Positions 1-64,000 of a stretch of 64,000 nucleotides of DNA are shown in pieces. The DNA is taken from the NCBI GenBank assembly GCA_903827975.1, contig CAIKKG010000024.1:523-64522 (forward strand), in the 5' to 3' direction. This stretch comes from an uncultured bacterium (GTDB taxonomy: Bacteria; Patescibacteriota; Minisyncoccia; UBA6257; GWB1-50-10). A program made the translations under genes and the position numbers. Below the pieces are notes generated by a model. That model was not told the DNA's origin and ran no database searches. It was given only the letters and a program-made list of their open reading frames with translations. Within the stretch, counting starts at the first letter, position 1. Each line of letters begins with the position of its first letter.

Positions 1-985
1 CTACGGTAACCACATCACCCATAGTAACCTGATCGGTATCCATAAGATTTGAAATAGGTACAACGATATGACGCTCGATTACGCGCTTGAGCTGTCTTGC
101 GCCATATTTCGCGTCGGTGCCCTCTGACAAAAGGAAATTGCGAGCAGCATCCGTATAATGAATTATGAAATTCTTTTCTATTGGGGCTTGAAAAATAATT
201 CGTTCCTGAACCTTCTTTAATTCAATATCAAGAATCTTTTCCATGTGACTTGGTAAAAGCGAGTGAAAAACAATTACTCTATCAAGTCGATTCATAAATT
301 CCGGTGAGAAGTGATGGCTTGCCGCAGTCTTTGCGGTTTTATAAATCTTCTTATCCAGCTCCACACCGTCTTCTTTTATTCCTGGATGAAAGCCAATACC
401 CCCACCAGTTAATTCGGACATCTCACGCGAGGCAAGGTTTGATGTAAAAAATATCATGGTCTCAGTAAAGTCCACAAAATTTCCATCTCCGAGAGTTAGA
501 GTTCCCTCATCAAGAACGCCCAAGAGAAGTTCCCATAGCGCGCCAGATGCTTTTTCAATCTCATCAAACAATACCAATGATATTTTTGTTTCTTCTGTAT
601 GGTAAAGCTTCAGCCGTTCATTTGTAATCCGAGGTTTTCTATCTGAGCCAACATACCCCGGAGGTGAGCCGAGAAGTTTACTTATCTCGTGGCTACGCTG
701 AAACTCTGCACAATCGATTTTAAGAACCGCGCCAGGATTTTCGAAAAGCACATCAGCAACTGAACGCACAAGATGCGTCTTACCCGCACCAGTTGGGCCT
801 AGTAAAAGGAAACTTGCAATCGGCTTCTCATAAGAACAAAGTCCTGAGCGCCACGTCTGCAGCGCCCTTGAAACCGTTCGGATGGCCCTAGCCTGTCCGA
901 TTACACGGGATTTAAGCTCATGCTCAAATTCCATTGACCACGAACTTAAAAGAGTTGGATTGAGCCTAACGGTTTTCTTATCCAC
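1..985 (-). CDS. Clp/Hsp100-family AAA+ ATPase containing only the second nucleotide-binding (D2) domain. The C-terminus runs past the window start.
   Basis: Minus-strand translation gives (M/V)DKKTVRLNPTLLSSWSMEFEHELKSRVIGQARAIRTVSRALQTWRSGL...FLLLGPTGAGKTHLVRSVADVLF...VLFDEIEKAS...ARQLKRVIE. These are the ClpA/B/C D2 Walker A/B, sensor and arginine motifs. An in-frame TAA lies just upstream, and an AAGGGGG RBS sits 5 nt before a GTG at 983-985, so there is no D1 or N-domain. Confidence 0.7.
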   Translation of the reverse strand, partial: MDKKTVRLNPTLLSSWSMEFEHELKSRVIGQARAIRTVSRALQTWRSGLCSYEKPIASFLLLGPTGAGKTHLVRSVADVLFENPGAVLKIDCAEFQRSHEISKLLGSPPGYVGSDRKPRITNERLKLYHTEETKISLVLFDEIEKASGALWELLLGVLDEGTLTLGDGNFVDFTETMIFFTSNLASREMSELTGGGIGFHPGIKEDGVELDKKIYKTAKTAASHHFSPEFMNRLDRVIVFHSLLPSHMEKILDIELKKVQERIIFQAPIEKNFIIHYTDAARNFLLSEGTDAKYGARQLKRVIERHIVVPISNLMDTDQVTMGDVVTV

Positions 986-1189
986 GCACACCCCCTTTGG
1001 TTAGATTATTAATTAGAATTTTCTAGGATTTTAAGTTGTTAATATGTATTCTCCTTGAAAACACTGATGCTAATTGCAGTGTACTTAAATTCTGATTATG
1101 GTGTCAATTAATTGGTATTTCAGCAGGTTTGGTTTTTCCAAAATGATTGTAATGAGCCATAAAATCCTCTATTCTTTATTTTGTAATTT

Positions 1190-1277
1190 GGAGGGGTGGC
1201 TGAGTGGTCGAAGGCACACGACTCGAAATCGTGCAGGGGAGAAATCCCCTCGAGAGTTCAAATCTCTCCCCCTCCGC
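1190..1277 (+). tRNA. tRNA-Ser (anticodon CGA)
   Basis: The sequence folds as a cloverleaf with acceptor GGAGGGG/CCCCTCC, anticodon stem CACGA/TCGTG around loop CTCGAAA (anticodon CGA), a long variable arm (GCAGGGGAGAAATCCCCTCGAG) and T-loop GTTCAAATC. CCA is not encoded. Confidence 0.75.
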
Positions 1278-1298
1278 AAATATTTTTTGTTGTGATGT

Positions 1299-2366
1299 AT
1301 GCACTCTGTTACAATAAAAAGAATGAGACGAGAAAATTCCAGAATAGTTAAGACTGTTCGTAATGTGATGCCGGCCGTAGTTTCAATTGCTCTCACAAAG
1401 CCGTTAGACGAACTTAAAAAGGAGTTTGATGGTATAAAAAGAAAACCTAAAAATGCGAGGTTCTCAATTCCTGCGGAAAAAATTGATGCTCGTGGAATGG
1501 TTGATGTTGGTGGAGGTTCTGGCTTCATCGTTGATAAATCAGGAATCATACTCACAAATCGTCACGTGATTGATGAAGATGGCGTTGAATATTCTGTAAC
1601 GACTTCGGACGGTAGAAAGTTTAGCGCAAAATTATTAGCCCGTGATCCAGTTGATGATGTAGCAATACTTAAAATAGAATCTGAAAAGAAACTCCCATAT
1701 GTAGATTTGGGTGATTCGTCGGACATCGAACTCGGACAAAGAGCACTCGCATTCGGTAATGCTCTCGGAATATTTAAAGACACGGTTTCTATGGGAATTA
1801 TTTCCGGCCTCTCAAGAGCAGTATCTGCGCATGGCGACCCAAAGGCACCGATGCAGGAGATGAGGGGACTCATTCAGACAGATGCGGCAATTAATCCAGG
1901 TAACTCTGGTGGTCCACTCGTTACAATATACGGAGATGTAATAGGTATAAATGCAGCAATTGTTTCTGGTGCTGAAAATATCAGCTTTGCAATTCCAATT
2001 AACTCTGCAAAGCGCGATCTTAATGATTTAAAAAAATATGGTCGCATTCGTCGCCCGCTACTTGGGGTTCGTTATCTGATACTTAACGAGGACTTTAAAG
2101 AAAAAATGAATCTCTCTGTTTCATATGGCGCGCTTATCACGAAAGAGCATCCGATGGATATCGCGGTTGTTGAAGCGAGTCCCGCTGCAGATGCAGATCT
2201 TAGGGAGAATGATATTATCCTTTCCTGGAACAATGAGGACGTGGTGAGTAATAAAAGTATTCAGGACTTTTTAGAAAATTCTAATGTGGGCGACGTCATT
2301 AAACTATCGGTATTGCGTGGCGAGAAAATGTTAGATAAGGAGGTTACACTAACCGAGAGAAATTAA
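1299..2366 (+). CDS. htrA: Trypsin-like serine protease of the HtrA/DegP (S1C) family with a C-terminal PDZ domain
   Basis: The 355-aa ORF carries the catalytic His (TNRHVI), Asp (DVAILK) and GNSGGPL serine motif, followed by a PDZ-like C-terminus. Confidence 0.8.
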   Translation: MHSVTIKRMRRENSRIVKTVRNVMPAVVSIALTKPLDELKKEFDGIKRKPKNARFSIPAEKIDARGMVDVGGGSGFIVDKSGIILTNRHVIDEDGVEYSVTTSDGRKFSAKLLARDPVDDVAILKIESEKKLPYVDLGDSSDIELGQRALAFGNALGIFKDTVSMGIISGLSRAVSAHGDPKAPMQEMRGLIQTDAAINPGNSGGPLVTIYGDVIGINAAIVSGAENISFAIPINSAKRDLNDLKKYGRIRRPLLGVRYLILNEDFKEKMNLSVSYGALITKEHPMDIAVVEASPAADADLRENDIILSWNNEDVVSNKSIQDFLENSNVGDVIKLSVLRGEKMLDKEVTLTERN

Positions 2367-2375
2367 TACTGAAAT

Positions 2376-2402
2376 CAAAAAACGCCGTTAGGCGTTTTTT
2401 GT
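2376..2402 (+). terminator. Rho-independent terminator after htrA
   Basis: AAAAAACGCCGTTAGGCGTTTTTTG forms a GC hairpin followed by a T-run. Confidence 0.7.
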
Positions 2403-2416
2403 TTGCTTATATTTTT

Positions 2417-3346
2417 TTAATATACATACTCATCGACCACCAACCCCTGCTTATCAAAAAGAATTATGCGGTCATGAGATGAATCAAATGTCATTGGCTC
2501 GGAGTTCCATGTTCTCCAATCATTAGAGAAAAATCCAGCATCTGTGCGGTGTTCGTTATAACAAGAAATATGATTTTGATTGCTTATTATAGTTCTACAC
2601 TCAGCCTCAACTAATCCACTTATTCTGTTTAATTCATCTGGCTTTGGTGTCACGCACGTACTTAGAGAGCGCACAAAATCCTGACACTTTCCACTTAAAA
2701 GAATTAATTTTGTGTAACTCGCAATCGGACACTCATTAGGCAGACTAGGACTTATTTTATATTTCTCGTTCAGATAACCAGTGCACTTATTTAATCTGAA
2801 GTTAGAGCCGAACGCACTATACCATCCATATACATAGACCCTCCCGCCAGCATCCAGCGTTATGTCAGATAACTGCATTGTTCCAAATACGCTTGGATTA
2901 TAATCTGGAATTGCCTGCGAAATAATAACTGAATTACCTTTGTTTCCGTGCACGCTCCATCCAGTTACATTGATTGGGCTCTTAATAGATTGGTCTGCAT
3001 ATATTGCGAACTGACCACCATCTGGCGGGTAAATATTTGAATTCGGACGAGAAAACGAATCGATGTGAACCTGCTTATAATATGGTGATAGCTGTTCAGC
3101 AGAAAATCCGATTGGTGGGGTCGGTGGGGCTGGTGGCGTCACTTGAGTTGTCTGATTGTTCTGCCCCTGACCAGAGGTTGTTGTCTGAGTACCGTTCGTG
3201 TTTGTACCTTGACTCGTAGTTCCTGAGCCTACACCACTAGGAAGTGTAAACATACTTTTTAGATTTACTCCCTTAAATACATTAAATAAAATAAATACTC
3301 CGAGGCCCACAATTAACAACCACAGAATTGCTGATCCTTTGCGCAT
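2417..3346 (-). CDS. Hypothetical membrane-anchored exported protein with a Thr/Gln/Gly-rich and PPAPPTPP linker
   Basis: The 309-aa ORF has an N-terminal TM helix, a low-complexity T/Q/N-rich segment, a proline linker and a Cys-containing C-terminal domain. It lies 5 nt downstream of leuS on the same strand. Confidence 0.55.
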   Translation of the reverse strand: MRKGSAILWLLIVGLGVFILFNVFKGVNLKSMFTLPSGVGSGTTSQGTNTNGTQTTTSGQGQNNQTTQVTPPAPPTPPIGFSAEQLSPYYKQVHIDSFSRPNSNIYPPDGGQFAIYADQSIKSPINVTGWSVHGNKGNSVIISQAIPDYNPSVFGTMQLSDITLDAGGRVYVYGWYSAFGSNFRLNKCTGYLNEKYKISPSLPNECPIASYTKLILLSGKCQDFVRSLSTCVTPKPDELNRISGLVEAECRTIISNQNHISCYNEHRTDAGFFSNDWRTWNSEPMTFDSSHDRIILFDKQGLVVDEYVY

Positions 3347-3350
3347 ATAT

Positions 3351-5792
3351 TTATAGTACGAAATTTATTAGTCTATCTTCCACGAAAATAGTTTTCTTAA
3401 TCTCCTTACCATTAAGTATGCCACTAACAGTACTATTTTTCATTGCCTCTACTTTTGCATCGGCCTCTGAAATTCCAACTGGTACAGTAATTCTGGACTT
3501 AAATTTGCCATTAATCTGAACGACTAATTCAAATGTGTCTTCAACTGTCTTACTATGTTCAAAGGTTGGCCATTTTGAAATATGGATTGATTTTTTATTT
3601 CCTAGCTCGTACCAAAGTTCTTCTGTGATGTGTGGCGCAAATGGCGCAATTAGTTTAATCAAAACTTCAAACTCTTTTCGACTTAACCCTTTCTCTTCAA
3701 CTTTATTTAATAGAACCATTAGAGAACTTATCGCTGTATTGTACTGAAGGTTCTCAATATCACTTGTCACCTTCTTTATTGTCTGGTGCAAAATTCTCTC
3801 CCTGCTTTCATCTTTTGCTACTTTTTCTTTTTCAATAACACGTTGTCCCAATCTCCAAACACGATCTAAAAATCTCGTTATTCCAAGCATTCCTGCATCG
3901 CGAAAATCTCCACCCTGCTCAAATGGAGCTAGGAACATTAGATATGTGCGAAGAGTGTCCGCTCCGAATCTCTTTATATACTCGTCTGGATTAACTACAT
4001 TCCCTTTTGACTTAGACATCTTTGCTCCATCCTTAATCAAAAGTCCGTGAGCTCTGAATTTAGTGAATGGCTCCTCAAAATTAATTATTCCTATATCACT
4101 CAAAACCATTGTTATAAATCTTGAGTAAAGAAGATGAAGAACTGAGTGCTCAGCTCCACCAATATACTCATTTACTGGTAGCCATTTCTTTGTAATCGCG
4201 TCATCCCACGCAACTTTTTTGTTAGTCGCACTTGGGTATCGTAAAAAGTACCATGCTGAATCAAGGAATGTGTCTGACACGTCTGTCTCTCTGCGTGCTA
4301 CGCTTCCACAACGAGGACATTTTGCCGAGTGAAATGATTTAACCGAGGCGAGAGGTGACTCTCCGGTACCCTCTGGGCGAAATTCTTTTACATTAGGAAG
4401 TATTATAGGCAACTCTTTCTCAGGAACTGCAAACCAGCCGGGCATTCCCTTCTGCTCTCCAATACCACCGAATGCGCACTCCTCGCAAAATATCATTGGA
4501 ATTGGTGGGCTCCAGTAACGCTGACGAGAGACCAACCAGTCTCGAATACGAAACTGTATTTTTCTCTCACCCCCAACCAACTTAACAATCTCCCACATAG
4601 CGTCAGCACTTTTCATTCCGTTAAATTTTTCGGAATTTACAAGCGTTCCCTCTCCTGCGAATGACTCTGTTTGTGCCTCACCTGGTTTTAGACCGCCCCC
4701 ATCAATTACTACCTTAATTGGTATTTTAAACTTCTTGGCGAATGCAAAATCTCGCTCGTCGTGTGCGGGCACAGCCATAATTGCTCCAGTTCCGTATCCT
4801 GATAATACATAATCACTTATATATATTGGGATTCCATCTCCACTTGCGGGGTTAATTGCGAGAACTCCCTTAAGCTCAACACCGGTTTTTTCCTTGCTAC
4901 CCATTGCTCGCTCCTCTTCTGTTTTCTTAACTGTTAAATCAATATATTTTTTTACCTCTCCGAAATTTAGAATTTTCGTTTTCAGTTTCTGCACTAGTTC
5001 GTGCTCAGGAGCTAAGACAACATAAGTTGCTCCATATAACGTATCTGGTCGTGTTGTAAATACTTTTATTACCTGTGGGAAATCTGAAACTGCAAAATTA
5101 ATTTCTGCGCCTTCTGATTTTCCAATCCAGTTTTTTTGCGCGATCTTAACACGCTCTGACCAATCTAGATTCTCTAAATTATGTAAAAGACGATCAGCAT
5201 AATCAGTGATTCTGAAGAACCACTGCTCCAAATCTTTTTTTGGTGCAACGCTGCTACATCGCTCACACTTACTTGCTATTACCTGCTCATCAGCAAGAAC
5301 TGTTTTACAACTTGGGCACCAGTTTACCGATTGCTTCTTTCGATATGCGAGTCCGCGCTTCCACATCTGAACAAATAACCACTGAGTCCACTTATAATAT
5401 TCCGCGTCGTATGTCTCAACATGTTCATTCCACGCAAACCCATTTCCAAGTATCTCAAGTTGCTTATAAAATCTTTTTTCGGAAATTTTAGATTGTTTAA
5501 TAGGGTGCGTTCCTATTTTCATCGCATAATTTTCTGAGTGGATTCCAAATCCATCAAGTCCGATTGGTTCAAAAACATCATAACCGTTCATTCTCTTGAA
5601 TCGCCCGTAGATATCCGAACCAGTGAACGCATACATATTGCCAACATGTAAGCCTTCCGCCGAAGGATATGGGAACATCATGAGATTATAAAAAGGATTT
5701 TTTGCCTTTTTTAAATCTGGTTCATATATTCCATCCTTTAACCATTTCTTCTGCCACCTACTCTCGATTTTTGAAAACTCATACTTCTTCAT
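3351..5792 (-). CDS. leuS: Leucine--tRNA ligase
   Basis: The 813-aa protein has a HIGH-type motif (HVGNMYAFTGSDIYGRF), a KMSKS motif (KMSKSKGN) and a CP1 editing region. Confidence 0.95.
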   Translation of the reverse strand: MKKYEFSKIESRWQKKWLKDGIYEPDLKKAKNPFYNLMMFPYPSAEGLHVGNMYAFTGSDIYGRFKRMNGYDVFEPIGLDGFGIHSENYAMKIGTHPIKQSKISEKRFYKQLEILGNGFAWNEHVETYDAEYYKWTQWLFVQMWKRGLAYRKKQSVNWCPSCKTVLADEQVIASKCERCSSVAPKKDLEQWFFRITDYADRLLHNLENLDWSERVKIAQKNWIGKSEGAEINFAVSDFPQVIKVFTTRPDTLYGATYVVLAPEHELVQKLKTKILNFGEVKKYIDLTVKKTEEERAMGSKEKTGVELKGVLAINPASGDGIPIYISDYVLSGYGTGAIMAVPAHDERDFAFAKKFKIPIKVVIDGGGLKPGEAQTESFAGEGTLVNSEKFNGMKSADAMWEIVKLVGGERKIQFRIRDWLVSRQRYWSPPIPMIFCEECAFGGIGEQKGMPGWFAVPEKELPIILPNVKEFRPEGTGESPLASVKSFHSAKCPRCGSVARRETDVSDTFLDSAWYFLRYPSATNKKVAWDDAITKKWLPVNEYIGGAEHSVLHLLYSRFITMVLSDIGIINFEEPFTKFRAHGLLIKDGAKMSKSKGNVVNPDEYIKRFGADTLRTYLMFLAPFEQGGDFRDAGMLGITRFLDRVWRLGQRVIEKEKVAKDESRERILHQTIKKVTSDIENLQYNTAISSLMVLLNKVEEKGLSRKEFEVLIKLIAPFAPHITEELWYELGNKKSIHISKWPTFEHSKTVEDTFELVVQINGKFKSRITVPVGISEADAKVEAMKNSTVSGILNGKEIKKTIFVEDRLINFVL

Positions 5793-5831
5793 ATTGTTTA
5801 TTGTACTTCAAAAAATGCTACTTCTACAAAT

Positions 5832-5861
5832 ATTAAAAACCGCCCTAATATTGGGCGGTTT
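5832..5861. terminator. Bidirectional terminator hairpin between leuS and the pyrophosphatase gene
   Basis: AAAAACCGCCCTAATATTGGGCGGTTTTTAA. Confidence 0.6.
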
Positions 5862-5874
5862 TTAATAACTTCGC

Positions 5875-8271
5875 TTAGTTTGTTTTAATGCGCATTCCGT
5901 AAAATGAACGCCAAACGAATACGAGTGATATTACAAAGAATATTGCTGATAGAATTAGGCTTGTCGTGCGAGGAAGTGTTATCGCAAGCTCAACCGCTAA
6001 AAGTCCGAAAAGTGTTGTGAACTTAATAATCGGATTCATCGCAACAGATGAGGTGTCCTTAAATGGATCGCCAACTGTATCTCCAACAACAGTTGCGGCG
6101 TGTAGCGGAGTATTCTTCTGCCTAAGCTCTGTCTCAACGAGTTTCTTCGCATTATCCCAAGCACCACCTGCGTTTGCCATGAAGATTGCCTGGTATAGAC
6201 CGAAAAGCGCAATAGAGATTAGATATCCAATAAAGAAGTATGGCTCTAGTGATGCAAATGCAAGTGTACTAAAGAATACAACTAAGAAAATATTGAACAT
6301 TCCTTTCTGAGCAAACTTTGTGCAGATCTCAACAACTTTTTTAGAATCCTCAATAGATGCCTTTTCTAAATTATCATCGAGTTTTATTTTTGCCTTAATG
6401 AATTCAACAGCGCGATAGGCTCCTGTAACAACAGCCTGAATTGATGCTCCAGAGAACCAATAAATTACAGCGCCACCAGTTATGAGACCAAGAAGAAATG
6501 GTGGATGGAGAATAGAAAGATTACTCACCAAGTCTGGCCTTAGACCCTTTGTCAAAACCATAATAATAGAAAAAATAAGTGTCGTGGCTCCAACAACAGC
6601 GGTTCCAATTAATACGGGCTTTGCTGTTGCTTTAAACGTATTGCCAGCACCATCATTTTCTTCCAAAAACTCTTTTGCTTTTTCAAACTCTGGTTCAAAT
6701 CCAAACTCCTTTTTAATCTCTGCACTGATGTTTGGAAGCGTTTCAATTGTTGATAGTTCATAGACTGATTGTGCGTTGTCCGTTACTGGACCGTACGAAT
6801 CTACAGCAATTGTAATTGGCCCAAGTCCCAAAAATCCAAAGGCCACAAGTCCAAATGCGAATACCGCAGGAGCAATCATAATGCTTCCAAGTCCCATGGT
6901 ACTTATTCCATAAGCGATTGCCATGAGTGCTGTGATTGTTAGGCCAGTCCAGTACGCACTGAAATTACCAGCAACCAATCCTGACAAAACATTAAGAGAT
7001 GCCCCACCCTCTCGTGATGCAGAAATAATCTCATCCACGTGCTTTGATTTTGTTGATGTGAATACTTTTACTAACTCAGGAATAAGTGCTCCGGCAAGTG
7101 TTCCACAACTTATTATTGAGGTGAGTTTCCACCATAATGTTCCGTCTCCAAGTGAGGGGATTAAGAAGTATGAGACCAAAAATGTAACACCAATAGAAAT
7201 AACAGACATAATCCATACCAATGTAGTAAGTGGAACTTCAAAATTCATCTTGTCTGCATTTTTAAAACGTGAATATGTGATACTCTCGTTTATTGCGTAA
7301 GAGATTACACTCGTTACAACCATCATAATGCGCATAGCAAATATCCAAACAAGTAGCTGTGTCTGCACGAGTGCTGCTCCTACAGCCAATAGTATGAATG
7401 TGATTAATGCAACGCCAGTTACTCCATACGTTTCAAATCCGTCCGCTGTCGGACCAACTGAATCACCAGCATTATCACCAACACAGTCTGCAATAACACC
7501 AGGGTTGCGCGCATCGTCCTCTTTAATTCCAAAAATAATCTTCATGAGGTCCGCACCAATATCTGCAATTTTTGTAAATATTCCTCCTGCAACACGAAGT
7601 GCTGCTGCACCAAGCGATTCACCTATTGCAAACCCTATAAGACATGAGCCGGCGAATTCTCCAGGAACAAAAAGTAGAATTGCTAACATCAAAAATAATT
7701 CGACACTTATTAGAAGCGTACCAACACTCATTCCAGCTTGAAGTGGAATCTGGCATGTTGGGAGTGGCTTACCTCTAAGTCCCGCGAATGCCGTGCGTGA
7801 ATTTGCAAACGTATTAATGCGAATTCCAAACCACGCTACTCCGTAACTTCCCAAAATACCGATGACACTGAACAAGAGAATTGTTAAAACGCGTAAAGCC
7901 TCAAAATGTCTAAGATATCCGAAATAAGCAACAATGATTATTCCGATAAAAGCCTCCAAAATCATAAGAAACTTTCCCTGTGTAATAAGATATGTTTTGC
8001 ATGTCTCATAAATAAGCTCTGAAATTTCTTTCATTGCTTTATGTACCGGAAGCTTCTTAACACGGGTAAACATTACCAAACCAAATAACATTCCAAGAGC
8101 GGAGACTAACATACCCCACAGCAAAAGCGTGTGACCATCTATACCCCACATAAATGTCGCTGACCTAAAATCTGGCAAAATAAGTTCCGCTTCACTTGCG
8201 TGTGCAACAGGAACCATAATTACTGCGATTGCTGATACTACTGATGTGATAGCTGCTAATAATTTACTCAT
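5875..8271 (-). CDS. hppA: Membrane-bound proton/sodium-translocating pyrophosphatase (V-type H+-PPase)
   Basis: The 798-aa polytopic protein contains the GGIFTKIADIGADL and DCVGDNAGD (GDNVGD-type) signature motifs. Confidence 0.9.
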   Translation of the reverse strand: MSKLLAAITSVVSAIAVIMVPVAHASEAELILPDFRSATFMWGIDGHTLLLWGMLVSALGMLFGLVMFTRVKKLPVHKAMKEISELIYETCKTYLITQGKFLMILEAFIGIIIVAYFGYLRHFEALRVLTILLFSVIGILGSYGVAWFGIRINTFANSRTAFAGLRGKPLPTCQIPLQAGMSVGTLLISVELFLMLAILLFVPGEFAGSCLIGFAIGESLGAAALRVAGGIFTKIADIGADLMKIIFGIKEDDARNPGVIADCVGDNAGDSVGPTADGFETYGVTGVALITFILLAVGAALVQTQLLVWIFAMRIMMVVTSVISYAINESITYSRFKNADKMNFEVPLTTLVWIMSVISIGVTFLVSYFLIPSLGDGTLWWKLTSIISCGTLAGALIPELVKVFTSTKSKHVDEIISASREGGASLNVLSGLVAGNFSAYWTGLTITALMAIAYGISTMGLGSIMIAPAVFAFGLVAFGFLGLGPITIAVDSYGPVTDNAQSVYELSTIETLPNISAEIKKEFGFEPEFEKAKEFLEENDGAGNTFKATAKPVLIGTAVVGATTLIFSIIMVLTKGLRPDLVSNLSILHPPFLLGLITGGAVIYWFSGASIQAVVTGAYRAVEFIKAKIKLDDNLEKASIEDSKKVVEICTKFAQKGMFNIFLVVFFSTLAFASLEPYFFIGYLISIALFGLYQAIFMANAGGAWDNAKKLVETELRQKNTPLHAATVVGDTVGDPFKDTSSVAMNPIIKFTTLFGLLAVELAITLPRTTSLILSAIFFVISLVFVWRSFYGMRIKTN

Positions 8272-8303
8272 GGTGTTTGTATATTAGTTATTCGATTATT
8301 TTT

Positions 8304-9515
8304 TTATTCTTTTACTTCTTCTTCACTAGAAACAATTGCTGCAACCCCACCATCCTGAGCCTCATCTGGATTTGATTGTGAACGAACATCAATCTTCCAT
8401 CCAGTAAGCTTTGCTGCAAGTCTTACATTCTGCCCACCCTTTCCGATTGCTAGTGATAGTTGATCCTCCGGTACAAGTATTCTTGCTTCGTGATGACCAA
8501 GTATCTCAACTAGTTTTGTTTTTGCTGGAGATATTGCGTTAGCAATAAATTTTGCAGGATCATCTGACCACTCAATAATATCTATTTTTTCATTACCAAG
8601 CTCATTTGTTACCGCCATTACTCTTGTGCCACGCTGTCCAACAGCAGATCCAACTGGATCAACACCCTCTTCTTTTGAAGACACCGCTATCTTACTTCTA
8701 CTACCTGGCTCACGAGCAACTTGTTTTATTTCAACAATTCCTTCTGCAATTTCAGGGACCTCAAGCTCAAATAATTTTGAAACAAATTTTGAGTGTGAAC
8801 GAGATAGAACAATTCCCGGATGTCGTACGTCCTGCTGAACCGTAGCAACATAAAATCTCATTCGCTCGCCAACGCGATAATGCTCTCCCTGGATTCCGTC
8901 TCCTTGAAACATGACTCCGATTGCGCGACCAAGGTCCACATAAACATTTCCTCGATCAAAGCGCTGTATTATTCCACTGACTATCTCTCCCTGTCTGCCA
9001 GCAAATTCTTCCTGTACAGATGCACGTTCTGCATCGCGGATATTTTGTAATACAACTTGCTTTGCTGTCTGTGCTGCAATTCTTCCAAAATCAGAATGAG
9101 ACTCTAAAGGAAATTCTAACTCCTCTCCGATTTCTGCATCTTTTTTAATATCTTTTGCTTCCTCTAAAAATATGTGGCGGTCTGCGTTATATCTAGGAAG
9201 TAATTCTCCCTCGTCTTCTGGCTCCTCTCTTTTTTCAAATCTTGCGCGTGGTGCTTCTTTTGTTTCTGTTTCTGTAACTTCTTCCTCCTCAATAATTCGA
9301 ACTTGCTCTGGATCAACAACTGTTTTTACCTGCCAAAATTTTAATCCACCCGTCTTTGAATCAAATTTTGCACGAATAACCTCTCCGCGCTTTCTGTATT
9401 CTTTTTTATATGCGGCTGCAATTGCGGCCTCGATTGCGCTAAAAACTTTCTCCGGAGAAATTCCTTTCTCGGTTGCAATCTGCTGAACTGCTGCGCCCAA
9501 TTCTTTTATATTCAT
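8304..9515 (-). CDS. nusA: Transcription termination/antitermination factor NusA
   Basis: The 403-aa protein has a conserved N-terminal domain plus S1 and tandem KH domains (GKGGQNVRLAAKLTGWKIDV). Confidence 0.9.
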   Translation of the reverse strand: MNIKELGAAVQQIATEKGISPEKVFSAIEAAIAAAYKKEYRKRGEVIRAKFDSKTGGLKFWQVKTVVDPEQVRIIEEEEVTETETKEAPRARFEKREEPEDEGELLPRYNADRHIFLEEAKDIKKDAEIGEELEFPLESHSDFGRIAAQTAKQVVLQNIRDAERASVQEEFAGRQGEIVSGIIQRFDRGNVYVDLGRAIGVMFQGDGIQGEHYRVGERMRFYVATVQQDVRHPGIVLSRSHSKFVSKLFELEVPEIAEGIVEIKQVAREPGSRSKIAVSSKEEGVDPVGSAVGQRGTRVMAVTNELGNEKIDIIEWSDDPAKFIANAISPAKTKLVEILGHHEARILVPEDQLSLAIGKGGQNVRLAAKLTGWKIDVRSQSNPDEAQDGGVAAIVSSEEEVKE

Positions 9516-9620
9516 TTTTGTTTAAAATTTTATCCGCTCTTATTGAGCGGACTTTGACCTTCGAATATAGTATAACACATATATATTTAGGTGCAAGGCG
9601 ATATTGACATACCAAAAAGA

Positions 9621-9652
9621 AAAAGCCCCGCAATATACGGGGCTTTAATTTA
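9621..9652 (-). terminator. Rho-independent terminator after the small upstream gene and before the nusA leader
   Basis: A GCCCCGCAATATACGGGGC hairpin with a T-run on the minus strand. Confidence 0.55.
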
Positions 9653-9949
9653 TAATAGTAACCTCTCCCAGTCACCAGAAATATATTCACGCGCCTCAAC
9701 ATTAAAGGCGTCAATCAGATAATTCCCCTCAGCCTCAAAAACGCATTTCCTCCTCTTTTTTACTATGACCCAGCACCAACCGCTCATTCCGGATGCGGAT
9801 GCAATCTTGGTCTCAATTCTAATACCCCTACCCACAAACTTCATGTGTTTAAACATGAAAAAGTTATGCGAGTCGATCTGGACCACAGAACCGTTTTTCT
9901 TTACGAAAAGAATTACCTTATTGACCACCTCTTCGAATGTGAATGGCAT
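9650..9949 (-). CDS. Hypothetical protein of about 100 aa, the second gene of a two-gene unit of unknown function
   Basis: The ORF is preceded by GAGGTG 7 nt before ATG (MPFTFEEV...). It has 45-50% GC, above the local average, and no recognisable motifs. Confidence 0.5.
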   Translation of the reverse strand: MPFTFEEVVNKVILFVKKNGSVVQIDSHNFFMFKHMKFVGRGIRIETKIASASGMSGWCWVIVKKRRKCVFEAEGNYLIDAFNVEAREYISGDWERLLL

Positions 9950-9969
9950 CGTACACCTCACTATAGTGG

Positions 9970-10548
9970 TTATACGAAAACCCTGATTCCACTAAGCCTA
10001 TCCTCGATTGCATCCATCTCAAAGGCAAAAAGTGCGCACTCGTGGCCGAAATCAGATGAGAAGTTTGGGTCCACCCATATCATAAAAATCTTCCTGCGAA
10101 TCCGCACAAAAAACACATTGATAGACTCCTTATGGTCTGGGTCAGTAAGCAAAATCTTATTATTTGCCTCTTTTTCCCTGCTATCATGGTCAAATATTGC
10201 TAGAAACAGCCCGGCAAAGTCATCTGGAGTAAGAATATTCCCAGGCTTCATCCCAAGCTTCGAAAGATGTAGGAGCGCCTCGCGGTCACTCATATCTTTA
10301 GCGTAATCGAGACTATGAAGTGAGCCACTGACTTTCGGAATAACTGAGCTAATATATGGGATAATTGACTCCCTGAACGAGCGCATCGGCATAATTCCAG
10401 CCAGCAAAAAAGCCTCTTTTGACTGTTCAGTGGTAGAAATCTCGTGTTCGATGACATTCTTAAAAAAATAAGTACTACTCCCAGGTTGTGCAGTGGATTT
10501 TCTTACCCCACTTATATCACAAGACTTCTTTCTACTTTTTTTTGTCAT
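9970..10548 (-). CDS. Hypothetical protein of 192 aa, the first gene of a two-gene unit
   Basis: A strong GGAGGTG RBS precedes the ATG. The protein is soluble and has no recognisable motifs. Confidence 0.5.
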   Translation of the reverse strand: MTKKSRKKSCDISGVRKSTAQPGSSTYFFKNVIEHEISTTEQSKEAFLLAGIMPMRSFRESIIPYISSVIPKVSGSLHSLDYAKDMSDREALLHLSKLGMKPGNILTPDDFAGLFLAIFDHDSREKEANNKILLTDPDHKESINVFFVRIRRKIFMIWVDPNFSSDFGHECALFAFEMDAIEDRLSGIRVFV

Positions 10549-10639
10549 CTCACACCTCCAATGTGCACATCGACTCTAGACCGACGTGATTATTAATATT
10601 CTAAGCGCATTCTGATACAAACAATAAACCTTGTCAAAG

Positions 10640-10672
10640 TAAAAACCCCCAGGATATGGGGGTTTTAATATT
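10640..10672 (-). terminator. Terminator downstream of tsaD
   Basis: AAAAACCCCCAGGATATGGGGGTTTT hairpin. Confidence 0.6.
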
Positions 10673-10822
10673 TAATTGAGCGCGTTACGCACTCAGCTTT
10701 GTCTTGCTATGCAAGTTATATGTGACCGAATATGTTTAAGGACTGAACTTATAATAGCATAATCAAACTACATTTATATGCCTACCCTGTGGATAAGAAA
10801 ATGAGCCTCAATTTATTGAGGA

Positions 10823-11860
10823 TTAGAGCGAGATATTGGCGTTTGCGGATATCCGTCTATTCTTTTTTCTTAGATGACTCATGTATCCCGCAACTCCAAT
10901 CATTGCAGCATTGTCAGTGTTGTATTCGAATGATGGAGCGAAAAATTTAATTTTTAATTCTTTTGCTTTATTAGAAAGCACACCGCGTAATGCGGAGTTA
11001 GCCGCTACACCACCTGAGAGAAGAATTGATTTTGCTCCGAACTCTTGGGCGGCTCGTTCTGCTTTTTTTGCCAATGTCTCAACGGCAGCAGTTTGGAAAC
11101 TTGCAGCGACATCATTTATATTCGCGTCTTTGTGATCCCTAAGATAATAGAGAACGGAGGTTTTTAGACCTGAAAAGCTAAAATCGTAGTCTTTTGAGTG
11201 CATGAGTGGGCGAGGAAACTCAATTGCCTTAGAATTTCCCAGTTTTGCGTGCTTTTCTATCTCAGGACCACCTGGATACTGAAAACCCAGCATTCTTGCT
11301 ACCTTATCGAAGGCCTCGCCAACAGCATCATCACGTGTCTCACCTAACTTTTTCCACTTTGAAAGGGAATCTACCCTTAGAAGCATTGTATGGCCGCCAC
11401 TAACAACAACCGCAATTGCCGGAAATATAGACTTAAGTCCGGAAATGGAAAATTGCTGATTCTTATCCTTATTTGCAAGTAAAAAGCTGTATAAATGCCC
11501 CTCCATGTGGTTTACACCTATAAGCTCTGCTTTGGGAAAGCTATTTTTTCTAACCTCCTTAGAGAATCCAACGCCAGTCCATAGTGCTGGCTCAAGACCA
11601 GGACCCACAGTAACGGCTACAATATCGGGTAGTTTTTTCCCTAAAGTCTTTTTTATCTCATCAAAAAGTATTGGAAGGTTTATTAAGTGTTCTCTTTTTG
11701 CAATATTTGGTACAACACCACCAAACGGACGGTGAAGTTCGATTTGCGAAGAGACTAGATTACTCAAAATCTTAAACTTGGGCGCTGAAAGTCCTCCAGT
11801 CGCCTCTACAACCGCGAGTGCTGTCTCATCACACGAAGTTTCTATAGACAAAATCCTCAT
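10823..11860 (-). CDS. tsaD: tRNA N6-adenosine threonylcarbamoyltransferase (Kae1/TsaD family)
   Basis: The 345-aa protein starts MRILSIETSCDETALAVVE and has the ASKH-fold motifs and metal-binding His residues (HMEGH). Confidence 0.9.
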   Translation of the reverse strand: MRILSIETSCDETALAVVEATGGLSAPKFKILSNLVSSQIELHRPFGGVVPNIAKREHLINLPILFDEIKKTLGKKLPDIVAVTVGPGLEPALWTGVGFSKEVRKNSFPKAELIGVNHMEGHLYSFLLANKDKNQQFSISGLKSIFPAIAVVVSGGHTMLLRVDSLSKWKKLGETRDDAVGEAFDKVARMLGFQYPGGPEIEKHAKLGNSKAIEFPRPLMHSKDYDFSFSGLKTSVLYYLRDHKDANINDVAASFQTAAVETLAKKAERAAQEFGAKSILLSGGVAANSALRGVLSNKAKELKIKFFAPSFEYNTDNAAMIGVAGYMSHLRKKNRRISANANISL

Positions 11861-11901
11861 TGCGTTGATTATATGGGAATCCTGTAAATTATCAAAGAAA
11901 G

Positions 11902-13425
11902 TTGAATAAAGGGTTTCAGCGTTATACTATAGACTCAATGATACGAGTGTTTGAAATAATACCTGGAGCGCTCTCCTGGACGATACTTTTGACCCTTCTG
12001 CTTCTTTCTTGGAAGCTCCCTCTTTTTGTTTCTGTTTTTATAGTTCTTTTTGACCTCTACTGGTTTCTTAAGACCCTATACCTTTTCTTCCACCTTCGTT
12101 TTTCATTTTCAAAAATGTGGGCGAACATGAAGATTGATTGGTTTAAAAAACTAAGTTCTGACAATCTTGATTACGAAAAAATATATCACTTTGTCGTGCT
12201 CCCAATGTACAAGGAGCCATATGAGGTTGTTCGTGAAACATTTATAAATCTTTTAGATGTAAATTATCCGAAGGATAAAATGTTTGTTCTTCTTGCAACA
12301 GAAGAGAATGGTGGCACAGAGTCAAAAGAAACTGCTGAGAAAATTAAAAAAGAGTTTGGAAATAAATTTAAGGGCTTCCTTATAACAGAACACGTTCTTG
12401 ATCCTATAACAGAGGCTGCTGGAAAAGGGTCAAACGAGGCATATGGCGTACGTGTAGCAATGAGGGAGATGATAGAACCATCTGGCATTCCTATAGAAAA
12501 TATTATTGTTTCTGTTTTTGATGTTGATACTCACGCTGGCACGGAATACTTCGGAATTCTAACTCACTCATTTCTTACAACTCCGAATCCTCACCGCTCA
12601 AGTTATCAGCCGATTCCTATATTTACAAAGAATATTTATGACGTCCCGGTTGTTGTACGACTTATTTCGTTTAGCTGTACGTTCTGGCAACTCATGCAAC
12701 AGGCGCGTCCTGAGCAATTAGTCTCGTTCTCATCTCATAGTGTTCCCTTAAAAGAACTTGTTGAGATTGGCTACTGGCGAACAACAATTGTTTCTGAAGA
12801 TTCTCAAATTTTTTACCAGTTTTACAACCACTTCAATTCTGACTGGCGCGTAGTTCCTTTGTTCTATCCAACATATATGGATGCTGTTGTTGGCGAGACA
12901 ACCTGGGAAGCTATGAAGAACCTCTATAAACAGCAGCGTCGTTGGGCGTGGGGAATTGAGAACTTTGTTTATGCAATGTCATTTTTTGCAAAAAATAAAT
13001 TAATCAGCGCTCGCACTAAAGCGTATTGGACATTTAAACTTGTTGACGGGTTTACCTCGTGGGCCACAAGTTCGTTTATCATTTTCTTTTTTGGTGTCTT
13101 ACCAAATGTTATTGGCGGTGCGGAATTTCACACATCAATTACGTCTTATAACCTACCCAGAATAACTGGTATTATTGTTAAATTGAGTACTTTCGGTATT
13201 ATCACATCCTCATTTTTAAGTATTATGCTTCTTCCGCCACATCCACGTGAAGGGAAGTTGAAGTGGTACCGCATATTCTTCTACATTGCACAGTGGGCTC
13301 TAATTCCTGTTACATTTATATTTTTCAGCGCTATTCCAGCTCTTGAGGCACAGACACGCATGTTACTTGGTGGAAAATTCAAACTTGGTTTCTGGGTAAC
13401 ACCAAAAACAACGAGAAAGAAATAG
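11902..13425 (+). CDS. Family-2 glycosyltransferase, a processive membrane beta-glycosyltransferase of the cellulose/chitin-synthase type
   Basis: There are N-terminal TM helices, a DxD motif (FDVDTH), a QxxRW motif (QQRRWAWG) and C-terminal TM helices. Confidence 0.75.
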   Translation: MNKGFQRYTIDSMIRVFEIIPGALSWTILLTLLLLSWKLPLFVSVFIVLFDLYWFLKTLYLFFHLRFSFSKMWANMKIDWFKKLSSDNLDYEKIYHFVVLPMYKEPYEVVRETFINLLDVNYPKDKMFVLLATEENGGTESKETAEKIKKEFGNKFKGFLITEHVLDPITEAAGKGSNEAYGVRVAMREMIEPSGIPIENIIVSVFDVDTHAGTEYFGILTHSFLTTPNPHRSSYQPIPIFTKNIYDVPVVVRLISFSCTFWQLMQQARPEQLVSFSSHSVPLKELVEIGYWRTTIVSEDSQIFYQFYNHFNSDWRVVPLFYPTYMDAVVGETTWEAMKNLYKQQRRWAWGIENFVYAMSFFAKNKLISARTKAYWTFKLVDGFTSWATSSFIIFFFGVLPNVIGGAEFHTSITSYNLPRITGIIVKLSTFGIITSSFLSIMLLPPHPREGKLKWYRIFFYIAQWALIPVTFIFFSAIPALEAQTRMLLGGKFKLGFWVTPKTTRKK

Positions 13426-13463
13426 ATTCGTTTAGGGTCTTTTTCTGTGTCATACTCATATAA

Positions 13464-13994
13464 ATGAAGGATTTTGTTTCTGAAGCAATTGTACTTGGGA
13501 TTCAACCGTCTAAGGAACACGATAGGATTGTTTCGCTTTTTACAAAAAAACACGGGAGAATTCAGGCTCGTGTTGCTGGTGGTGCGAGACTGCTTTCTAA
13601 GTTTGCACTACACCTAGACCCAATAAATCTTGTATTTATTCGTGTTGCTCACAAAAATAAATTTACAATAACCGACGCGCTCACCTCAGATAGATTTGTA
13701 TCTACGCGCGAAGGACAATCATTTGGAAATGCTCTAAAGGTACTTGGGCTTGTTCGCGTGCTTGCTCCAGAGGGTGAGGCAGACATGAGGCTTTGGCATG
13801 ATCTGCTAGATGCATTTTCAAGCGGGAATGTTAATCCAAATCATTTTTTAAATCTTTTCGGATATGATTCCGAGCTCGGTGCGTGTGATTCGTGTAATGA
13901 GAAGGAGGTCTCATATTTTTCGATAAAAACACACGAGCTTTTATGTGTCACATGCAGTACAAAGCTACCTGAAAATGCGTTATTATTACTCTAA
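13464..13994 (+). CDS. recO: DNA repair protein RecO, short form
   Basis: An N-terminal OB-fold region (EAIVLGIQPSKEHDRIVSLFTKKHGRI) is followed by a C-terminal Cys4 zinc finger (CDSC...CVTC). Confidence 0.6.
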   Translation: MKDFVSEAIVLGIQPSKEHDRIVSLFTKKHGRIQARVAGGARLLSKFALHLDPINLVFIRVAHKNKFTITDALTSDRFVSTREGQSFGNALKVLGLVRVLAPEGEADMRLWHDLLDAFSSGNVNPNHFLNLFGYDSELGACDSCNEKEVSYFSIKTHELLCVTCSTKLPENALLLL

Positions 13995-13997
13995 TAT

Positions 13998-15800
13998 ATG
14001 TCACTTAATAAATTTAAAAAGTTTTTCAAAAAAGAATTTGTTGATGAGGATGAGGAATACGAAGATGATAAATCCTATAAACGATTTAAAAAAATAGTTT
14101 TAGGCCTAGTTTCATTTTTTGGTCTTGTGATAGTAGGGGCGGGCATTGTCCTGTACCTAGTTCTTTTTGGTGCTGGTTCACATCGAGTAGATATAACAAT
14201 TTCTACACCAGAGGAAATAACAGCCGGCGTTCCGTTTGATGTTGTTGCAACAATTTCGAATCGCCAGGATGTCGCGGTTAGTGATGCAAAAATTAGCATA
14301 GACATTCCGCAGGACCTGATATATCTTGGCATTTCAAATGGAAATACAGCAACCGATGCTATTGGGGACATAGGCGCGACAAGTTTTATAAAACACACTT
14401 TTAAGGTTGTCTCGGTTGGTGCGGTTAATTCATCACAAAAAATTATTTTAAATGTCTCTTATATCTCTGGTGGAAGTTCGCGTTTTAAGGTTGAGTCAAG
14501 CAAAACAATCTCAACAAAAAATTCTCCGGTTACTTTAGAGACTAAGATTTTGGGCAATGTAATACGCGGCTCTGCCTTTGAATTAGAAATTAAATATAAA
14601 AACCTAACCTCTTTTGACTTCCCTGATGTTGCGCTCCAGATAAATTATCCAGATGCTTTTAGTTATGAATCCTCATCGATTCCGCCTGAGGTTGCTAATA
14701 ATTATTGGAGGCTAGGTAAATTAAAGGGTGGTGAGGCTGGGGCTATAAAAATAAAAGGTACATACACTGGCCCAGGCGAGACAGCACTTGAAATTCCGGC
14801 CACTTTTTATGCGCAGTTTTCCGGAAAAGACTATCTGATTGCTGATTCTAAAACATCAGCAACCCCGTCTCCATCTCCTGTTAATTTAACAATACTTGTT
14901 AATAATCAGGAAAATTATGTTGCTAGGGTTGGAGATAAGATAACCATAACAATTCACTATGAAAACAAAAGTGGAATCGCGCTCTCAAACGTTGTTTTAA
15001 AAGCTAATATAGATGGCTCAATGATAGATGTTGGAACACTTGATACCAATGCTCGCGTTGATACAACAAATAACTGGATGACTTGGGACTCTTCAAATGT
15101 TCCACAGTTTAATCTTTTGGATGCTGGGGCGGTAGGGAATATGACCGCATCAGTAAGAATAAAAAATCTATATCCAATAAGAAATGTTGGAGATAAAAAT
15201 TTTGCCGTCCATGTTTCTGCAAAGTTAGAATCACCGACTGTTCCATATTATGTCTCATCTTCAAAAACAACATCTGCAATAAGTGAGAATATAAAGATTG
15301 CCGGGCTCACAACAATAACGCCTCAATTATTTTTCCGAGATGAGGGAATAGATTCCGTAAATGCTGGTGCATTCCCTCCGCAGGTTGGGATGCCAACAGA
15401 GTATACAGTTCACTGGATTATCAGGAATTTTTCTACCGATGCTAAAAATGTAAAAATCAGCGCGAGCCTTGGGTCTGGTGTTGAATTTGTTGAATCGATA
15501 CTAAGCACTACAAGTGAATCGCCTACATACGACTCATCAAGCGGCGAGATTGTGTGGAATATAGAAAAGATACCGGCGACTCGTGGTGTAATCGGAAATC
15601 CTGTTGAAGCAATATTTAGAGTTCATGCAACACCAAAAACAAAAAATATCGGACAGTTCATGGAGATACTTGGAGAATCTATTTTAAAAGCAACCGATGA
15701 CTTTACTGGGCTCGAACTTGATGCGCGTGGACCTGGACTTACTACAGCCTTAACAGATGATAGGACCGTTGGCGCTGACGGAGGAAGAGTAATTCAATAG
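13998..15800 (+). CDS. Hypothetical membrane-anchored surface protein with repeated beta-rich domains
   Basis: The 600-aa protein has a basic N-terminus and one TM helix, then a long extracytoplasmic region of repeated Ig-like or DUF11-like segments. Confidence 0.55.
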   Translation: MSLNKFKKFFKKEFVDEDEEYEDDKSYKRFKKIVLGLVSFFGLVIVGAGIVLYLVLFGAGSHRVDITISTPEEITAGVPFDVVATISNRQDVAVSDAKISIDIPQDLIYLGISNGNTATDAIGDIGATSFIKHTFKVVSVGAVNSSQKIILNVSYISGGSSRFKVESSKTISTKNSPVTLETKILGNVIRGSAFELEIKYKNLTSFDFPDVALQINYPDAFSYESSSIPPEVANNYWRLGKLKGGEAGAIKIKGTYTGPGETALEIPATFYAQFSGKDYLIADSKTSATPSPSPVNLTILVNNQENYVARVGDKITITIHYENKSGIALSNVVLKANIDGSMIDVGTLDTNARVDTTNNWMTWDSSNVPQFNLLDAGAVGNMTASVRIKNLYPIRNVGDKNFAVHVSAKLESPTVPYYVSSSKTTSAISENIKIAGLTTITPQLFFRDEGIDSVNAGAFPPQVGMPTEYTVHWIIRNFSTDAKNVKISASLGSGVEFVESILSTTSESPTYDSSSGEIVWNIEKIPATRGVIGNPVEAIFRVHATPKTKNIGQFMEILGESILKATDDFTGLELDARGPGLTTALTDDRTVGADGGRVIQ

Positions 15801-15930
15801 CACTCGACTATTTAAATATATTAGCGTATTATTTTTTTGTTTGATAAGCTCTTTAAAAACTGGCTGACTTGATGCGAGCCATATTCAAATACGCATCTAT
15901 TATCGCCCTACTATGGGCAAAGGAGAAAGT

Positions 15931-16467
15931 ATGAGGTGTTTTACAGTTGAGAATGGCGAACTAAAAAATGGCATTGCCGTTGATGGTTCGTCCTTTACGG
16001 GCGAGTGCTTGTGTCTCGGTTCATGTTGCGAAAAGGGTCACCTGGCCGTAATGCCATTTTTCTACCCCAACCCGCCAACAATTTCTGAGGACGAGCTTGG
16101 TAAGTATTTTTTCTACGACGCACACCCAGTGATGCCTAAAGGCTCAGAGTTCTTTGCAATTGCAAAACCAAACAACCCGATAGACTCACGCATTTTAGTT
16201 CGATTATCGCACTATGAATGCAGGGTGATGTCTGGTTCCTCAACTGAGGTTGGTTTCGGCTTTGCTGTGGTCGGTGAAAAAGCGTCCGACTATTTTTATG
16301 AGTCGATGAGGATTCTAACCCCTGGAACGGTTCTGTTCCTTAGGGAGCAGTGTGTCTCTTCTGCTGATACGCTTGTCCTTGTTGCTGGCACAAGAGAGGC
16401 CAGCTTCATGAAGCTTCAGGAATTTGTAGAGAAAGTTGTAGAGTATGAGGATTCAACTGATAATTAA
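15931..16467 (+). CDS. Hypothetical Cys-rich protein encoded by a GC-elevated gene
   Basis: An AAAGGAG RBS sits 7 nt before the internal ATG (MRCF...). The N-terminus is Cys-rich (CLCLGSCCEKGH), GC is about 47% and the gene has its own terminator. Confidence 0.5.
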   Translation: MRCFTVENGELKNGIAVDGSSFTGECLCLGSCCEKGHLAVMPFFYPNPPTISEDELGKYFFYDAHPVMPKGSEFFAIAKPNNPIDSRILVRLSHYECRVMSGSSTEVGFGFAVVGEKASDYFYESMRILTPGTVLFLREQCVSSADTLVLVAGTREASFMKLQEFVEKVVEYEDSTDN

Positions 16468-16489
16468 TACAACAACCCACACATTATTA

Positions 16490-16514
16490 ACGCCCCGGAA
16501 ACGGGGCTTTTTAT
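16490..16514 (+). terminator. Rho-independent terminator
   Basis: CGCCCCGGAAACGGGGCTTTTTATTT. Confidence 0.7.
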
Positions 16515-16562
16515 TTACTGCTTAGCTTTGCGAACCCAAAATATTGTAGTAGATTTAGGTAT

Positions 16563-17900
16563 ATGGATATTTTCGAAAAAATCACATCTCTAGCCAAAAG
16601 GCGGGGTTTTATTTATCAGGGGTCTGAGATATATGGAGGTCTTGCTGGTACCTGGGATTACGGACCACTTGGTGCAGAGTTGAAGAGAAATATTAAAAAT
16701 GAATACTGGAAAACAATGGTCCAGCTAAGGGACGATGTTGTCGGTATTGATGCGGCAATAATAATGAATCCAAAAGTCTGGGAGGCATCTGGCCACACAG
16801 AATCTTTTGCTGATCCACTATCCGAGTGTAAAAAGTGTCATCATAGATTTCGTGCGGATAATATTATTCCCGAGGAACTTTTCACTTCTGAAAATTTTAA
16901 AATTGCTGATTACAAGTGCCCAGACTGTGGTGGTGAACTAACCGAACCAAAACGTTTCAGTACGCTCGTCGAAACATATCTTGGAGTAATTGAAGGAGAA
17001 AAATTAAAAACATATTTACGTGGGGAAATTACACAGGGCGTTCATGTTAACTTCAAAAATGTTTTAAGTTCTTCGCGCGTAAAAATTCCTTTTGGTGTCG
17101 CACAGATTGGAAAAGCTTTTCGAAATGAAATAACTCCGGGGGATCTAACATTCCGCTCGCGTGAATTTGAGCAGATGGAATTACAGTTTTATGTTAAACC
17201 AGAAGACGAGGAGTCTATGAAGTGGTTTGAATTTTGGAAAGAAGCGCGCCGACAATGGTATCTCTCGCTCGGAATGCGCGCGGAAAACCTTCAGTTCAAA
17301 AAGCATGTTAAACTCGCACATTATGCGAAAGCTGCGTTTGATATTGAATACCACGCAAGAGATGAGTGGTGGGAAATGGAAGGTATTCACCACAGGGGTA
17401 CTTGGGATCTTTCGCGCCATGAACAGTTTTCAAAACAAGACCTTACATATTTTGACGAAGAGACAAAGGAGCGCTACACACCAATGGTCATAGAGACCTC
17501 AGGTGGAGTTGATCGCGCAACACTTTTCTTCCTGATGGACGCATACAGAGAGGAGGAGGTAAAGGAGGGCGACGTCAGAACCGTTTTGAAACTACATCCG
17601 AAACTTGCGCCAATGAAGGCGGCGGTCTTCCCACTTCTCGCAAACAAACCTGAGTTAGTAGCGAAGGCTCGCTCTGTTTATGAAGATTTGAAAAAAGATT
17701 GGATGATTGCGTGGGATGAGCGTGGAAATATTGGAAAGAGGTACCGCTCACAGGATGAGGCTGGAACCCCTTATTGCATTACCGTTGATTTTGAAACATT
17801 GGAAAATGAAACAGTAACGATTCGCGATAGAGACACAATGGAGCAAAAAAGAGTAAAGATATCAGATATTCACGACTTCATTAGATCTAAATTGGTGTAA
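16563..17900 (+). CDS. glyQS: Glycine--tRNA ligase, the dimeric class II form
   Basis: The 445-aa protein starts MDIFEKITSLAKRRGFIYQGSEIYGGLAGTWDYGPLG and has class II motifs plus a Cys-rich insertion. Confidence 0.9.
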   Translation: MDIFEKITSLAKRRGFIYQGSEIYGGLAGTWDYGPLGAELKRNIKNEYWKTMVQLRDDVVGIDAAIIMNPKVWEASGHTESFADPLSECKKCHHRFRADNIIPEELFTSENFKIADYKCPDCGGELTEPKRFSTLVETYLGVIEGEKLKTYLRGEITQGVHVNFKNVLSSSRVKIPFGVAQIGKAFRNEITPGDLTFRSREFEQMELQFYVKPEDEESMKWFEFWKEARRQWYLSLGMRAENLQFKKHVKLAHYAKAAFDIEYHARDEWWEMEGIHHRGTWDLSRHEQFSKQDLTYFDEETKERYTPMVIETSGGVDRATLFFLMDAYREEEVKEGDVRTVLKLHPKLAPMKAAVFPLLANKPELVAKARSVYEDLKKDWMIAWDERGNIGKRYRSQDEAGTPYCITVDFETLENETVTIRDRDTMEQKRVKISDIHDFIRSKLV

Positions 17901-17956
17901 CTATTCACGTTACACTCAGAATTACATAAAATGTTTCTACATAAACATTTTTTAAC

Positions 17957-17975
17957 AAGCTGGTAGTGCGATGAA
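17957..17975 (+). repeat. Copy A of the conserved intergenic motif AAGCTGGTAGTGCGATGAA, preceded by the imperfect palindrome AAATGTTT-CTACAT-AAACATTT
   Basis: The same 19-mer occurs at 27243 and 27362. Confidence 0.6.
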
Positions 17976-17998
17976 TGCTAGACTTTATAAATAAAGAT

Positions 17999-18038
17999 AA
18001 AAAATCCGCCCTTTTCTTGAAGTGGCGGATTTTTATTT
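17999..18038. terminator. Bidirectional terminator between convergent glyQS and hsp20
   Basis: AAAAAATCCGCC-CTTTTCTTGAAGT-GGCGGATTTTTATTT. Confidence 0.7.
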
Positions 18039-18044
18039 GGTTTT

Positions 18045-18509
18045 TTAACCTTCTTTTACTTTTACCTTTTTTGCCTTACTTCTGTTCATCTTTGGCATCC
18101 TTATTGTTAGAACCCCGTTCTTAACAACTGCTGTAGATTTCTCTGGGTCAACCTCAACTGGGAGCATTACCGATCTGGAGAACCTTCCCCAGAAACACTC
18201 CTGATAAAAATAATCTTTTTCTTCAATTTTTTCCGACTTCTCTCGCTCTCCCCTAACTGAAACAGACTCATTTGTTATATGAATATCCAAATCCTCTGGA
18301 CTTACGCCGGCAACAGTAGACTGAACAATGACATCGTCGCCGTCTTGATAGACGTCGATGGTTAACTGCCCCTCAGTCTCATCATCGTTTATCTCATCCT
18401 CATCGGATTCACTTGTTGGCTTAATTTCTTTTTCAATTGTTATTTTCATGGGCTCGCTTTTTACCTTTGCTAACTCCACAAAAATATCTTCGTAGTTTTT
18501 ATCCTCCAT
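18045..18509 (-). CDS. Hsp20/alpha-crystallin family small heat-shock protein
   Basis: The 154-aa protein has an alpha-crystallin domain with the C-terminal VKNGVLTIRMPK motif. Confidence 0.8.
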   Translation of the reverse strand: MEDKNYEDIFVELAKVKSEPMKITIEKEIKPTSESDEDEINDDETEGQLTIDVYQDGDDVIVQSTVAGVSPEDLDIHITNESVSVRGEREKSEKIEEKDYFYQECFWGRFSRSVMLPVEVDPEKSTAVVKNGVLTIRMPKMNRSKAKKVKVKEG

Positions 18510-18516
18510 ATCTGTA

Positions 18517-19224
18517 TTATATCACAATATCTTTTAACTTCTCAAAATCTGAAAAAACAAAGAATGAGACGCCCACAAGAAATAATGTCGGTATAAGTAT
18601 TGAAACATCCTGAAACTGACTTACAAGATAGTTGAAAATACTATGAACTATAACTGCGATTGATATACCGATAATAATAAAGTGGCTTCTATTTTGAGAT
18701 ATTATTCCCTTTGCCCAATAATATCCTATTATTGCCGAGGCTAGTGTGTGCAAAAGAGTCGCACCAACAAGGCGTAATGATATCATCTGTCCAACCTCCA
18801 TGAAATCGACATTACCAACAGACTTCATCAGTGAGGCTACGATAAATATATTTTCAACGGTTGCAAAACCGAGGCCTGCAACAATCATATAAATCATTGC
18901 ATCGACTGGTTCATCAAAATCTGGATTCCCATTAACAAGGGCATACGTACCAAAAAATTTCAGGGTCTCTTCTATTGCCGCATATATGAAAATTGAACCT
19001 AGTAATATGGAGTTTGAATTTGGTGTTACCATCTGCACTAAAATCTGTAATAAAAGTGCTGGCGCGCTTACTATCATACCAATAAGAAAGGTTCTTATAA
19101 TTAACATTACCGGCTCTGGATTCTCATCTTCATGAAGAAAAAATGCCAGCCAGATTATCGCAGGTGAAAGTGCTATTCCTATTATTGTCAGCACCTGAAT
19201 TATTAATGCTTGAGCGGTTACCAT
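18517..19224 (-). CDS. PrsW-family intramembrane metalloprotease
   Basis: The 235-aa polytopic protein has the EExxK motif (AAIEETLKF), FxxxH and a conserved His (ATLLHTL; VIVHSIFN). Confidence 0.55.
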   Translation of the reverse strand: MVTAQALIIQVLTIIGIALSPAIIWLAFFLHEDENPEPVMLIIRTFLIGMIVSAPALLLQILVQMVTPNSNSILLGSIFIYAAIEETLKFFGTYALVNGNPDFDEPVDAMIYMIVAGLGFATVENIFIVASLMKSVGNVDFMEVGQMISLRLVGATLLHTLASAIIGYYWAKGIISQNRSHFIIIGISIAVIVHSIFNYLVSQFQDVSILIPTLFLVGVSFFVFSDFEKLKDIVI

Positions 19225-21344
19225 TTTTCTACAAGTAGTAATTTCTTATTTTCGATTGGTAGTTTTTCATAAATTGCCTCTGTTATAAATGGCATAAATG
19301 GATGCATTAATTTAAGAGATGAAGAGAGTACATGAAATAAAACTTTTTGTGTATTCTCTTTTTGCCCATCAACCTTCATCTGCTCCTTTGATGCCTCAAT
19401 ATAAGTATCGCAAAATGAGTGCCAGAAAAATTCATATATATCGTGTAGCGCCTTTGAAAACTCAAAACCCTCAATATCTTTCCCGACGCTTTCCTTAAGA
19501 TTTTTTAACTCCTCAAGTATTTTTTTGTCTGCCTCTGTAATTCCATCAGGGTTCTCTTCGTTTATTTGTGTCTCCGCATTTTGACTCCCCATTACAAATT
19601 TTGCGGCGTTCCAAATTTTATTTGTAAACTTCCTACCTCCTATTACTGCTGTCTCATCCCAACGAATATCCTGTCCACTTGCCTGCCAGACTACAGCAAA
19701 ACGTGCTACATCCGCTCCATACTCTTCAATATATTTTAGTGGGTCTATCCCAGTACCAAGACTCTTAGACATTCTTTTTCCATCTTTCGTCATTATCGTT
19801 CCGTGTATGAGAACGTTTTTAAATGGTGCCTCACCCATAAATTCGAGACCTGAATATATCATTCGTGCAACCCAAAGATTTAAAATATCACGAGCGGTAA
19901 TAAGTGTATGACCTGGATAATATTTTTTTCTGTCGGATTCTGAAAGTCCGGCAAATGGCCAGAGTGCTGAAGAAAACCACGTATCCAAAACATCATCAGC
20001 TTGAACCATTTTGCACTCGCCACAATGTTCACAAGCACTTGGTTTCTCTGCAGAAACTTTAAATTTTTCTGAGTCCTTCTCACAATACCAGACCGGCAAT
20101 CTATGACCCCACCAAATCTGTCTTGAAATTGTCCAGTCGCGGATGTTTGATAACCAATCAAAATAAGTCTTACTAAATCGCTCTGGCGTAATACTTACTT
20201 TTCCAGACTGAACTGCATCAGTTGCCTTTCCTGCAAGTTCTTTCATTTTTAGAAACCACTGCATTGATGGAATTGGCTCAATAAGTGAGTTACACCTATA
20301 ACATATTGAAACGCGATGTGGATATGGTTCAATTTTTATAACCTTATCGCCGAGATCAGCAATAATTTTTTCGCGGGCCTCAAGCACCTTCATTCCTTCG
20401 TAGACCCCCGCTTCTTTTGTCATTTTTCCTCTTGCATCGATAACAATAACCATTGGGAGTTTGTGCCTCTCACCTATTTCAAAATCTAACACATCATGTG
20501 CTGGGGTTACCTTCACCATTCCAGTTCCAAATGTCTGATCAATCGCCTCGTCACCAATAATAGGAATCTCACGATTTACTAATGGGAGCATAACTTTGGT
20601 TCCGATTAGTTTGGTGTAGCGCGCATCATTTGGATTCACAGCAATTGCTGTATCACCAAGCATTGTCTCAGGACGAGTTGTTGCAACAATAATTTCGTCT
20701 GAATATTTTATATGCCAGAGATTTGTATCCTCATCTTTATATTCAAGTTCAAGTTCTGATAGACTTGTCCCGCAACGCGTGCACCAGTTTACAGTTCTAA
20801 AGCCTCGATATAGCCAACCGCGCTCATAATAATGTACAAATGTTTTTTGAACATCAATTGCGTATTCGGGATCCATGGTGAAACGCGTTCGCGACCAATC
20901 AGCAGAACACCCAAGTCTTTTTAATTGCTCTAAAATTAGACCACCATATATATTCTTCCACTCCCAAACCTTTTCAATAAATTTTTCTCGGCCTATTTCA
21001 AAACGGCTTATGCCCTGTTTTTTTAAATCTTTTTCCACAACAAACTGAGTCGCAATTCCAGCGTGATCGGTGCCAGGAAGCCAGAGTGCTCTTCTCCCTT
21101 TCATGCGTTGGTAGCGCACAGAAATATCCTGCAGCGTATTGTCTAATGCATGGCCCATATGTAGTGAGCCCGTTACATTAGGTAGTGGCATATAGACTAT
21201 GTATGGTTCTGCGTCTTTTTCAACTGGAAGATTATCTGGATTAAAGAATCCAGAACTCATCCATTTCTCGTATATTTTAACCTCATGCGCCTTCGCGTCA
21301 TATGGACCCTCAAAAATCCCGTCAGTTTTTGTTTGTTCCTGCAT
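19218..21344 (-). CDS. valS: Valine--tRNA ligase, short form lacking the C-terminal coiled coil
   Basis: The 708-aa protein has PNVTGSLHMGHALDNTLQDISVRYQRMKGRRALWLPGTDHAGIATQ and a KMSKS motif. Confidence 0.9.
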   Translation of the reverse strand: MQEQTKTDGIFEGPYDAKAHEVKIYEKWMSSGFFNPDNLPVEKDAEPYIVYMPLPNVTGSLHMGHALDNTLQDISVRYQRMKGRRALWLPGTDHAGIATQFVVEKDLKKQGISRFEIGREKFIEKVWEWKNIYGGLILEQLKRLGCSADWSRTRFTMDPEYAIDVQKTFVHYYERGWLYRGFRTVNWCTRCGTSLSELELEYKDEDTNLWHIKYSDEIIVATTRPETMLGDTAIAVNPNDARYTKLIGTKVMLPLVNREIPIIGDEAIDQTFGTGMVKVTPAHDVLDFEIGERHKLPMVIVIDARGKMTKEAGVYEGMKVLEAREKIIADLGDKVIKIEPYPHRVSICYRCNSLIEPIPSMQWFLKMKELAGKATDAVQSGKVSITPERFSKTYFDWLSNIRDWTISRQIWWGHRLPVWYCEKDSEKFKVSAEKPSACEHCGECKMVQADDVLDTWFSSALWPFAGLSESDRKKYYPGHTLITARDILNLWVARMIYSGLEFMGEAPFKNVLIHGTIMTKDGKRMSKSLGTGIDPLKYIEEYGADVARFAVVWQASGQDIRWDETAVIGGRKFTNKIWNAAKFVMGSQNAETQINEENPDGITEADKKILEELKNLKESVGKDIEGFEFSKALHDIYEFFWHSFCDTYIEASKEQMKVDGQKENTQKVLFHVLSSSLKLMHPFMPFITEAIYEKLPIENKKLLLVEKW

Positions 21345-21477
21345 AGTAATCTTAATTCTATCGCCATTTTGGCAATACTATCAAGTTATTATGTTGCCGT
21401 TGACGTGGACGACAAACTGAACGAAAATGCTATAAGAAGGTTAATAAAAAAATAACTCATAAAAGAAGGAGGCCGAA

Positions 21478-21990
21478 ATGGGAACTAAAAAGAAAGAGGG
21501 TTCCACAATGAGGCTGATTAGTAGAGCCTCATTCTTGGACTTTCTCGTAGAGGGTGAGCCATTTGTAATTCCTGCATTAATGTTTGATGTAACTCCATTT
21601 AGCTCTGAGGAATCATTTTCAGAAGAAGATGAGTTTTCTACCCGTGTCATAGATGAGGAAAACCCACCAACTGAAATTACACACGTTCTTTTTTACGAGG
21701 TTGAAAGGCCGGCCACATTCAAGGAGGCACTACTTTCCATTTCTCCTGACATTGAGTCGCTTTCTTTCACTGAGCGTCAGGTTGTTAAATTCCTGAACAC
21801 ACACATCGAGTTACTAAGATGTGCCAAACGCTCTACATTCTTTCTTATCAAGAAAAATGGAAAAATGTTTATTGCACTACACATGTTCTGGGGTACTCAG
21901 GCGCGATTAAGGAAGTTTAACCTTGATTACCACTACAAACTCCTGCCGAGTGAGCACTATCGCCTTGTTGTTCCTGATCGTGAACAATAA
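21478..21990 (+). CDS. Hypothetical protein
   Basis: The 170-aa ORF has a strong AAGGAGG RBS 5 nt upstream and no recognisable motifs. Confidence 0.5.
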   Translation: MGTKKKEGSTMRLISRASFLDFLVEGEPFVIPALMFDVTPFSSEESFSEEDEFSTRVIDEENPPTEITHVLFYEVERPATFKEALLSISPDIESLSFTERQVVKFLNTHIELLRCAKRSTFFLIKKNGKMFIALHMFWGTQARLRKFNLDYHYKLLPSEHYRLVVPDREQ

Positions 21991-22025
21991 TAGCAAAACA
22001 ACACCCCCAACTCCAAAAATGGAGT

Positions 22026-22904
22026 ATGGGGGTTTTTTTATATAAATGTGATATATTGAAACCAATTATGATAATAGATGGAAAAAGGATGGCTGACGGA
22101 ATAATAGATGAATTGAAGAAAAGACCCGACCAGAAGAAGTTTCTGGCTGCTATTCTGGTTGGCGATGACCCAGGCTCAATTGCCTTTTTAAGGCAGAAAG
22201 AGAAGGTCGCTGAGGAACTAGACATCGAATTTCAGCTACATAAATTTCCTGAGCGTGTTTCTAGAGAAACACTAAGAAGGTCAATGGATAAGATTACAGG
22301 CAGAAGAATGTGTGGTGGACTTATTGTGCAATTACCCCTCCCTTCGCATATTAATATGCACTATATTTTAAATGCCATCCCAAGAGAGGAGGACACCGAC
22401 GTTCTTAGCGAGCGCGCACTTGGTTCTTTCTATGCGGGTAGGGGTGTTGGACTTCCACCAGCTGTTGGAACATTAATTACAATTCTAGCTAGTGAGATGA
22501 AGACATCTGATGGCGAGGAAGCAGAGATGGCTAGTTGGCACGTACAGGATAAAAAGGTTGCGGTTGTTGGACTAGGCTTCTTGGTTGGAAGGCCTATTGC
22601 AACTTGGCTTATAGGAAAAAGTCGCGAAGCGCACTTTTTAGATAAGGGTAGTGATTTTTCAGTATTGCAGAGTATGGATATTGTAATCCTTGGTACTGGA
22701 CACGCACATCTTGTAAACGCCGGCATGTTCAAAAAGGATGCGCTTGTTATAGATTTCGGCTATGCGAGAAAAGGAAAGGATACCCTTGGAGATTTTGATC
22801 CGACAAATGTGCCGGACACAATGAAATACACACCAACGCCTGGTGGAACAGGGCCAATACTTGTTGCGCGTCTCTTCAAAAATTTCTACGACTTAAATAA
22901 ATAA
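22026..22904 (+). CDS. folD: Bifunctional methylenetetrahydrofolate dehydrogenase/methenyl-THF cyclohydrolase
   Basis: The sequence shows MIIDGKRMA...ILVGDDPGS...PTPGGTGPILVARL. The true start is probably the internal ATG at MIIDGK. Confidence 0.75.
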   Translation: MGVFLYKCDILKPIMIIDGKRMADGIIDELKKRPDQKKFLAAILVGDDPGSIAFLRQKEKVAEELDIEFQLHKFPERVSRETLRRSMDKITGRRMCGGLIVQLPLPSHINMHYILNAIPREEDTDVLSERALGSFYAGRGVGLPPAVGTLITILASEMKTSDGEEAEMASWHVQDKKVAVVGLGFLVGRPIATWLIGKSREAHFLDKGSDFSVLQSMDIVILGTGHAHLVNAGMFKKDALVIDFGYARKGKDTLGDFDPTNVPDTMKYTPTPGGTGPILVARLFKNFYDLNK

Positions 22905-22936
22905 AAAAATCCCGCCGAGTGGCGGGGATTTTTTTA
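22904..22936. terminator. Bidirectional terminator between folD and recA
   Basis: AAAAAAATCCCGCCGAGTGGCGGGGATTTTTTT. Confidence 0.75.
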
Positions 22937-23971
22937 CTCTTCTTCTTTTTCTTCTTCTACTGCAACTCCTTTTGTTTCTGCTGCAACAGTTGTTTTCTTT
23001 TTTATTATGTCTAGAAGTTTTTTATCTTCTTTTAATTTCAATCTTATATTGTCGAAACCAACTCCAAGTTTCTCATTTTCAAATGAGTAGCTTGCGCCAA
23101 GTTTTTTTACGATGCCGTACTTGATTGCCGTGGTAAGTACATCTGCTTCGTATGAGATTCCCTCTCCGTATAAAATATCAAACTCTGCAACTTTAAACGG
23201 TGGGGCAACTTTATTTTTAACAACTTTTGCCTTTGTTCGATTTCCTACTACGTCCTCACCTTTTTTAATCTGAGCGATGCGACGAATATCTATTCTAACT
23301 GATGAATAAAATTTCAGTGCCATACCGCCTGGTGTTGTTTCTGGATTTCCAAAAACAAGTCCTATTTTCATACGCGTCTGGTTAATAAAAATAACAATTG
23401 TGTTTGACTTGGCTGCAATCGCTGTAAGCTTGCGAAGTGCTTGTGACATTAGGCGTGCCTGTAGTCCCATGTGCTGAGCGCCCATCTCACCCTCGATTTC
23501 TGCGCGAGGCGTTAGTGCGGCGACTGAGTCAACCACAACAACATCAATAATATTTGAACGAACTAAACTTTCTAAAATGTTTAATGCCTCCTCTCCGTTA
23601 TCAGGCTGTGAAATAATTAAATCATTTGTCTTAACGCCAATGCGTGCAGCATACTCTGGATCGAGTGCGTGCTCTGCGTCTATAAATGCAGCTCGTCCTC
23701 CATGCTTCTGAACTTCAGCGACAGCATGCAATGCTAATGTTGTTTTACCAGAACTCTCAGGACCGAAAATCTCAATCACTCTCCCCTTCGGAAATCCTCC
23801 TACCCCAAGTGCGAGGTCGAGGGAAAATGAACCAGTTGGTATTGCCTCCACCTTCATTTTTGCCTGCTCACCCAACTTCATAACAGCTCCCTCACCAAAG
23901 CGCGACTGCAGTGATTCCATTAATGACTCTAAGTCCTTTCCCCCATCTTTTATTTTTTTTGCTGGTGCCAT
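22934..23971 (-). CDS. recA: Recombinase RecA
   Basis: The 345-aa protein has [17 protein letters not shown] (Walker A) and conserved L1/L2 regions. Confidence 0.95.
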
Positions 23972-23973
23972 AT

Positions 23974-24693
23974 TTATTCTTGTGTTGTTGTTGATGTGTT
24001 TATCTCAACTACCGGTTCGACTTGTTTTTCGGTTTTCTTAGTTGATGTAGTTAAGTATACCTGTTTCGTCATTTGAAGTTCTTTTCCTAGAATTCCCCTT
24101 ACTTTAAAATTGAACGTATTGAAGCCTGAAGTGAGTGTGAAGTTTTTTTCAAAAAGACCACTCTCATCTGGAAACACAGTCTCATCGTTTATTGTTATTT
24201 GGTTTTTTGGATCAACCCTTCCTTTAATAGCGAAGGTAGATGTCGAAACTGAAATATTATCATCAAAATTCTCGAGAGATAATGTTGGCTTTCCTATAAA
24301 CGCTGAGCCCCTTAAAATTATCACTATGACCAGACCGAGAATTATTCCTATGATAACTAGAGATTTTGTATTTATAAATTTCTTTATAAGCTCACCATTT
24401 TTTATTTCATTACTTTTTTCAGGACTCTGCTCAACTTTTTTTTCTGCACTTTGCTTCTTATACTCAGCCCACAATGACTCTTTATTTAGATTTAGTATGT
24501 CTGCAATTTTAGAAATATATCCGCGCACATAGGGAGATGATGGAAGCTTCCCAACTTTTTCCTTAACAATTAATTCTATGAATCTCTCTGAGATTCCGCT
24601 CTGTAGTGAAAGCTTTTCAACTGACATACTCTTCGCCTTCATTGCATCCTCAATTATTGAAGCAACTGATTTTGTTTCTGTATTTTCTTCCAT
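23974..24693 (-). CDS. RodZ-like protein with a helix-turn-helix domain and a single TM helix
   Basis: An N-terminal XRE-type HTH ([22 protein letters not shown]) is followed by a basic stretch, one TM helix and an extracytoplasmic tail. Confidence 0.5.
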
Positions 24694-24706
24694 ATTAAAT
24701 TATTTA

Positions 24707-26818
24707 TTAGTTATCTCCCGACTCATCCACTATTAGCACCTCTCTCGGTTTTGCGCCATCACCAGGTCCAACCATTCCCCTTTCTTCCATCATATCAATT
24801 AGACGGGATGCTCGAGCATAGCCAACCTTTAATCTCCTTTGTAAAAGTGATGCCGATGCTTTTTTTGCAACTTTGACTGCCTCAACCGCCTCATCAAAAA
24901 GTTCATCATCATCTCCAGAAGAGCTTCCTGAAAAACTTTCGAATACGTGTGTTGCCTCTGGTTCGGAATCTATCTGCTCGCTAGAATATGCTGGCTCATT
25001 ATTTTCTCTAATAAATTTCGTAACACTCTTAATCTCGTCTTCCGTAATGAATGCCCCTTGAATACGGCGTGGCTTTGAAAAGTCTGAAGAAACAAAAAGC
25101 ATATCACCATGCCCAAGAAGTTTTTCTGCTCCCGCCGTATCAAGAATTGTGCGTGAGTCAATCTGACTTGCTACCTGAAGTGCTATGCGCGTTGTTATGT
25201 TTGCTTTGATGAGTCCCGTGATTACTTCAACCGAAGGTCGTTGGGTAGATACTATTATATGTATTCCAGTTGCGCGCGCCATCTGCGCCAACCTTATTAT
25301 AGAACCCTCAACCTCTCTCCCGTACGTAGACATGAGGTCAGCCAACTCATCAATAACAACCAAAATGTATGGTAGTTTTTCTTCTGCTTCTTTGTTATAA
25401 CTTTTAATATCACGGGAGCCCGCCTCAAGAAGAACCTGATATCTACGATCCATTTCTTGAATCACCCAGCGCAATGCACCGATTGCTTTTTTATTGTCCG
25501 TAACAACTGGCGCAATCAAATGTGGTAAATCATTATAAACAGATAGTTCAACGCGCTTTGGATCTATCATAATCATTCTCAACATTTCTGGAGAATTTTT
25601 ATATAGAAGAGAAATTAATATCGAATGAAGCGCGATTGATTTTCCTGAGCCTGTGGCGCCGGCTACCAACATGTGTGGCATCTTAGCGATGTTTGTAAAT
25701 ATTGGGTCGCCATTCACATCTCTACCAAGAGCGAATGCAAGTGGTTCTGATTTTTGGAATTCGGGATAAAGAAGGAGACTACCTAGTCGCACAATTGCGG
25801 CGGATTTATTTGGGACCTCTATACCAACCAAAGATTTTCCTGGAATCGGAGCCTCGATACGAATTGGGTGCGCTGCGAGTGCCATTGCAAGATCCTGGTT
25901 CAATGTAGTTATGCGCGAAATTTTTACACCCTCAGCTGGTTTCAATGTATATCTCGTAACAGAAGGTCCAACATTTATCTCGCCCATCTCAACAGGAATT
26001 CCAAAACTTTCGAGCGTTCTTTTAATTCCGTTTGCGTTTGCGCGTAAGTCGCCTATCGTAGGTTTTTCAACAGTCGAAGATAAAAGAGTTGTTGGTGGTG
26101 GTGTATAATTTTTTATACTTTTCTGAGCTAATGTTTTTGGAATATCAAACGCACCAACATCAATTTCATTTGATTCATCTTTTTGTTTTTGATCACGCAA
26201 TGGTCTTTTTATTTCATCCTTAATAGGCTCCTCAGCTGCTGTCGTTGGTAATTTTATTTCTATTTCTTTTTCCTCTTCTTCTTCATCCTCATCTCTAATA
26301 AACCAAGAGAAATTAATTGGTCGGTTTAGTGTTAATAAAAATGATGCGACTAGTGCCGCGAGTAAAAGAATTATTGATGCTGGTGTTCCGAGTGGATTTT
26401 TTAATGAACCAATAAATCCTCCAATTACCCCACCACTTCCAGCAGCTAAAACATCCATGAGTCCGAGCCCGGAAAATACAAACAAAACTCCTCCGATTAA
26501 TGCGATGCCGAAAAATTTTTTTGTTTCAGGTGAAACAAATGAGTACGCAAGAATTACTGAGACGATTGGTAGTAGATAATAACCCCAGCCAAATAATTTA
26601 AAAAGTATGTTGTAGATGGATTCACCCAAAGGTCCGGCCTGTTGAAATCCGGCAAGTAAAAGTATTAGCGCCAACCCAGACAATGCGATTGCAATCACAT
26701 ATTTTTTTACATCTGGGTGAATATCTAATCGTTCACTTCGCACTTTCGCTTCCCTTCCTTTTTCTTCCTTTTCTTTTTTTACTTCCCTATTTTTATTTTT
26801 TATTTTTTTTCGTGACAT
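24707..26818 (-). CDS. ftsK: DNA translocase FtsK/SpoIIIE
   Basis: The 703-aa protein has N-terminal TM helices, an acidic linker, a motor domain with VAGATGSGKS and a gamma-domain-like C-terminus. Confidence 0.9.
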   Translation of the reverse strand: MSRKKIKNKNREVKKEKEEKGREAKVRSERLDIHPDVKKYVIAIALSGLALILLLAGFQQAGPLGESIYNILFKLFGWGYYLLPIVSVILAYSFVSPETKKFFGIALIGGVLFVFSGLGLMDVLAAGSGGVIGGFIGSLKNPLGTPASIILLLAALVASFLLTLNRPINFSWFIRDEDEEEEEKEIEIKLPTTAAEEPIKDEIKRPLRDQKQKDESNEIDVGAFDIPKTLAQKSIKNYTPPPTTLLSSTVEKPTIGDLRANANGIKRTLESFGIPVEMGEINVGPSVTRYTLKPAEGVKISRITTLNQDLAMALAAHPIRIEAPIPGKSLVGIEVPNKSAAIVRLGSLLLYPEFQKSEPLAFALGRDVNGDPIFTNIAKMPHMLVAGATGSGKSIALHSILISLLYKNSPEMLRMIMIDPKRVELSVYNDLPHLIAPVVTDNKKAIGALRWVIQEMDRRYQVLLEAGSRDIKSYNKEAEEKLPYILVVIDELADLMSTYGREVEGSIIRLAQMARATGIHIIVSTQRPSVEVITGLIKANITTRIALQVASQIDSRTILDTAGAEKLLGHGDMLFVSSDFSKPRRIQGAFITEDEIKSVTKFIRENNEPAYSSEQIDSEPEATHVFESFSGSSSGDDDELFDEAVEAVKVAKKASASLLQRRLKVGYARASRLIDMMEERGMVGPGDGAKPREVLIVDESGDN

Positions 26819-27242
26819 GAGAGGTTTGTATACATCTAATTAAAGGCGAGTGTGCTTAAAAATTCAAGTAATGAAATTTAGAATTTGTGTCTTAATACTT
26901 GTGTTTTTTCATTTTTTTAAAACTCGTCCCTTATGCTTTTTAAGCACCTCTCATTATCCTGGTTTTTAATTTTCTATTACGACAATCACCCATCACCAAA
27001 CATAAATATATTCACATTCTAATAGCCACCAATTCCCTGTCTTTTTAGCGCCGACCCGCCAATGAAAACTATCTAGTAAGCCCGGGCAGGTAAAATACCC
27101 TCGCGATACAAGAACAACCTTAGACTATAACTCACCCACCCATAAGACATTTCAAGGTTCGTAAATCTGCAGACTGTGAGTCTCACAACTAGGTCATCCC
27201 ATCAACCCACCCATTGGAAGATTTATATTCAAACTAGCCGAC

Positions 27243-27313
27243 AAGCTGGTAGTGCGATGAAACCTACATTTTTTAAAATTTTTATGGAAAAGTGTTTGTG
27301 CACAAACACTTTT
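27243..27313 (+). repeat. Copy B of the intergenic element. It consists of AAGCTGGTAGTGCGATGAA-ACCTACATTTTT, a spacer, and the 26-nt perfect palindrome AAAAGTGTTTGTGCACAAACACTTTT.
   Basis: It is a direct repeat of 27362-27423, and the 19-mer is also at 17957. Confidence 0.7.
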
Positions 27314-27361
27314 AAACCGAAAAACAAGGAAAACAAGGAAAACCTGATTTATCAGCATTGA

Positions 27362-27423
27362 AAGCTGGTAGTGCGATGAAACCTACATTTTTGTTTTTTA
27401 AAGTGTTTGTGCACAAACACTTT
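27362..27423 (+). repeat. Copy C of the intergenic element, the 19-mer plus the 24-nt perfect palindrome AAAGTGTTTGTGCACAAACACTTT
   Basis: It is a near-identical tandem copy about 120 bp downstream of copy B. Confidence 0.7.
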
Positions 27424-27483
27424 GTGTAATTATTCGTGTATAATTTTAGTTTTTTTAGCTAAATGTTTTTAAATTTTATGCAA

Positions 27484-27522
27484 ATAAAAAACCCCCGTCC
27501 GCCTGCTGGCGAATCGGGGGAG
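27484..27522 (-). terminator. Terminator of the GC-rich ORFan
   Basis: A CCCCCG-TCCGCCTGCTGGCGAAT-CGGGGG hairpin with a T-run on the minus strand. Confidence 0.65.
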
Positions 27523-27526
27523 TGAG

Positions 27527-28051
27527 TTATTTCGGCACCACAATCTGAAGTCTTCTCGTCGGACCGCCGACCAGTCTCCATGCGTGGTGTGTAGCGGTTG
27601 AAAATATTTGTGGGACCAGCCTGTCCATCTCTGGGAAGGATTGGAATTCAATGACAACAACCTCGTCATCAACCTCAGTCAAGAACATCGTGGCTCGGCA
27701 GTCCTTCATTATTTCGGAATGCCCGTACACGCGAATAAAGCGGGCAATCTGTGATTGCTGAAGACAGAGACTTTTAAGACTTCCCCTGCCAAGCTCTTCG
27801 AAAATCTTCGAAACGCATGATTTGTTCTTAAGAACCTGCCAGACCTCGAGCTGGACCTCTCCCGCCTCGGCACCCTTTAATGAACTGTGCCATTCATGGG
27901 CAAGCGGATCTATGTGCATAAAAAGTTCCTCGTTCATTAAGCATTCTTTCCGCGCATCGTCTGGTGAGATGCTTTCAATTAAAATTTCCTTTTCCGGAAA
28001 GATGTGCTTCAGAATTCTAACAGGAAAAATCTTTCGGATAGTTCGTCTCAT
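27527..28051 (-). CDS. Hypothetical protein encoded by a GC-anomalous, stand-alone transcription unit
   Basis: The 174-aa ORF has about 50% GC against about 40% background. It has its own TTGACA-type -35, an AAGGGAG RBS and terminators on both sides. Confidence 0.55.
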   Translation of the reverse strand: MRRTIRKIFPVRILKHIFPEKEILIESISPDDARKECLMNEELFMHIDPLAHEWHSSLKGAEAGEVQLEVWQVLKNKSCVSKIFEELGRGSLKSLCLQQSQIARFIRVYGHSEIMKDCRATMFLTEVDDEVVVIEFQSFPEMDRLVPQIFSTATHHAWRLVGGPTRRLQIVVPK

Positions 28052-28160
28052 ACTGTCTCCCTTGTTTTTAATGAGCAGACCTATTCTGTCATAAAATCAA
28101 CTTTTGTCAACCCTTTGCGTTTCTGCTTTGGAATATTCTTTATAAAAAATTTTGCGTTTA

Positions 28161-28196
28161 CAAAAAAACTCTCCCGTATTTGGGAGAGTTTTTTAT
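28161..28196 (-). terminator. Terminator downstream of the exonuclease and small-peptide unit
   Basis: CTCTCCCGTATTTGGGAGAG flanked by A/T runs. Confidence 0.65.
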
Positions 28197-28208
28197 TTAA
28201 TTATTTTC

Positions 28209-28319
28209 TTACTTTGGCCCTAAGAACAACAAGGGAATATAAACCATGATGAGACCGAGAATTAGAAGCGAGACCATGATGATTGTAAAAACTCTGCGTT
28301 TTTTTGGATTCATTTTCAT
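28209..28319 (-). CDS. Small membrane peptide of 36 aa (MKMNPKKRRVFTIIMVSLLILGLIMVYIPLLFLGPK)
   Basis: This ORF is not in the supplied ORF track because it is under 60 aa. It has a basic N-terminus followed by one TM helix, and lies 17 nt downstream of the exonuclease gene on the same strand, before the terminator. Confidence 0.35.
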   Translation of the reverse strand: MKMNPKKRRVFTIIMVSLLILGLIMVYIPLLFLGPK

Positions 28320-28336
28320 AATGTAATTATACTATT

Positions 28337-28909
28337 TTAGAACAATCCTTCTGGTGGGGGAGTCACTTCTTTATAATCTTCAAAATTAACTTTTTTCATA
28401 TCAGTAACATTGCGCTCAGGAATATACAAAAACTTTTTTTCCAATATTTGATCATAGATGCGTTTTGTAACTCTTACGTCCTGAGTACAATAATCTTTTA
28501 ATCTTTGCATCTCTCCGTTTCTATAAAATTCTATTGCTTGTAACCCGTGTCCGCTTTTTCCCTCTCCTAGATTTGCTTCTGCTAATATTCCAAGACCAAC
28601 TCGACGGCCGAATTTTTTTTCAATTTCTTCAAGAATATCGTAGTGTGCAATCTTTGAAATATTTGATTTAAAATATTTTTCTAATACTGGCACATCAAAT
28701 CTTTTACTTGCAAATCCGATTAGTAGGTAAGCGTTTTTAAAATATGCCTCCATCTTGTCAGTCTCGTGTTCGTCAAAGCAATAATAAGCATCCTCATTAT
28801 ATGAGTAGATGCCCACGACCGACATCTCAAGCTTTGTTATATTTTCCTGACCGCCGACATCTGCAAACGTATTTTTTGTTTCGATGTCGAATACTATTTT
28901 GTCTTGCAT
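28337..28909 (-). CDS. DEDD-family 3'-5' exonuclease with an RNase H-like fold
   Basis: The 190-aa protein has an Exo I-like FDIETKN motif and an Exo III-like YCTQDV (YxxxD) motif. Confidence 0.55.
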   Translation of the reverse strand: MQDKIVFDIETKNTFADVGGQENITKLEMSVVGIYSYNEDAYYCFDEHETDKMEAYFKNAYLLIGFASKRFDVPVLEKYFKSNISKIAHYDILEEIEKKFGRRVGLGILAEANLGEGKSGHGLQAIEFYRNGEMQRLKDYCTQDVRVTKRIYDQILEKKFLYIPERNVTDMKKVNFEDYKEVTPPPEGLF

Positions 28910-29103
28910 ATAAAAGTGATTTGTTTAGAGTACCCCCAAGTAGGGAATGGGTCAATAAATTTCGAAACTATCCAACATAATGAGATATGCCTACACTCGC
29001 CTGAAAAATTAGGTGTGGATCAACTGTGGTTAGTTACTTTGTTCGACATCCTACAAATACTATAAATATAAAATGCCCACCTGCGTGGGACATTTTATAT
29101 TTG

Positions 29104-29175
29104 TGGGCGCTGAGGGTGTCGAACCCCCGACCTACTCGGTGTAAACGAGTCGCTCTACCGCTGAGCTAAGCGCCC
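29104..29175 (-). tRNA. tRNA-Val (anticodon TAC)
   Basis: The reverse complement GGGCGCTTAGCTCAGCGGTAGAGCGACTCGTTTACACCGAGTAGGTCGGGGGTTCGACACCCTCAGCGCCCA has the anticodon loop TTTACAC. Confidence 0.8.
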
Positions 29176-29232
29176 TATATATTATTCCGATAGTTTAAAC
29201 AAAAACTTAAAATCACACAACCTCTAACCCCT

Positions 29233-29304
29233 GTCGGTCCGGCAGGACTCGAACCTGCAACCGGGCGTGTATAAGACGCCTGCTCTGCCATTGAGCTACG
29301 GACC
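29233..29304 (-). tRNA. tRNA with anticodon TAT, formally tRNA-Ile(UAU) decoding AUA
   Basis: The reverse complement CGGTCCGTAGCTCAATGGCAGAGCAGGCGTCTTATACACGCCCGGTTGCAGGTTCGAGTCCTGCCGGACCGA forms a good cloverleaf with anticodon stem GGCGT/ACGCC and loop CTTATAC. Confidence 0.7.
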
Positions 29305-29354
29305 GAATCCATCCCTCGGTTTATACTAACGCGAGAGATGCATTTAAATCAATA

Positions 29355-31199
29355 CTATCCTTCAATCGTCGCAATCTTAAATCCGAATTTATTTATTAAA
29401 GAATAGAACTCATCCTGTTCAAGTGTCTCCTTTTCTATAAGAGCTTCTGCTATTGCATCAAGTGCTTTGCGGTGCTTTGTCACAATTGCTCTTGCTGTAG
29501 CGTGTGCTTTCTGTATGTGCTCGTTTATTTCAGAATCTATTATTGAGCCTACTGATTCAGAATAATTTTTTTCTGTTCCTATATCGCGTCCAAGGAAAAC
29601 CATTCCGCCAGAATTACCAAATGCACGTGGCCCGAGTTTTTCACTCATTCCGTATCTAGTAACCAATCGTTCTGCAACATCAGTAGCATTTTGAATATCG
29701 CTTGATGAGCCAGTTGTCACATCTTTAAATACTGCCTGCTCTGCGGCAAATCCTCCAAATGAAACCGCCATGTCTGCAACAAACTGTGCTTTTGTGCGTA
29801 GACTGCTTTCTTCTAGTGGAAGTTTAAGTGTATATCCGCCAGCCATTCCGCGACTCACAATAGAAACTTTATGTACTGGATCTGAGTCTTTCATTGCGGC
29901 CGCAACAAGTGCGTGACCAGCCTCATGATAAGCGGTAATCTCTTTTTGCTTCGGTGTGATTACACGACTTCTTCGTGCTGGACCGAGTAATACCTTTTCA
30001 ATTGAGTTTAGGAAATCCTCCTGCATAACTGTTTTGCGATTACTCCTTGCTGCGAGTATCGCCGCCTCATTCACAAGATTAGAAAGATCCGCTCCTGCAA
30101 ATCCTGGTGTTCGTGTTGCAATCATTTTGAAATCTATTTTTTCATCAAGCGGTTTTCCCTTCGCGTGAATTTTTAAAATTTCCTCCCTATCTTTTACATC
30201 TGGCATATCAAGCACAACTCTTCTATCGAAACGTCCTGGGCGCAACAATGCAGAATCAAGAACATCTGGCCTGTTTGTTGCCGCAATTACAATCACGCTT
30301 GTGTCGCGCTCAAATCCATCCATCTCTACAAGTATCTGATTGAGTGTTTGTTCGCGCTCATCGTGTCCGCCACCCATTCCAGTTCCACGCTCACGACCAA
30401 CAGCATCTATCTCATCAATAAATATAATTGCTGGTGCCATCTTTTTTGCAATCTCAAATAAATCACGAACGCGAGAAGCTCCAACACCAACAAACATTTC
30501 AACAAATTCTGATGCTGAAATATGGAAGAAGGGGACTCCAGCCTCACCAGCCACTGCACGAGCCAACATTGTTTTTCCTGTACCTGGTGAACCCATTAGT
30601 AAGACTCCGCGCGGAATTTTTGCGCCGATCTGTGTAAACTTTTTTGAATTTTTTAAGAATTCCACAATCTCTAATAATTCTTCTTTTGCCTCCTTCAATC
30701 CGGCAACATCCTTAAATGTGGTTTTGTCTTTTGCTGGAGAAAATAGACGAGCGTTTATTTTTCCAAATGAGAACGCCTGACCCGCACCATTTTTTGCCTG
30801 TCTAAAAATCCACCAGAAAATACCAATCATAAGAAGTGCGGGGATAAGTACTGGGATAAGAATACTCATCCAGTATTTTGAACCACTCTCATCTTGAATT
30901 TTAAAATTGACCTTCTGCAATGCATCAGCTGACACTCCATAATTTTTAAATGTTTCTGAAATTCCTAACTCGTTTTCTTTACGAGAAACTGCTTTTTCAG
31001 AACTTTTTAAAGTCACGTTTATTTCGTTACCACTAACTGTAATATCCTTAACCTCGCCAGCAATTATTTTATTAGCTAAAACATCAATGCTTAATTCTGT
31101 TGGTGCTTTTGTATCAAAACTAAGAAGTGCGGTAAACAAAAAGGCTGTTACAGTAAGAGAGAGAACTACCCATATAATATTTTTTCCTAGTGATTTCAT
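29355..31199 (-). CDS. ftsH: ATP-dependent zinc metalloprotease FtsH
   Basis: The 614-aa protein has two N-terminal TM helices, an AAA module (GPPGTGKT; DEIDA), the HEAGHALV zinc site and a second region of homology. Confidence 0.95.
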
Positions 31200-31465
31200 G
31201 CGTTTATAGTTTTTATTTTTAGTTATTTTTTAATTCTGACTTTTCTTTTTCTATTATTACAATATTAGATTACACCACCAATTCTTCTGATTTGTGATGT
31301 CTATCCAAAACCCAAATCGAAATAATATTTTTTACTCCCTTACTATAATTGAATGAACATAATTATGGAATAGGGAATGTGTGTTTTTTGTTTTGTTTGA
31401 ATTTAATTAAGCTGTTCGGTATGGTTTGGTCTGATTTATATAGGGTATATATAGGGGAATACGCG

Positions 31466-31494
31466 TTGACAAATTGGTATATTGGTGATATAAT
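31466..31494 (+). promoter_or_regulatory. Consensus sigma-70 promoter, TTGACA-17 bp-TATAAT, driving the GC-rich two-gene cassette
   Basis: A perfect -35 TTGACA (31466-31471), a 17-nt spacer and a perfect -10 TATAAT (31489-31494), followed by an AAGGGGG RBS and ATG at 31524. Confidence 0.6.
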
Positions 31495-31523
31495 ATCTTT
31501 AAGATCTTTAACAAGGGGGTTAT

Positions 31524-31904
31524 ATGTTGCGCTTCTATAGCCTCATTGAGGCTACGGACTGGAGTAGTATAATAGCTGCTCTAGCAACTGGCGTCGGAAT
31601 ACTCTGGGTCTTTGCTCAGTTTTCCGCGCACAACGTCCATGTCGGCGAGATTGTCGATATTGGAGTCTTCGTCTCCTTCTGTGGTTCCGCTACCTGCGGT
31701 TACACAAAGGAGGAGAAATCTGAGCTTTCGGCCATGCTCAGTTTCTCAATCCCACTCTTCGTGCTTCTACTTATTGCGCGCTGGAATGGGACACTGTTAG
31801 GTGAGTTTGGGGCGAGGATTGCCTACTCGGCGATTATTGCAACAACACTTACCTCAATCTTTGGGGCTAAATTTGGCTCAGTACTATACAGAATACTTAA
31901 CTAG
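31524..31904 (+). CDS. Hypothetical small polytopic membrane protein encoded by a GC-rich acquired cassette
   Basis: The 126-aa protein has 3-4 predicted TM helices and about 55-58% GC codon usage, unlike its neighbours. Confidence 0.55.
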   Translation: MLRFYSLIEATDWSSIIAALATGVGILWVFAQFSAHNVHVGEIVDIGVFVSFCGSATCGYTKEEKSELSAMLSFSIPLFVLLLIARWNGTLLGEFGARIAYSAIIATTLTSIFGAKFGSVLYRILN

Positions 31905-31925
31905 CGGCACGATTGCCGCATTTTC

Positions 31926-32288
31926 TTGGAGCAGGAAATGAATAGCAAGGAAATGAATAGCAAGAAGTTGATCTGCGTGCTCGGCTTACCGATGGCGATG
32001 TTCGCCTTCCTCTTGACCGAGGCTCTCACTGGCTCCGTGATGCTTGGGTTCGCAGGCTTCACGCTCGCGATGATCCTCATCTATGGACTCATCAGCTCGA
32101 CCATCCCGGTTGTGCTGCTTACTATCTCTGCTGCTGACCCCTTTATGTGGGCCGGCGTCGGAATCGGGACCTCGCTGGCCCTCGTGACAGTCTTACTGTC
32201 TCGGAGCTGGGAACCGCCCTTCCGGACAGTCCTTAGGGACTGGGTTCGGACTCACGGTCAACGAGTACCACTGCGCGACAAGATGTAG
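31926..32288 (+). CDS. Hypothetical small polytopic membrane protein, the second gene of the GC-rich cassette
   Basis: The 120-aa protein has 3 TM helices. There is a 15-nt tandem duplication at its start (MNSKE-MNSKK), and GC is about 58%. Confidence 0.55.
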   Translation: MEQEMNSKEMNSKKLICVLGLPMAMFAFLLTEALTGSVMLGFAGFTLAMILIYGLISSTIPVVLLTISAADPFMWAGVGIGTSLALVTVLLSRSWEPPFRTVLRDWVRTHGQRVPLRDKM

Positions 32289-32300
32289 TGTATATAAACA

Positions 32301-32336
32301 AAACCCCCGCCTTTCGGCGGGGGAGATTTTTTTATT
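32301..32336. terminator. Bidirectional terminator shared by the GC-rich cassette and rpsA
   Basis: AAAACCCCCGCCTTTCGGCGGGGGAGATTTTTTT. Confidence 0.75.
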
Positions 32337-33420
32337 TCTTAAGTTTAAGAGTAATCTTTCGTTCCTGTGGTTTTACTGCGTCCACAACGAATGAGTATTC
32401 CTTTCCGATTGTGAGATGTTTTCTCATCTCCTCGGCTCCTCCAAACTCTGTTACGTGAACATATCCCTGATATGTCTCATCCAAGTTTACAATTGCGCCG
32501 AACGGATTGAACATATATACCTTACCCTTAACCTCCTGGTTCTCGCCATACTTATTGGCTACAACCATCCAAGGGTCTGGCTTTAATGCTTTAAGAGAAA
32601 GTGAGATTTTTCCTTCCTTAATATCAACAATCTTTGCTTTTACAACATCATCTACCTTCACAACATCCTTCGGATTCTCAACAATTCTGTAATCCAACTC
32701 TGATACGTGAATAAGTCCCTCAACTGCTGGATTGTCTACGAATTTTACGAATACTCCGAAATCTGCGACACCCGAGACCACGCCATCAACCGTCTGTCCT
32801 ACTTCGTAGTTTTTAGCTAGTTCGCGTGATGAGATTTCAGTTGCTTCCTTTTCAGAAAGAATTAATTTTCCTGCGCGTGGGTTTGCATCAATAATCTTTA
32901 CAGAGATTTCCTCTCCAACAAGCTTTTGTAATGCGCTTCCAATCTCAGTTCTCTCGGCTGTTATTGCTTTAGGATAGTGATCCGCGGCAAGCTGTGAAAC
33001 AGGAAGAAAGGCTGGAATACCCTTAACGTTTGCGATAAGTCCTCCCTTGTTAAATCCTGTGATTTTAATCGTAAATGCCTCATCCTTTCCGCGAAGTTCA
33101 TCAACCTCGCCCCAGGCTTTTTGTTTGCCAGCCTCAGAAAGTGAGAGCTCAACAAATCCATCATCATTATCAACCTCGATAACTTTAGCGTGAATAGGGC
33201 TGCCTACCTCAAGACTCTTTACCAGTTCGCGTGCGTTCTGCAACTCTCCGCGATAAACTACGCCAGTTCCGTGACGTCCAAGGTTCACAAGAATTGCGCG
33301 TGAGCTCTTATCCAAAACAGATCCCTCGACGATATCTCCAACTTTTACAGAGGAGAAAATCTGCGGACTTGTTTTTGCAAGCTGTGTAAGTATAAGCATG
33401 CCGTTCTTTACGATATTCAT
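32332..33420 (-). CDS. rpsA: 30S ribosomal protein S1, short form with four S1 domains
   Basis: The 362-aa protein contains four S1 (OB) repeats with conserved G..V.G.V......G.FV patterns. Confidence 0.8.
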   Translation of the reverse strand: MNIVKNGMLILTQLAKTSPQIFSSVKVGDIVEGSVLDKSSRAILVNLGRHGTGVVYRGELQNARELVKSLEVGSPIHAKVIEVDNDDGFVELSLSEAGKQKAWGEVDELRGKDEAFTIKITGFNKGGLIANVKGIPAFLPVSQLAADHYPKAITAERTEIGSALQKLVGEEISVKIIDANPRAGKLILSEKEATEISSRELAKNYEVGQTVDGVVSGVADFGVFVKFVDNPAVEGLIHVSELDYRIVENPKDVVKVDDVVKAKIVDIKEGKISLSLKALKPDPWMVVANKYGENQEVKGKVYMFNPFGAIVNLDETYQGYVHVTEFGGAEEMRKHLTIGKEYSFVVDAVKPQERKITLKLKK

Positions 33421-33467
33421 AGTGCTAATAGAATAGTGAGTTTTTTTGCGCTAGTCAATGCCATAAT

Positions 33468-34118
33468 ATGAATAGGGCTCAATTATTGAAAAGATGGAAA
33501 AAATCAGCTATCATACATGTTGCATCTATGATTATTACTTACCAGGGCGGCAATTATTTCAAAATTCAGTCTGGTGAATTAGCAATTCTAATTGACCCAG
33601 AAAATCAGCGCTCATATAGAGGAACGCAGATTATTGTAAACACGGTTAAACCAACACTTGTCGCAAGACCGGAGGATTCTGATGATGACTCAGCACAACC
33701 AGTCTGGATAGAGAACCAAGGAGAGTATGAGATTAAGGGTATTCGAATTAGGGGATGGAGCGCTGGATATGACTCGAAGACAAAGAGAGAAACAACTGCT
33801 TATCGTATTCTATTTGATGAGATTTCAATTGTTATACTCGGACATCTTTCAGAAGTTATTAATCCTGAGATTGTTTCGGAACTTACAGACGCTGATATCT
33901 TAATCGCGCCCGCAGGTGGCTCGCCATATGTATCACAACAGATAATTTCAAAATTAATCCGCCAGATGGAACCTGGGATTATAATTCCTTCACTTTATAA
34001 GGATGTTAAGCCATTCTTGAAGGAGCTTGATCACCCGGAAGCGAAGCCCGAGGATAAGTTAGTTATTAAAAAGAAAGATATTGTGGCAAAGGCTATGAAG
34101 GTTAGTGTACTTCAATAA
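33468..34118 (+). CDS. Hypothetical protein, possibly a degenerate metallo-beta-lactamase-fold protein
   Basis: The 216-aa protein has an MBL-like N-terminal beta pattern (YFKIQSGELAILIDP) but lacks the HxHxDH motif. Confidence 0.4.
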   Translation: MNRAQLLKRWKKSAIIHVASMIITYQGGNYFKIQSGELAILIDPENQRSYRGTQIIVNTVKPTLVARPEDSDDDSAQPVWIENQGEYEIKGIRIRGWSAGYDSKTKRETTAYRILFDEISIVILGHLSEVINPEIVSELTDADILIAPAGGSPYVSQQIISKLIRQMEPGIIIPSLYKDVKPFLKELDHPEAKPEDKLVIKKKDIVAKAMKVSVLQ

Positions 34119-34514
34119 ATGGCGAAAAATAGTATTCACAATTATGTTAGTAAGATTCGTAATTCTGATGAGAAGATAAAGAATCGTTTTGTTGCGATTG
34201 CTTCCGCAATAACAATGATTGGTATTATTTTTGTCTGGCTTATGTATCTTAATATAACAATCCCCTCAATTTCAGCAGAAAACAAATCAGCAGAAGAAAT
34301 TCCAAAGATAGATTTTACTGGGCAGGTTATGAATAAGCCCGTAGATAATTCGTTTTTTGGAATTATAAAAAGAGGTTTTTCCGTAATGGGACAGAATATT
34401 GTAGGTCAGTTCTCAGCGCTAAAGAATGATGCCTCCGATAGCTTTTCTAAAATAAAGGGATTGGCCAGTAAAAAAAATGAGTCTATTATAAAGCCTGACA
34501 ATTCTGCGTTCTAA
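34119..34514 (+). CDS. Hypothetical single-pass membrane protein
   Basis: The 131-aa protein has one TM helix and abuts the preceding stop codon. Confidence 0.45.
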   Translation: MAKNSIHNYVSKIRNSDEKIKNRFVAIASAITMIGIIFVWLMYLNITIPSISAENKSAEEIPKIDFTGQVMNKPVDNSFFGIIKRGFSVMGQNIVGQFSALKNDASDSFSKIKGLASKKNESIIKPDNSAF

Positions 34515-34574
34515 TAATTGGTTGTATCAGAATAAATAAAACTCTTGGTATTGTCTGAATAATTTTTAAAAAAT

Positions 34575-37052
34575 ATGAAAAAGAAGAAAGAAGAACCAAT
34601 AGGCGAAATAGTAGTTCAGCGCATTGAGCCGCGCGAGATAACGGACGAGCTCAAAAGTTGCTACCTCGACTATGCGATGTCGGTTATTGTTTCGCGCGCG
34701 CTTCCAGACGTTAGAGATGGACTAAAACCTGTACAGCGCCGCATCCTTTGGGCTATGTGGGATACAGGACTTTTGCATTCCGCAAAATTCAGAAAATCTG
34801 CCAACGTCGTTGGAGAGGTTCTTGGTAAATATCACCCACATGGAGACTCGGCTGTTTATGATGCTATGGCTCGCATGGCACAAGACTTCTCTCTTCGTTA
34901 TCCACTCGTAGATGGTCAGGGTAACTGGGGTTCTATTGATGGTGATGCGCCAGCTGCTATGCGTTATACCGAAGCAAGGCTTACAAAGATTGCTGCGGAA
35001 CTTTTAGTTGATATCGAAAAGGGAACGGTTGATTGGAATCCGAACTATGACAACTCACGTGAGGAGCCAACATTTTTCCCAGCAAAACTTCCACACCTTC
35101 TTCTTAATGGAACTGTTGGTATCGCCGTTGGTATGGCCACATCAATTCCTCCACACAATCTAATGGAGATTGTTGATGCAACTATTTATCTTTCAAATAA
35201 CCCTGATGCAAACACTCGTGAACTTTTGCAGTTTGTTCCCGGACCTGATTTTCCAACTGGTGGAATAATTTATGATAAGCGCGGAATCGAGGAGGCATAT
35301 TCAACAGGACGTGGTGCTATAACAATGCGTGCGGTCACAGAAATTGAAGAACGTAAGGCTGGGAGTTTTCATATTATAGTTTCAGAAATTCCATATCAGG
35401 TTAATAAGTCCGACCTTATAACTAAGATGGCGGAGTTGGCTCAAGAAAAAAGAATTGAGGGTATTCGTGATTTGCGCGATGAGTCTGACCGAGAAGATAA
35501 GGTGCGCATTGTTATTGATTTAAAAAATGATGCGTCTCCGCAAAAAGTTTTAAACCAACTTTTTGAATATACTGAGCTCCAGAAAAATTTTCACTTTAAT
35601 ATGTTGGCGCTCGTAAACGGAATTCAACCACAGATTCTATCACTTAAGGATGTTCTTAGTGAATATATTGCACACAGAAAAGTTATGGTTCGTCGCAGAA
35701 CTGAGTTTGATCTAAAAAAGGCTGAGGACCGTGCTCATATTTTAATTGGTTTGGTTACCGCTCTTGATGTAATAGACAAGATAATCGCAACAATTAAGAA
35801 GTCTAAAGACAAGGAGGCTGCACGCGAAAATTTAATGAAGAATTTCAAACTTTCCGAAATTCAGGCAAATGCAATTTTGGAAATGAAATTGGCTGCACTC
35901 GCTGCACTTGAGAGAATTAAATTGGAAGACGAGTTAAAGGAGAAAAAGAAATTTATTGCTGAGTGTCAGGCGATTTTAAAATCAGCAAAAAGAATGCTCG
36001 AGATTATTCAGTCCGAATTACAAGAATTGAAAGAAACATATTCAAGCCCACGCAGAACCAGAGTTATTGCATCAGGCCTTAAGGAGTTCCGTGAAGAGGA
36101 TCTCGTCCCACAGGAAGAGGTGATTATCACGATGAGTCAGGATGGCTACATAAAGCGCATGTCGGCTGGAATTTTCAAAGCACAGAAACGTGGCGGAAAG
36201 GGACTTATTGGTTCTGAGCTAAAAGATGAGGATTTAGTAAATCAGATTATAACTGCTGATACTCACGATAATATTTTATTCTTCACTGACCATGGACGCG
36301 TATTCCAAACAAAGGCGTATGAGGTTCCAGTTGCAGCAAGAACAGCAAAAGGTAAGTCGGTTCATAATTTCTTAACAATTCCGCCGTCAGAAAAAATCTG
36401 CTCAATTGTGAGTTATTCTGATAAGCAGGAAAAAAATAGTGTGAATAAGTTCTTGGTTATGGCGACTCAGGGCGGTGTAATTAAAAAGACACCGGTCACA
36501 GACTTTGCGAATGTTCGCCGAAGCGGAATTATTGCTCTTAAGTTGAAGGCCGATGATTCGCTTCAGTGGGCTGCATTTTCTGGCGGTGAGGATGAGATTA
36601 TTCTTGTTACTTCAAACGGACAATCAATTCGTTTTAAGGAAAAGGATGTCCGCGCAATGGGAAGAACTGCGGCTGGAACAAAGGCTGCGAGACTTAAGAA
36701 GGGTGATGTTGTTGCTGGATTTGATATCATTCCAAAAGGAACGAGCAATGATACACAGTTTTTAGTTGTAATGGCTCACGGTTTTGCAAAACAAACACCA
36801 TTAAAGGATTACAAGACACAGAAGCGTGGCGGAGGAGGAATTAAGACTGCAAAAATAACAGAAAAAACAGGAAAGGTTATTGCCGCAAGAATTATTTCTG
36901 ATGAGGTTGAGGAGGTTCTGGCATTTTCTTCTAAGGGTCAGGCCTTAAGAACCAAGCTCGCAGACATTAGAGTCGCTGGACGCGCGACGCAAGGTGTAAA
37001 AATAATGAACCTTGATTCAGGGGACTCACTAATGGGAATTGTGTGTCTTTAA
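34575..37052 (+). CDS. gyrA: DNA gyrase subunit A
   Basis: The 825-aa protein has the active-site region [10 protein letters not shown], a GyrA-box-like segment and a C-terminal beta-pinwheel domain. Confidence 0.95.
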
Positions 37053-37112
37053 AAAATTGATTGTTTTATAAACTGGTATAAAAAAAATAAATAGAATTTC
37101 AAAAAACAACTT

Positions 37113-37134
37113 CCACCTATTCATGAATAGGTGG
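37113..37134. promoter_or_regulatory. Perfect 22-nt palindrome CCACCTATTCA|TGAATAGGTGG immediately upstream of a TATAAT (37142-37147) and the start of the SBP-pilin operon
   Basis: It is perfectly self-complementary with no T-tail, so it looks like an operator rather than a terminator. Confidence 0.4.
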
Positions 37135-37153
37135 AATTGCTATAATAAGCTCA

Positions 37154-38452
37154 ATGTCAAACGCTAAGCTCATTATTATTGGTGTGGTCGGGGTTTTAGT
37201 TCTTATTTTTGTTCTAATGCTTATCGGCATTATCCCAGGACTTAAGAGTAATCAACCGAATGCTGCTCCGGCAAGTCTAGTAATGTGGGGCGTAGGAAAT
37301 AGGGCTGGGCAGTTTGATAATGCTTTTCAAGCGTTCAAACAGACCTACCCAAATGTTCAGATTTTATATAAGGGTTTCGATACGCAAGATGAGTATGAAT
37401 CCGCACTAATAGAAGCATTCGCCTCTGGAAATAGTCCGGACATCTTTATGGTCGCAAATGAGAGTTTCCCTCGTTTTGCAAATAAAATAATTCCTTTTTC
37501 TACTGCTGCAATAACACTAACTCAGCTTGAACAGCTATTTCCGCAGACGGTTGAGCAGACATTTGTTCGAAATGGGCAGGCATATGCGCTTCCACTTTCA
37601 ATTGATACACTAGCACTTATTTATAACAAGGATATGTTCAATGCTGCGAGCATTCCTTTTCCACCTAAAACGTGGGAGGAATTTAAAACAATATCTCCGC
37701 GCTTATTGAAAAACGATAAGCTTACTGGCGCGCTTATCACGGCACCAAGCCCAATGGGTGGCTCTGAAAAAAACGTGGCTTACGCATCCGATCTTTTGGG
37801 CACTATCATGATTCAGAATGGAGCTAAAATGGTAAATTCAGATTTTTCGAATGCTTTGTTCTTATCACAGGAGGGTAGGGATGCAATTACTTTTTATACT
37901 CAGTTCGTAGACTCTCCAAATAGCACATCAACATGGAACGATGCGATGCCATACTCGATTGACGCATTCAGTCAGGAGAAAACCGCAATGACATTTGGGT
38001 ACCTGAGTGATGTAAATACAATTCGTTCAAAAAATTCGTTTCTTAATTTTGGCGTAGCGCTTCTTCCACAGTATGAGGGTACTTTAGCGGCCACACATCC
38101 GTTCTATTATGGTCTAGCTGTCTCAATTCAGACTAAGAACAATGATGCGGCTAAAAGATTAATTTTATCTCTTACTACCGACCAGAATATTGCTGAAATG
38201 TATCTCAAGGAAACAAAGACTCCACCAGCCCTTCTATCACTAATTAATCAGGACTTTAATGATTTACAGTTAAATGTTTTTGCGCGTCAGGCTTTAATTG
38301 CTCGCTCATGGCCTAAACCAGATAACCGCGCAGTAAAAGATATTTTTTCTCAGATGATAGATAATATAACCTCTAAAAAGCTCTCAGTTTATTCTGGTAT
38401 CCAGCAGGCGGAAGGCGAAGTTAATACCTTATTCAGAAATAAAAGCTTATAA
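37154..38452 (+). CDS. Extracellular solute-binding protein, ABC-transporter family-1 SBP, membrane-anchored
   Basis: The 432-aa protein has an N-terminal TM anchor and an SBP-like fold, and is the first gene of the operon that continues into the pilin paralogs. Confidence 0.55.
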   Translation: MSNAKLIIIGVVGVLVLIFVLMLIGIIPGLKSNQPNAAPASLVMWGVGNRAGQFDNAFQAFKQTYPNVQILYKGFDTQDEYESALIEAFASGNSPDIFMVANESFPRFANKIIPFSTAAITLTQLEQLFPQTVEQTFVRNGQAYALPLSIDTLALIYNKDMFNAASIPFPPKTWEEFKTISPRLLKNDKLTGALITAPSPMGGSEKNVAYASDLLGTIMIQNGAKMVNSDFSNALFLSQEGRDAITFYTQFVDSPNSTSTWNDAMPYSIDAFSQEKTAMTFGYLSDVNTIRSKNSFLNFGVALLPQYEGTLAATHPFYYGLAVSIQTKNNDAAKRLILSLTTDQNIAEMYLKETKTPPALLSLINQDFNDLQLNVFARQALIARSWPKPDNRAVKDIFSQMIDNITSKKLSVYSGIQQAEGEVNTLFRNKSL

Positions 38453-38462
38453 TAATTAATAT

Positions 38463-38876
38463 ATGAAACAACTAGTTGCTCTAACTGTTTTGTTACTGGT
38501 CGCCTTTGCAATTTTTATGCCCACACACAACGCGCAGGCTTTAAGTATCTGGGCTGGTGCAAAGTGTGGTGGCGCGGTGATTGGTCTGAATGATGGGCCC
38601 ACTGGCGCGTGTAATCTTTGTGATGCAATGATCGTGCTTCGAAACATAATAAACTTCGGGTTTACGCTCGCCATCTCGATAAGCACTGGTATGATTGCGT
38701 GGGGTGCTGTTCGTATGATGACTGCTGGAGGTAGTGAGAGTAACGTTAGTGAGGCAAAGAAAATAATATTTAGTGCCATAACTGGTGTAGCAATTGCACT
38801 TGGTTCGTGGATTATAGTAAATACATTATTCTCCGTGTTTACCGGTTCGTGGAACTGGAATCATTTCACGTGTTAA
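38463..38876 (+). CDS. VirB2/TrbC-like pilin-module protein, paralog 1
   Basis: A signal peptide (…THNAQA) is followed by Cys residues and a hydrophobic-charged loop-hydrophobic hairpin (LAISISTGMIAWGAVRMMTAGGSESNVSEAKKIIFSAITGVAIALGSWIIV). The hairpin is shared with 38893, 39598 and 61648. Confidence 0.6.
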   Translation: MKQLVALTVLLLVAFAIFMPTHNAQALSIWAGAKCGGAVIGLNDGPTGACNLCDAMIVLRNIINFGFTLAISISTGMIAWGAVRMMTAGGSESNVSEAKKIIFSAITGVAIALGSWIIVNTLFSVFTGSWNWNHFTC

Positions 38877-38892
38877 TATAAATAATAAATAA

Positions 38893-39579
38893 ATGAAAAA
38901 ATCTATTTTAAGAAAAATATTGTTTGTTGCACTAATCGTTATCGCGATATCCTTTCCATCGGTTTCTGTGGTCCGCGCACAATGCGCCCCAAACTCTAGT
39001 CAGTGCCCAGCAGAACTGTGTGGTGGAACATCAGGCTTTGTAGATAGCGATGGTGTGTGCTACACATCAGCAAGTTGTACCAACTCAAATATGTGTACTG
39101 GCGTTGTAACTGGTGGTGTATGTAATCCATCAAATGATTGTGCGTCCTCTTGCGGTGGAAGTCAGGGATATGCGGATAGTGAGGGATCATGCTACACAAG
39201 CTCGGCGTGTAATAACTATACTAGGTGTTCTGGTGGAACTAATACTGGTGGTGGCAATGCTGGTAGTGGTAATAATACTGGCGGGTTAGGTATTGGAGGT
39301 GGTGGCAATGCTGGATCAGACATGCAACTACAGAATCCTCTTGGGGTGAGTAGTATAAATGGTCTCATCAACAGAATAATTGATATTCTTATTATTTTAG
39401 GCATTCCTATTGCTAGTGGAATGATTATATGGGCGGCGTTCCTCTTCATGACCTCTGGTGGCGAGCCAGATAAGCTAACAACCGCAAGACACGCAATATT
39501 GTGGACTGTTATTGGATTTGTTATACTTTTAATTGCTAAGGGTATTGCTAGTATTATCAGGTCCGTTATGGGTATATAA
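38893..39579 (+). CDS. Pilin-module protein, paralog 2, with an N-terminal duplicated Cys-rich domain and a Gly-rich linker
   Basis: After the signal peptide come two copies of a roughly 33-aa Cys motif (C..G.SG[FY].DS[DE]G.CYTS..C.N...C.G), then GGNAGSGNNTGG and the conserved C-terminal 2-TM hairpin (LFMTSGGEPDKLTTARHAILWTVIGFVILLIAKG). Confidence 0.6.
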   Translation: MKKSILRKILFVALIVIAISFPSVSVVRAQCAPNSSQCPAELCGGTSGFVDSDGVCYTSASCTNSNMCTGVVTGGVCNPSNDCASSCGGSQGYADSEGSCYTSSACNNYTRCSGGTNTGGGNAGSGNNTGGLGIGGGGNAGSDMQLQNPLGVSSINGLINRIIDILIILGIPIASGMIIWAAFLFMTSGGEPDKLTTARHAILWTVIGFVILLIAKGIASIIRSVMGI

Positions 39580-39597
39580 CTAAAAAAATATTCTGAA

Positions 39598-39999
39598 ATG
39601 AAAGGTCGGATGTTTGTTTATATAATAAATCAATTTATGAAAAATCTAATAAAATATTCAGTACTTGGTCTTTCAATGTTTCCAGTATTAGCATCTGCTG
39701 CTAATGCAATAACTGGTGGTCCTACAAGTGCTGGTGATGTTTGGACTATAATCAATAATCTTTTGGGTTGGATGGTTGGTCTTTTCTTTTTGGCTGCGAC
39801 TGTTTTTATTCTTTTGGCCGGTTTCAAATATATGACTGCGGCTGGAGATGAGTCAAAGGTTACAGAAGCAAAAAACTATCTTACATATGCTGTAATAGGT
39901 ATTGCTGTTGGGCTTTTAGCATTTGCTATCCCAAATATTCTTGCCTCATTCCTAAAAGTTAATGTTCCGACTGGGGGTCCAGCTGGACAGGCCTTCTAA
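39598..39999 (+). CDS. Pilin-module protein, paralog 3. The ATG at 39637 is an alternative start.
   Basis: It has a signal peptide and the conserved hairpin (AGFKYMTAAGDESKVTEAKNYLTYAVIGIAVGLLAFAIP). Confidence 0.6.
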   Translation: MKGRMFVYIINQFMKNLIKYSVLGLSMFPVLASAANAITGGPTSAGDVWTIINNLLGWMVGLFFLAATVFILLAGFKYMTAAGDESKVTEAKNYLTYAVIGIAVGLLAFAIPNILASFLKVNVPTGGPAGQAF

Positions 40000-40017
40000 G
40001 TTATTTAACTAATTAAA

Positions 40018-40050
40018 AACCTCCGAGCTTTCATGTTTCGGAGGTTTTTG
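40018..40050 (+). terminator. Terminator of the SBP-pilin operon
   Basis: AAAAACCTCCGAGCTTTCATGTTTCGGAGGTTTTTGG. Confidence 0.7.
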
Positions 40051-40085
40051 GTTTAATGAGTGGGTTAGCAGGTATTCGTATATAT

Positions 40086-40167
40086 GCTCCCGTGGCGGAA
40101 CTGGCATACGCGCATGGCTTAGGACCATGTCCCGCAAGGGTTGGAGGTTCAAATCCTCTCGGGAGCA
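40086..40167 (+). tRNA. tRNA-Leu (anticodon TAG)
   Basis: The sequence shows acceptor GCTCCCG/CGGGAGC, a D-arm GGCGGAACTGGCATACGCGC like E. coli tRNA-Leu, anticodon stem CATGG/CCATG around loop CTTAGGA, a long variable arm and T-loop GTTCAAATC. Confidence 0.8.
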
Positions 40168-40173
40168 CAAAGA

Positions 40174-40198
40174 TAAAAACACCAATCTGGTGTTTTTA
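40174..40198 (+). terminator. Terminator after tRNA-Leu
   Basis: AAAAACACCAATCTGGTGTTTTTAG. Confidence 0.65.
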
Positions 40199-40369
40199 GT
40201 TTGTTTATTTAAACTATTTAGATTGGATTGTAAATTATTGACAAGCCTTTAAATTAGTGTTTTGCTCTAATTAATTCCTTGCCGCATGGCATAGGTGGTT
40301 ACTGAAAGGTAGCAACGGGGTCTTTCCTTTCCCTATCAAAAGGATGTTCTTTCCAATAGAAAGGGTCGT

Positions 40370-40663
40370 ATGACCAATACACCCATTCCCGCAATTCGCA
40401 TCTCCATCTCTAGCGGCCCCTCCCGCGAGGAGCTGTTCGATGCTCTTCGCCTGCGCCATGAGCACCGGCCCATCTTGGTCAAGGTCCACCCCTTGGACCA
40501 GAAGCCGATGGATATTAAGTTCATCGTGAACGGAATCGCCGTCGAGGATGGAAGCGGACAGAACTGGCTCATTGAGTTTTTGAACGTGCAGACCCACCAG
40601 ATCGTTCGCGGGTATTACAACTCGCGTACGCGCGCGGGTTGGCTCGACTTCCCTCGAGTGTAG
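40370..40663 (+). CDS. Hypothetical 97-aa protein encoded by a GC-rich (about 57%) stand-alone gene
   Basis: It has a TTGACA -35 at 40238, an AAGGG RBS 5 nt before ATG and its own terminator. It is a GC island between tRNA-Leu and the tyrosine recombinase. Confidence 0.5.
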   Translation: MTNTPIPAIRISISSGPSREELFDALRLRHEHRPILVKVHPLDQKPMDIKFIVNGIAVEDGSGQNWLIEFLNVQTHQIVRGYYNSRTRAGWLDFPRV

Positions 40664-40676
40664 TCATCACATCAAT

Positions 40677-40708
40677 CGCCGCCCGATATATTCGGGCGGT
40701 TTTTTTAT
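40677..40708 (+). terminator. Rho-independent terminator
   Basis: CGCCGCCCGATATATTCGGGCGGTTTTTTT. Confidence 0.7.
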
Positions 40709-40713
40709 ATAAA

Positions 40714-41604
40714 TTATTCCTCCTTCCTTCTAACTCCGTGAAATGCTTCGTGTACCTCATGAAGCTCTTTATTTGTAAGATGAGTATAGACCTGAGTTGT
40801 AGAAATATTTGCGTGACCCAGTAATTCCTGCACCGAGCGAAGATCTGCTCCATTAATTAATAGATCTGTTGCAAATGAGTGGCGTAACTCATGAGGATGA
40901 ACTCGCTTCGCAATCCCAGCCTTCCTCGCATATGTATCAACTAAACGCTGAACAGTTCTTGGAATTATTCTACCTAAAATCTTACCTGTTTTTGCAATAC
41001 TAACAAAAAGTGCCTCCTCAGCATCTGTTCGTTTTTCTAAATACTCTTTAATTGCTTTTTTTGAACTTGTAGAAAGAAACACAACACGAATCTTCTCTCC
41101 CTTTCCTCGAACAGAAAGCTCACCACGAGTTAGATCTATATAGCGTGGAAGATTGCATATCTCTGAGACTCGGAGCCCCGTTGAAAACAGAACCTCGAGT
41201 ACGGCCCTATCGCGAAGTGCACGAAGCGAGTCTCCTTCTGGTGCCGCAAGCAATCGTTCGAGCTCTTTATACTCCAAAACCTCTATATCTCTCCTTGCAA
41301 CCTTCGGTAGTTCTATTGTTTCTGGCGCTAGAGACTTTATTCCACGGCGCACAAGGTACTTTAAAAAATTGCGAAGTGAGATTACGTAGTAATTTTGCGT
41401 TATTTTTTTAATATTCTTGCGGGCTAGCGTAATGCGGAATGATCGCACAACCGAGTCTGTTATCTCGCCTGGAGTCTCAACACCAGTCTCCTTTAAAAAT
41501 ACCGTTAGGTAGTGCGAATAATTTTCACGCGTTTTAAGAGAACGGTTCTTTTCAATCTCAAGATAGTCCAAATACTCCTGAAAAAGCTTCTTAATCTCGC
41601 TCAT
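40714..41604 (-). CDS. xerD: Tyrosine site-specific recombinase of the XerC/XerD type
   Basis: The 296-aa protein has an N-terminal core-binding domain (LDYLEIEKNRSLKTRENY) and a C-terminal catalytic region HPHELRHSFATDLLINGADLRSVQELLGHANISTTQVYTHL, with the R...HxxR...Y residues. Confidence 0.8.
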   Translation of the reverse strand: MSEIKKLFQEYLDYLEIEKNRSLKTRENYSHYLTVFLKETGVETPGEITDSVVRSFRITLARKNIKKITQNYYVISLRNFLKYLVRRGIKSLAPETIELPKVARRDIEVLEYKELERLLAAPEGDSLRALRDRAVLEVLFSTGLRVSEICNLPRYIDLTRGELSVRGKGEKIRVVFLSTSSKKAIKEYLEKRTDAEEALFVSIAKTGKILGRIIPRTVQRLVDTYARKAGIAKRVHPHELRHSFATDLLINGADLRSVQELLGHANISTTQVYTHLTNKELHEVHEAFHGVRRKEE

Positions 41605-41667
41605 TACCCTTATTGTATCACAAGAATATTGTGCGACACATAATGTGCCTCGTGGTGGGCATTATTT

Positions 41668-41696
41668 TTGACAAATTTCTCTATTCATAGTAGGAT
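41668..41696 (+). promoter_or_regulatory. Candidate promoter of rpsO: TTGACA, a 17-nt spacer, then TAGGAT
   Basis: A perfect -35, 17-nt spacing and a 4/6 match at -10. Confidence 0.35.
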
Positions 41697-41703
41697 TACG
41701 GAC

Positions 41704-41970
41704 ATGCTTACGAAGCGAAAGAAACAAACCGTAATCAAGGATTTTCAGACACACACAACCGATACCGGCTCTGCCGAGGTTCAGGTTGGGCTTTTGACGA
41801 AACAAATTAAGTCACTTGCTGATCACTTGAAGAAACACGCGAAGGACCACCACTCACGCCGTGGACTTCTTATGATGGTTGGTAAGCGTCGCAGATTCTT
41901 ACAGTATTTAAAGCGTGAGGACGTAAAAAAGTATGACAAGTTGGTCAAAAAACTCGATATCGAATCGTAA
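41704..41970 (+). CDS. rpsO: 30S ribosomal protein S15
   Basis: [73 protein letters not shown]. The ORF-track start at 41668 is an N-terminal over-extension. Confidence 0.85.
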
Positions 41971-42568
41971 CTCAAGAACGGTTAGCCCTGTAAAGAGCGG
42001 ACCTGTTCAGCGAGTACCCTTACAAAAACAACCTCAGGTTGTAAAAAAAGAAATCCCAAGCGCCTACAAAAATCAGCGTGTTGGGATTTTTTTAGATATT
42101 CAGAACATATACCACTCTGCAAAACACCTTTTCAACTCTCGAATTAATTTTCAAGAGCTTGTAAAAGCCTTGGTAAAAGAGCGTGTGCTCGTAAGAGCAG
42201 TTGCGTATGTTGTGAAAAGTGAGACCGCGGCAGGTGAAGAATCGTTCTTTGACGCTCTTAGAAAGACTGGATTCGAACTTCGTTCAAAGGACTTGCAGAT
42301 TTATCCAGATGGTTCCAAAAAAGCCGATTGGGATATCGGAATGGCAATTGATGCCGTACGTATGTCGAGCTCACTCGACACGATAATCCTTGTAACTGGG
42401 GATGGTGACTTTATTCCGCTAGTTGAATATTTGAAAGTTGGGCTTGGAAAGCATGTAGAGGTTGCTGGGTTCTCCAAAACATCCTCTGGAAAGCTAAAAG
42501 AGGTTGCTGAACCATTCATAGAGATAGAAAAGATTCCAAAAATTCTTATGGGTATAAGGAATCGATAA
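41933..42568 (+). CDS. NYN-domain (LabA-like, PIN-fold) putative ribonuclease inserted between rpsO and pnp
   Basis: The motifs [12 protein letters not shown]...[17 protein letters not shown] are present. The start is uncertain because it overlaps the rpsO 3' end. Confidence 0.6.
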
Positions 42569-42716
42569 TACAAAATAAAAACTGCCGCATTGGCGGTTTT
42601 TTGATTTTTGTGTCCTGGTCTGGCAAAAAAATTAGATACAAGGTACGATAAGCTGGTAAATAAAAAGGCGAAAAAATAAAAATAAGTCCTGTTTGACATA
42701 ACGGGGCACAAACAAA

Positions 42717-44783
42717 ATGAATTTAAATAGAAAAAAGTTTGAGACAGTTTTAGGAGATGCTAAGTTGCAGGTTGAGGTTTCTGAGCTAGCCCATCAGGCG
42801 AACTCAGCAGTTTTGGTATCACACGGAGATACGGTTGTTCTTGCGGCCACAGTTATGGGTCACAAAGAGACCTCGTTAGATTATTTTCCGCTTACTGTGG
42901 ATTTCGAGGAGCGTTTTTATGCAGTTGGAAAAATCTTGGGAAGCAGATTCGTACGCAGAGAAAATAGACCGACTGAGAACGCTATTCTCTCAGGAAGGTT
43001 GATAGATAGAACTATCCGCCCTCTTTTTGATCAGCGCTTACGCCGTGAGGTTCAGGTAATTCTCACAATTATTTCATACGATGGTATTCATAGTCCTGAT
43101 GTGGTTGCATTGTTTGCGGCATCAGTCGCTCTCGGTATTTCTGACATCCCTTGGGGTGGTCCAGTTGCTGGCGTACGCACAAGCGTTACGGAATCAGCCG
43201 ACGGAAAAACATACGCATCATTTTTTGCAGGAACAGAGTCATTCATTAACATGATTGAGCTCGAAGGAAAGGAGGTTTCTGAAAAAGTTGCAACAGATGT
43301 TTTTGTGTCCTCACAAGAAACAATTAAACAACTTGTCTCATTCCAGAAAAATATAATTACAGAGATTGGAAAAAAGAAGCAGGATGTATTAGAGCCTGAG
43401 ACAACTCCAGCTGTAAAAGAATTATTTACACGCTTCTTGGATGGAAAATTGGAAGGTGCGTTGAAAAATGACACACTCTATCCACTTAAGGAAGAGTTGT
43501 TTGAATATTTAAAAACTACAGAAAATGCGGAAGCTGCATTAAGGCATGGCGAGCACATATTCGAGACGGTTGTCGATGAGTTTGTTCACACATATGCATT
43601 AAAAGAAGGTAAGCGTGTTGATGGAAGAGGATTCGATGAAGTTCGCGATTTATATGCTGAGGTTCATATGTTTGAGCGCCTTCACGGCTCGGCAGTATTT
43701 ATGCGTGGCGACACCCAGGTATTTGCAGCAACAACACTTGGCTCTCCTGCAGATGAGCAACTAACAGAAGATATTAGTGGTGTAACAAAAAAGCGTTTTA
43801 TGCTCCACTACAACTTCCCAAGTTTCTCAACTGGTGAGACTGGCCGTTCACGTGGCCCAGGAAGACGAGAGATAGGACATGGTGCACTCGCACACAAAGC
43901 AATTTCGCAGGTGATCCCAGACAAGGAAGAATTTCCATATACAATTCGCGTTGTTGCGGAAACTCTCTCATCGAATGGTTCATCATCACAGGCAACAATC
44001 TGCTCAACATCACTTTCACTTATGGATGCTGGTGTGCCGATTAAGAAACCTGTTGCTGGAATTGCAATTGGGCTTATGACTGGAGAAGATGGAAATTATA
44101 AAATATTAACAGATATACAGGGTCCAGAGGATCACTATGGTGATATGGATTTCAAAGTTGCGGGAACAGATGCTGGTGTCCTAGCAATTCAGATGGATGT
44201 AAAAATCGGTGGAATCTCAAAAGAAATATTTATTGAGGCTTTGAAAGCTGGTGAGAAGGCACGTATGACAATACTTAGTGTTATGAATAAAACACTTTCT
44301 GCGAGCAGAGAGTCAGTATCAAAATATGCACCATTAATTCTTAAGATTTCAATTCACCCAAGCCAGATTGGTTTGGTTATTGGCCCTGGTGGAAAAATGA
44401 TTAACGGAATTATTGCTGATTGCGGTGGCGACATCTCAATCGATATTGATGAGGACGGCACAGTATTTGTATCAGGTGCTGACTCAGCAATGGTTAAGAA
44501 GGCACTTAGCACAGTGCAGGCGCTTGTACATGAATACAGCGTTGGTGATGTTGTAACCGGACCGATTATTAAGCTTCTTGAGTTTGGAGCTATTGTTGAT
44601 CTTGGTGGAGGACAGGATGGAATGATACACGTATCAGAATTAAAAGATGGATTTGTTAAGAAGGTTGAGGATGTTGTTCATCTTGGTGAGGTGGTAACCG
44701 CAAAAATTGTACGCTCTGAAAATGGAAAGATTGGTCTTTCATTAAAAGCGCTCGCACCAAAACAAGAAGAACCAAAACAGTAA
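42717..44783 (+). CDS. pnp: Polyribonucleotide nucleotidyltransferase (PNPase)
   Basis: The 688-aa protein has two RNase PH domains plus C-terminal KH and S1 domains. Confidence 0.95.
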   Translation: MNLNRKKFETVLGDAKLQVEVSELAHQANSAVLVSHGDTVVLAATVMGHKETSLDYFPLTVDFEERFYAVGKILGSRFVRRENRPTENAILSGRLIDRTIRPLFDQRLRREVQVILTIISYDGIHSPDVVALFAASVALGISDIPWGGPVAGVRTSVTESADGKTYASFFAGTESFINMIELEGKEVSEKVATDVFVSSQETIKQLVSFQKNIITEIGKKKQDVLEPETTPAVKELFTRFLDGKLEGALKNDTLYPLKEELFEYLKTTENAEAALRHGEHIFETVVDEFVHTYALKEGKRVDGRGFDEVRDLYAEVHMFERLHGSAVFMRGDTQVFAATTLGSPADEQLTEDISGVTKKRFMLHYNFPSFSTGETGRSRGPGRREIGHGALAHKAISQVIPDKEEFPYTIRVVAETLSSNGSSSQATICSTSLSLMDAGVPIKKPVAGIAIGLMTGEDGNYKILTDIQGPEDHYGDMDFKVAGTDAGVLAIQMDVKIGGISKEIFIEALKAGEKARMTILSVMNKTLSASRESVSKYAPLILKISIHPSQIGLVIGPGGKMINGIIADCGGDISIDIDEDGTVFVSGADSAMVKKALSTVQALVHEYSVGDVVTGPIIKLLEFGAIVDLGGGQDGMIHVSELKDGFVKKVEDVVHLGEVVTAKIVRSENGKIGLSLKALAPKQEEPKQ

Positions 44784-44792
44784 TTCACTCAC

Positions 44793-44822
44793 AAAAAAAC
44801 CGCGCTTGCGCGGTTTTTTGTT
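44793..44822 (+). terminator. Terminator after pnp
   Basis: AAAAAAACCGCGCTTGCGCGGTTTTTTG. Confidence 0.75.
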
Positions 44823-44855
44823 GTCCACATTTTTGTATGGTGTATAATAAAACAA

Positions 44856-45953
44856 ATGACAGACTTTCAACCACAACAGGGTCAAAATTGGTCGGACAAA
44901 AACCCTATGATCGGAACAGGAGAAGGAGAGGTACCACTAGCTAATACACCATTAGCAGAAGCGACAATGAGGACAATGTCCTCTGATGTTGCTTCTATAA
45001 AAGAGAGTGGTGGTGGAGAACCAAAACCATATAACCCGCAGGCAGAGAGCTTGCAACCAATGCAGTCGTTTTCTGAGGTTCCAATTCCTCAACCCGAGAT
45101 TGGTGGGGTTGCGCCAATGGCCCCACAACAGGAATACATCGCTCCAAAACCAAAGATGAATATGTACGTAATCATCGTTGGAATATTAGTTGCGGTTGTA
45201 GTTATTGTACTTGGTTATTTCTTTGTATACCCACTTCTTTCTCCATCTGTACAAACCCCACCAGCTCAGCAAGTTGTTCCAAACCCTGAAGCACAGGTAC
45301 CAGCAGCTGGTGAGCCGCTTCCACCAAATCCTTCTGAGACAACTACAACAAGTGCTGTTGTGCCACCAGAGGCTCCGGCAACTGGACCAGCAACCGTTGT
45401 AATGCATTCTTCTTTATTTAAAACATCTGCTGATGCATCATCAGAAGTAACACTCGCGTCACTAGCGCTTCCTGAAGTTAAGAAAGCAATACAGTCAGGT
45501 CCAGTCGAGGTTCCGATTTTTAAGGAGATTGTCTTTAAAAACGATACTGGAAAAGTTTATGCGGCGTCATCAATACTTTCCGTTTTCATTCCAAGCGTCT
45601 TTACTGAAAATGTAAGCTCTTTGTTTGAAAAAGACTTTTCTTTCTTTACCTATGTTGATAAGACGGACGTCTGGCCAGGCGTTGTTCTAAAACTAGCAGT
45701 TGGTGCGGATATTACGGCAGCTAAGGCTGAAATTGCAAAGTTAGAAATTAACAATGAGATTGGATCGCTATTCTTTTCTCAGCCAGGAACAGCGAGTGTT
45801 TGGAAGGATGGTAAGGTTGGATCATTCGCTGGACGCTATATTCCTTTCTCAACAAAAGGTTTTGCCTTCAACTACGCATGGGTTAATGATTATCTAATTC
45901 TTAGTACTAGTTATGTTGGAGAGCAGGCAGCTGTAAAAAACCTTGGGTTTTAA
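44856..45953 (+). CDS. Hypothetical single-pass membrane protein with Pro/Gln-rich low-complexity regions
   Basis: The 365-aa protein has a disordered N-terminus, one TM helix, a proline-rich linker and a C-terminal globular domain. Confidence 0.5.
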   Translation: MTDFQPQQGQNWSDKNPMIGTGEGEVPLANTPLAEATMRTMSSDVASIKESGGGEPKPYNPQAESLQPMQSFSEVPIPQPEIGGVAPMAPQQEYIAPKPKMNMYVIIVGILVAVVVIVLGYFFVYPLLSPSVQTPPAQQVVPNPEAQVPAAGEPLPPNPSETTTTSAVVPPEAPATGPATVVMHSSLFKTSADASSEVTLASLALPEVKKAIQSGPVEVPIFKEIVFKNDTGKVYAASSILSVFIPSVFTENVSSLFEKDFSFFTYVDKTDVWPGVVLKLAVGADITAAKAEIAKLEINNEIGSLFFSQPGTASVWKDGKVGSFAGRYIPFSTKGFAFNYAWVNDYLILSTSYVGEQAAVKNLGF

Positions 45954-46126
45954 TTAATCCGAAATAACTATCAGCTAAAAACCGCCGCGACTATGAAAGA
46001 CTCATAGCTCTCGGTGGTTTTTTTATGCGAGCTCATTTAATAAATCAAATGATTTTTTAATGCAATGTGCTAAAATGATTCTGTCGTAGTTTGACAACGT
46101 CGCCACACTAAACTATTTTTTAAAAT

Positions 46127-46453
46127 ATGATTACAAAGGAAGAGTTTGAGATGCTCAAAGAAAAATTACTCGAGGATAAGATTAAACTTTCTGGGGAACT
46201 AGAAGATCCTCACGTCAGTTTTGGAAGTGATGTTGATGCCTTTGATGAGGAGACTGATGAGGCTGAGGAGTTTGCAAATAGACTTGGCATTCAGGTAACA
46301 CTTAAAGAGCGCCTTCGTGAGGTGAATAGTGCGCTTGAGAGAATGGCTGTTAATGAGTATGGAACTTGCGAAGAGTGTCATAACCCAATCTCACTCGAAG
46401 TTCTTTCGGCGGAACCAGAGTCGCGCCTCTGCAAGTCTTGCAAAATAAAATAA
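46127..46453 (+). CDS. DksA/TraR-family C4-type zinc-finger protein
   Basis: The 108-aa protein has a coiled-coil N-terminus and CEECHNPISLEV...CKSC. Its 3' end overlaps the comM start. Confidence 0.65.
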   Translation: MITKEEFEMLKEKLLEDKIKLSGELEDPHVSFGSDVDAFDEETDEAEEFANRLGIQVTLKERLREVNSALERMAVNEYGTCEECHNPISLEVLSAEPESRLCKSCKIK

Positions 46454-47997
46454 TGATTAGTTCCGTTCCGAAACTTTTCTCGGCGGAACTTGAGGGTATT
46501 GATGCTGATCTTATTGAGGTGGAGGCTGACTTAAATGTTGGCCTCCATTCTTTTAATATTGTTGGGCTTGCGGACAAGGCTGTTAGCGAAGCTAAAGAGC
46601 GCGTTAATTCCGCTCTCAAAAATTCTGGAGTTAAACCACCAACGAGAGAAAACAGAAAGATAACAATAAATCTTGCGCCGGCGGATACTAAAAAAGCTGG
46701 CGCTCGTTTTGATCTTCCAATTGCAATTGCATACATGTTAGCGAGTAACCAGTTAAAAACTTTTGCGACTGATGATAAATTGTTTGTAGGTGAACTTTCT
46801 CTTGATGGGTCATTACGCACAATTAGTGGCGCATTAAACATTGCGCTACTTGCGAGAGCGCGCGGAATTAAACAACTATTCCTTCCGGCTCAGAACGCTT
46901 CTGAGGCTGCTGTTATAGAGGAGGTTGAGATTATTCCAGTAAGGTCTGTTAAACAACTAGTTGATCACTTGGAGGGTGTTCTGAAAATAGAACCACAGCC
47001 AGTCACGAAATTTGTTCCTGGTTATTCTCAATCACAAGTTGCACTTAGAGATGTTCGTGGACATGTCGCTGCAAAACGTGCACTTGCGATTTCGGCGGCT
47101 GGCGGACACAACATCCTTATGTCAGGACCGCCTGGCACGGGCAAGACGATGCTTGCGCAAGCAATCCCATCAATACTTCCACTTCCATCACTTGAAGAGA
47201 GTATTGAGATTACAAAGATTTATAGTGCTGCGGGCCTTACACAACGCGCATCTTTTATTGAGTGGCGACCTTTTCGCGCACCGCACCATAGTGCGTCACT
47301 TGTTTCTATTCTTGGTGGTGGAGCAAATCCGCGCCCTGGAGAAATAAGTCTATCTCATAGAGGTGTTTTATTTTTAGATGAGCTTCCTGAGTTTCACCGT
47401 GACATTTTGGAAGGTCTTCGTCAGCCATTAGAAGATGGTAGGGTACACATAGCTCGCGCAAAAAAGACATTAGTATTTCCAGCGCGCTTTATTCTAGCCG
47501 CCGCAATGAATCCATGTCCGTGTGGTCATTTTGAGTCAGGTGATAAGGAGTGTAAGTGTAGCGCTCATGAAATACTTCGTTACCAGAAAAAACTCTCTGG
47601 CCCATTACTTGATAGATTTGATATTCAGATTGAGGTTAAAAAAATTCCGATAGAGGATTTGCAAAAACCTCGCGAAAAAAATGAGGGAGATGATGAGGAA
47701 AAAATGAAGTGTCAGATTGAGACTGCTAGAAGAATGCAGATTTTTAGATTTAAAGACACCTTCCCGCGAATACATTCTAATGCTGAGATGAGTTCTCGTC
47801 AGACTGAAAAATTTGTATTATCTGATTCTGGTGCTGAGGAATTTTTAAAAATGATTTTAGAAAAACAAGTTCTATCAACGCGAGGGTATTATCGCGTCCT
47901 AAAAGTTGGTAGGACAATTGCAGATCTTGCTGGTTCTGAATGTGTAAAAAAAGAACACCTTGCAGAGGCGTTCCAATATCGCTTAAGAGAGATTTAG
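46438..47997 (+). CDS. comM: YifB/ComM-family Mg-chelatase-like AAA+ ATPase, a competence-associated helicase
   Basis: The 519-aa protein has a Lon-like N-terminal domain, Walker A GPPGTGKT, an MCM-like AAA domain and a C-terminal domain. Confidence 0.85.
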   Translation: MQNKIMISSVPKLFSAELEGIDADLIEVEADLNVGLHSFNIVGLADKAVSEAKERVNSALKNSGVKPPTRENRKITINLAPADTKKAGARFDLPIAIAYMLASNQLKTFATDDKLFVGELSLDGSLRTISGALNIALLARARGIKQLFLPAQNASEAAVIEEVEIIPVRSVKQLVDHLEGVLKIEPQPVTKFVPGYSQSQVALRDVRGHVAAKRALAISAAGGHNILMSGPPGTGKTMLAQAIPSILPLPSLEESIEITKIYSAAGLTQRASFIEWRPFRAPHHSASLVSILGGGANPRPGEISLSHRGVLFLDELPEFHRDILEGLRQPLEDGRVHIARAKKTLVFPARFILAAAMNPCPCGHFESGDKECKCSAHEILRYQKKLSGPLLDRFDIQIEVKKIPIEDLQKPREKNEGDDEEKMKCQIETARRMQIFRFKDTFPRIHSNAEMSSRQTEKFVLSDSGAEEFLKMILEKQVLSTRGYYRVLKVGRTIADLAGSECVKKEHLAEAFQYRLREI

Positions 47998-47998
47998 C

Positions 47999-49069
47999 TT
48001 ACTTATTAGCAAAAGGATTTTTTACTCCTAAAACTTCGAAATGAAGATGGCACCCAGTAGGGCCGTCTGCATTCCCTGTACTTCCAACCAATCCAATCTG
48101 CTCTCCCTGAGTTACTGAATCACCAACCTTCACAAGCGCCTTGCTAAGGTGTGCATAGCGAGTCCTAACTCCGTTTGAGTGTTCAATAAGAACAAATAAT
48201 CCGTATCCATTATTCCATCCAGTAGAGCCATCGCTCTTAAGTGTACTGTCCTCTATTACCATTCCTCCTGCTGATGCCTTCACTGCAATGCCACACTTAT
48301 TTCCGATATCAACCGCGTTTACATCATGCAGCTCTCCAAAATTCATACCAGCAAGTGGAAGTGTAAAGAAATTTTTTAATTCCTGGAGTTTCGCGGTTGT
48401 CTGCTCTGCTGATATTTTAGCCGTTGGTTTTACAGCTGGTAATATCAGAGAACCACTTCCATCTGCCATGATTTTCTGGTAATTAGGGTTATATCTCTTT
48501 ATTGAGTCGATCTCTGTTGAATACTTCTTTGCTACACCCTCTAAAATATCACCCTCTTTTACGGTGTATAGCACACCAGACACTGGAAGTATTGATAATA
48601 CTTGGCCAACTTTTACAGCTTTTATACCACCATTCGCGAACTTTATTGTATCTGCTGAAATATTAAATTTTATTGCGATTTTTGCGATTGTGTCTCCTTT
48701 CTTCACCTTATACTGCTTAATGCCATTTTCTGATGCAGAAAAATCTGGCGTCGGATTTGATGTGGCAATTGCGGTAGCGCTCTCATTATCAACAAAAACC
48801 CTCCTTAGGTCAGTTGTATATGTCGGGGACACACCTAACCCAGACTGTAAAGATGGGTCGGCCTCTATTGAGATTGGGCCACCCTTATTTCCGAAATTAA
48901 GCTCTTCGTGAGCATAATAAAAAACCGCATTTGTGTGCGATAAAGGCATGAGATTCAGAATAAGCATGGTGGTCACGAAAATTAACGACCATATATTGGT
49001 CGTTTTTGATATCTCCTTTATTAGTGGTTCTATTTTCCTGACTATCAATTGTATTTTAGGAATAAACAC
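47999..49069 (-). CDS. LysM-repeat M23-family peptidoglycan endopeptidase
   Basis: There are two LysM repeats (YKVKKGDTIAKIAIKF; YTVKEGDILEGVAKKY) and an M23 catalytic region ending ...GPTGCHLHFEV. Confidence 0.8.
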   Translation of the reverse strand: MFIPKIQLIVRKIEPLIKEISKTTNIWSLIFVTTMLILNLMPLSHTNAVFYYAHEELNFGNKGGPISIEADPSLQSGLGVSPTYTTDLRRVFVDNESATAIATSNPTPDFSASENGIKQYKVKKGDTIAKIAIKFNISADTIKFANGGIKAVKVGQVLSILPVSGVLYTVKEGDILEGVAKKYSTEIDSIKRYNPNYQKIMADGSGSLILPAVKPTAKISAEQTTAKLQELKNFFTLPLAGMNFGELHDVNAVDIGNKCGIAVKASAGGMVIEDSTLKSDGSTGWNNGYGLFVLIEHSNGVRTRYAHLSKALVKVGDSVTQGEQIGLVGSTGNADGPTGCHLHFEVLGVKNPFANK

Positions 49070-49154
49070 ATTCTAGCAAATTCGGGTCTTTTTTTCAATT
49101 TAGTTGATGCTTAATGCGGAGCCCTGTGATAGAATAAAATTAGATATAAAGAAT

Positions 49155-49571
49155 ATGAACCTTATCAAACAACGCAAAACTTATTCTGGAATAATGCTTT
49201 TTATATTTTTATTTGTTATTTTTTTTAGTACACAGATAAAAAAAGCTGATGCTGTGGTTGGTTTTGTTGGTGGAATGACAGTCGGTGGAGAGATTGAGAC
49301 AATGTACCCATGCACATGTGGATATACGGCGTGGCTTGCGGCTATGTATATTTATATTCAAGGAAAGCCTTATACCATGTCAGGAACTTATGTTTTTTCA
49401 GAGACCATGACTGATATTTTCTCTAGTTGGATAGTAAAACCGTTATCAAGTATGGTTGGAACATACATTCCTGGCGTCCAGCTTTGCTATATGCAGGTTG
49501 GGTATGTTTGTACTGTCCTTCCATCAAGGGGATTCATAACAAAGATTGGTACCGGTCTTGCTGTGCAGTAG
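49155..49571 (+). CDS. Hypothetical small exported Cys-containing protein
   Basis: A signal-peptide-like N-terminus (MNLIKQRKTYSGIMLFIFLFVIFF) is present. The start was chosen at the internal ATG, and 49104 is an alternative. Confidence 0.4.
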   Translation: MNLIKQRKTYSGIMLFIFLFVIFFSTQIKKADAVVGFVGGMTVGGEIETMYPCTCGYTAWLAAMYIYIQGKPYTMSGTYVFSETMTDIFSSWIVKPLSSMVGTYIPGVQLCYMQVGYVCTVLPSRGFITKIGTGLAVQ

Positions 49572-49606
49572 TAATAAATTTATTTTTACTAAGTTAAACT
49601 AAAAAA

Positions 49607-50425
49607 ATGCGACAAAAATTTGGTCAGCACTTTCTTAAGAGTTCTGAAAAATTAAAATTAATATCTGAAGCAATACAAATTCAGGCGGGGGATACGGTAA
49701 TCGAGATAGGCCCAGGCCACGGCGAGCTAACCAACTTTATTATTGCTGAATTAGAGGGCCTCAAAAATACCAAGCTTATTCTGATTGAGCGCGATATTTT
49801 ACTTATCCCAGAGCTTCGTAGGAAGTTTAGCACCGCACTTTCTATTGGTAGATTAGAAATTATTGAGGGGGATGCTTTGTTTGAACTTCCGAAACTTGCT
49901 GAGAGGGAGAATATAAAAAATCTATCCTATAAACTGGTTGGTAATATTCCTTATTACATAACTGGATCTCTATTTCGAGTCATTGAGGGGTTGAAGAATA
50001 AGCCCTCGCTTGCAGTCTTCACACTTCAAAAAGAGGTTGCTATTCGCGTAACAGCTGACTCACCAAAAATGAACCTGCTTTCTGCGAGTGTTAAATACTT
50101 TGCGAACTCTGAGCTATTGATGATTTTATCAAAGGACTTATTCTCCCCGCCTCCGGAGGTTGATTCTGCGGTGATCCGCCTTGTAACACTTCCCGAGCCG
50201 GATGTAACACCACCAGAATTTTATTATACTTTTATAAAAGCTCTTTTTAAGCAGCCTAGAAAAACTCTTTTAAATAATCTAAAGGAGCTTCCTGAGTTTG
50301 GCGCGCTCTCACATGATGAACAGGAAAAATTACTTAGTGGTTTTGGTGTTTTGGAAAGCTCAAGACCGCAAGATATGCACATAAGCGCTATAAAACAATT
50401 AGCGAATGTGTTGTATACTAAATAG
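49607..50425 (+). CDS. rsmA: 16S rRNA (adenine1518/1519-N6)-dimethyltransferase
   Basis: MRQKFGQHFLKS followed by a SAM-binding VIEIGPGHGELT motif. Confidence 0.9.
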   Translation: MRQKFGQHFLKSSEKLKLISEAIQIQAGDTVIEIGPGHGELTNFIIAELEGLKNTKLILIERDILLIPELRRKFSTALSIGRLEIIEGDALFELPKLAERENIKNLSYKLVGNIPYYITGSLFRVIEGLKNKPSLAVFTLQKEVAIRVTADSPKMNLLSASVKYFANSELLMILSKDLFSPPPEVDSAVIRLVTLPEPDVTPPEFYYTFIKALFKQPRKTLLNNLKELPEFGALSHDEQEKLLSGFGVLESSRPQDMHISAIKQLANVLYTK

Positions 50426-50430
50426 TATAA

Positions 50431-51186
50431 ATGCAGAAAAGAACTATTATTTCTCTCGGCATTCTTCTAACCGGCATAGTGAGCATGGTCTGGCTTTTTT
50501 CAGGAGAAAAAACAAAGGCTGGTAATTTCGACATATCTATTTCTGCGGGTGGAACAGATGATGCACGTTTTGTTGGTGTTGGTGGTGGGACTGGTGATTA
50601 CTCAAATTCACAAAACAGAACGGAAGACGTTGCAAAGGAGTATGGACTTGAGATGTTAAAAATAAATCCGCAAGGAATTGGAAATGTTACTGGTGTAGCC
50701 CTTCCAAATGATGCGGTTTTAAATGGTATTGTGAATCGAGCGGCTTCCGCAAAAATTTTAGTTAAGCTTTTCACCAAGACAGATTTTAAGATTGTCAGTG
50801 ACTCTTCCTCTAGCACAATAAAAAATTATATTGGCTCACTCGTTGATGAAGAAAACAAAGCAGCCGCAGCTACGGCTCTTTTTTACAAAGTACTTGGTAG
50901 CTTCGTAACTGAGAGTGATTCTCAGAAACTTATTTCTATAAATAATGATATTTCAATACATATAAATGAATTACTTGCGATGCAAGTTCCAGAATCATGG
51001 GCCACTTTTCATCTTGGCCTATTAAATTTTTGGGAGTCAAAGTTAACCTATTCAAAGTCATTTCTTAATAAAGGGAGTGATCCGTTATTGGCGGCAAGTG
51101 CCTCACAAAATCTTTTGCTGTTACTAGATCAAGAAAAAAGTATTAGGACTGATTTTTTAAGTCGCGTTAGTGGAATTAAATTGTAA
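50431..51186 (+). CDS. Hypothetical membrane-anchored protein, the first gene of the T4SS-like operon
   Basis: The 251-aa protein has an N-terminal TM anchor, and the gene is tightly packed with those downstream. Confidence 0.45.
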   Translation: MQKRTIISLGILLTGIVSMVWLFSGEKTKAGNFDISISAGGTDDARFVGVGGGTGDYSNSQNRTEDVAKEYGLEMLKINPQGIGNVTGVALPNDAVLNGIVNRAASAKILVKLFTKTDFKIVSDSSSSTIKNYIGSLVDEENKAAAATALFYKVLGSFVTESDSQKLISINNDISIHINELLAMQVPESWATFHLGLLNFWESKLTYSKSFLNKGSDPLLAASASQNLLLLLDQEKSIRTDFLSRVSGIKL

Positions 51187-51188
51187 AT

Positions 51189-53198
51189 ATGCAGACCAGA
51201 AAAATAAGAATACTCACATCATTTCTCGCGGTTGTAATTCTCTCGAACTCGCTTTTTTTTGCGTTTCCTCAAAAATCTCTTGCCCAGACTAGTGCTGATG
51301 GTGGTGCTCAGGAAATTGCAGCAAAGTGTGGACTCACAAACGCTACTACGTGGATAGCGGGTAAGCTTTCGGCGGTTGTAACTGGTGCGACTCCAAACAC
51401 TCAGGTTTCTGTAAAGAATGATGAGGCAGCCTCAACCTCTCTTTGGGATGGAGCAAAAGAATGTCTCCTTGCGCTTTGGAATGCTCTTATAAAGATAGCT
51501 TTTAACATGTTTAAAAAGCGCTTACTTGATAGGCTCACCGATGATCTGGTTGGTTGGATAAGTGGAAAAACTGGCAAGCCAAAGTTTATCACTAATTATA
51601 AGGACATGTTAAAGAACACGGCTGATGCTGCTCTTGGAGATACTATTCGTGCAATCGGAGCTGGAAAGTTGTGCGACAATAAACTTAGTGTTCAGCTTCA
51701 ATTAAATCTTCAAGCACTGGATTCTCAAGATTTTTCTAAGAGAGTGGACTGCACGCTTTCTCAGGTTGTTAAGAACATTGGGGCTTTTGGAGATAATTTT
51801 AAAAATGGAAGTTGGATTGGGTATCAGGAGGTCAATTCGCTTCAAAATAATAAGTATGGACTACAACTTTTGGCTATGGATAATCTCGCGCGAGGTCAGG
51901 CAAAGCAGACCGATCTTTTAAAAACCGAGATGGGGGGCTCAAACGGATTCCTATCCACTAAACTTTGTAATAAATGGACAATAATAGGACAAAAGAATGA
52001 TTGTAATACAGGAAGGGGAACGCTCTGCCCAGCTGAGATTGAGCTTGGCTCATTTATCTCTCCACGTGGCAATGATACATACCTAGATGCGGAACAGGAT
52101 GGCTCAGCACTAGCCATAAAATTCCAAGGCGACTCATCAATGAGCTCTTCACTAGCTCAGGTTCCTCCTAATGCTCAGATTAATAAGCTTTTGTGTAAGC
52201 CGGAGGACCAGAAAATAACAACACCTGGATCAACGCTCGCCGCCTCACTAAGCAACTCTCTTGATGCTGATACGAGGAAATTAATAGGTGCTGACGACCT
52301 AACTCCATATTTAGCAAAAATATTTGATGCTGCTTTTAATCGTGTAATAAAAGAGGGTGTTAGAGGGCTCGCAGAAGCTAGCACGAATATTTTCAGTCAG
52401 AGTAGTACTGGCACACAACCACAGTCATATCAAACGAGCTCTCAGTGCTCCTCAATTCGTACCAATGGAACAACTCAATGCTCATTAATACTCACTCAGG
52501 GCGCTCCACAGTGTATTGCCGAGAAGAAGCTTGGTGCTACGGATGCTGATTATGCAAAATGTAATTTAGCCGCTAAGAATGATTGTAATGCCGCCGCGGC
52601 ATCTGCTTGTGATCGCGATGCTATCTATGTTGGTTATGGAGGTTCAATGGTTAGCACCGCCACATCGGACTTACAGTTAAATTCTGTGTCCACATCTACA
52701 ATCTATAACCTTGCGTCCACAACACTTAATACAATTAATACAAAGATTCCACCAATACTTGCTGAGGTTCAGGCTTTGTATGTTCAGTACCAAGGAAGCT
52801 TGATGCTTCTCTCTAGTTGTGAAAAGGCCAAAACCCTACCAAAAGAGGTGTGCCCAACTACATCACTACTTCTAACTCAGTTAATACCCGTCTCCTCACG
52901 CATTAATGGTGTTCCGATGGCAGTAACAACATATAAAAATGAATTGTTGGAAATTATTGGAAAATTAAACAACCCATCACTTAAAGCTGCTGATGCATCA
53001 TATCTTTCTGTTCGGGTCCAGCTTATTTCAACTGATATAACAGATACAATAGACAAATTTACTTCTGATAAATCCATGTTGACGGCTATAAACTTAACAG
53101 AAGAATATAATTCATGCTCAGCAGCAATACCATCAGCGAATAAATATTACATATGCCCAGGCACTAGCACTCCGGGTGGTGGTCCGATTCAGCCGTAA
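51189..53198 (+). CDS. Large exported Cys-rich protein of the T4SS-like operon
   Basis: The 669-aa protein has a signal peptide (…SLAQTSA) and more than 20 Cys residues spread through a Ser/Thr/Asn-rich sequence. Confidence 0.45.
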   Translation: MQTRKIRILTSFLAVVILSNSLFFAFPQKSLAQTSADGGAQEIAAKCGLTNATTWIAGKLSAVVTGATPNTQVSVKNDEAASTSLWDGAKECLLALWNALIKIAFNMFKKRLLDRLTDDLVGWISGKTGKPKFITNYKDMLKNTADAALGDTIRAIGAGKLCDNKLSVQLQLNLQALDSQDFSKRVDCTLSQVVKNIGAFGDNFKNGSWIGYQEVNSLQNNKYGLQLLAMDNLARGQAKQTDLLKTEMGGSNGFLSTKLCNKWTIIGQKNDCNTGRGTLCPAEIELGSFISPRGNDTYLDAEQDGSALAIKFQGDSSMSSSLAQVPPNAQINKLLCKPEDQKITTPGSTLAASLSNSLDADTRKLIGADDLTPYLAKIFDAAFNRVIKEGVRGLAEASTNIFSQSSTGTQPQSYQTSSQCSSIRTNGTTQCSLILTQGAPQCIAEKKLGATDADYAKCNLAAKNDCNAAAASACDRDAIYVGYGGSMVSTATSDLQLNSVSTSTIYNLASTTLNTINTKIPPILAEVQALYVQYQGSLMLLSSCEKAKTLPKEVCPTTSLLLTQLIPVSSRINGVPMAVTTYKNELLEIIGKLNNPSLKAADASYLSVRVQLISTDITDTIDKFTSDKSMLTAINLTEEYNSCSAAIPSANKYYICPGTSTPGGGPIQP

Positions 53199-53206
53199 AT
53201 ATAACA

Positions 53207-55237
53207 ATGAAGCTTCTCAATAAAAAACTGTTACTGGTTTTAGGAATCGTTCTTCTTTCTGGACTTGTCGTCCCTCATTTAGCGCATGCAGCTGGTATGA
53301 TGGAACAGGCACTTACAGATGTAGTAACCTATACCTTTAAATTCATTACCTATATTTTTGCATATATAGGTTCGGTATTATTCAGTTTTGCCGGTATGCT
53401 AGTGGACTACACACTGAGACTTAATATGACTGTTGGGGATACTGAAAAGAATCTTCTTCTTGGTGTTGGTTGGGGCATCACAAAAGATATTGCAAACCTT
53501 GGCTTCGTGCTCGCTATGATTATTATTGCGTTCGCAACAATAATCGGAAATGAAAGTTATGGATACAAAAAATTACTTGCTAATTTAATTGGTGCTGCGA
53601 TTGCTGTAAACTTCAGTCTTGCAATTGCTGGGGTATTTATCGATTTCTCTCATGTTATTACTGTATTTTTTATAAATAAAATAAGTACTACTGGCGCTTC
53701 TGGCATGGCTGAGCAGATGGCAAATGCGTTTAGCGTTCAGAATTTTCTATTAGAGGACTCTAACAATCCACTACCTCCGAATCCGTCTGAGGAGAGTGGG
53801 ACAATGTCACGCCTAAGTACTGCGGTTGTAATCTCTCTTGTGAGTTTAGTCTTTGTACTTGTGTTCACAATAACGGCTGCAATTATATTTTTAATATTTG
53901 CAATAATGCTTCTCGCTCGATATGTCTGGCTATCATTCCTTCTTATTATCGCTCCGATAACATGGTTGTTCTGGGTTATCCCTGGAATGAGTGGTAAGTT
54001 CGGAGAGTGGTGGAGTAACTTCTTAAAACAGGTTTTCTTTGCACCAGCAATGACGTTCTTCCTATATCTTGCTTTTATGAGTGTGCAGGGTCTTGCCGAA
54101 AAACCAGCCACGGGTGCTTTCTTCAAAGATGGCGCGCTTGCAGCAATAATAAGTTCTGGAGCTAATATGGTTGTTTTGATTGGAATCCTTGTTGGTGGAC
54201 TTATAACAGCTGAAAAAATGGGCGCAACTGGCGCAAAAATGGGAATGGAGAGATTGTCTGCTTTGGGTGGCGCCTCAAAGGATTATGCAGGGAGTATAGC
54301 TAAGAAATATGGTAAGAAGGTTGCAGAAACAAAAGCTGTTAAGAGTGTGCAGAGTGCAGCCCTTCGTGTTGGCTCTAGCGCAAGGAAGCTTGCTGAATAT
54401 AAACCAACAAGTAGAACTGGTAAGATTTTGACCGCTGTAACAGGGCTAGGTCTTGCAAAGTCTGTTGTTGGACTTGGAGGAGAAAAATTACAAAATATTG
54501 GTGGCGTGCCAGTAAATCCGGACTCGCTTGGTTCAAGGGCCTGGTCTGCGGTCTGGGGTAAGTATCCTGATAATCGCGCTCAATCTAAGAAGGATGCTGA
54601 TGAGAGGGAACAAAACAAGGGAGCTGAGGAGCTCACGGCTGATCATGAGAAACTACGCACCGAGCGACAGAGGCTTGTTGATAATGGCGTAAGTGAGAAA
54701 GACCCAAGAATTGTCACTATGGATAAGCAACTTGGAAAGCTAAAATCAAGTGTTGTAGAGAAAACAAGCCTACCAAAAGACGTAGAAGGATTAATTAACA
54801 AAGAAAAGGAATTGAAGTTGAAGTTGGAAGAATTGGCAGCTGGTGGTAGTGACATCTCTGTGATTAAAAAGCAACTTGAGAAAGCAACTGATGAACTTGA
54901 TAAGGCTCAAAGAGAGGACTCGAAAATAACACCGGCTAGTAGGGCGTGGAAGAGCCACCGCATTACAAAAGAAGCCACTAGAATGGCTGGTATAATAGGC
55001 GGAAAAATAAAACCTGGTGAGCCAGACCCAGACACAGACACAGATTCCGCTATAGCACAAGAGAAATTATGGCGCGAAATTGATACGCAGAAGAAGCCTA
55101 ACTCCAAACCAGCTTGGGCGGAACGCGTAATTAAACTCGACGCTGCTCTAACAGAAGCTACTGCTGCCCACCTTCCACCTGACGCACTTAAGTACATTGG
55201 GGATTTAAAGGCTGAGGCGATTGATAAGAGTACATAA
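53207..55237 (+). CDS. VirB6/TrbL-like polytopic inner-membrane channel protein with a C-terminal coiled-coil charged tail
   Basis: The 676-aa protein has a signal or TM N-terminus, at least 6 TM helices across the first 350 residues, then a K/E-rich coiled coil. Confidence 0.5.
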   Translation: MKLLNKKLLLVLGIVLLSGLVVPHLAHAAGMMEQALTDVVTYTFKFITYIFAYIGSVLFSFAGMLVDYTLRLNMTVGDTEKNLLLGVGWGITKDIANLGFVLAMIIIAFATIIGNESYGYKKLLANLIGAAIAVNFSLAIAGVFIDFSHVITVFFINKISTTGASGMAEQMANAFSVQNFLLEDSNNPLPPNPSEESGTMSRLSTAVVISLVSLVFVLVFTITAAIIFLIFAIMLLARYVWLSFLLIIAPITWLFWVIPGMSGKFGEWWSNFLKQVFFAPAMTFFLYLAFMSVQGLAEKPATGAFFKDGALAAIISSGANMVVLIGILVGGLITAEKMGATGAKMGMERLSALGGASKDYAGSIAKKYGKKVAETKAVKSVQSAALRVGSSARKLAEYKPTSRTGKILTAVTGLGLAKSVVGLGGEKLQNIGGVPVNPDSLGSRAWSAVWGKYPDNRAQSKKDADEREQNKGAEELTADHEKLRTERQRLVDNGVSEKDPRIVTMDKQLGKLKSSVVEKTSLPKDVEGLINKEKELKLKLEELAAGGSDISVIKKQLEKATDELDKAQREDSKITPASRAWKSHRITKEATRMAGIIGGKIKPGEPDPDTDTDSAIAQEKLWREIDTQKKPNSKPAWAERVIKLDAALTEATAAHLPPDALKYIGDLKAEAIDKST

Positions 55238-55308
55238 TTTAGTGGTAGTTGGTAAAATAATTATAGTACTTACCTAATCTAAAATAGTAATCACACAAAA
55301 CAGATAAT

Positions 55309-56439
55309 ATGGCATTCGAATATCCATCAAAAAACGCTTTTCTTAATAGGTATAAAAATCTACACGAAACACTTCGTGAGGTTGTCGACTCCTCTGAAAC
55401 AAATAGGGTTTTTAAGAGTATCTGTAGGGAGCATTATCTAAATAGTGAGAAGGAGGAGCTTCTTGGCGCATTGGTTTCTTTTGTTCTCATGGGTTTCTTA
55501 CCACAGGAAGACCTTGCAAATGAGATAGGTGAGCAGTTGTTCTTGAATGATAGGCACTCAAAGGAGCTTGCGAATGAGATTAATACTCGCGTTTTCTACA
55601 CAATAAAAGATGAGATAGCGTCAGAATACAACCCAACTAGAGATGAGGGTGAACAACCATCAGAGATTGGTGTTCAGCAATATGAGGCTATAGAGCCTGA
55701 GCCGTTAGCGGTTGAAAGCGAGACTGAGGAGATTGAGCTTCCTAATACATTTGGTGAGAATATTCGCGCTAGCGCGGGTGATACAAGTGATATGCCGGTC
55801 TCACTACAGATTAACGAAGATGGTGGGCCAGCAGTGCTTCAAGAAGGTGCTTCGTTTTTCAAAAAATCCACAGAGCAGGCAGAGAGAAGGGCTCCAATTG
55901 CTCCGTTCAAGATGTTCGCCTCATCATCAGAGTCTACGGATGCGAGACCAACTGTAAGAGTAAAAGTTGAAACCCCACGCTCTTTTGGTTGGCCGGCAGA
56001 AAAAAAAGAGGAGGAGAGCGTCGTTCATTATAATGAGTCTGCGTTTCCGACTGACCAGCAGGCCTCTGAAGGTTTAATTCACCTTGAGGCAATTCAAAAT
56101 ATTACTCCTGATACCACGAAAAGTTCTCCAATCCCAGCAGTTGAAACACCAGTTGTGAGTCAGGATGTCGTGAATACAGAGCTTCCTGCGGTTGTGAGCC
56201 AAAATACTGAGGATAAGAAGGCGTGGTCAATAAAATCAATATTCAAAAAAGAAAATACCAACGAGAAGAAAATATCTTTTAATGAGATGCCGGCAACCGA
56301 TACAGATCAACATATTCCTGTTCAGATAACAACGAGTGTTTCAAAAGATGCTCCTTTTGTTATTTCTACAGAGGAATCTTCCAAAGAAGTAGATAAAAAA
56401 GATCCGGCGCTCGATGGTAATGTGGTTCATCTTAAGTAG
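55309..56439 (+). CDS. Hypothetical acidic protein of the T4SS-like operon
   Basis: The 376-aa protein is Glu/Asp/Ser/Thr-rich with no TM helix. Confidence 0.4.
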   Translation: MAFEYPSKNAFLNRYKNLHETLREVVDSSETNRVFKSICREHYLNSEKEELLGALVSFVLMGFLPQEDLANEIGEQLFLNDRHSKELANEINTRVFYTIKDEIASEYNPTRDEGEQPSEIGVQQYEAIEPEPLAVESETEEIELPNTFGENIRASAGDTSDMPVSLQINEDGGPAVLQEGASFFKKSTEQAERRAPIAPFKMFASSSESTDARPTVRVKVETPRSFGWPAEKKEEESVVHYNESAFPTDQQASEGLIHLEAIQNITPDTTKSSPIPAVETPVVSQDVVNTELPAVVSQNTEDKKAWSIKSIFKKENTNEKKISFNEMPATDTDQHIPVQITTSVSKDAPFVISTEESSKEVDKKDPALDGNVVHLK

Positions 56440-56447
56440 TTTTTAAT

Positions 56448-56930
56448 ATGGCAGAATTCCAAGTTCCGCAATTTATCGAGGAGAAACCAAAAATCGTTGG
56501 CCCACTAACCATCGTTCAGTTTTTGTATATTGGTTCTGGTGCGGCAATTTCTCTTATAAGTTATTACGCTTTTAATACTATTTTATGGTTAATTATCTCA
56601 ATAATAGTTGTTGGAATATCAGTTGCGCTCGCCTTTGTTAAGGTTAATGGCCAGGACCTGCCAGTTGTTGCTTTGTCTGCTTTTCAGTTTATATGGGGCC
56701 CAAGAAAATACACTTGGCAAAGAGCGATGGAGCAGACGACTTTTGATACTTCTGATTTGGAGAAGATTCAGGTAATAAGAAAAAATATCAGCATTCAAGA
56801 TAAAATTAAATCTATTGCGCTTGGTATTACAACTGGAAGTATTGAGAGAACGAAAGCCGGCGGTACAAAATTTCAGTCTGTTACCTACATAACAGGGGAG
56901 CATAAGGTTGCGAAGAGAGTTGATTACTAA
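56448..56930 (+). CDS. VirB3/PrgI-like small two-TM protein
   Basis: The 160-aa protein starts MAEFQVPQFIEEKPKIVGPLTIVQFLYIGSGAAISLISYY… with two adjacent TM helices, and sits immediately upstream of the VirB4-type ATPase as in canonical T4SS loci. Confidence 0.5.
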   Translation: MAEFQVPQFIEEKPKIVGPLTIVQFLYIGSGAAISLISYYAFNTILWLIISIIVVGISVALAFVKVNGQDLPVVALSAFQFIWGPRKYTWQRAMEQTTFDTSDLEKIQVIRKNISIQDKIKSIALGITTGSIERTKAGGTKFQSVTYITGEHKVAKRVDY

Positions 56931-56959
56931 ACCGCGTAAATACGGTACAATATTAATAC

Positions 56960-57598
56960 ATGGCTGATATAAGCATCCCAACACAACAATTCGTTGACGT
57001 AAAAGAAGTACGCGATGGCGTTTTGTATTTAAAGTCTGGTGGTATCCGCAAAATACTTATCGTCGGCGGAATTAACTTTGATCTCAAATCAGAAGGTGAG
57101 CAAAATACAATACTTGCAAGTTTCCAGAATTTTTTAAATACAATTGATTTTCCTATACAACTTCTCATTCACTCAAGAAAGGTTAATGTTGAGAGTTATC
57201 TTTCGAAAATGGTTCAGTTAAAAGATAAAGAGGATAATGAACTTTTAAAAATACAGATTGGTGAATATATAAACTTCATACGTTCTTTTGTTGATGAGAA
57301 CGCAATAATTAGTAAGGTATTTTTAGTTGTTGTCCCATATGAGTCTGCTTCTGCGAAATCAAGTTCATCTGGTTTTTTTGATATTTTTAAAAAACAGACG
57401 AAGGTTGAGATTAATGAGTCCGAAAATGCTGCAATAGAGCAACTTAATCATAGGGTTTCTGAGGTGACCGACGGATTAATGCAGGTTGGTCTTAATGTTA
57501 CATCACTTAATAGTGATGAGATTACTGAGTTGTTTTACAATATGTACAATCCACAACTAGCCGAGAAGAAAAATATGGACTTAATAAAAGAATCATAA
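56960..57598 (+). CDS. VirB4/TraE-type conjugation-family ATPase, N-terminal domain ORF
   Basis: MADISIPTQQFVDVKEVRDGVLYLKSGGIRKILIVGGINFDLKSEGEQNTILASFQNFLNTIDFPIQLLIH matches the N-terminal membrane-proximal domain of Gram-positive-type VirB4 (TcpF/PrgJ-like). It ends with TAA-GAA-TAA, in frame with the next ORF. Confidence 0.6.
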   Translation: MADISIPTQQFVDVKEVRDGVLYLKSGGIRKILIVGGINFDLKSEGEQNTILASFQNFLNTIDFPIQLLIHSRKVNVESYLSKMVQLKDKEDNELLKIQIGEYINFIRSFVDENAIISKVFLVVVPYESASAKSSSSGFFDIFKKQTKVEINESENAAIEQLNHRVSEVTDGLMQVGLNVTSLNSDEITELFYNMYNPQLAEKKNMDLIKES

Positions 57599-57607
57599 GA
57601 ATAAAAA

Positions 57608-59359
57608 ATGAAGATACAAATTCCACAAACTTATAAACCATCATCGAAAGACCTACCAAATATTGTAGCGCCGTCAGGTCTTGAGGTAGATGCTAATTAT
57701 TTGAAACTAGGTGATTACTTTGTAAAAACTATTTTTATTTTTACGTACCCTCGCTTCGTGGTTTCTGGTTGGTTCTCTCCTATTATAAATATTTCGGAGA
57801 TGATGGATATCTCTATTTTCGTTCACCCAATGGAGACTGGCGCGGCCTTGCGCGACCTACAAAAGAAGGTTGCTCAAGTGCAGTCTGAGCTTTCTGAGAA
57901 GGAATCGAAGGGTATGGTTCGCGATCCACTACTTGAAACAGCTTATCAGGACATTGAGAGTCTAAGAGATTCATTGATGCAGGCGAGGGAGAAACTTTTT
58001 AAGGTTGGTGTTTATATTACTTTATATGGGCAGAGCCTTGAGGCGCTTACAAAATTGGAGAATGAGATAGAATCCTTACTTGAAAGTAAGTTGATATATG
58101 TTAAACCCGCGCTTTTCAAACAACTTGAAGGTTTTAATTCTATTCTTCCACTTTGTACTGATAAACTACTAACACACACACCACTTAATTCTGGGCCAGC
58201 ATCGTCCCTTTTTCCCTTCGTCTCTCCAGACCTTACATCAGATAAGGGAATTATGTATGGGATTAATATACACAACAGCAGCCTCGTTATATTCGATCGC
58301 TTCTCCCTTGAAAATGCCAACCAGGTTATATTTGCAAAATCAGGTGCTGGTAAATCATACACTGCAAAACTTTTGATTCTTCGCTCTCTCATGGTTGGAA
58401 CTAATGTTATTGTTATTGATCCTGAGAATGAGTATCAGAATCTTTCAAGCGCTATTGGTGGAAGTTATTTTAAAATCTCACTTACTTCATCGAGCCACAT
58501 TAATCCCTTTGACATACCAATCATACCGGAGGGGGATGAGCCGGCGGACGTTTTTAAATCACACATATTAAATTTGTCTGGCTTGGTTAAATTAATGCTT
58601 GGCGCAATATCACCTGAAGAGGATGCTCTACTTGATAAGGCTCTTACTGATACATATGCATCGCGCGATATTACCGCGGAAAACTTTGGTCAAACAAAGG
58701 AAATGGATGCACCACTCTTAGAAGATTTGCAGGTTATCTTACAAAACAACAAGGGTGGTTTCCAACTTGCACAACGCCTTGAAAAATTCACACATGGAAC
58801 ATATGCGGGTTTTACAAATGCTCCAACAAACGTTGATTTTAAAAATCGTTTGATTGTTTTCTCGATTCGCGACCTTGATGAGGAGTTGCGACCAATCGCG
58901 ATGTATATTGTTTTGAACTTTGTTTGGAATCTTGTTCGTGCTGAGCTTCGACCACGATTTCTTATTGTTGATGAGGCGTGGATTATGATGAAGTTTAAAG
59001 ACAGCGCCTCTTTCTTGTTTGGACTTGTTAAGCGTGCTCGTAAATACTACCTTGGAATCACAACCATTACACAGGACGTTGAGGACTTTTTGAAGTCTGA
59101 GTATGGTAAGCCTATCGTCACAAACTCAGCAACCCAGATTTTAATGAAACAATCTCCAGCATCTATTGATTCAGTTGCTAGTGCGTTTAGTCTTACAGAG
59201 GGTGAGCGCGGCTTACTACTTGAGGCGAGTGTTGGAGAGGGATTGTTTTTTGCGGGCGCAAAACATGTTGCTATTAAAATTATTGCGTCATACACAGAGG
59301 ATCAAATAATAACAACAAAACCTGATCAGATTTTAGAAATTAAGGGTCTAAAACAATAA
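57608..59359 (+). CDS. VirB4/TraE-type ATPase, C-terminal ATPase domain ORF
   Basis: Walker A AKSGAGKSYT, Walker B FLIVDEAW and C-terminal motifs are present. The frame is the same as the preceding ORF. Confidence 0.7.
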   Translation: MKIQIPQTYKPSSKDLPNIVAPSGLEVDANYLKLGDYFVKTIFIFTYPRFVVSGWFSPIINISEMMDISIFVHPMETGAALRDLQKKVAQVQSELSEKESKGMVRDPLLETAYQDIESLRDSLMQAREKLFKVGVYITLYGQSLEALTKLENEIESLLESKLIYVKPALFKQLEGFNSILPLCTDKLLTHTPLNSGPASSLFPFVSPDLTSDKGIMYGINIHNSSLVIFDRFSLENANQVIFAKSGAGKSYTAKLLILRSLMVGTNVIVIDPENEYQNLSSAIGGSYFKISLTSSSHINPFDIPIIPEGDEPADVFKSHILNLSGLVKLMLGAISPEEDALLDKALTDTYASRDITAENFGQTKEMDAPLLEDLQVILQNNKGGFQLAQRLEKFTHGTYAGFTNAPTNVDFKNRLIVFSIRDLDEELRPIAMYIVLNFVWNLVRAELRPRFLIVDEAWIMMKFKDSASFLFGLVKRARKYYLGITTITQDVEDFLKSEYGKPIVTNSATQILMKQSPASIDSVASAFSLTEGERGLLLEASVGEGLFFAGAKHVAIKIIASYTEDQIITTKPDQILEIKGLKQ

Positions 59360-59362
59360 TAA

Positions 59363-59752
59363 ATGCCTAAAAAAACGCCGCAAACCCCGCAGAAAAAAAT
59401 GGGTGAGCCACTAGCGGAACCAAAGTTTGGTATGGTTGAGCTATTTTTAGGTTCTTTTTTTTGTCTTCTACTTGATTTGTTATCAGCCATCACAGCAATA
59501 GCTTTTGTGGGTCTTTTCGTAAAATCTTTCTCGTGGCTTATTTTTACTTTTTGGTTTAAAATTAAGAAGTGTCATGTTGCAGATAGTCTTATTGGAAGAT
59601 TTCTTGTTCCAGTATTTGTAAATTTAATTCCAATTGTTCCAACTTTAGCCGCAACGTTTCTTGTCTCCGCATATATGGAGAATCACCCAGAAAAGTTTGC
59701 CGCCGTTGAACAACTGACCCCAGCAACTGCAAATGTTCCCATTAAAAAATAA
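59363..59752 (+). CDS. Hypothetical small membrane protein of the T4SS-like operon
   Basis: The 129-aa protein has 3 TM helices. Confidence 0.4.
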   Translation: MPKKTPQTPQKKMGEPLAEPKFGMVELFLGSFFCLLLDLLSAITAIAFVGLFVKSFSWLIFTFWFKIKKCHVADSLIGRFLVPVFVNLIPIVPTLAATFLVSAYMENHPEKFAAVEQLTPATANVPIKK

Positions 59753-60452
59753 AACTATGAGATTTTTTTTCAAAATAGTAATCACAGCATTTTCTTTTAT
59801 CGCTCTTGTTTCAACAACAAATGTTTTTGCTGCTCCTGTTGTTACCCCTCAAATTCCACCGCGTTTAATTCTTTCTTGGAGTGCGTCGAGCATTCACCCG
59901 TCTAACTATAAGGGCAAGGTTCTTCCTTCTTTAAACACGCCAATAGTTGTTTCTGTTGAGTTGCTCGCAAATGGTAAGTTTGCCGATATATCTAAAACAA
60001 CAATTATTTGGAGAAAGTCTGGAGAGGTGATTAAGCGTGGTGTCGGATTAAAACAAATATTTATTGCACCTGACTCAAATGATTCAAGTGATGTTTTTAT
60101 AGATGCTGAGGTTGATTTTGCTAACAACGTTGTGGAACAGTCGCTTTTGATCCCCGTTGTAAAACCTTTTGTTTCTATCGAGATACCATATCCAAACTCT
60201 GTTGTTCGTGGTGATTCTGATGTAACAATTAGAGCGACCCCTTATTTTTTCAATGCCTCTTCTCTTGATGATCTTGTTTTTTACTGGCAGATTGGTGATA
60301 TAAAAAAGAATATGGAACAGAACAACTCCATCACACTTAAGGTTTCTGGTGCTTATTCCTCCCAGGATAGCCTTCCTATAACCTCGTATGTGCAGAGCAG
60401 GGATGTGTTAACTGATATAATAGTAACTAACAAACCGTTATTTGTTCGATAA
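59733..60452 (+). CDS. Hypothetical exported protein of the T4SS-like operon
   Basis: The 239-aa protein has a signal peptide (…TNVFAAP). Confidence 0.45.
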   Translation: MFPLKNKTMRFFFKIVITAFSFIALVSTTNVFAAPVVTPQIPPRLILSWSASSIHPSNYKGKVLPSLNTPIVVSVELLANGKFADISKTTIIWRKSGEVIKRGVGLKQIFIAPDSNDSSDVFIDAEVDFANNVVEQSLLIPVVKPFVSIEIPYPNSVVRGDSDVTIRATPYFFNASSLDDLVFYWQIGDIKKNMEQNNSITLKVSGAYSSQDSLPITSYVQSRDVLTDIIVTNKPLFVR

Positions 60453-60458
60453 TCACGC

Positions 60459-61670
60459 ATGAAACCAATTTATAAAATTCTTATTACTTTAGTTGTAATA
60501 ATCATCGTCATATTCCTTTCATATTTCTTGTGGACAAAGTTTTTTGCGCCAAAGTCTGTGACGCCACAAGAGCCTGGAACTGGTGTGATAATTACACCTC
60601 CTAGTGATAATAATGGTCAGACTGGAGGAGGTGATAATCCTCCGGGTGGCGCGCCAGGCACATCAACACCTACAACATCTAACGTGGATGAGTATTTATT
60701 TAAAAAACTTTCTGATAAGCCGGCTCTGGCTTTTTGGGTCTCTATAACTGGTAATACGGCTTTTTATGTTTCTGAGTCTGGCGTAGTTATGGAGGCTAAG
60801 GATGGAGAGGACTCTGTAGTTTCAAAACAACCAATCTCTAATTTTATAAGTTTAGAGGCGTCTCCATCTGGTGAGAAGGTTATTCTTTCCTTTGGAAGTC
60901 CGTCAAATATTCAATTGGCAATTTTTGATTCTGTTGATAAGGTTTTGCGCCCACTTCCAAAAGAAATCTTAAGTGCTTCGTGGGCTGGAACTGATAATCA
61001 GTTGGTTGGTGTCACACAACAAAATGATGTAACTCTACTCTCATTAATAAATATCTCAAAACAACCCTACACTTACAAGACGCTTGTAACAAATTTTTCT
61101 ATAAAGGATGCTTTGTTTTCTGCCAAGTCAGCAACTGAGATTTTAATCTCTGAAAAACCTTCATCTCACTCTCTATCTGGCGTCTGGCAACTAGATACTG
61201 ACACCGGCGTTATGACACTTGTTGTGAGCCCTGCTCTTGGTTCTTTTATAAGGTGGGCTAGTGGAAAGGATTTAATGTTTAAGTTCGCATCACCAAATAA
61301 GTTTTCAATACTGGATCGTTCCTTTGGTGAAATATCGCCGGTGTTATTTACAACGCTACCAAATAAATGTGATGGTGGTCTTGATGTGATTTATTGTTTT
61401 ATTCCTAAAGACAAGGGTGTTTTCTCAAATACAAACTCGATGCCTGACGATTATTTTATGAATAATATCTTCACTAGTGACGATTTTTATAAAATCTCTC
61501 CGTCCTCCGGCATTGAATCACTTATAATGGCTGGTGGGTCGGGTAAGATTCCGGTTATTGATGCGGATAATGTCTCATATGCAAACTCATCAACTTATTT
61601 TATTAATAAGTATGATAATTATGTTTATGCAATTCAAAAAACAACAAATGAAGTTATTAATGATTACTAA
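60459..61670 (+). CDS. Hypothetical membrane-anchored extracytoplasmic protein of the T4SS-like operon
   Basis: The 403-aa protein has an N-terminal TM anchor and a Gly/Pro/Thr linker. Confidence 0.45.
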   Translation: MKPIYKILITLVVIIIVIFLSYFLWTKFFAPKSVTPQEPGTGVIITPPSDNNGQTGGGDNPPGGAPGTSTPTTSNVDEYLFKKLSDKPALAFWVSITGNTAFYVSESGVVMEAKDGEDSVVSKQPISNFISLEASPSGEKVILSFGSPSNIQLAIFDSVDKVLRPLPKEILSASWAGTDNQLVGVTQQNDVTLLSLINISKQPYTYKTLVTNFSIKDALFSAKSATEILISEKPSSHSLSGVWQLDTDTGVMTLVVSPALGSFIRWASGKDLMFKFASPNKFSILDRSFGEISPVLFTTLPNKCDGGLDVIYCFIPKDKGVFSNTNSMPDDYFMNNIFTSDDFYKISPSSGIESLIMAGGSGKIPVIDADNVSYANSSTYFINKYDNYVYAIQKTTNEVINDY

Positions 61671-63081
61671 AAAGGTTTTACTGTCCTTGTTTGTGGTTGT
61701 TGCTGTGTTTGCTCCAATGTACTTATTTGCAGCGGAAACAGCATCGACTGGCCCAACACCGATTGTTGTTACAATGTCATCACCAATGCCGTGCATTCCA
61801 GTTCCTTTCATGGGTGGGAACACCTGCTCACAACCCGCAGGAGACTCAGCTATTCAGACTTATATAAAACTTTTGTATCAATTCGCGGTTGGAATCTCTG
61901 GTATTGTTGCTGTAGGAATGATTGTGTGGGGATCTATTCAGATTTCTTTATTTAGCGAGAGTATAACCCAGAAAAGTGAGGGGAGGGATAAAATTACGTC
62001 AGCAATAATTGGTGTTATTCTTCTTCTTGGTTCTTATTTGCTACTTAATACTATAAACCCGAGAATTGTTCAGCTTGGTCAGACACTTACAACTGTTAAA
62101 CAAGCAAAGCCGTCATCAGACATTGCAAAGGTTGGTGTGTCGAGTTGTGGAACATCAACTTTAATATCAGGAGCGGTTGGTACACCAATAGATTTTAATG
62201 TTAAACCAGACGCTGGTAATACTTGTAAATATAGAAAGCTTTTTGTATATAGAGATGGTTTTACAATTTCTGGTATGGATGCTGCATATTATGGTGGTTC
62301 TGGTGATGTTCAAATAGCGGCGCAGTCTGTTATTTGGCTCTACCCTTATCGCGTGAAGGGGGCTGTGGAAACATTTGATAGCAACGGCACACTAGCAAGC
62401 GCTAAGTGTATTGTATATGCATATAAAGAGCCTAGTATGACGAGTATTCGTTTTACAAACCTACAAAATACAATTGAGCCTTGTGTGTTAAGTGACAAAC
62501 AGGAAGATGGGTATGTTGGTGGTCCTGGGTCAGGAGTTGGTAACGTTTCTGGAGATGTAAAGGATTTAGCCAATCAATTAGGTAGTCCAAACTCTACTGT
62601 GAAATTCTCTACGGACAATTCTTGTAATCCTCCCGGCTCTGCCGCAAAAAATATTCTTTATTCTATGCAAAACGGAACGGCGCCTTTTGTCTGCTCTGCT
62701 GGTTGTCAAACAAACAAAACAGAGTGCACACAAAATGGGGCTTATCCTGAGGCTTCTATATTAAAAGCAATTATAGCCCTGCAAAATTCTAAAACAACAG
62801 TTTCGACGGTCACTAGTTTAACTGGTGGTGATCATTCGGCTAATTCTGGGCATTACCAAGGTACAGCTTTTGATCTCAGTGTAGGATCAAGCAACACAGA
62901 TGATTGGAATAATGTTATGAAAATTTTAAATACTTCGGGTGTTACAGCATACTGCGAATACCAAGGACCTGGGGAGGATAAAGCTAAACTTCACACAAAA
63001 TGTGCAACTGGAATAAGTGGTGGGCATCTCCATGTACAGGTCAATAAAAACAGTAATGCTATAAACAATGGGACTCCATAA
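61648..63081 (+). CDS. Fusion protein with an N-terminal VirB2/TrbC-like pilin module and a C-terminal M15-family zinc peptidoglycan peptidase domain
   Basis: After the signal peptide comes the conserved hairpin AVGISGIVAVGMIVWGSIQISLFSESITQKSEGRDKITSAIIGVILLLGSYLLLNT, paralogous to 38463, 38893 and 39598. The C-terminus has SGHYQGTAFDL and GGHLHVQV (H-x6-D ... H-x-H zinc site of M15, VanY/endolysin type). The start was trimmed from the ORF-track 61534 to the ATG after the upstream stop. Confidence 0.6.
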   Translation: MKLLMITKKVLLSLFVVVAVFAPMYLFAAETASTGPTPIVVTMSSPMPCIPVPFMGGNTCSQPAGDSAIQTYIKLLYQFAVGISGIVAVGMIVWGSIQISLFSESITQKSEGRDKITSAIIGVILLLGSYLLLNTINPRIVQLGQTLTTVKQAKPSSDIAKVGVSSCGTSTLISGAVGTPIDFNVKPDAGNTCKYRKLFVYRDGFTISGMDAAYYGGSGDVQIAAQSVIWLYPYRVKGAVETFDSNGTLASAKCIVYAYKEPSMTSIRFTNLQNTIEPCVLSDKQEDGYVGGPGSGVGNVSGDVKDLANQLGSPNSTVKFSTDNSCNPPGSAAKNILYSMQNGTAPFVCSAGCQTNKTECTQNGAYPEASILKAIIALQNSKTTVSTVTSLTGGDHSANSGHYQGTAFDLSVGSSNTDDWNNVMKILNTSGVTAYCEYQGPGEDKAKLHTKCATGISGGHLHVQVNKNSNAINNGTP

Positions 63082-63083
63082 AA

Positions 63084-63118
63084 ATAAAAATCCCCGCTTT
63101 ATGCGGGGATTTTTTTAT
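63084..63118. terminator. Bidirectional terminator between the T4SS-like operon and jag
   Basis: AAAAATCCCCGCTTTATGCGGGGATTTTTTT. Confidence 0.75.
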
Positions 63119-63543
63119 GAGACGAATTTTATTACAACCCTTCTTTCTTTTCCCATTCCAGTACTCTCTGTTTTAAGTTCTGGATTTGCTGTTATCTCCA
63201 TATGCACCAGGCGCCTCTCATAGCCGTTCATTGCGGGTAGTTCGACTTCTTGCTTCGTTATCATCGCTTTGCGTGCTGCAGCCTTAACCAGCTCCACTAT
63301 TAGGCGTTCTCGCTCCTTCCTGTAGTAGTTTAGATCAATAACGTGGGGAATAAGACCCTCTTTCTTTAAAACGATGTTTATTATGTGATCTATTGCCGGA
63401 AGTATTATTTCTACATTATCGGACACAAACCTGTCGTCAATAAGAATGATAACTTTCCTGCGCTCCTCGTCGATAGCAACCTCGGCCTCCGGATACCCGA
63501 GAAGTGCTATTATCTCCTTTGTTTTCTCAATAATAGGGTTCAT
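63115..63543 (-). CDS. jag: Jag/KhpB-family RNA-binding protein with KH-like and R3H domains
   Basis: The 142-aa protein has the R3H motif NGYERRLVHMEI and sits downstream of yidC as in the rnpA-yidC-jag operon. Confidence 0.7.
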   Translation of the reverse strand: MNPIIEKTKEIIALLGYPEAEVAIDEERRKVIILIDDRFVSDNVEIILPAIDHIINIVLKKEGLIPHVIDLNYYRKERERLIVELVKAAARKAMITKQEVELPAMNGYERRLVHMEITANPELKTESTGMGKERRVVIKFVS

Positions 63544-63563
63544 TGGTTTAGGTTTACAGTATA

Positions 63564-64000
63564 CTACTCATCTTCAAATTTTGGCAATCTTTTGTTGATA
63601 TACATCTGTTGGAATATGGAGAAGATACCGGAAACGGTCCAATAAACACTGAGTGCTGTTGGTAGATTGATGAGTATTAGAAGTGTAAATGCGGGACCTA
63701 TTACAGACATTGTTTTGGCCATCCCAGCCATAGGGTTGTCACTTGTTGTGTCTTTCTGCGCGCCCATCATCAATTTTGTTTGGATATATTGTGCTATTCC
63801 AGCAACAATAGGCATTAAATAACCTTTTGTTCCTAGATCAATAAGCCCTAGGAATGTTGTTGTCGCAAAAATTCCAGTTGATAGCTCCTTTGAGAATACT
63901 TGGAATAAAACTATGAACACTGGAAGCTGAAGTATAAGCAATAAGATTCCTGAAAATGGGTTTAGTTTATATTTTTTGTATAAACTAAGCATCTCCTGTG
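63564..64000 (-). CDS. yidC: Membrane protein insertase YidC. The N-terminus lies beyond the window end.
   Basis: …QEMLSLYKKYKLNPFSGILLLILQLPVFIVLF… is the conserved YidC C1-loop to TM3-5 region, and the frame is open to the window edge. Confidence 0.75.
   Translation of the reverse strand, partial: QEMLSLYKKYKLNPFSGILLLILQLPVFIVLFQVFSKELSTGIFATTTFLGLIDLGTKGYLMPIVAGIAQYIQTKLMMGAQKDTTSDNPMAGMAKTMSVIGPAFTLLILINLPTALSVYWTVSGIFSIFQQMYINKRLPKFEDE

Follow-up and report, generated by a model that had tools for sequence, protein, structure and literature searches.

A Pilin Module and a Peptidase-like Domain in One Open Reading Frame

Why would a pilin module of a type IV secretion system (T4SS) carry a putative cell wall peptidase at its C terminus? 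The question is raised by one gene near the end of the window, by which we mean the whole stretch of 64,000 nucleotides of patescibacterial DNA that was analyzed. Its open reading frame (ORF) is uninterrupted from 61648 to 63081 on the + strand and encodes 477 aa plus the stop codon; an alternative in-frame ATG is found at 61660, and P0001, an NCBI homologue 97% identical to the 477-aa protein, starts 7 codons further 5'. The 5' end of the gene extends across the stop codon of the preceding one (61668–61670), as is typical of an operon. The fusion protein has four parts, namely a signal peptide, a VirB2-type hairpin, a Cys-rich and β-rich middle domain, and a C-terminal domain with a predicted peptidase fold, which are laid out as follows.

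61648..63081, + strand: fusion ORF, modular pilin-like protein with a predicted C-terminal LAS-fold peptidase domain (ORF, Pfam, homologues)
61648..61734, + strand: predicted Sec signal peptide, aa 1–29, ending before 61735 (K-rich n-region, hydrophobic core, ...LFA/AE)
61735..61842, + strand: extracytoplasmic N-terminal linker with conserved C49 and C60, low model confidence (homologues, model)
61843..62055, + strand: VirB2/TrbC-type pilin hairpin (PF18895 match at aa 66–128, hydropathy, modeled helices)
62047..62076, + strand: junction motif NTINPRIVQL at the exit of helix 2 (motif comparison)
62140..62517, + strand: middle domain, β-rich, aa 165–290 (homologues, model)
62545..63057, + strand: predicted C-terminal Hedgehog/DD-peptidase (LAS) fold domain with six conserved Cys (profile and structure comparison)
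62833..62874, + strand: H396 and H402-x6-D409 half of the putative zinc site (aligned by hhalign with Shh H135 and H141/D148)
62956..62958, + strand: E437, candidate general base (end of a β-strand, conservation; presumed equivalent of Shh E177 and VanX E181)
63025..63033, + strand: H460-L-H462, H-x-H motif with the second putative zinc-ligand His (motif, conservation)

The N Terminus Is a VirB2-type Pilin Module

The predicted signal peptide has a 19-residue Kyte-Doolittle mean above 1.6 in windows starting at aa 1–15, and its cleavage site was placed by eye and by comparison with homologues (VxA/Q type) rather than with a signal-peptide predictor. Residues 66–128 match the Pfam family PF18895, T4SS_pilin, with an E value of 6.3e-8 and a score of 33.0 bits, above the cut-off of 26.6; windows of high hydropathy begin at aa 73–85 and 114–120, and helices are modeled at residues 68–102 and 109–136. 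The peptide GMIVWGSIQISLFSESITQKSEGRDKITSAIIGVILLLGSY, quoted in a preliminary description of this DNA, is found in the N-terminal module. Like PF18895 proteins, the fusion has a signal peptide and then a hydrophobic two-helix hairpin, but it does not share their small single-module size (about 100–230 aa), being 477 aa long with two additional domains. The N terminus is a VirB2-type pilin module of the PF18895 family.

Three free pilins in the window (38463–38876, 38893–39579, and 39598–39999) match PF18895 at 26.7, 43.3, and 52.7 bits, so that all four proteins score above the family threshold and the preliminary description was right to place the N terminus of the fusion in the same pilin family as these paralogs at 38.4–40.0 kb. 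The module that they were said to share is, however, common to them as a Pfam family and not as close duplicates, given that the pairwise identity of the four modules is 16–29%, which indicates kinship at the family level. Among relatives of the fusion the hairpin is the best conserved region, with a mean pairwise identity of 69% versus 34% for the C-domain.

Fold and Zinc Site of the C-terminal Domain

The SxHxxGxAxD … GGHxH signature reported earlier is present, as S400-x-H402-x-x-G405-x-A407-x-D409 at 62845–62874 and G458-G459-H460-L-H462 at 63019–63033, and within it H402YQGTAFD409 and H460LH462 have the H-x(6)-D and H-x-H form of the LAS or Hedgehog/DD-peptidase zinc motifs. In a set of 128 family members sampled from the 50%-identity clusters, H402, D409, and H460 are invariant (128/128 each), H396 is kept in 127, position 437 is Glu or Asp in 125, and H462 is kept in 125, the other three having Asp. 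With six active-site positions retained in 125–128 of the 128 members and the architecture recurring in relatives, the arrangement is not due to chance; selection has kept the active site intact.

The central antiparallel sheet and flanking helices of the LAS or Hedgehog/DD-peptidase fold were found by structure comparison. A profile of the C-domain searched against the PDB returned Shh first (E = 4e-5), followed by M15C peptidases, and hhalign aligned the H..H-x6-D block with that of Shh at 92% probability (E = 7e-7). Identity to the Hedgehog N-domain is ∼21% across ∼105 aligned residues. Glu-437 lies at the end of a β-strand like Shh E177; the HMMER alignment sets E177 three columns off and does not pair the H-x-H motif directly with Shh H181/H183. 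On sequence and model evidence, the C-domain has the fold of the LAS (Hedgehog/DD-peptidase) superfamily, with an intact His/Asp/His zinc site plus a putative catalytic His and Glu. By likeness to Shh, VanX, and the Streptomyces DD-peptidase, H402, D409, and H462 are taken as the zinc ligands and H396, E437, and H460 as catalytic residues, the geometry of the site being that expected from sequence and fold.

Membership of a named family is another matter. None of the M15 Pfam models (Peptidase_M15, M15_2, M15_3, and M15_4) matched the full protein at E < 0.1, and the best of them against the C-domain alone was M15_3, at 14.4 bits where the threshold is 23.2; among relatives, the top M15_4 scores were 19.8 bits (L028) and 17.1 bits (P0010) for a threshold of 25. 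The HH_signal model (PF01085) likewise gave no match to the fusion protein and at best 20.7 bits in a relative, versus a threshold of 22.1, and matched 11/119 relatives at E < 0.01. Because no M15 or HH_signal model reaches its threshold, substrate specificity is not transferable from either family.

The M15-type peptidase of the preliminary description therefore survives as a LAS fold with a zinc site and not as a demonstrable member of M15, the nearest known relatives being Shh-N and the M15A Zn DD-peptidase rather than VanY or endolysins in particular. A non-peptidase family and the loss of the metal site had been named as findings that would speak against a peptidase; what we found is the Hedgehog N-domain as the nearest profile, a zinc-peptidase fold, and an intact metal site. 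The Hedgehog N-domain is not by name a peptidase family yet has the same zinc-peptidase fold. Neither the C-domain searched by tblastn against phage records nor the whole protein searched against plasmid records gave a match, which leaves a recent phage-endolysin or plasmid origin unsupported. A match of the full protein to an adhesin-like structure (PDB 6vs7, E = 0.003) was weak and of low complexity and was discarded.

The Middle Domain and the Junction Motif

Between hairpin and C-domain lies a conserved middle domain (aa 165–290) that the earlier reading had overlooked. It is β-rich, with four invariant Cys and with WxYPY and C-x-YA motifs, and no known fold or family was found for it, Foldseek having returned no match; its profile against the PDB hit pertussis-like toxin B subunits with a nonsignificant E of 0.5–0.9, and we rejected that assignment. 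The junction motif at the exit of helix 2 has the core [ILVF]-N-P-x-[LIVFM], which is present in 110/161 proteins examined and missing from the three free pilins of the window, and may be a helix cap or a processing site. The linker 3' of it is poorly conserved and modeled with low confidence.

The Fusion Gene Lies in an Origin-proximal T4SS Cluster

The genes around the fusion are the following.

38463..39999, + strand: array of three free PF18895 pilin paralogs, 22 kb from the fusion gene (PF18895)
53207..55237, + strand: VirB6/TrbL-like membrane protein (43% identical to the TrbL_3-bearing gene of the related locus L001)
56448..56930, + strand: PrgI family, VirB3-like (family match)
56960..57598, + strand: TraC-like gene (59% identity to the PF26593 TraC-like gene of L001)
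57608..59359, + strand: VirB4-type ATPase (TraG P-loop, AAA_10, DUF87)
59363..61670, + strand: three conserved genes that separate virB4 from the fusion gene (products of 129, 239, and 403 aa; synteny kept in relatives)
63115..63992, − strand: jag (R3H) and yidC (annotation, synteny)

The cluster thus runs from the VirB6-like gene through PrgI, TraC-like, VirB4, and the three conserved genes to the fusion gene, the fourth after virB4 and on the same strand, and is followed by jag and yidC. Synteny of the fusion gene is kept in loci L001, L003, and L006, with PrgI, TraC-like, and VirB4 matching gene by gene between the window, L001, and L003. Beyond jag/yidC in relatives come rnpA and then dnaA-dnaN, which places the T4SS cluster next to the replication origin. 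In 25 of 41 related hairpin genes from GTDB species representatives, a set found through hairpin patterns that samples relatives of the hairpin and not of the C-domain, virB4 lies at most 6 kb upstream. The cluster is a conserved, chromosomal, origin-proximal, monoderm-type (MPF-FATA-like) T4SS.

Relatives of the Fusion and Exchange of Its Heads

The C-domain family comprises at least 779 clusters at 50% identity. The fusion architecture is shared with 17 close homologues and hundreds of distant ones, the pilin hairpin being present in 98/119 scanned C-domain representatives, so that the fusion is conserved in relatives, a point that the preliminary description had proposed to check. These counts also qualify the view that the arrangement is not a standard one; a pilin hairpin is indeed an unusual anchor, but the fusion is no one-off and is common within CPR. 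Among the family cluster members, the only informative taxon names are 'Candidatus Moranbacteria' and an ACD-series 'uncultured bacterium' record. In literature searches, whose coverage was partial, we found no described fusion of a pilin and a peptidase, nor in the searchable papers a VirB2-family pilin with an appended functional module.

The heads vary at the same slot and may be a peptidase, a soluble lytic transglycosylase (SLT), a coiled coil, or Cys-rich. In the orthologues P0015 and P0017, which retain hairpin and middle domain, the C-domain is replaced by a lysozyme/SLT-like motif; L036 has an SLT-like substitute head; and P0042 and P0066 combine hairpin and C-domain with a genuine SLT domain, recognized at E = 1e-11 and 2e-18. 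Some members, P0018 among them, have two tandem peptidase domains. No lysozyme-like or SLT glycosidase domain was found in the fusion protein itself with Pfam or Foldseek. A second class of fusions, with pilin modules of the LVPCG...CxxCD type, has the same C-domain and lacks the junction motif. Other heads with H..D/HxH patterns (L015, L019, and L032) reached an hhalign probability of just 6–24%, and we do not claim them for the C-domain family.

Proposed Function and Alternatives

On sequence and model evidence, the fusion is probably the dedicated wall peptidase of this origin-proximal monoderm-type T4SS of Patescibacteria (Paceibacteria-like). The protein would be exported by the Sec pathway with removal of the signal peptide, and its two hydrophobic helices would insert in VirB2 style with both ends outside the membrane, as topology and the 12 conserved Cys in the exported parts suggest. 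The hairpin would then dock the protein at the T4SS or pilus-assembly site; we infer docking from the hairpin's degree of conservation, double that of the enzyme domain, and from the fixed slot three genes past virB4, and the 69 versus 34% identity is counted in favor of the hairpin as a putative targeting element. This would leave the C-terminal 340 residues, middle domain and zinc metallopeptidase-fold domain, in the wall compartment, where local cutting of peptidoglycan peptide stems or cross-links could allow passage of the machine or pilus, in a role equivalent to that of VirB1, PrgK, or TraG. That SLT heads replace or join the C-domain in relatives is counted as sequence evidence consistent with a wall-hydrolase role, and P0042 and P0066, with SLT and C-domain, would pair a muramidase with a peptidase as the T4SS hydrolases of Gram-positive bacteria do (PMC11323569).

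The same protein might instead be an enzyme-bearing minor or tip pilin, with the hairpin joining or capping a pilus of the free PF18895 pilins and with the middle domain and peptidase borne outward to the host surface to open its wall for attachment or transfer, an offensive tool and not an assembly factor, which we regard as possible but doubtful. Epibiotic growth in CPR requires the T4SS together with its pilins, and the S. epibionticum T4SS has no recognized relaxase or coupling protein (PMC10633639, PMC12102498). The hairpin belongs to the pilin family proper and is conserved far beyond the need of a simple anchor, the C terminus must on topological grounds face outward once the signal peptide is removed, and both the exchange of heads in one slot and the tandem peptidase domains would suit such a pilin. 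Variable heads of this kind resemble the modular minor pilins of type IV pili. Against this, the pilus itself is still putative in these organisms, and a 340-aa head on each subunit would clash sterically with a VirB2-type helical filament, so that the fusion could be a rare subunit at most. The sequence offers nothing to separate the organism's own wall from that of a host as target, and the hydrolases of Gram-positive T4SSs serve assembly with an ordinary transmembrane anchor and are not pilins.

It is improbable that the fusion is a propilin, cut at the conserved TINPxLVxL junction so that a secreted peptidase is released from the mature pilin. TrbC/VirB2 pilins do undergo C-terminal trimming, the motif shows strong conservation across the examined proteins and is missing from the free pilins of the window, and a variable, poorly modeled linker follows it; but the LVPCG...CxxCD-type fusions carry the same C-domain without the motif, which may just cap the helix at the membrane surface. 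We give very little credence to a housekeeping carboxypeptidase or endopeptidase of wall maturation that lies beside T4SS genes by coincidence. Enzymes of the M15 and M74 fold often trim the wall routinely (VanY, LdcB, and MepA), but the slot past virB4 is fixed across divergent genomes, a T4SS pilin-family module is fused in most representatives, and SLT-like heads replace the C-domain in that slot. A noncatalytic role is also unlikely; here the Hedgehog-like domain would be an adhesin or hydrolase regulator that binds a ligand of the wall or surface, such as a peptide stem, a glycan, or a protein of the host. The closest structures are signaling Hedgehog domains, whose zinc site serves ligand binding, Hedgehog itself being a ligand; moreover, the LytM and CHAP domains of PrgK have no activity in vitro, so that peptidase-like domains of T4SS hydrolases can be inactive regulators (PMC11323569), and the fusion lacks a glycosidase domain, the activity that matters in PrgK. 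However, all six catalytic and metal positions are near-invariant across the 128 divergent members, whereas inactive relatives such as Drosophila Hh and PrgK LytM have lost these residues (PMC6027127, PMC11323569), and C-domain and SLT co-occur in the classic bifunctional pattern.

Implications

For a dedicated T4SS wall peptidase, the setting is of interest because Patescibacteria cannot grow as epibionts without their T4SS (PMC10633639, PMC12857230). VirB1 homologues were few in a survey of these systems, which concluded that pilus biogenesis may do without one (PMC12102498). Our data suggest that a T4SS wall-cutting activity in CPR has been overlooked by surveys, its putative carriers being scored only as 'pilin' and the enzyme domain having no Pfam model, and that the VirB1 gap is filled by this family, whose clusters number at least 779 and mostly carry the hairpin. 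Should an active enzyme (in relatives a lysozyme, two peptidases, or another head) sit at the tip of a pilus or sparsely along it, which we consider rather unlikely, epibiotic CPR would possess an enzyme-tipped conjugative-type pilus with which to breach the host wall. Residues 296–477, with H402, D409, and E437, are concrete targets for asking how ultrasmall epibionts cross their own or a host wall.

Comparison with Known Systems

VirB2-type pilin modules can bear large functional heads, which is new for the VirB2-type pilin superfamily. The concept of a pilin module joined to a functional globular module is presumably the same in the modular type IV pilins, such as PilB and PilC of Streptococcus sanguinis, whose pilin superfamily and assembly machine are unrelated to the VirB2 type; to our knowledge, no enzymatic wall-hydrolase module occurs among them. 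With VirB2/TrbC and the CPR PF18895 pilins, the fusion shares the signal peptide, two-helix hydrophobic hairpin, above-threshold Pfam match, and virB4 linkage, but these canonical pilins measure about 100–140 aa and have no appended domain, whereas the fusion adds 340 residues with an enzyme fold.

The best match of the C-domain in sequence and structure is the Hedgehog N-domain, including bacterial Hh (PMC6027127). Both have the H-x6-D and H-x-H motifs, an acidic residue that is conserved, and an additional His. The calcium residues are not conserved, the acidic segment EGWDEDG of Shh facing SL--TGG in a gapped alignment, and the N-terminal calcium ligands of Shh fall outside the aligned region; unlike Hedgehog, the C-domain has a disulfide-containing insertion that separates the Glu from H-x-H. 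Relative to the MEROPS M15/M74 wall peptidases (the Streptomyces Zn DD-peptidase 1LBU, VanX, VanXY, the phage T5/Ply500/LysB4 L-Ala-D-Glu peptidases, and MepA), the fusion stays below the Pfam M15 thresholds. Within CPR, SEML1_0007 of Southlakia epibionticum (Saccharibacteria) is an essential gene adjoining virB4 (PMC10633639), a member of the T4SS cluster whose C terminus is assigned to ECOD 'Hedgehog/DD-peptidase' (structure-based Table S2, Wang et al. 2023, PMC10633639). The product is 1113 aa long, has no PF18895 annotation in that table, and is likened to the fusion by table description and not by sequence; by analogy, the assignment supports the Hedgehog/DD-peptidase fold as a putative CPR T4SS wall enzyme.

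The separate VirB1 that the preliminary description took as its benchmark is valid for Gram-negative systems, but the present cluster is of the monoderm type, in which operon-encoded, membrane-anchored, multidomain wall hydrolases such as PrgK and TraG are the norm (PMC11323569, PMC12102498). Like those of PrgK (pCF10) and TraG (pIP501), the fusion gene sits inside a monoderm-type T4SS operon and encodes a membrane anchor with an extracytoplasmic domain of putative wall-hydrolase type, and relatives P0042 and P0066 combine glycosidase (SLT) and peptidase domains as PrgK and TraG do (PMC11323569, PMC12102498). The fusion has no sequence homology to either, lacks their glycosidase domain, and has a Hedgehog/DD-peptidase fold where they have CHAP or LytM (M23). 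It is anchored by a signal peptide and a two-helix hairpin of the VirB2 type, PrgK and TraG by a single transmembrane helix, and it is in this pilin hairpin, within a known class of T4SS wall hydrolases, that the novelty of the fusion lies.

The fusion gene closes a T4SS cluster at the replication origin

The ORF at 61648-63081 (+ strand) is real and codes for a fusion protein of 477 aa. The preceding gene's stop codon (61668-61670) falls within it, the kind of overlap to be expected in an operon, and it is the final gene of the + strand type IV secretion system (T4SS) cluster, to which it belongs together with the following genes.

53207-55237, +, VirB6/TrbL-like protein
56448-56930, +, PrgI/VirB3-like
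56960-57598, +, TraC-like protein
57608-59359, +, VirB4
59363-61670, +, three conserved genes (129, 239 and 403 aa) between virB4 and the fusion gene

The last three genes have no Pfam match; they are syntenic at L001 and L003, two loci bearing relatives of the fusion protein, at 27-40% identity, and are conserved T4SS components of the lineage. Next after the fusion gene, on the opposite strand, come jag and yidC. Contigs of the homologues P0008 and P0017 show this order too, with rnpA and then dnaA-dnaN coming next, which places the T4SS cluster at the replication origin, exactly the location described for Patescibacteria T4SS (PMC12102498). Those systems are relatives of the MPF-FATA conjugation apparatus of monoderms; a relaxase is usually missing, the pilins are VirB2-like, and VirB1 homologues are few (PMC12102498). 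The preliminary description had judged the fusion non-standard by reference to a separate VirB1, a Gram-negative benchmark and the wrong one here. Directly upstream of the cluster lies a gene for a KsgA/RsmA rRNA adenine dimethylase (49607-50425; Pfam RrnaAD, E=2e-40), in agreement with the neighborhood reported for Patescibacteria T4SS (PMC12102498).

Domain anatomy and the pilin module

A full-length AlphaFold2 model built from 18 sequences reaches pLDDT 71 overall and about 83-85 in the middle and C-terminal domains. Together with hydropathy it yields six parts.

aa 1-29, predicted signal peptide
between signal peptide and hairpin, disordered linker with two conserved Cys
aa 68-102 and 109-136, hairpin of two long helices
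between hairpin and middle domain, poorly conserved linker
aa 165-290, beta-rich middle domain with four invariant Cys and the motifs WxYPY and C-x-YA
aa 300-470, alpha/beta C-terminal domain (C-domain) with six conserved Cys

Cleavage of the signal peptide would leave the N-terminus outside; since the next elements are two membrane helices, the C-terminal 340 residues should also lie outside the membrane, a location that the 12 conserved Cys of the protein fit. Mean pairwise identity is highest in the hairpin, at 69%, against 41% for the middle domain, 34% for the C-domain, and 32% for the signal peptide, a difference that speaks for specific protein contacts and against a passive anchor. Right behind hairpin helix 2 lies a junction motif, L-x-T-(I/V)-N-P-x-L-V-x-L (62047-62076; aa 134-143, NTINPRIVQL). 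Of 161 proteins examined, 110 have its core, [ILVF]-N-P-x-[LIVFM]; the three free pilins of the window lack the motif. It may cap the helix at the membrane surface, or else mark a site of processing.

Residues 66-128 match PF18895 (T4SS_pilin) at 33 bits against a Pfam cut-off of 26.6, and the free pilins (ORFs 38463-38876, 38893-39579, and 39598-39999) are assigned to the same family, bearing out the kinship proposed in the preliminary description. NCBIfam gave weak matches to pilin-like conjugal transfer proteins, and NCBI annotates the nearest homologue of the fusion protein as "pilin" only. The four modules share only 16-29% identity and are thus family members, not recent duplicates. The middle free pilin (38893-39579) has an N-terminal extension of ~130 aa ahead of its hairpin, which holds a pair of similar repeats rich in Cys (…GGTSGFVDSDGVCYTSASCTNSNMCTG… / …GGSQGYADSEGSCYTSSACNNYTRCSG…) as well as a stretch rich in Gly and Asn. 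Just downstream of the array, the product of ORF 40714-41604 (- strand), with the end …HELRHSFATDLL…LLGHANISTTQVYTH…, resembles by eye a XerC/XerD-type tyrosine recombinase.

The C-domain has an intact LAS-type active site

The motifs noticed earlier are present, as S400xH402xxG405xA407xD409 and GGH460LH462 (S400-D409 and G458-H462), and no Pfam or NCBIfam model matches the C-domain within the full protein at E<0.1. A 13-homologue profile searched against PDB sequences recovered the N-domains of Sonic (Shh), Indian, and Desert hedgehog (E=8e-4 to 0.02) and, far more weakly, a phage L-Ala-D-Glu peptidase; a broader 41-sequence profile brought Shh to a better E=4e-5, with M15C peptidases next at E of about 0.1. 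When this profile was aligned by hhalign to the mouse Shh-N sequence (92% probability, E=7e-7), TGGDHSANSGHYQGTAFD was placed opposite EDGHHSEESLHYEGRAVD; unlike Hedgehog, the C-domain lacks the calcium-binding acidic segment. Sub-threshold Pfam matches among family members are confined to HH_signal, Peptidase_M15_3, and Peptidase_M15_4, which belong to one Pfam clan, Peptidase_MD. With the full model, the top 38 Foldseek matches are without exception Hedgehog N-domains (probability 0.77-1.0).

Listed scores of the C-domain against known structures
Shh: 8.0 and 7.7
Drosophila Hh: 7.0
Streptomyces Zn DD-peptidase 1LBU: 6.5
Phage T5 L-Ala-D-Glu peptidase: 6.2
VanX: 6.1
MepA: 5.9
Ply500: 5.8
LysB4: 5.8
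RB49 peptidase: 5.7
VanXYc: 5.0

All six active-site residues, with E437 as the candidate acidic one, are present in the fusion protein, and across 128 full-length domains from clusters at 50% identity they hardly vary.

Conservation of active-site residues
H396: 127/128
H402: 128/128
D409: 128/128
E437: E or D in 125/128
H460: 128/128
H462: 125/128, the remaining three having Asp

The C-domain is a branch of the LAS superfamily (which includes M15) that no profile model covers; its metallopeptidase active site is intact and selected, and it presumably binds zinc and is catalytic. The M15 assignment made earlier holds at the superfamily level, by fold and motif, and fails as M15 membership by profile, no threshold being reached; as a description, a pilin module fused to an M15-type peptidase was essentially right.

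The fusion is widespread and its heads are variable

The full architecture is common to 17 close homologues. An exhaustive C-domain profile search returned 779 clusters at E<=1e-3 (211 at E<=1e-10), and PF18895 is also detected at E<=0.01 in 98 of the 119 representatives (those up to 430 aa), several of the others being visible N-terminal fragments; the fusion is thus conserved in relatives, a check that had been proposed. Most of these representatives are ~300 aa long and consist of hairpin and enzyme without the middle domain, and two pilin sub-types carry the C-domain, a TINPxLV-junction type and an LVPCG...CxxCD type. About nine relatives (P0018, P0021, P0022, P0023, P0026, P0031, P0032, P0044, and P0111) have two tandem C-domain-like enzyme domains behind one hairpin; the gene for P0018, at locus L006, lies downstream of PrgI, TraC-like, and VirB4 genes.

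A hairpin-pattern scan of GTDB species representatives gave 41 loci (L007-L047), mostly in MAGs named as lineages of CPR (Patescibacteria), with several labeled "bacterium" or other taxa. virB4 lies <=6 kb upstream of the hairpin gene in 25 of the 41, and the hairpin-bearing ORFs, mostly 250-550 aa, have variable C-terminal heads.

C-domain: about ten loci
SLT-like (lysozyme-type glycosidase): L033 (by motif) and L036 (Pfam SLT, E=1e-3)
M15_4-like: L028 (E=1e-3)
Other H..D/HxH: no statistical tie to the C-domain family
Long coiled coils: L020 and L031
Cys-rich

This suggests that the post-virB4 hairpin genes with interchangeable heads are a family of modular VirB2-type pilins. The CPR-type pilin hairpin also occurs on contigs labeled Nanoarchaeia archaeon (L037) and Gammaproteobacteria or Pseudomonadales (L029, L035, L038, L039, and L045), probably mis-binned or mislabeled MAGs; its occurrence in DPANN, if true, would be of interest.

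Two orthologues, P0015 and P0017, keep the hairpin and middle domain and have an AESGG...GLFQIN lysozyme-motif region in place of the C-domain (SLT_3, E=0.012), and two further relatives, P0042 and P0066, have a bona fide SLT domain in addition (E=1e-11 and 2e-18). Two observations make the strongest case from context that the C-domain may act on peptidoglycan: a different class of wall hydrolase can take its slot, and it can share a polypeptide with SLT.

A candidate wall peptidase of the secretion machine

We propose that the fusion protein would be a zinc wall peptidase kept at the T4SS machine by its pilin hairpin, which presumably docks there. An enzyme-tipped or enzyme-decorated pilus that attacks the host wall agrees with everything observed and is a possible, if rather unlikely, alternative. 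That the C-domain is a non-catalytic binding or regulatory module is improbable given its invariant active site, since known inactive relatives have lost theirs (PMC6027127, PMC11323569). We give still less credence to a propilin cut at the conserved TINPxLV junction, and a housekeeping wall enzyme without relation to the T4SS, contradicted by the synteny and by the fusion itself, is hardly credible.

Wall hydrolases of T4SS, LAS peptidases, and VirB2-like pilins of CPR were all known before, and a supplementary table already records a Hedgehog/DD-peptidase domain within a T4SS cluster of CPR (PMC10633639). In the searchable literature we found no account of this enzyme fused to a VirB2-type pilin module, of a large domain family without a profile model in which that fusion is the prevailing architecture, or of heads that interchange in one fixed slot behind virB4.

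The proposed wall-peptidase role has two precedents. Gram-positive T4SS operons encode a membrane-anchored, multi-domain wall hydrolase, such as PrgK (a transmembrane helix with LytM, muramidase, and CHAP domains) or TraG (SLT and CHAP), and hydrolases of this class are essential for transfer and are brought to the machine via protein contacts (PMC11323569, PMC12102498). In Southlakia epibionticum, the essential gene SEML1_0007, which adjoins virB4, has an assigned Hedgehog/DD-peptidase domain, and its neighbor has lysozyme-like and Cys-proteinase domains (PMC10633639). The fusion protein may thus be the Paceibacteria-type T4SS counterpart of the Gram-positive T4SS wall hydrolases.
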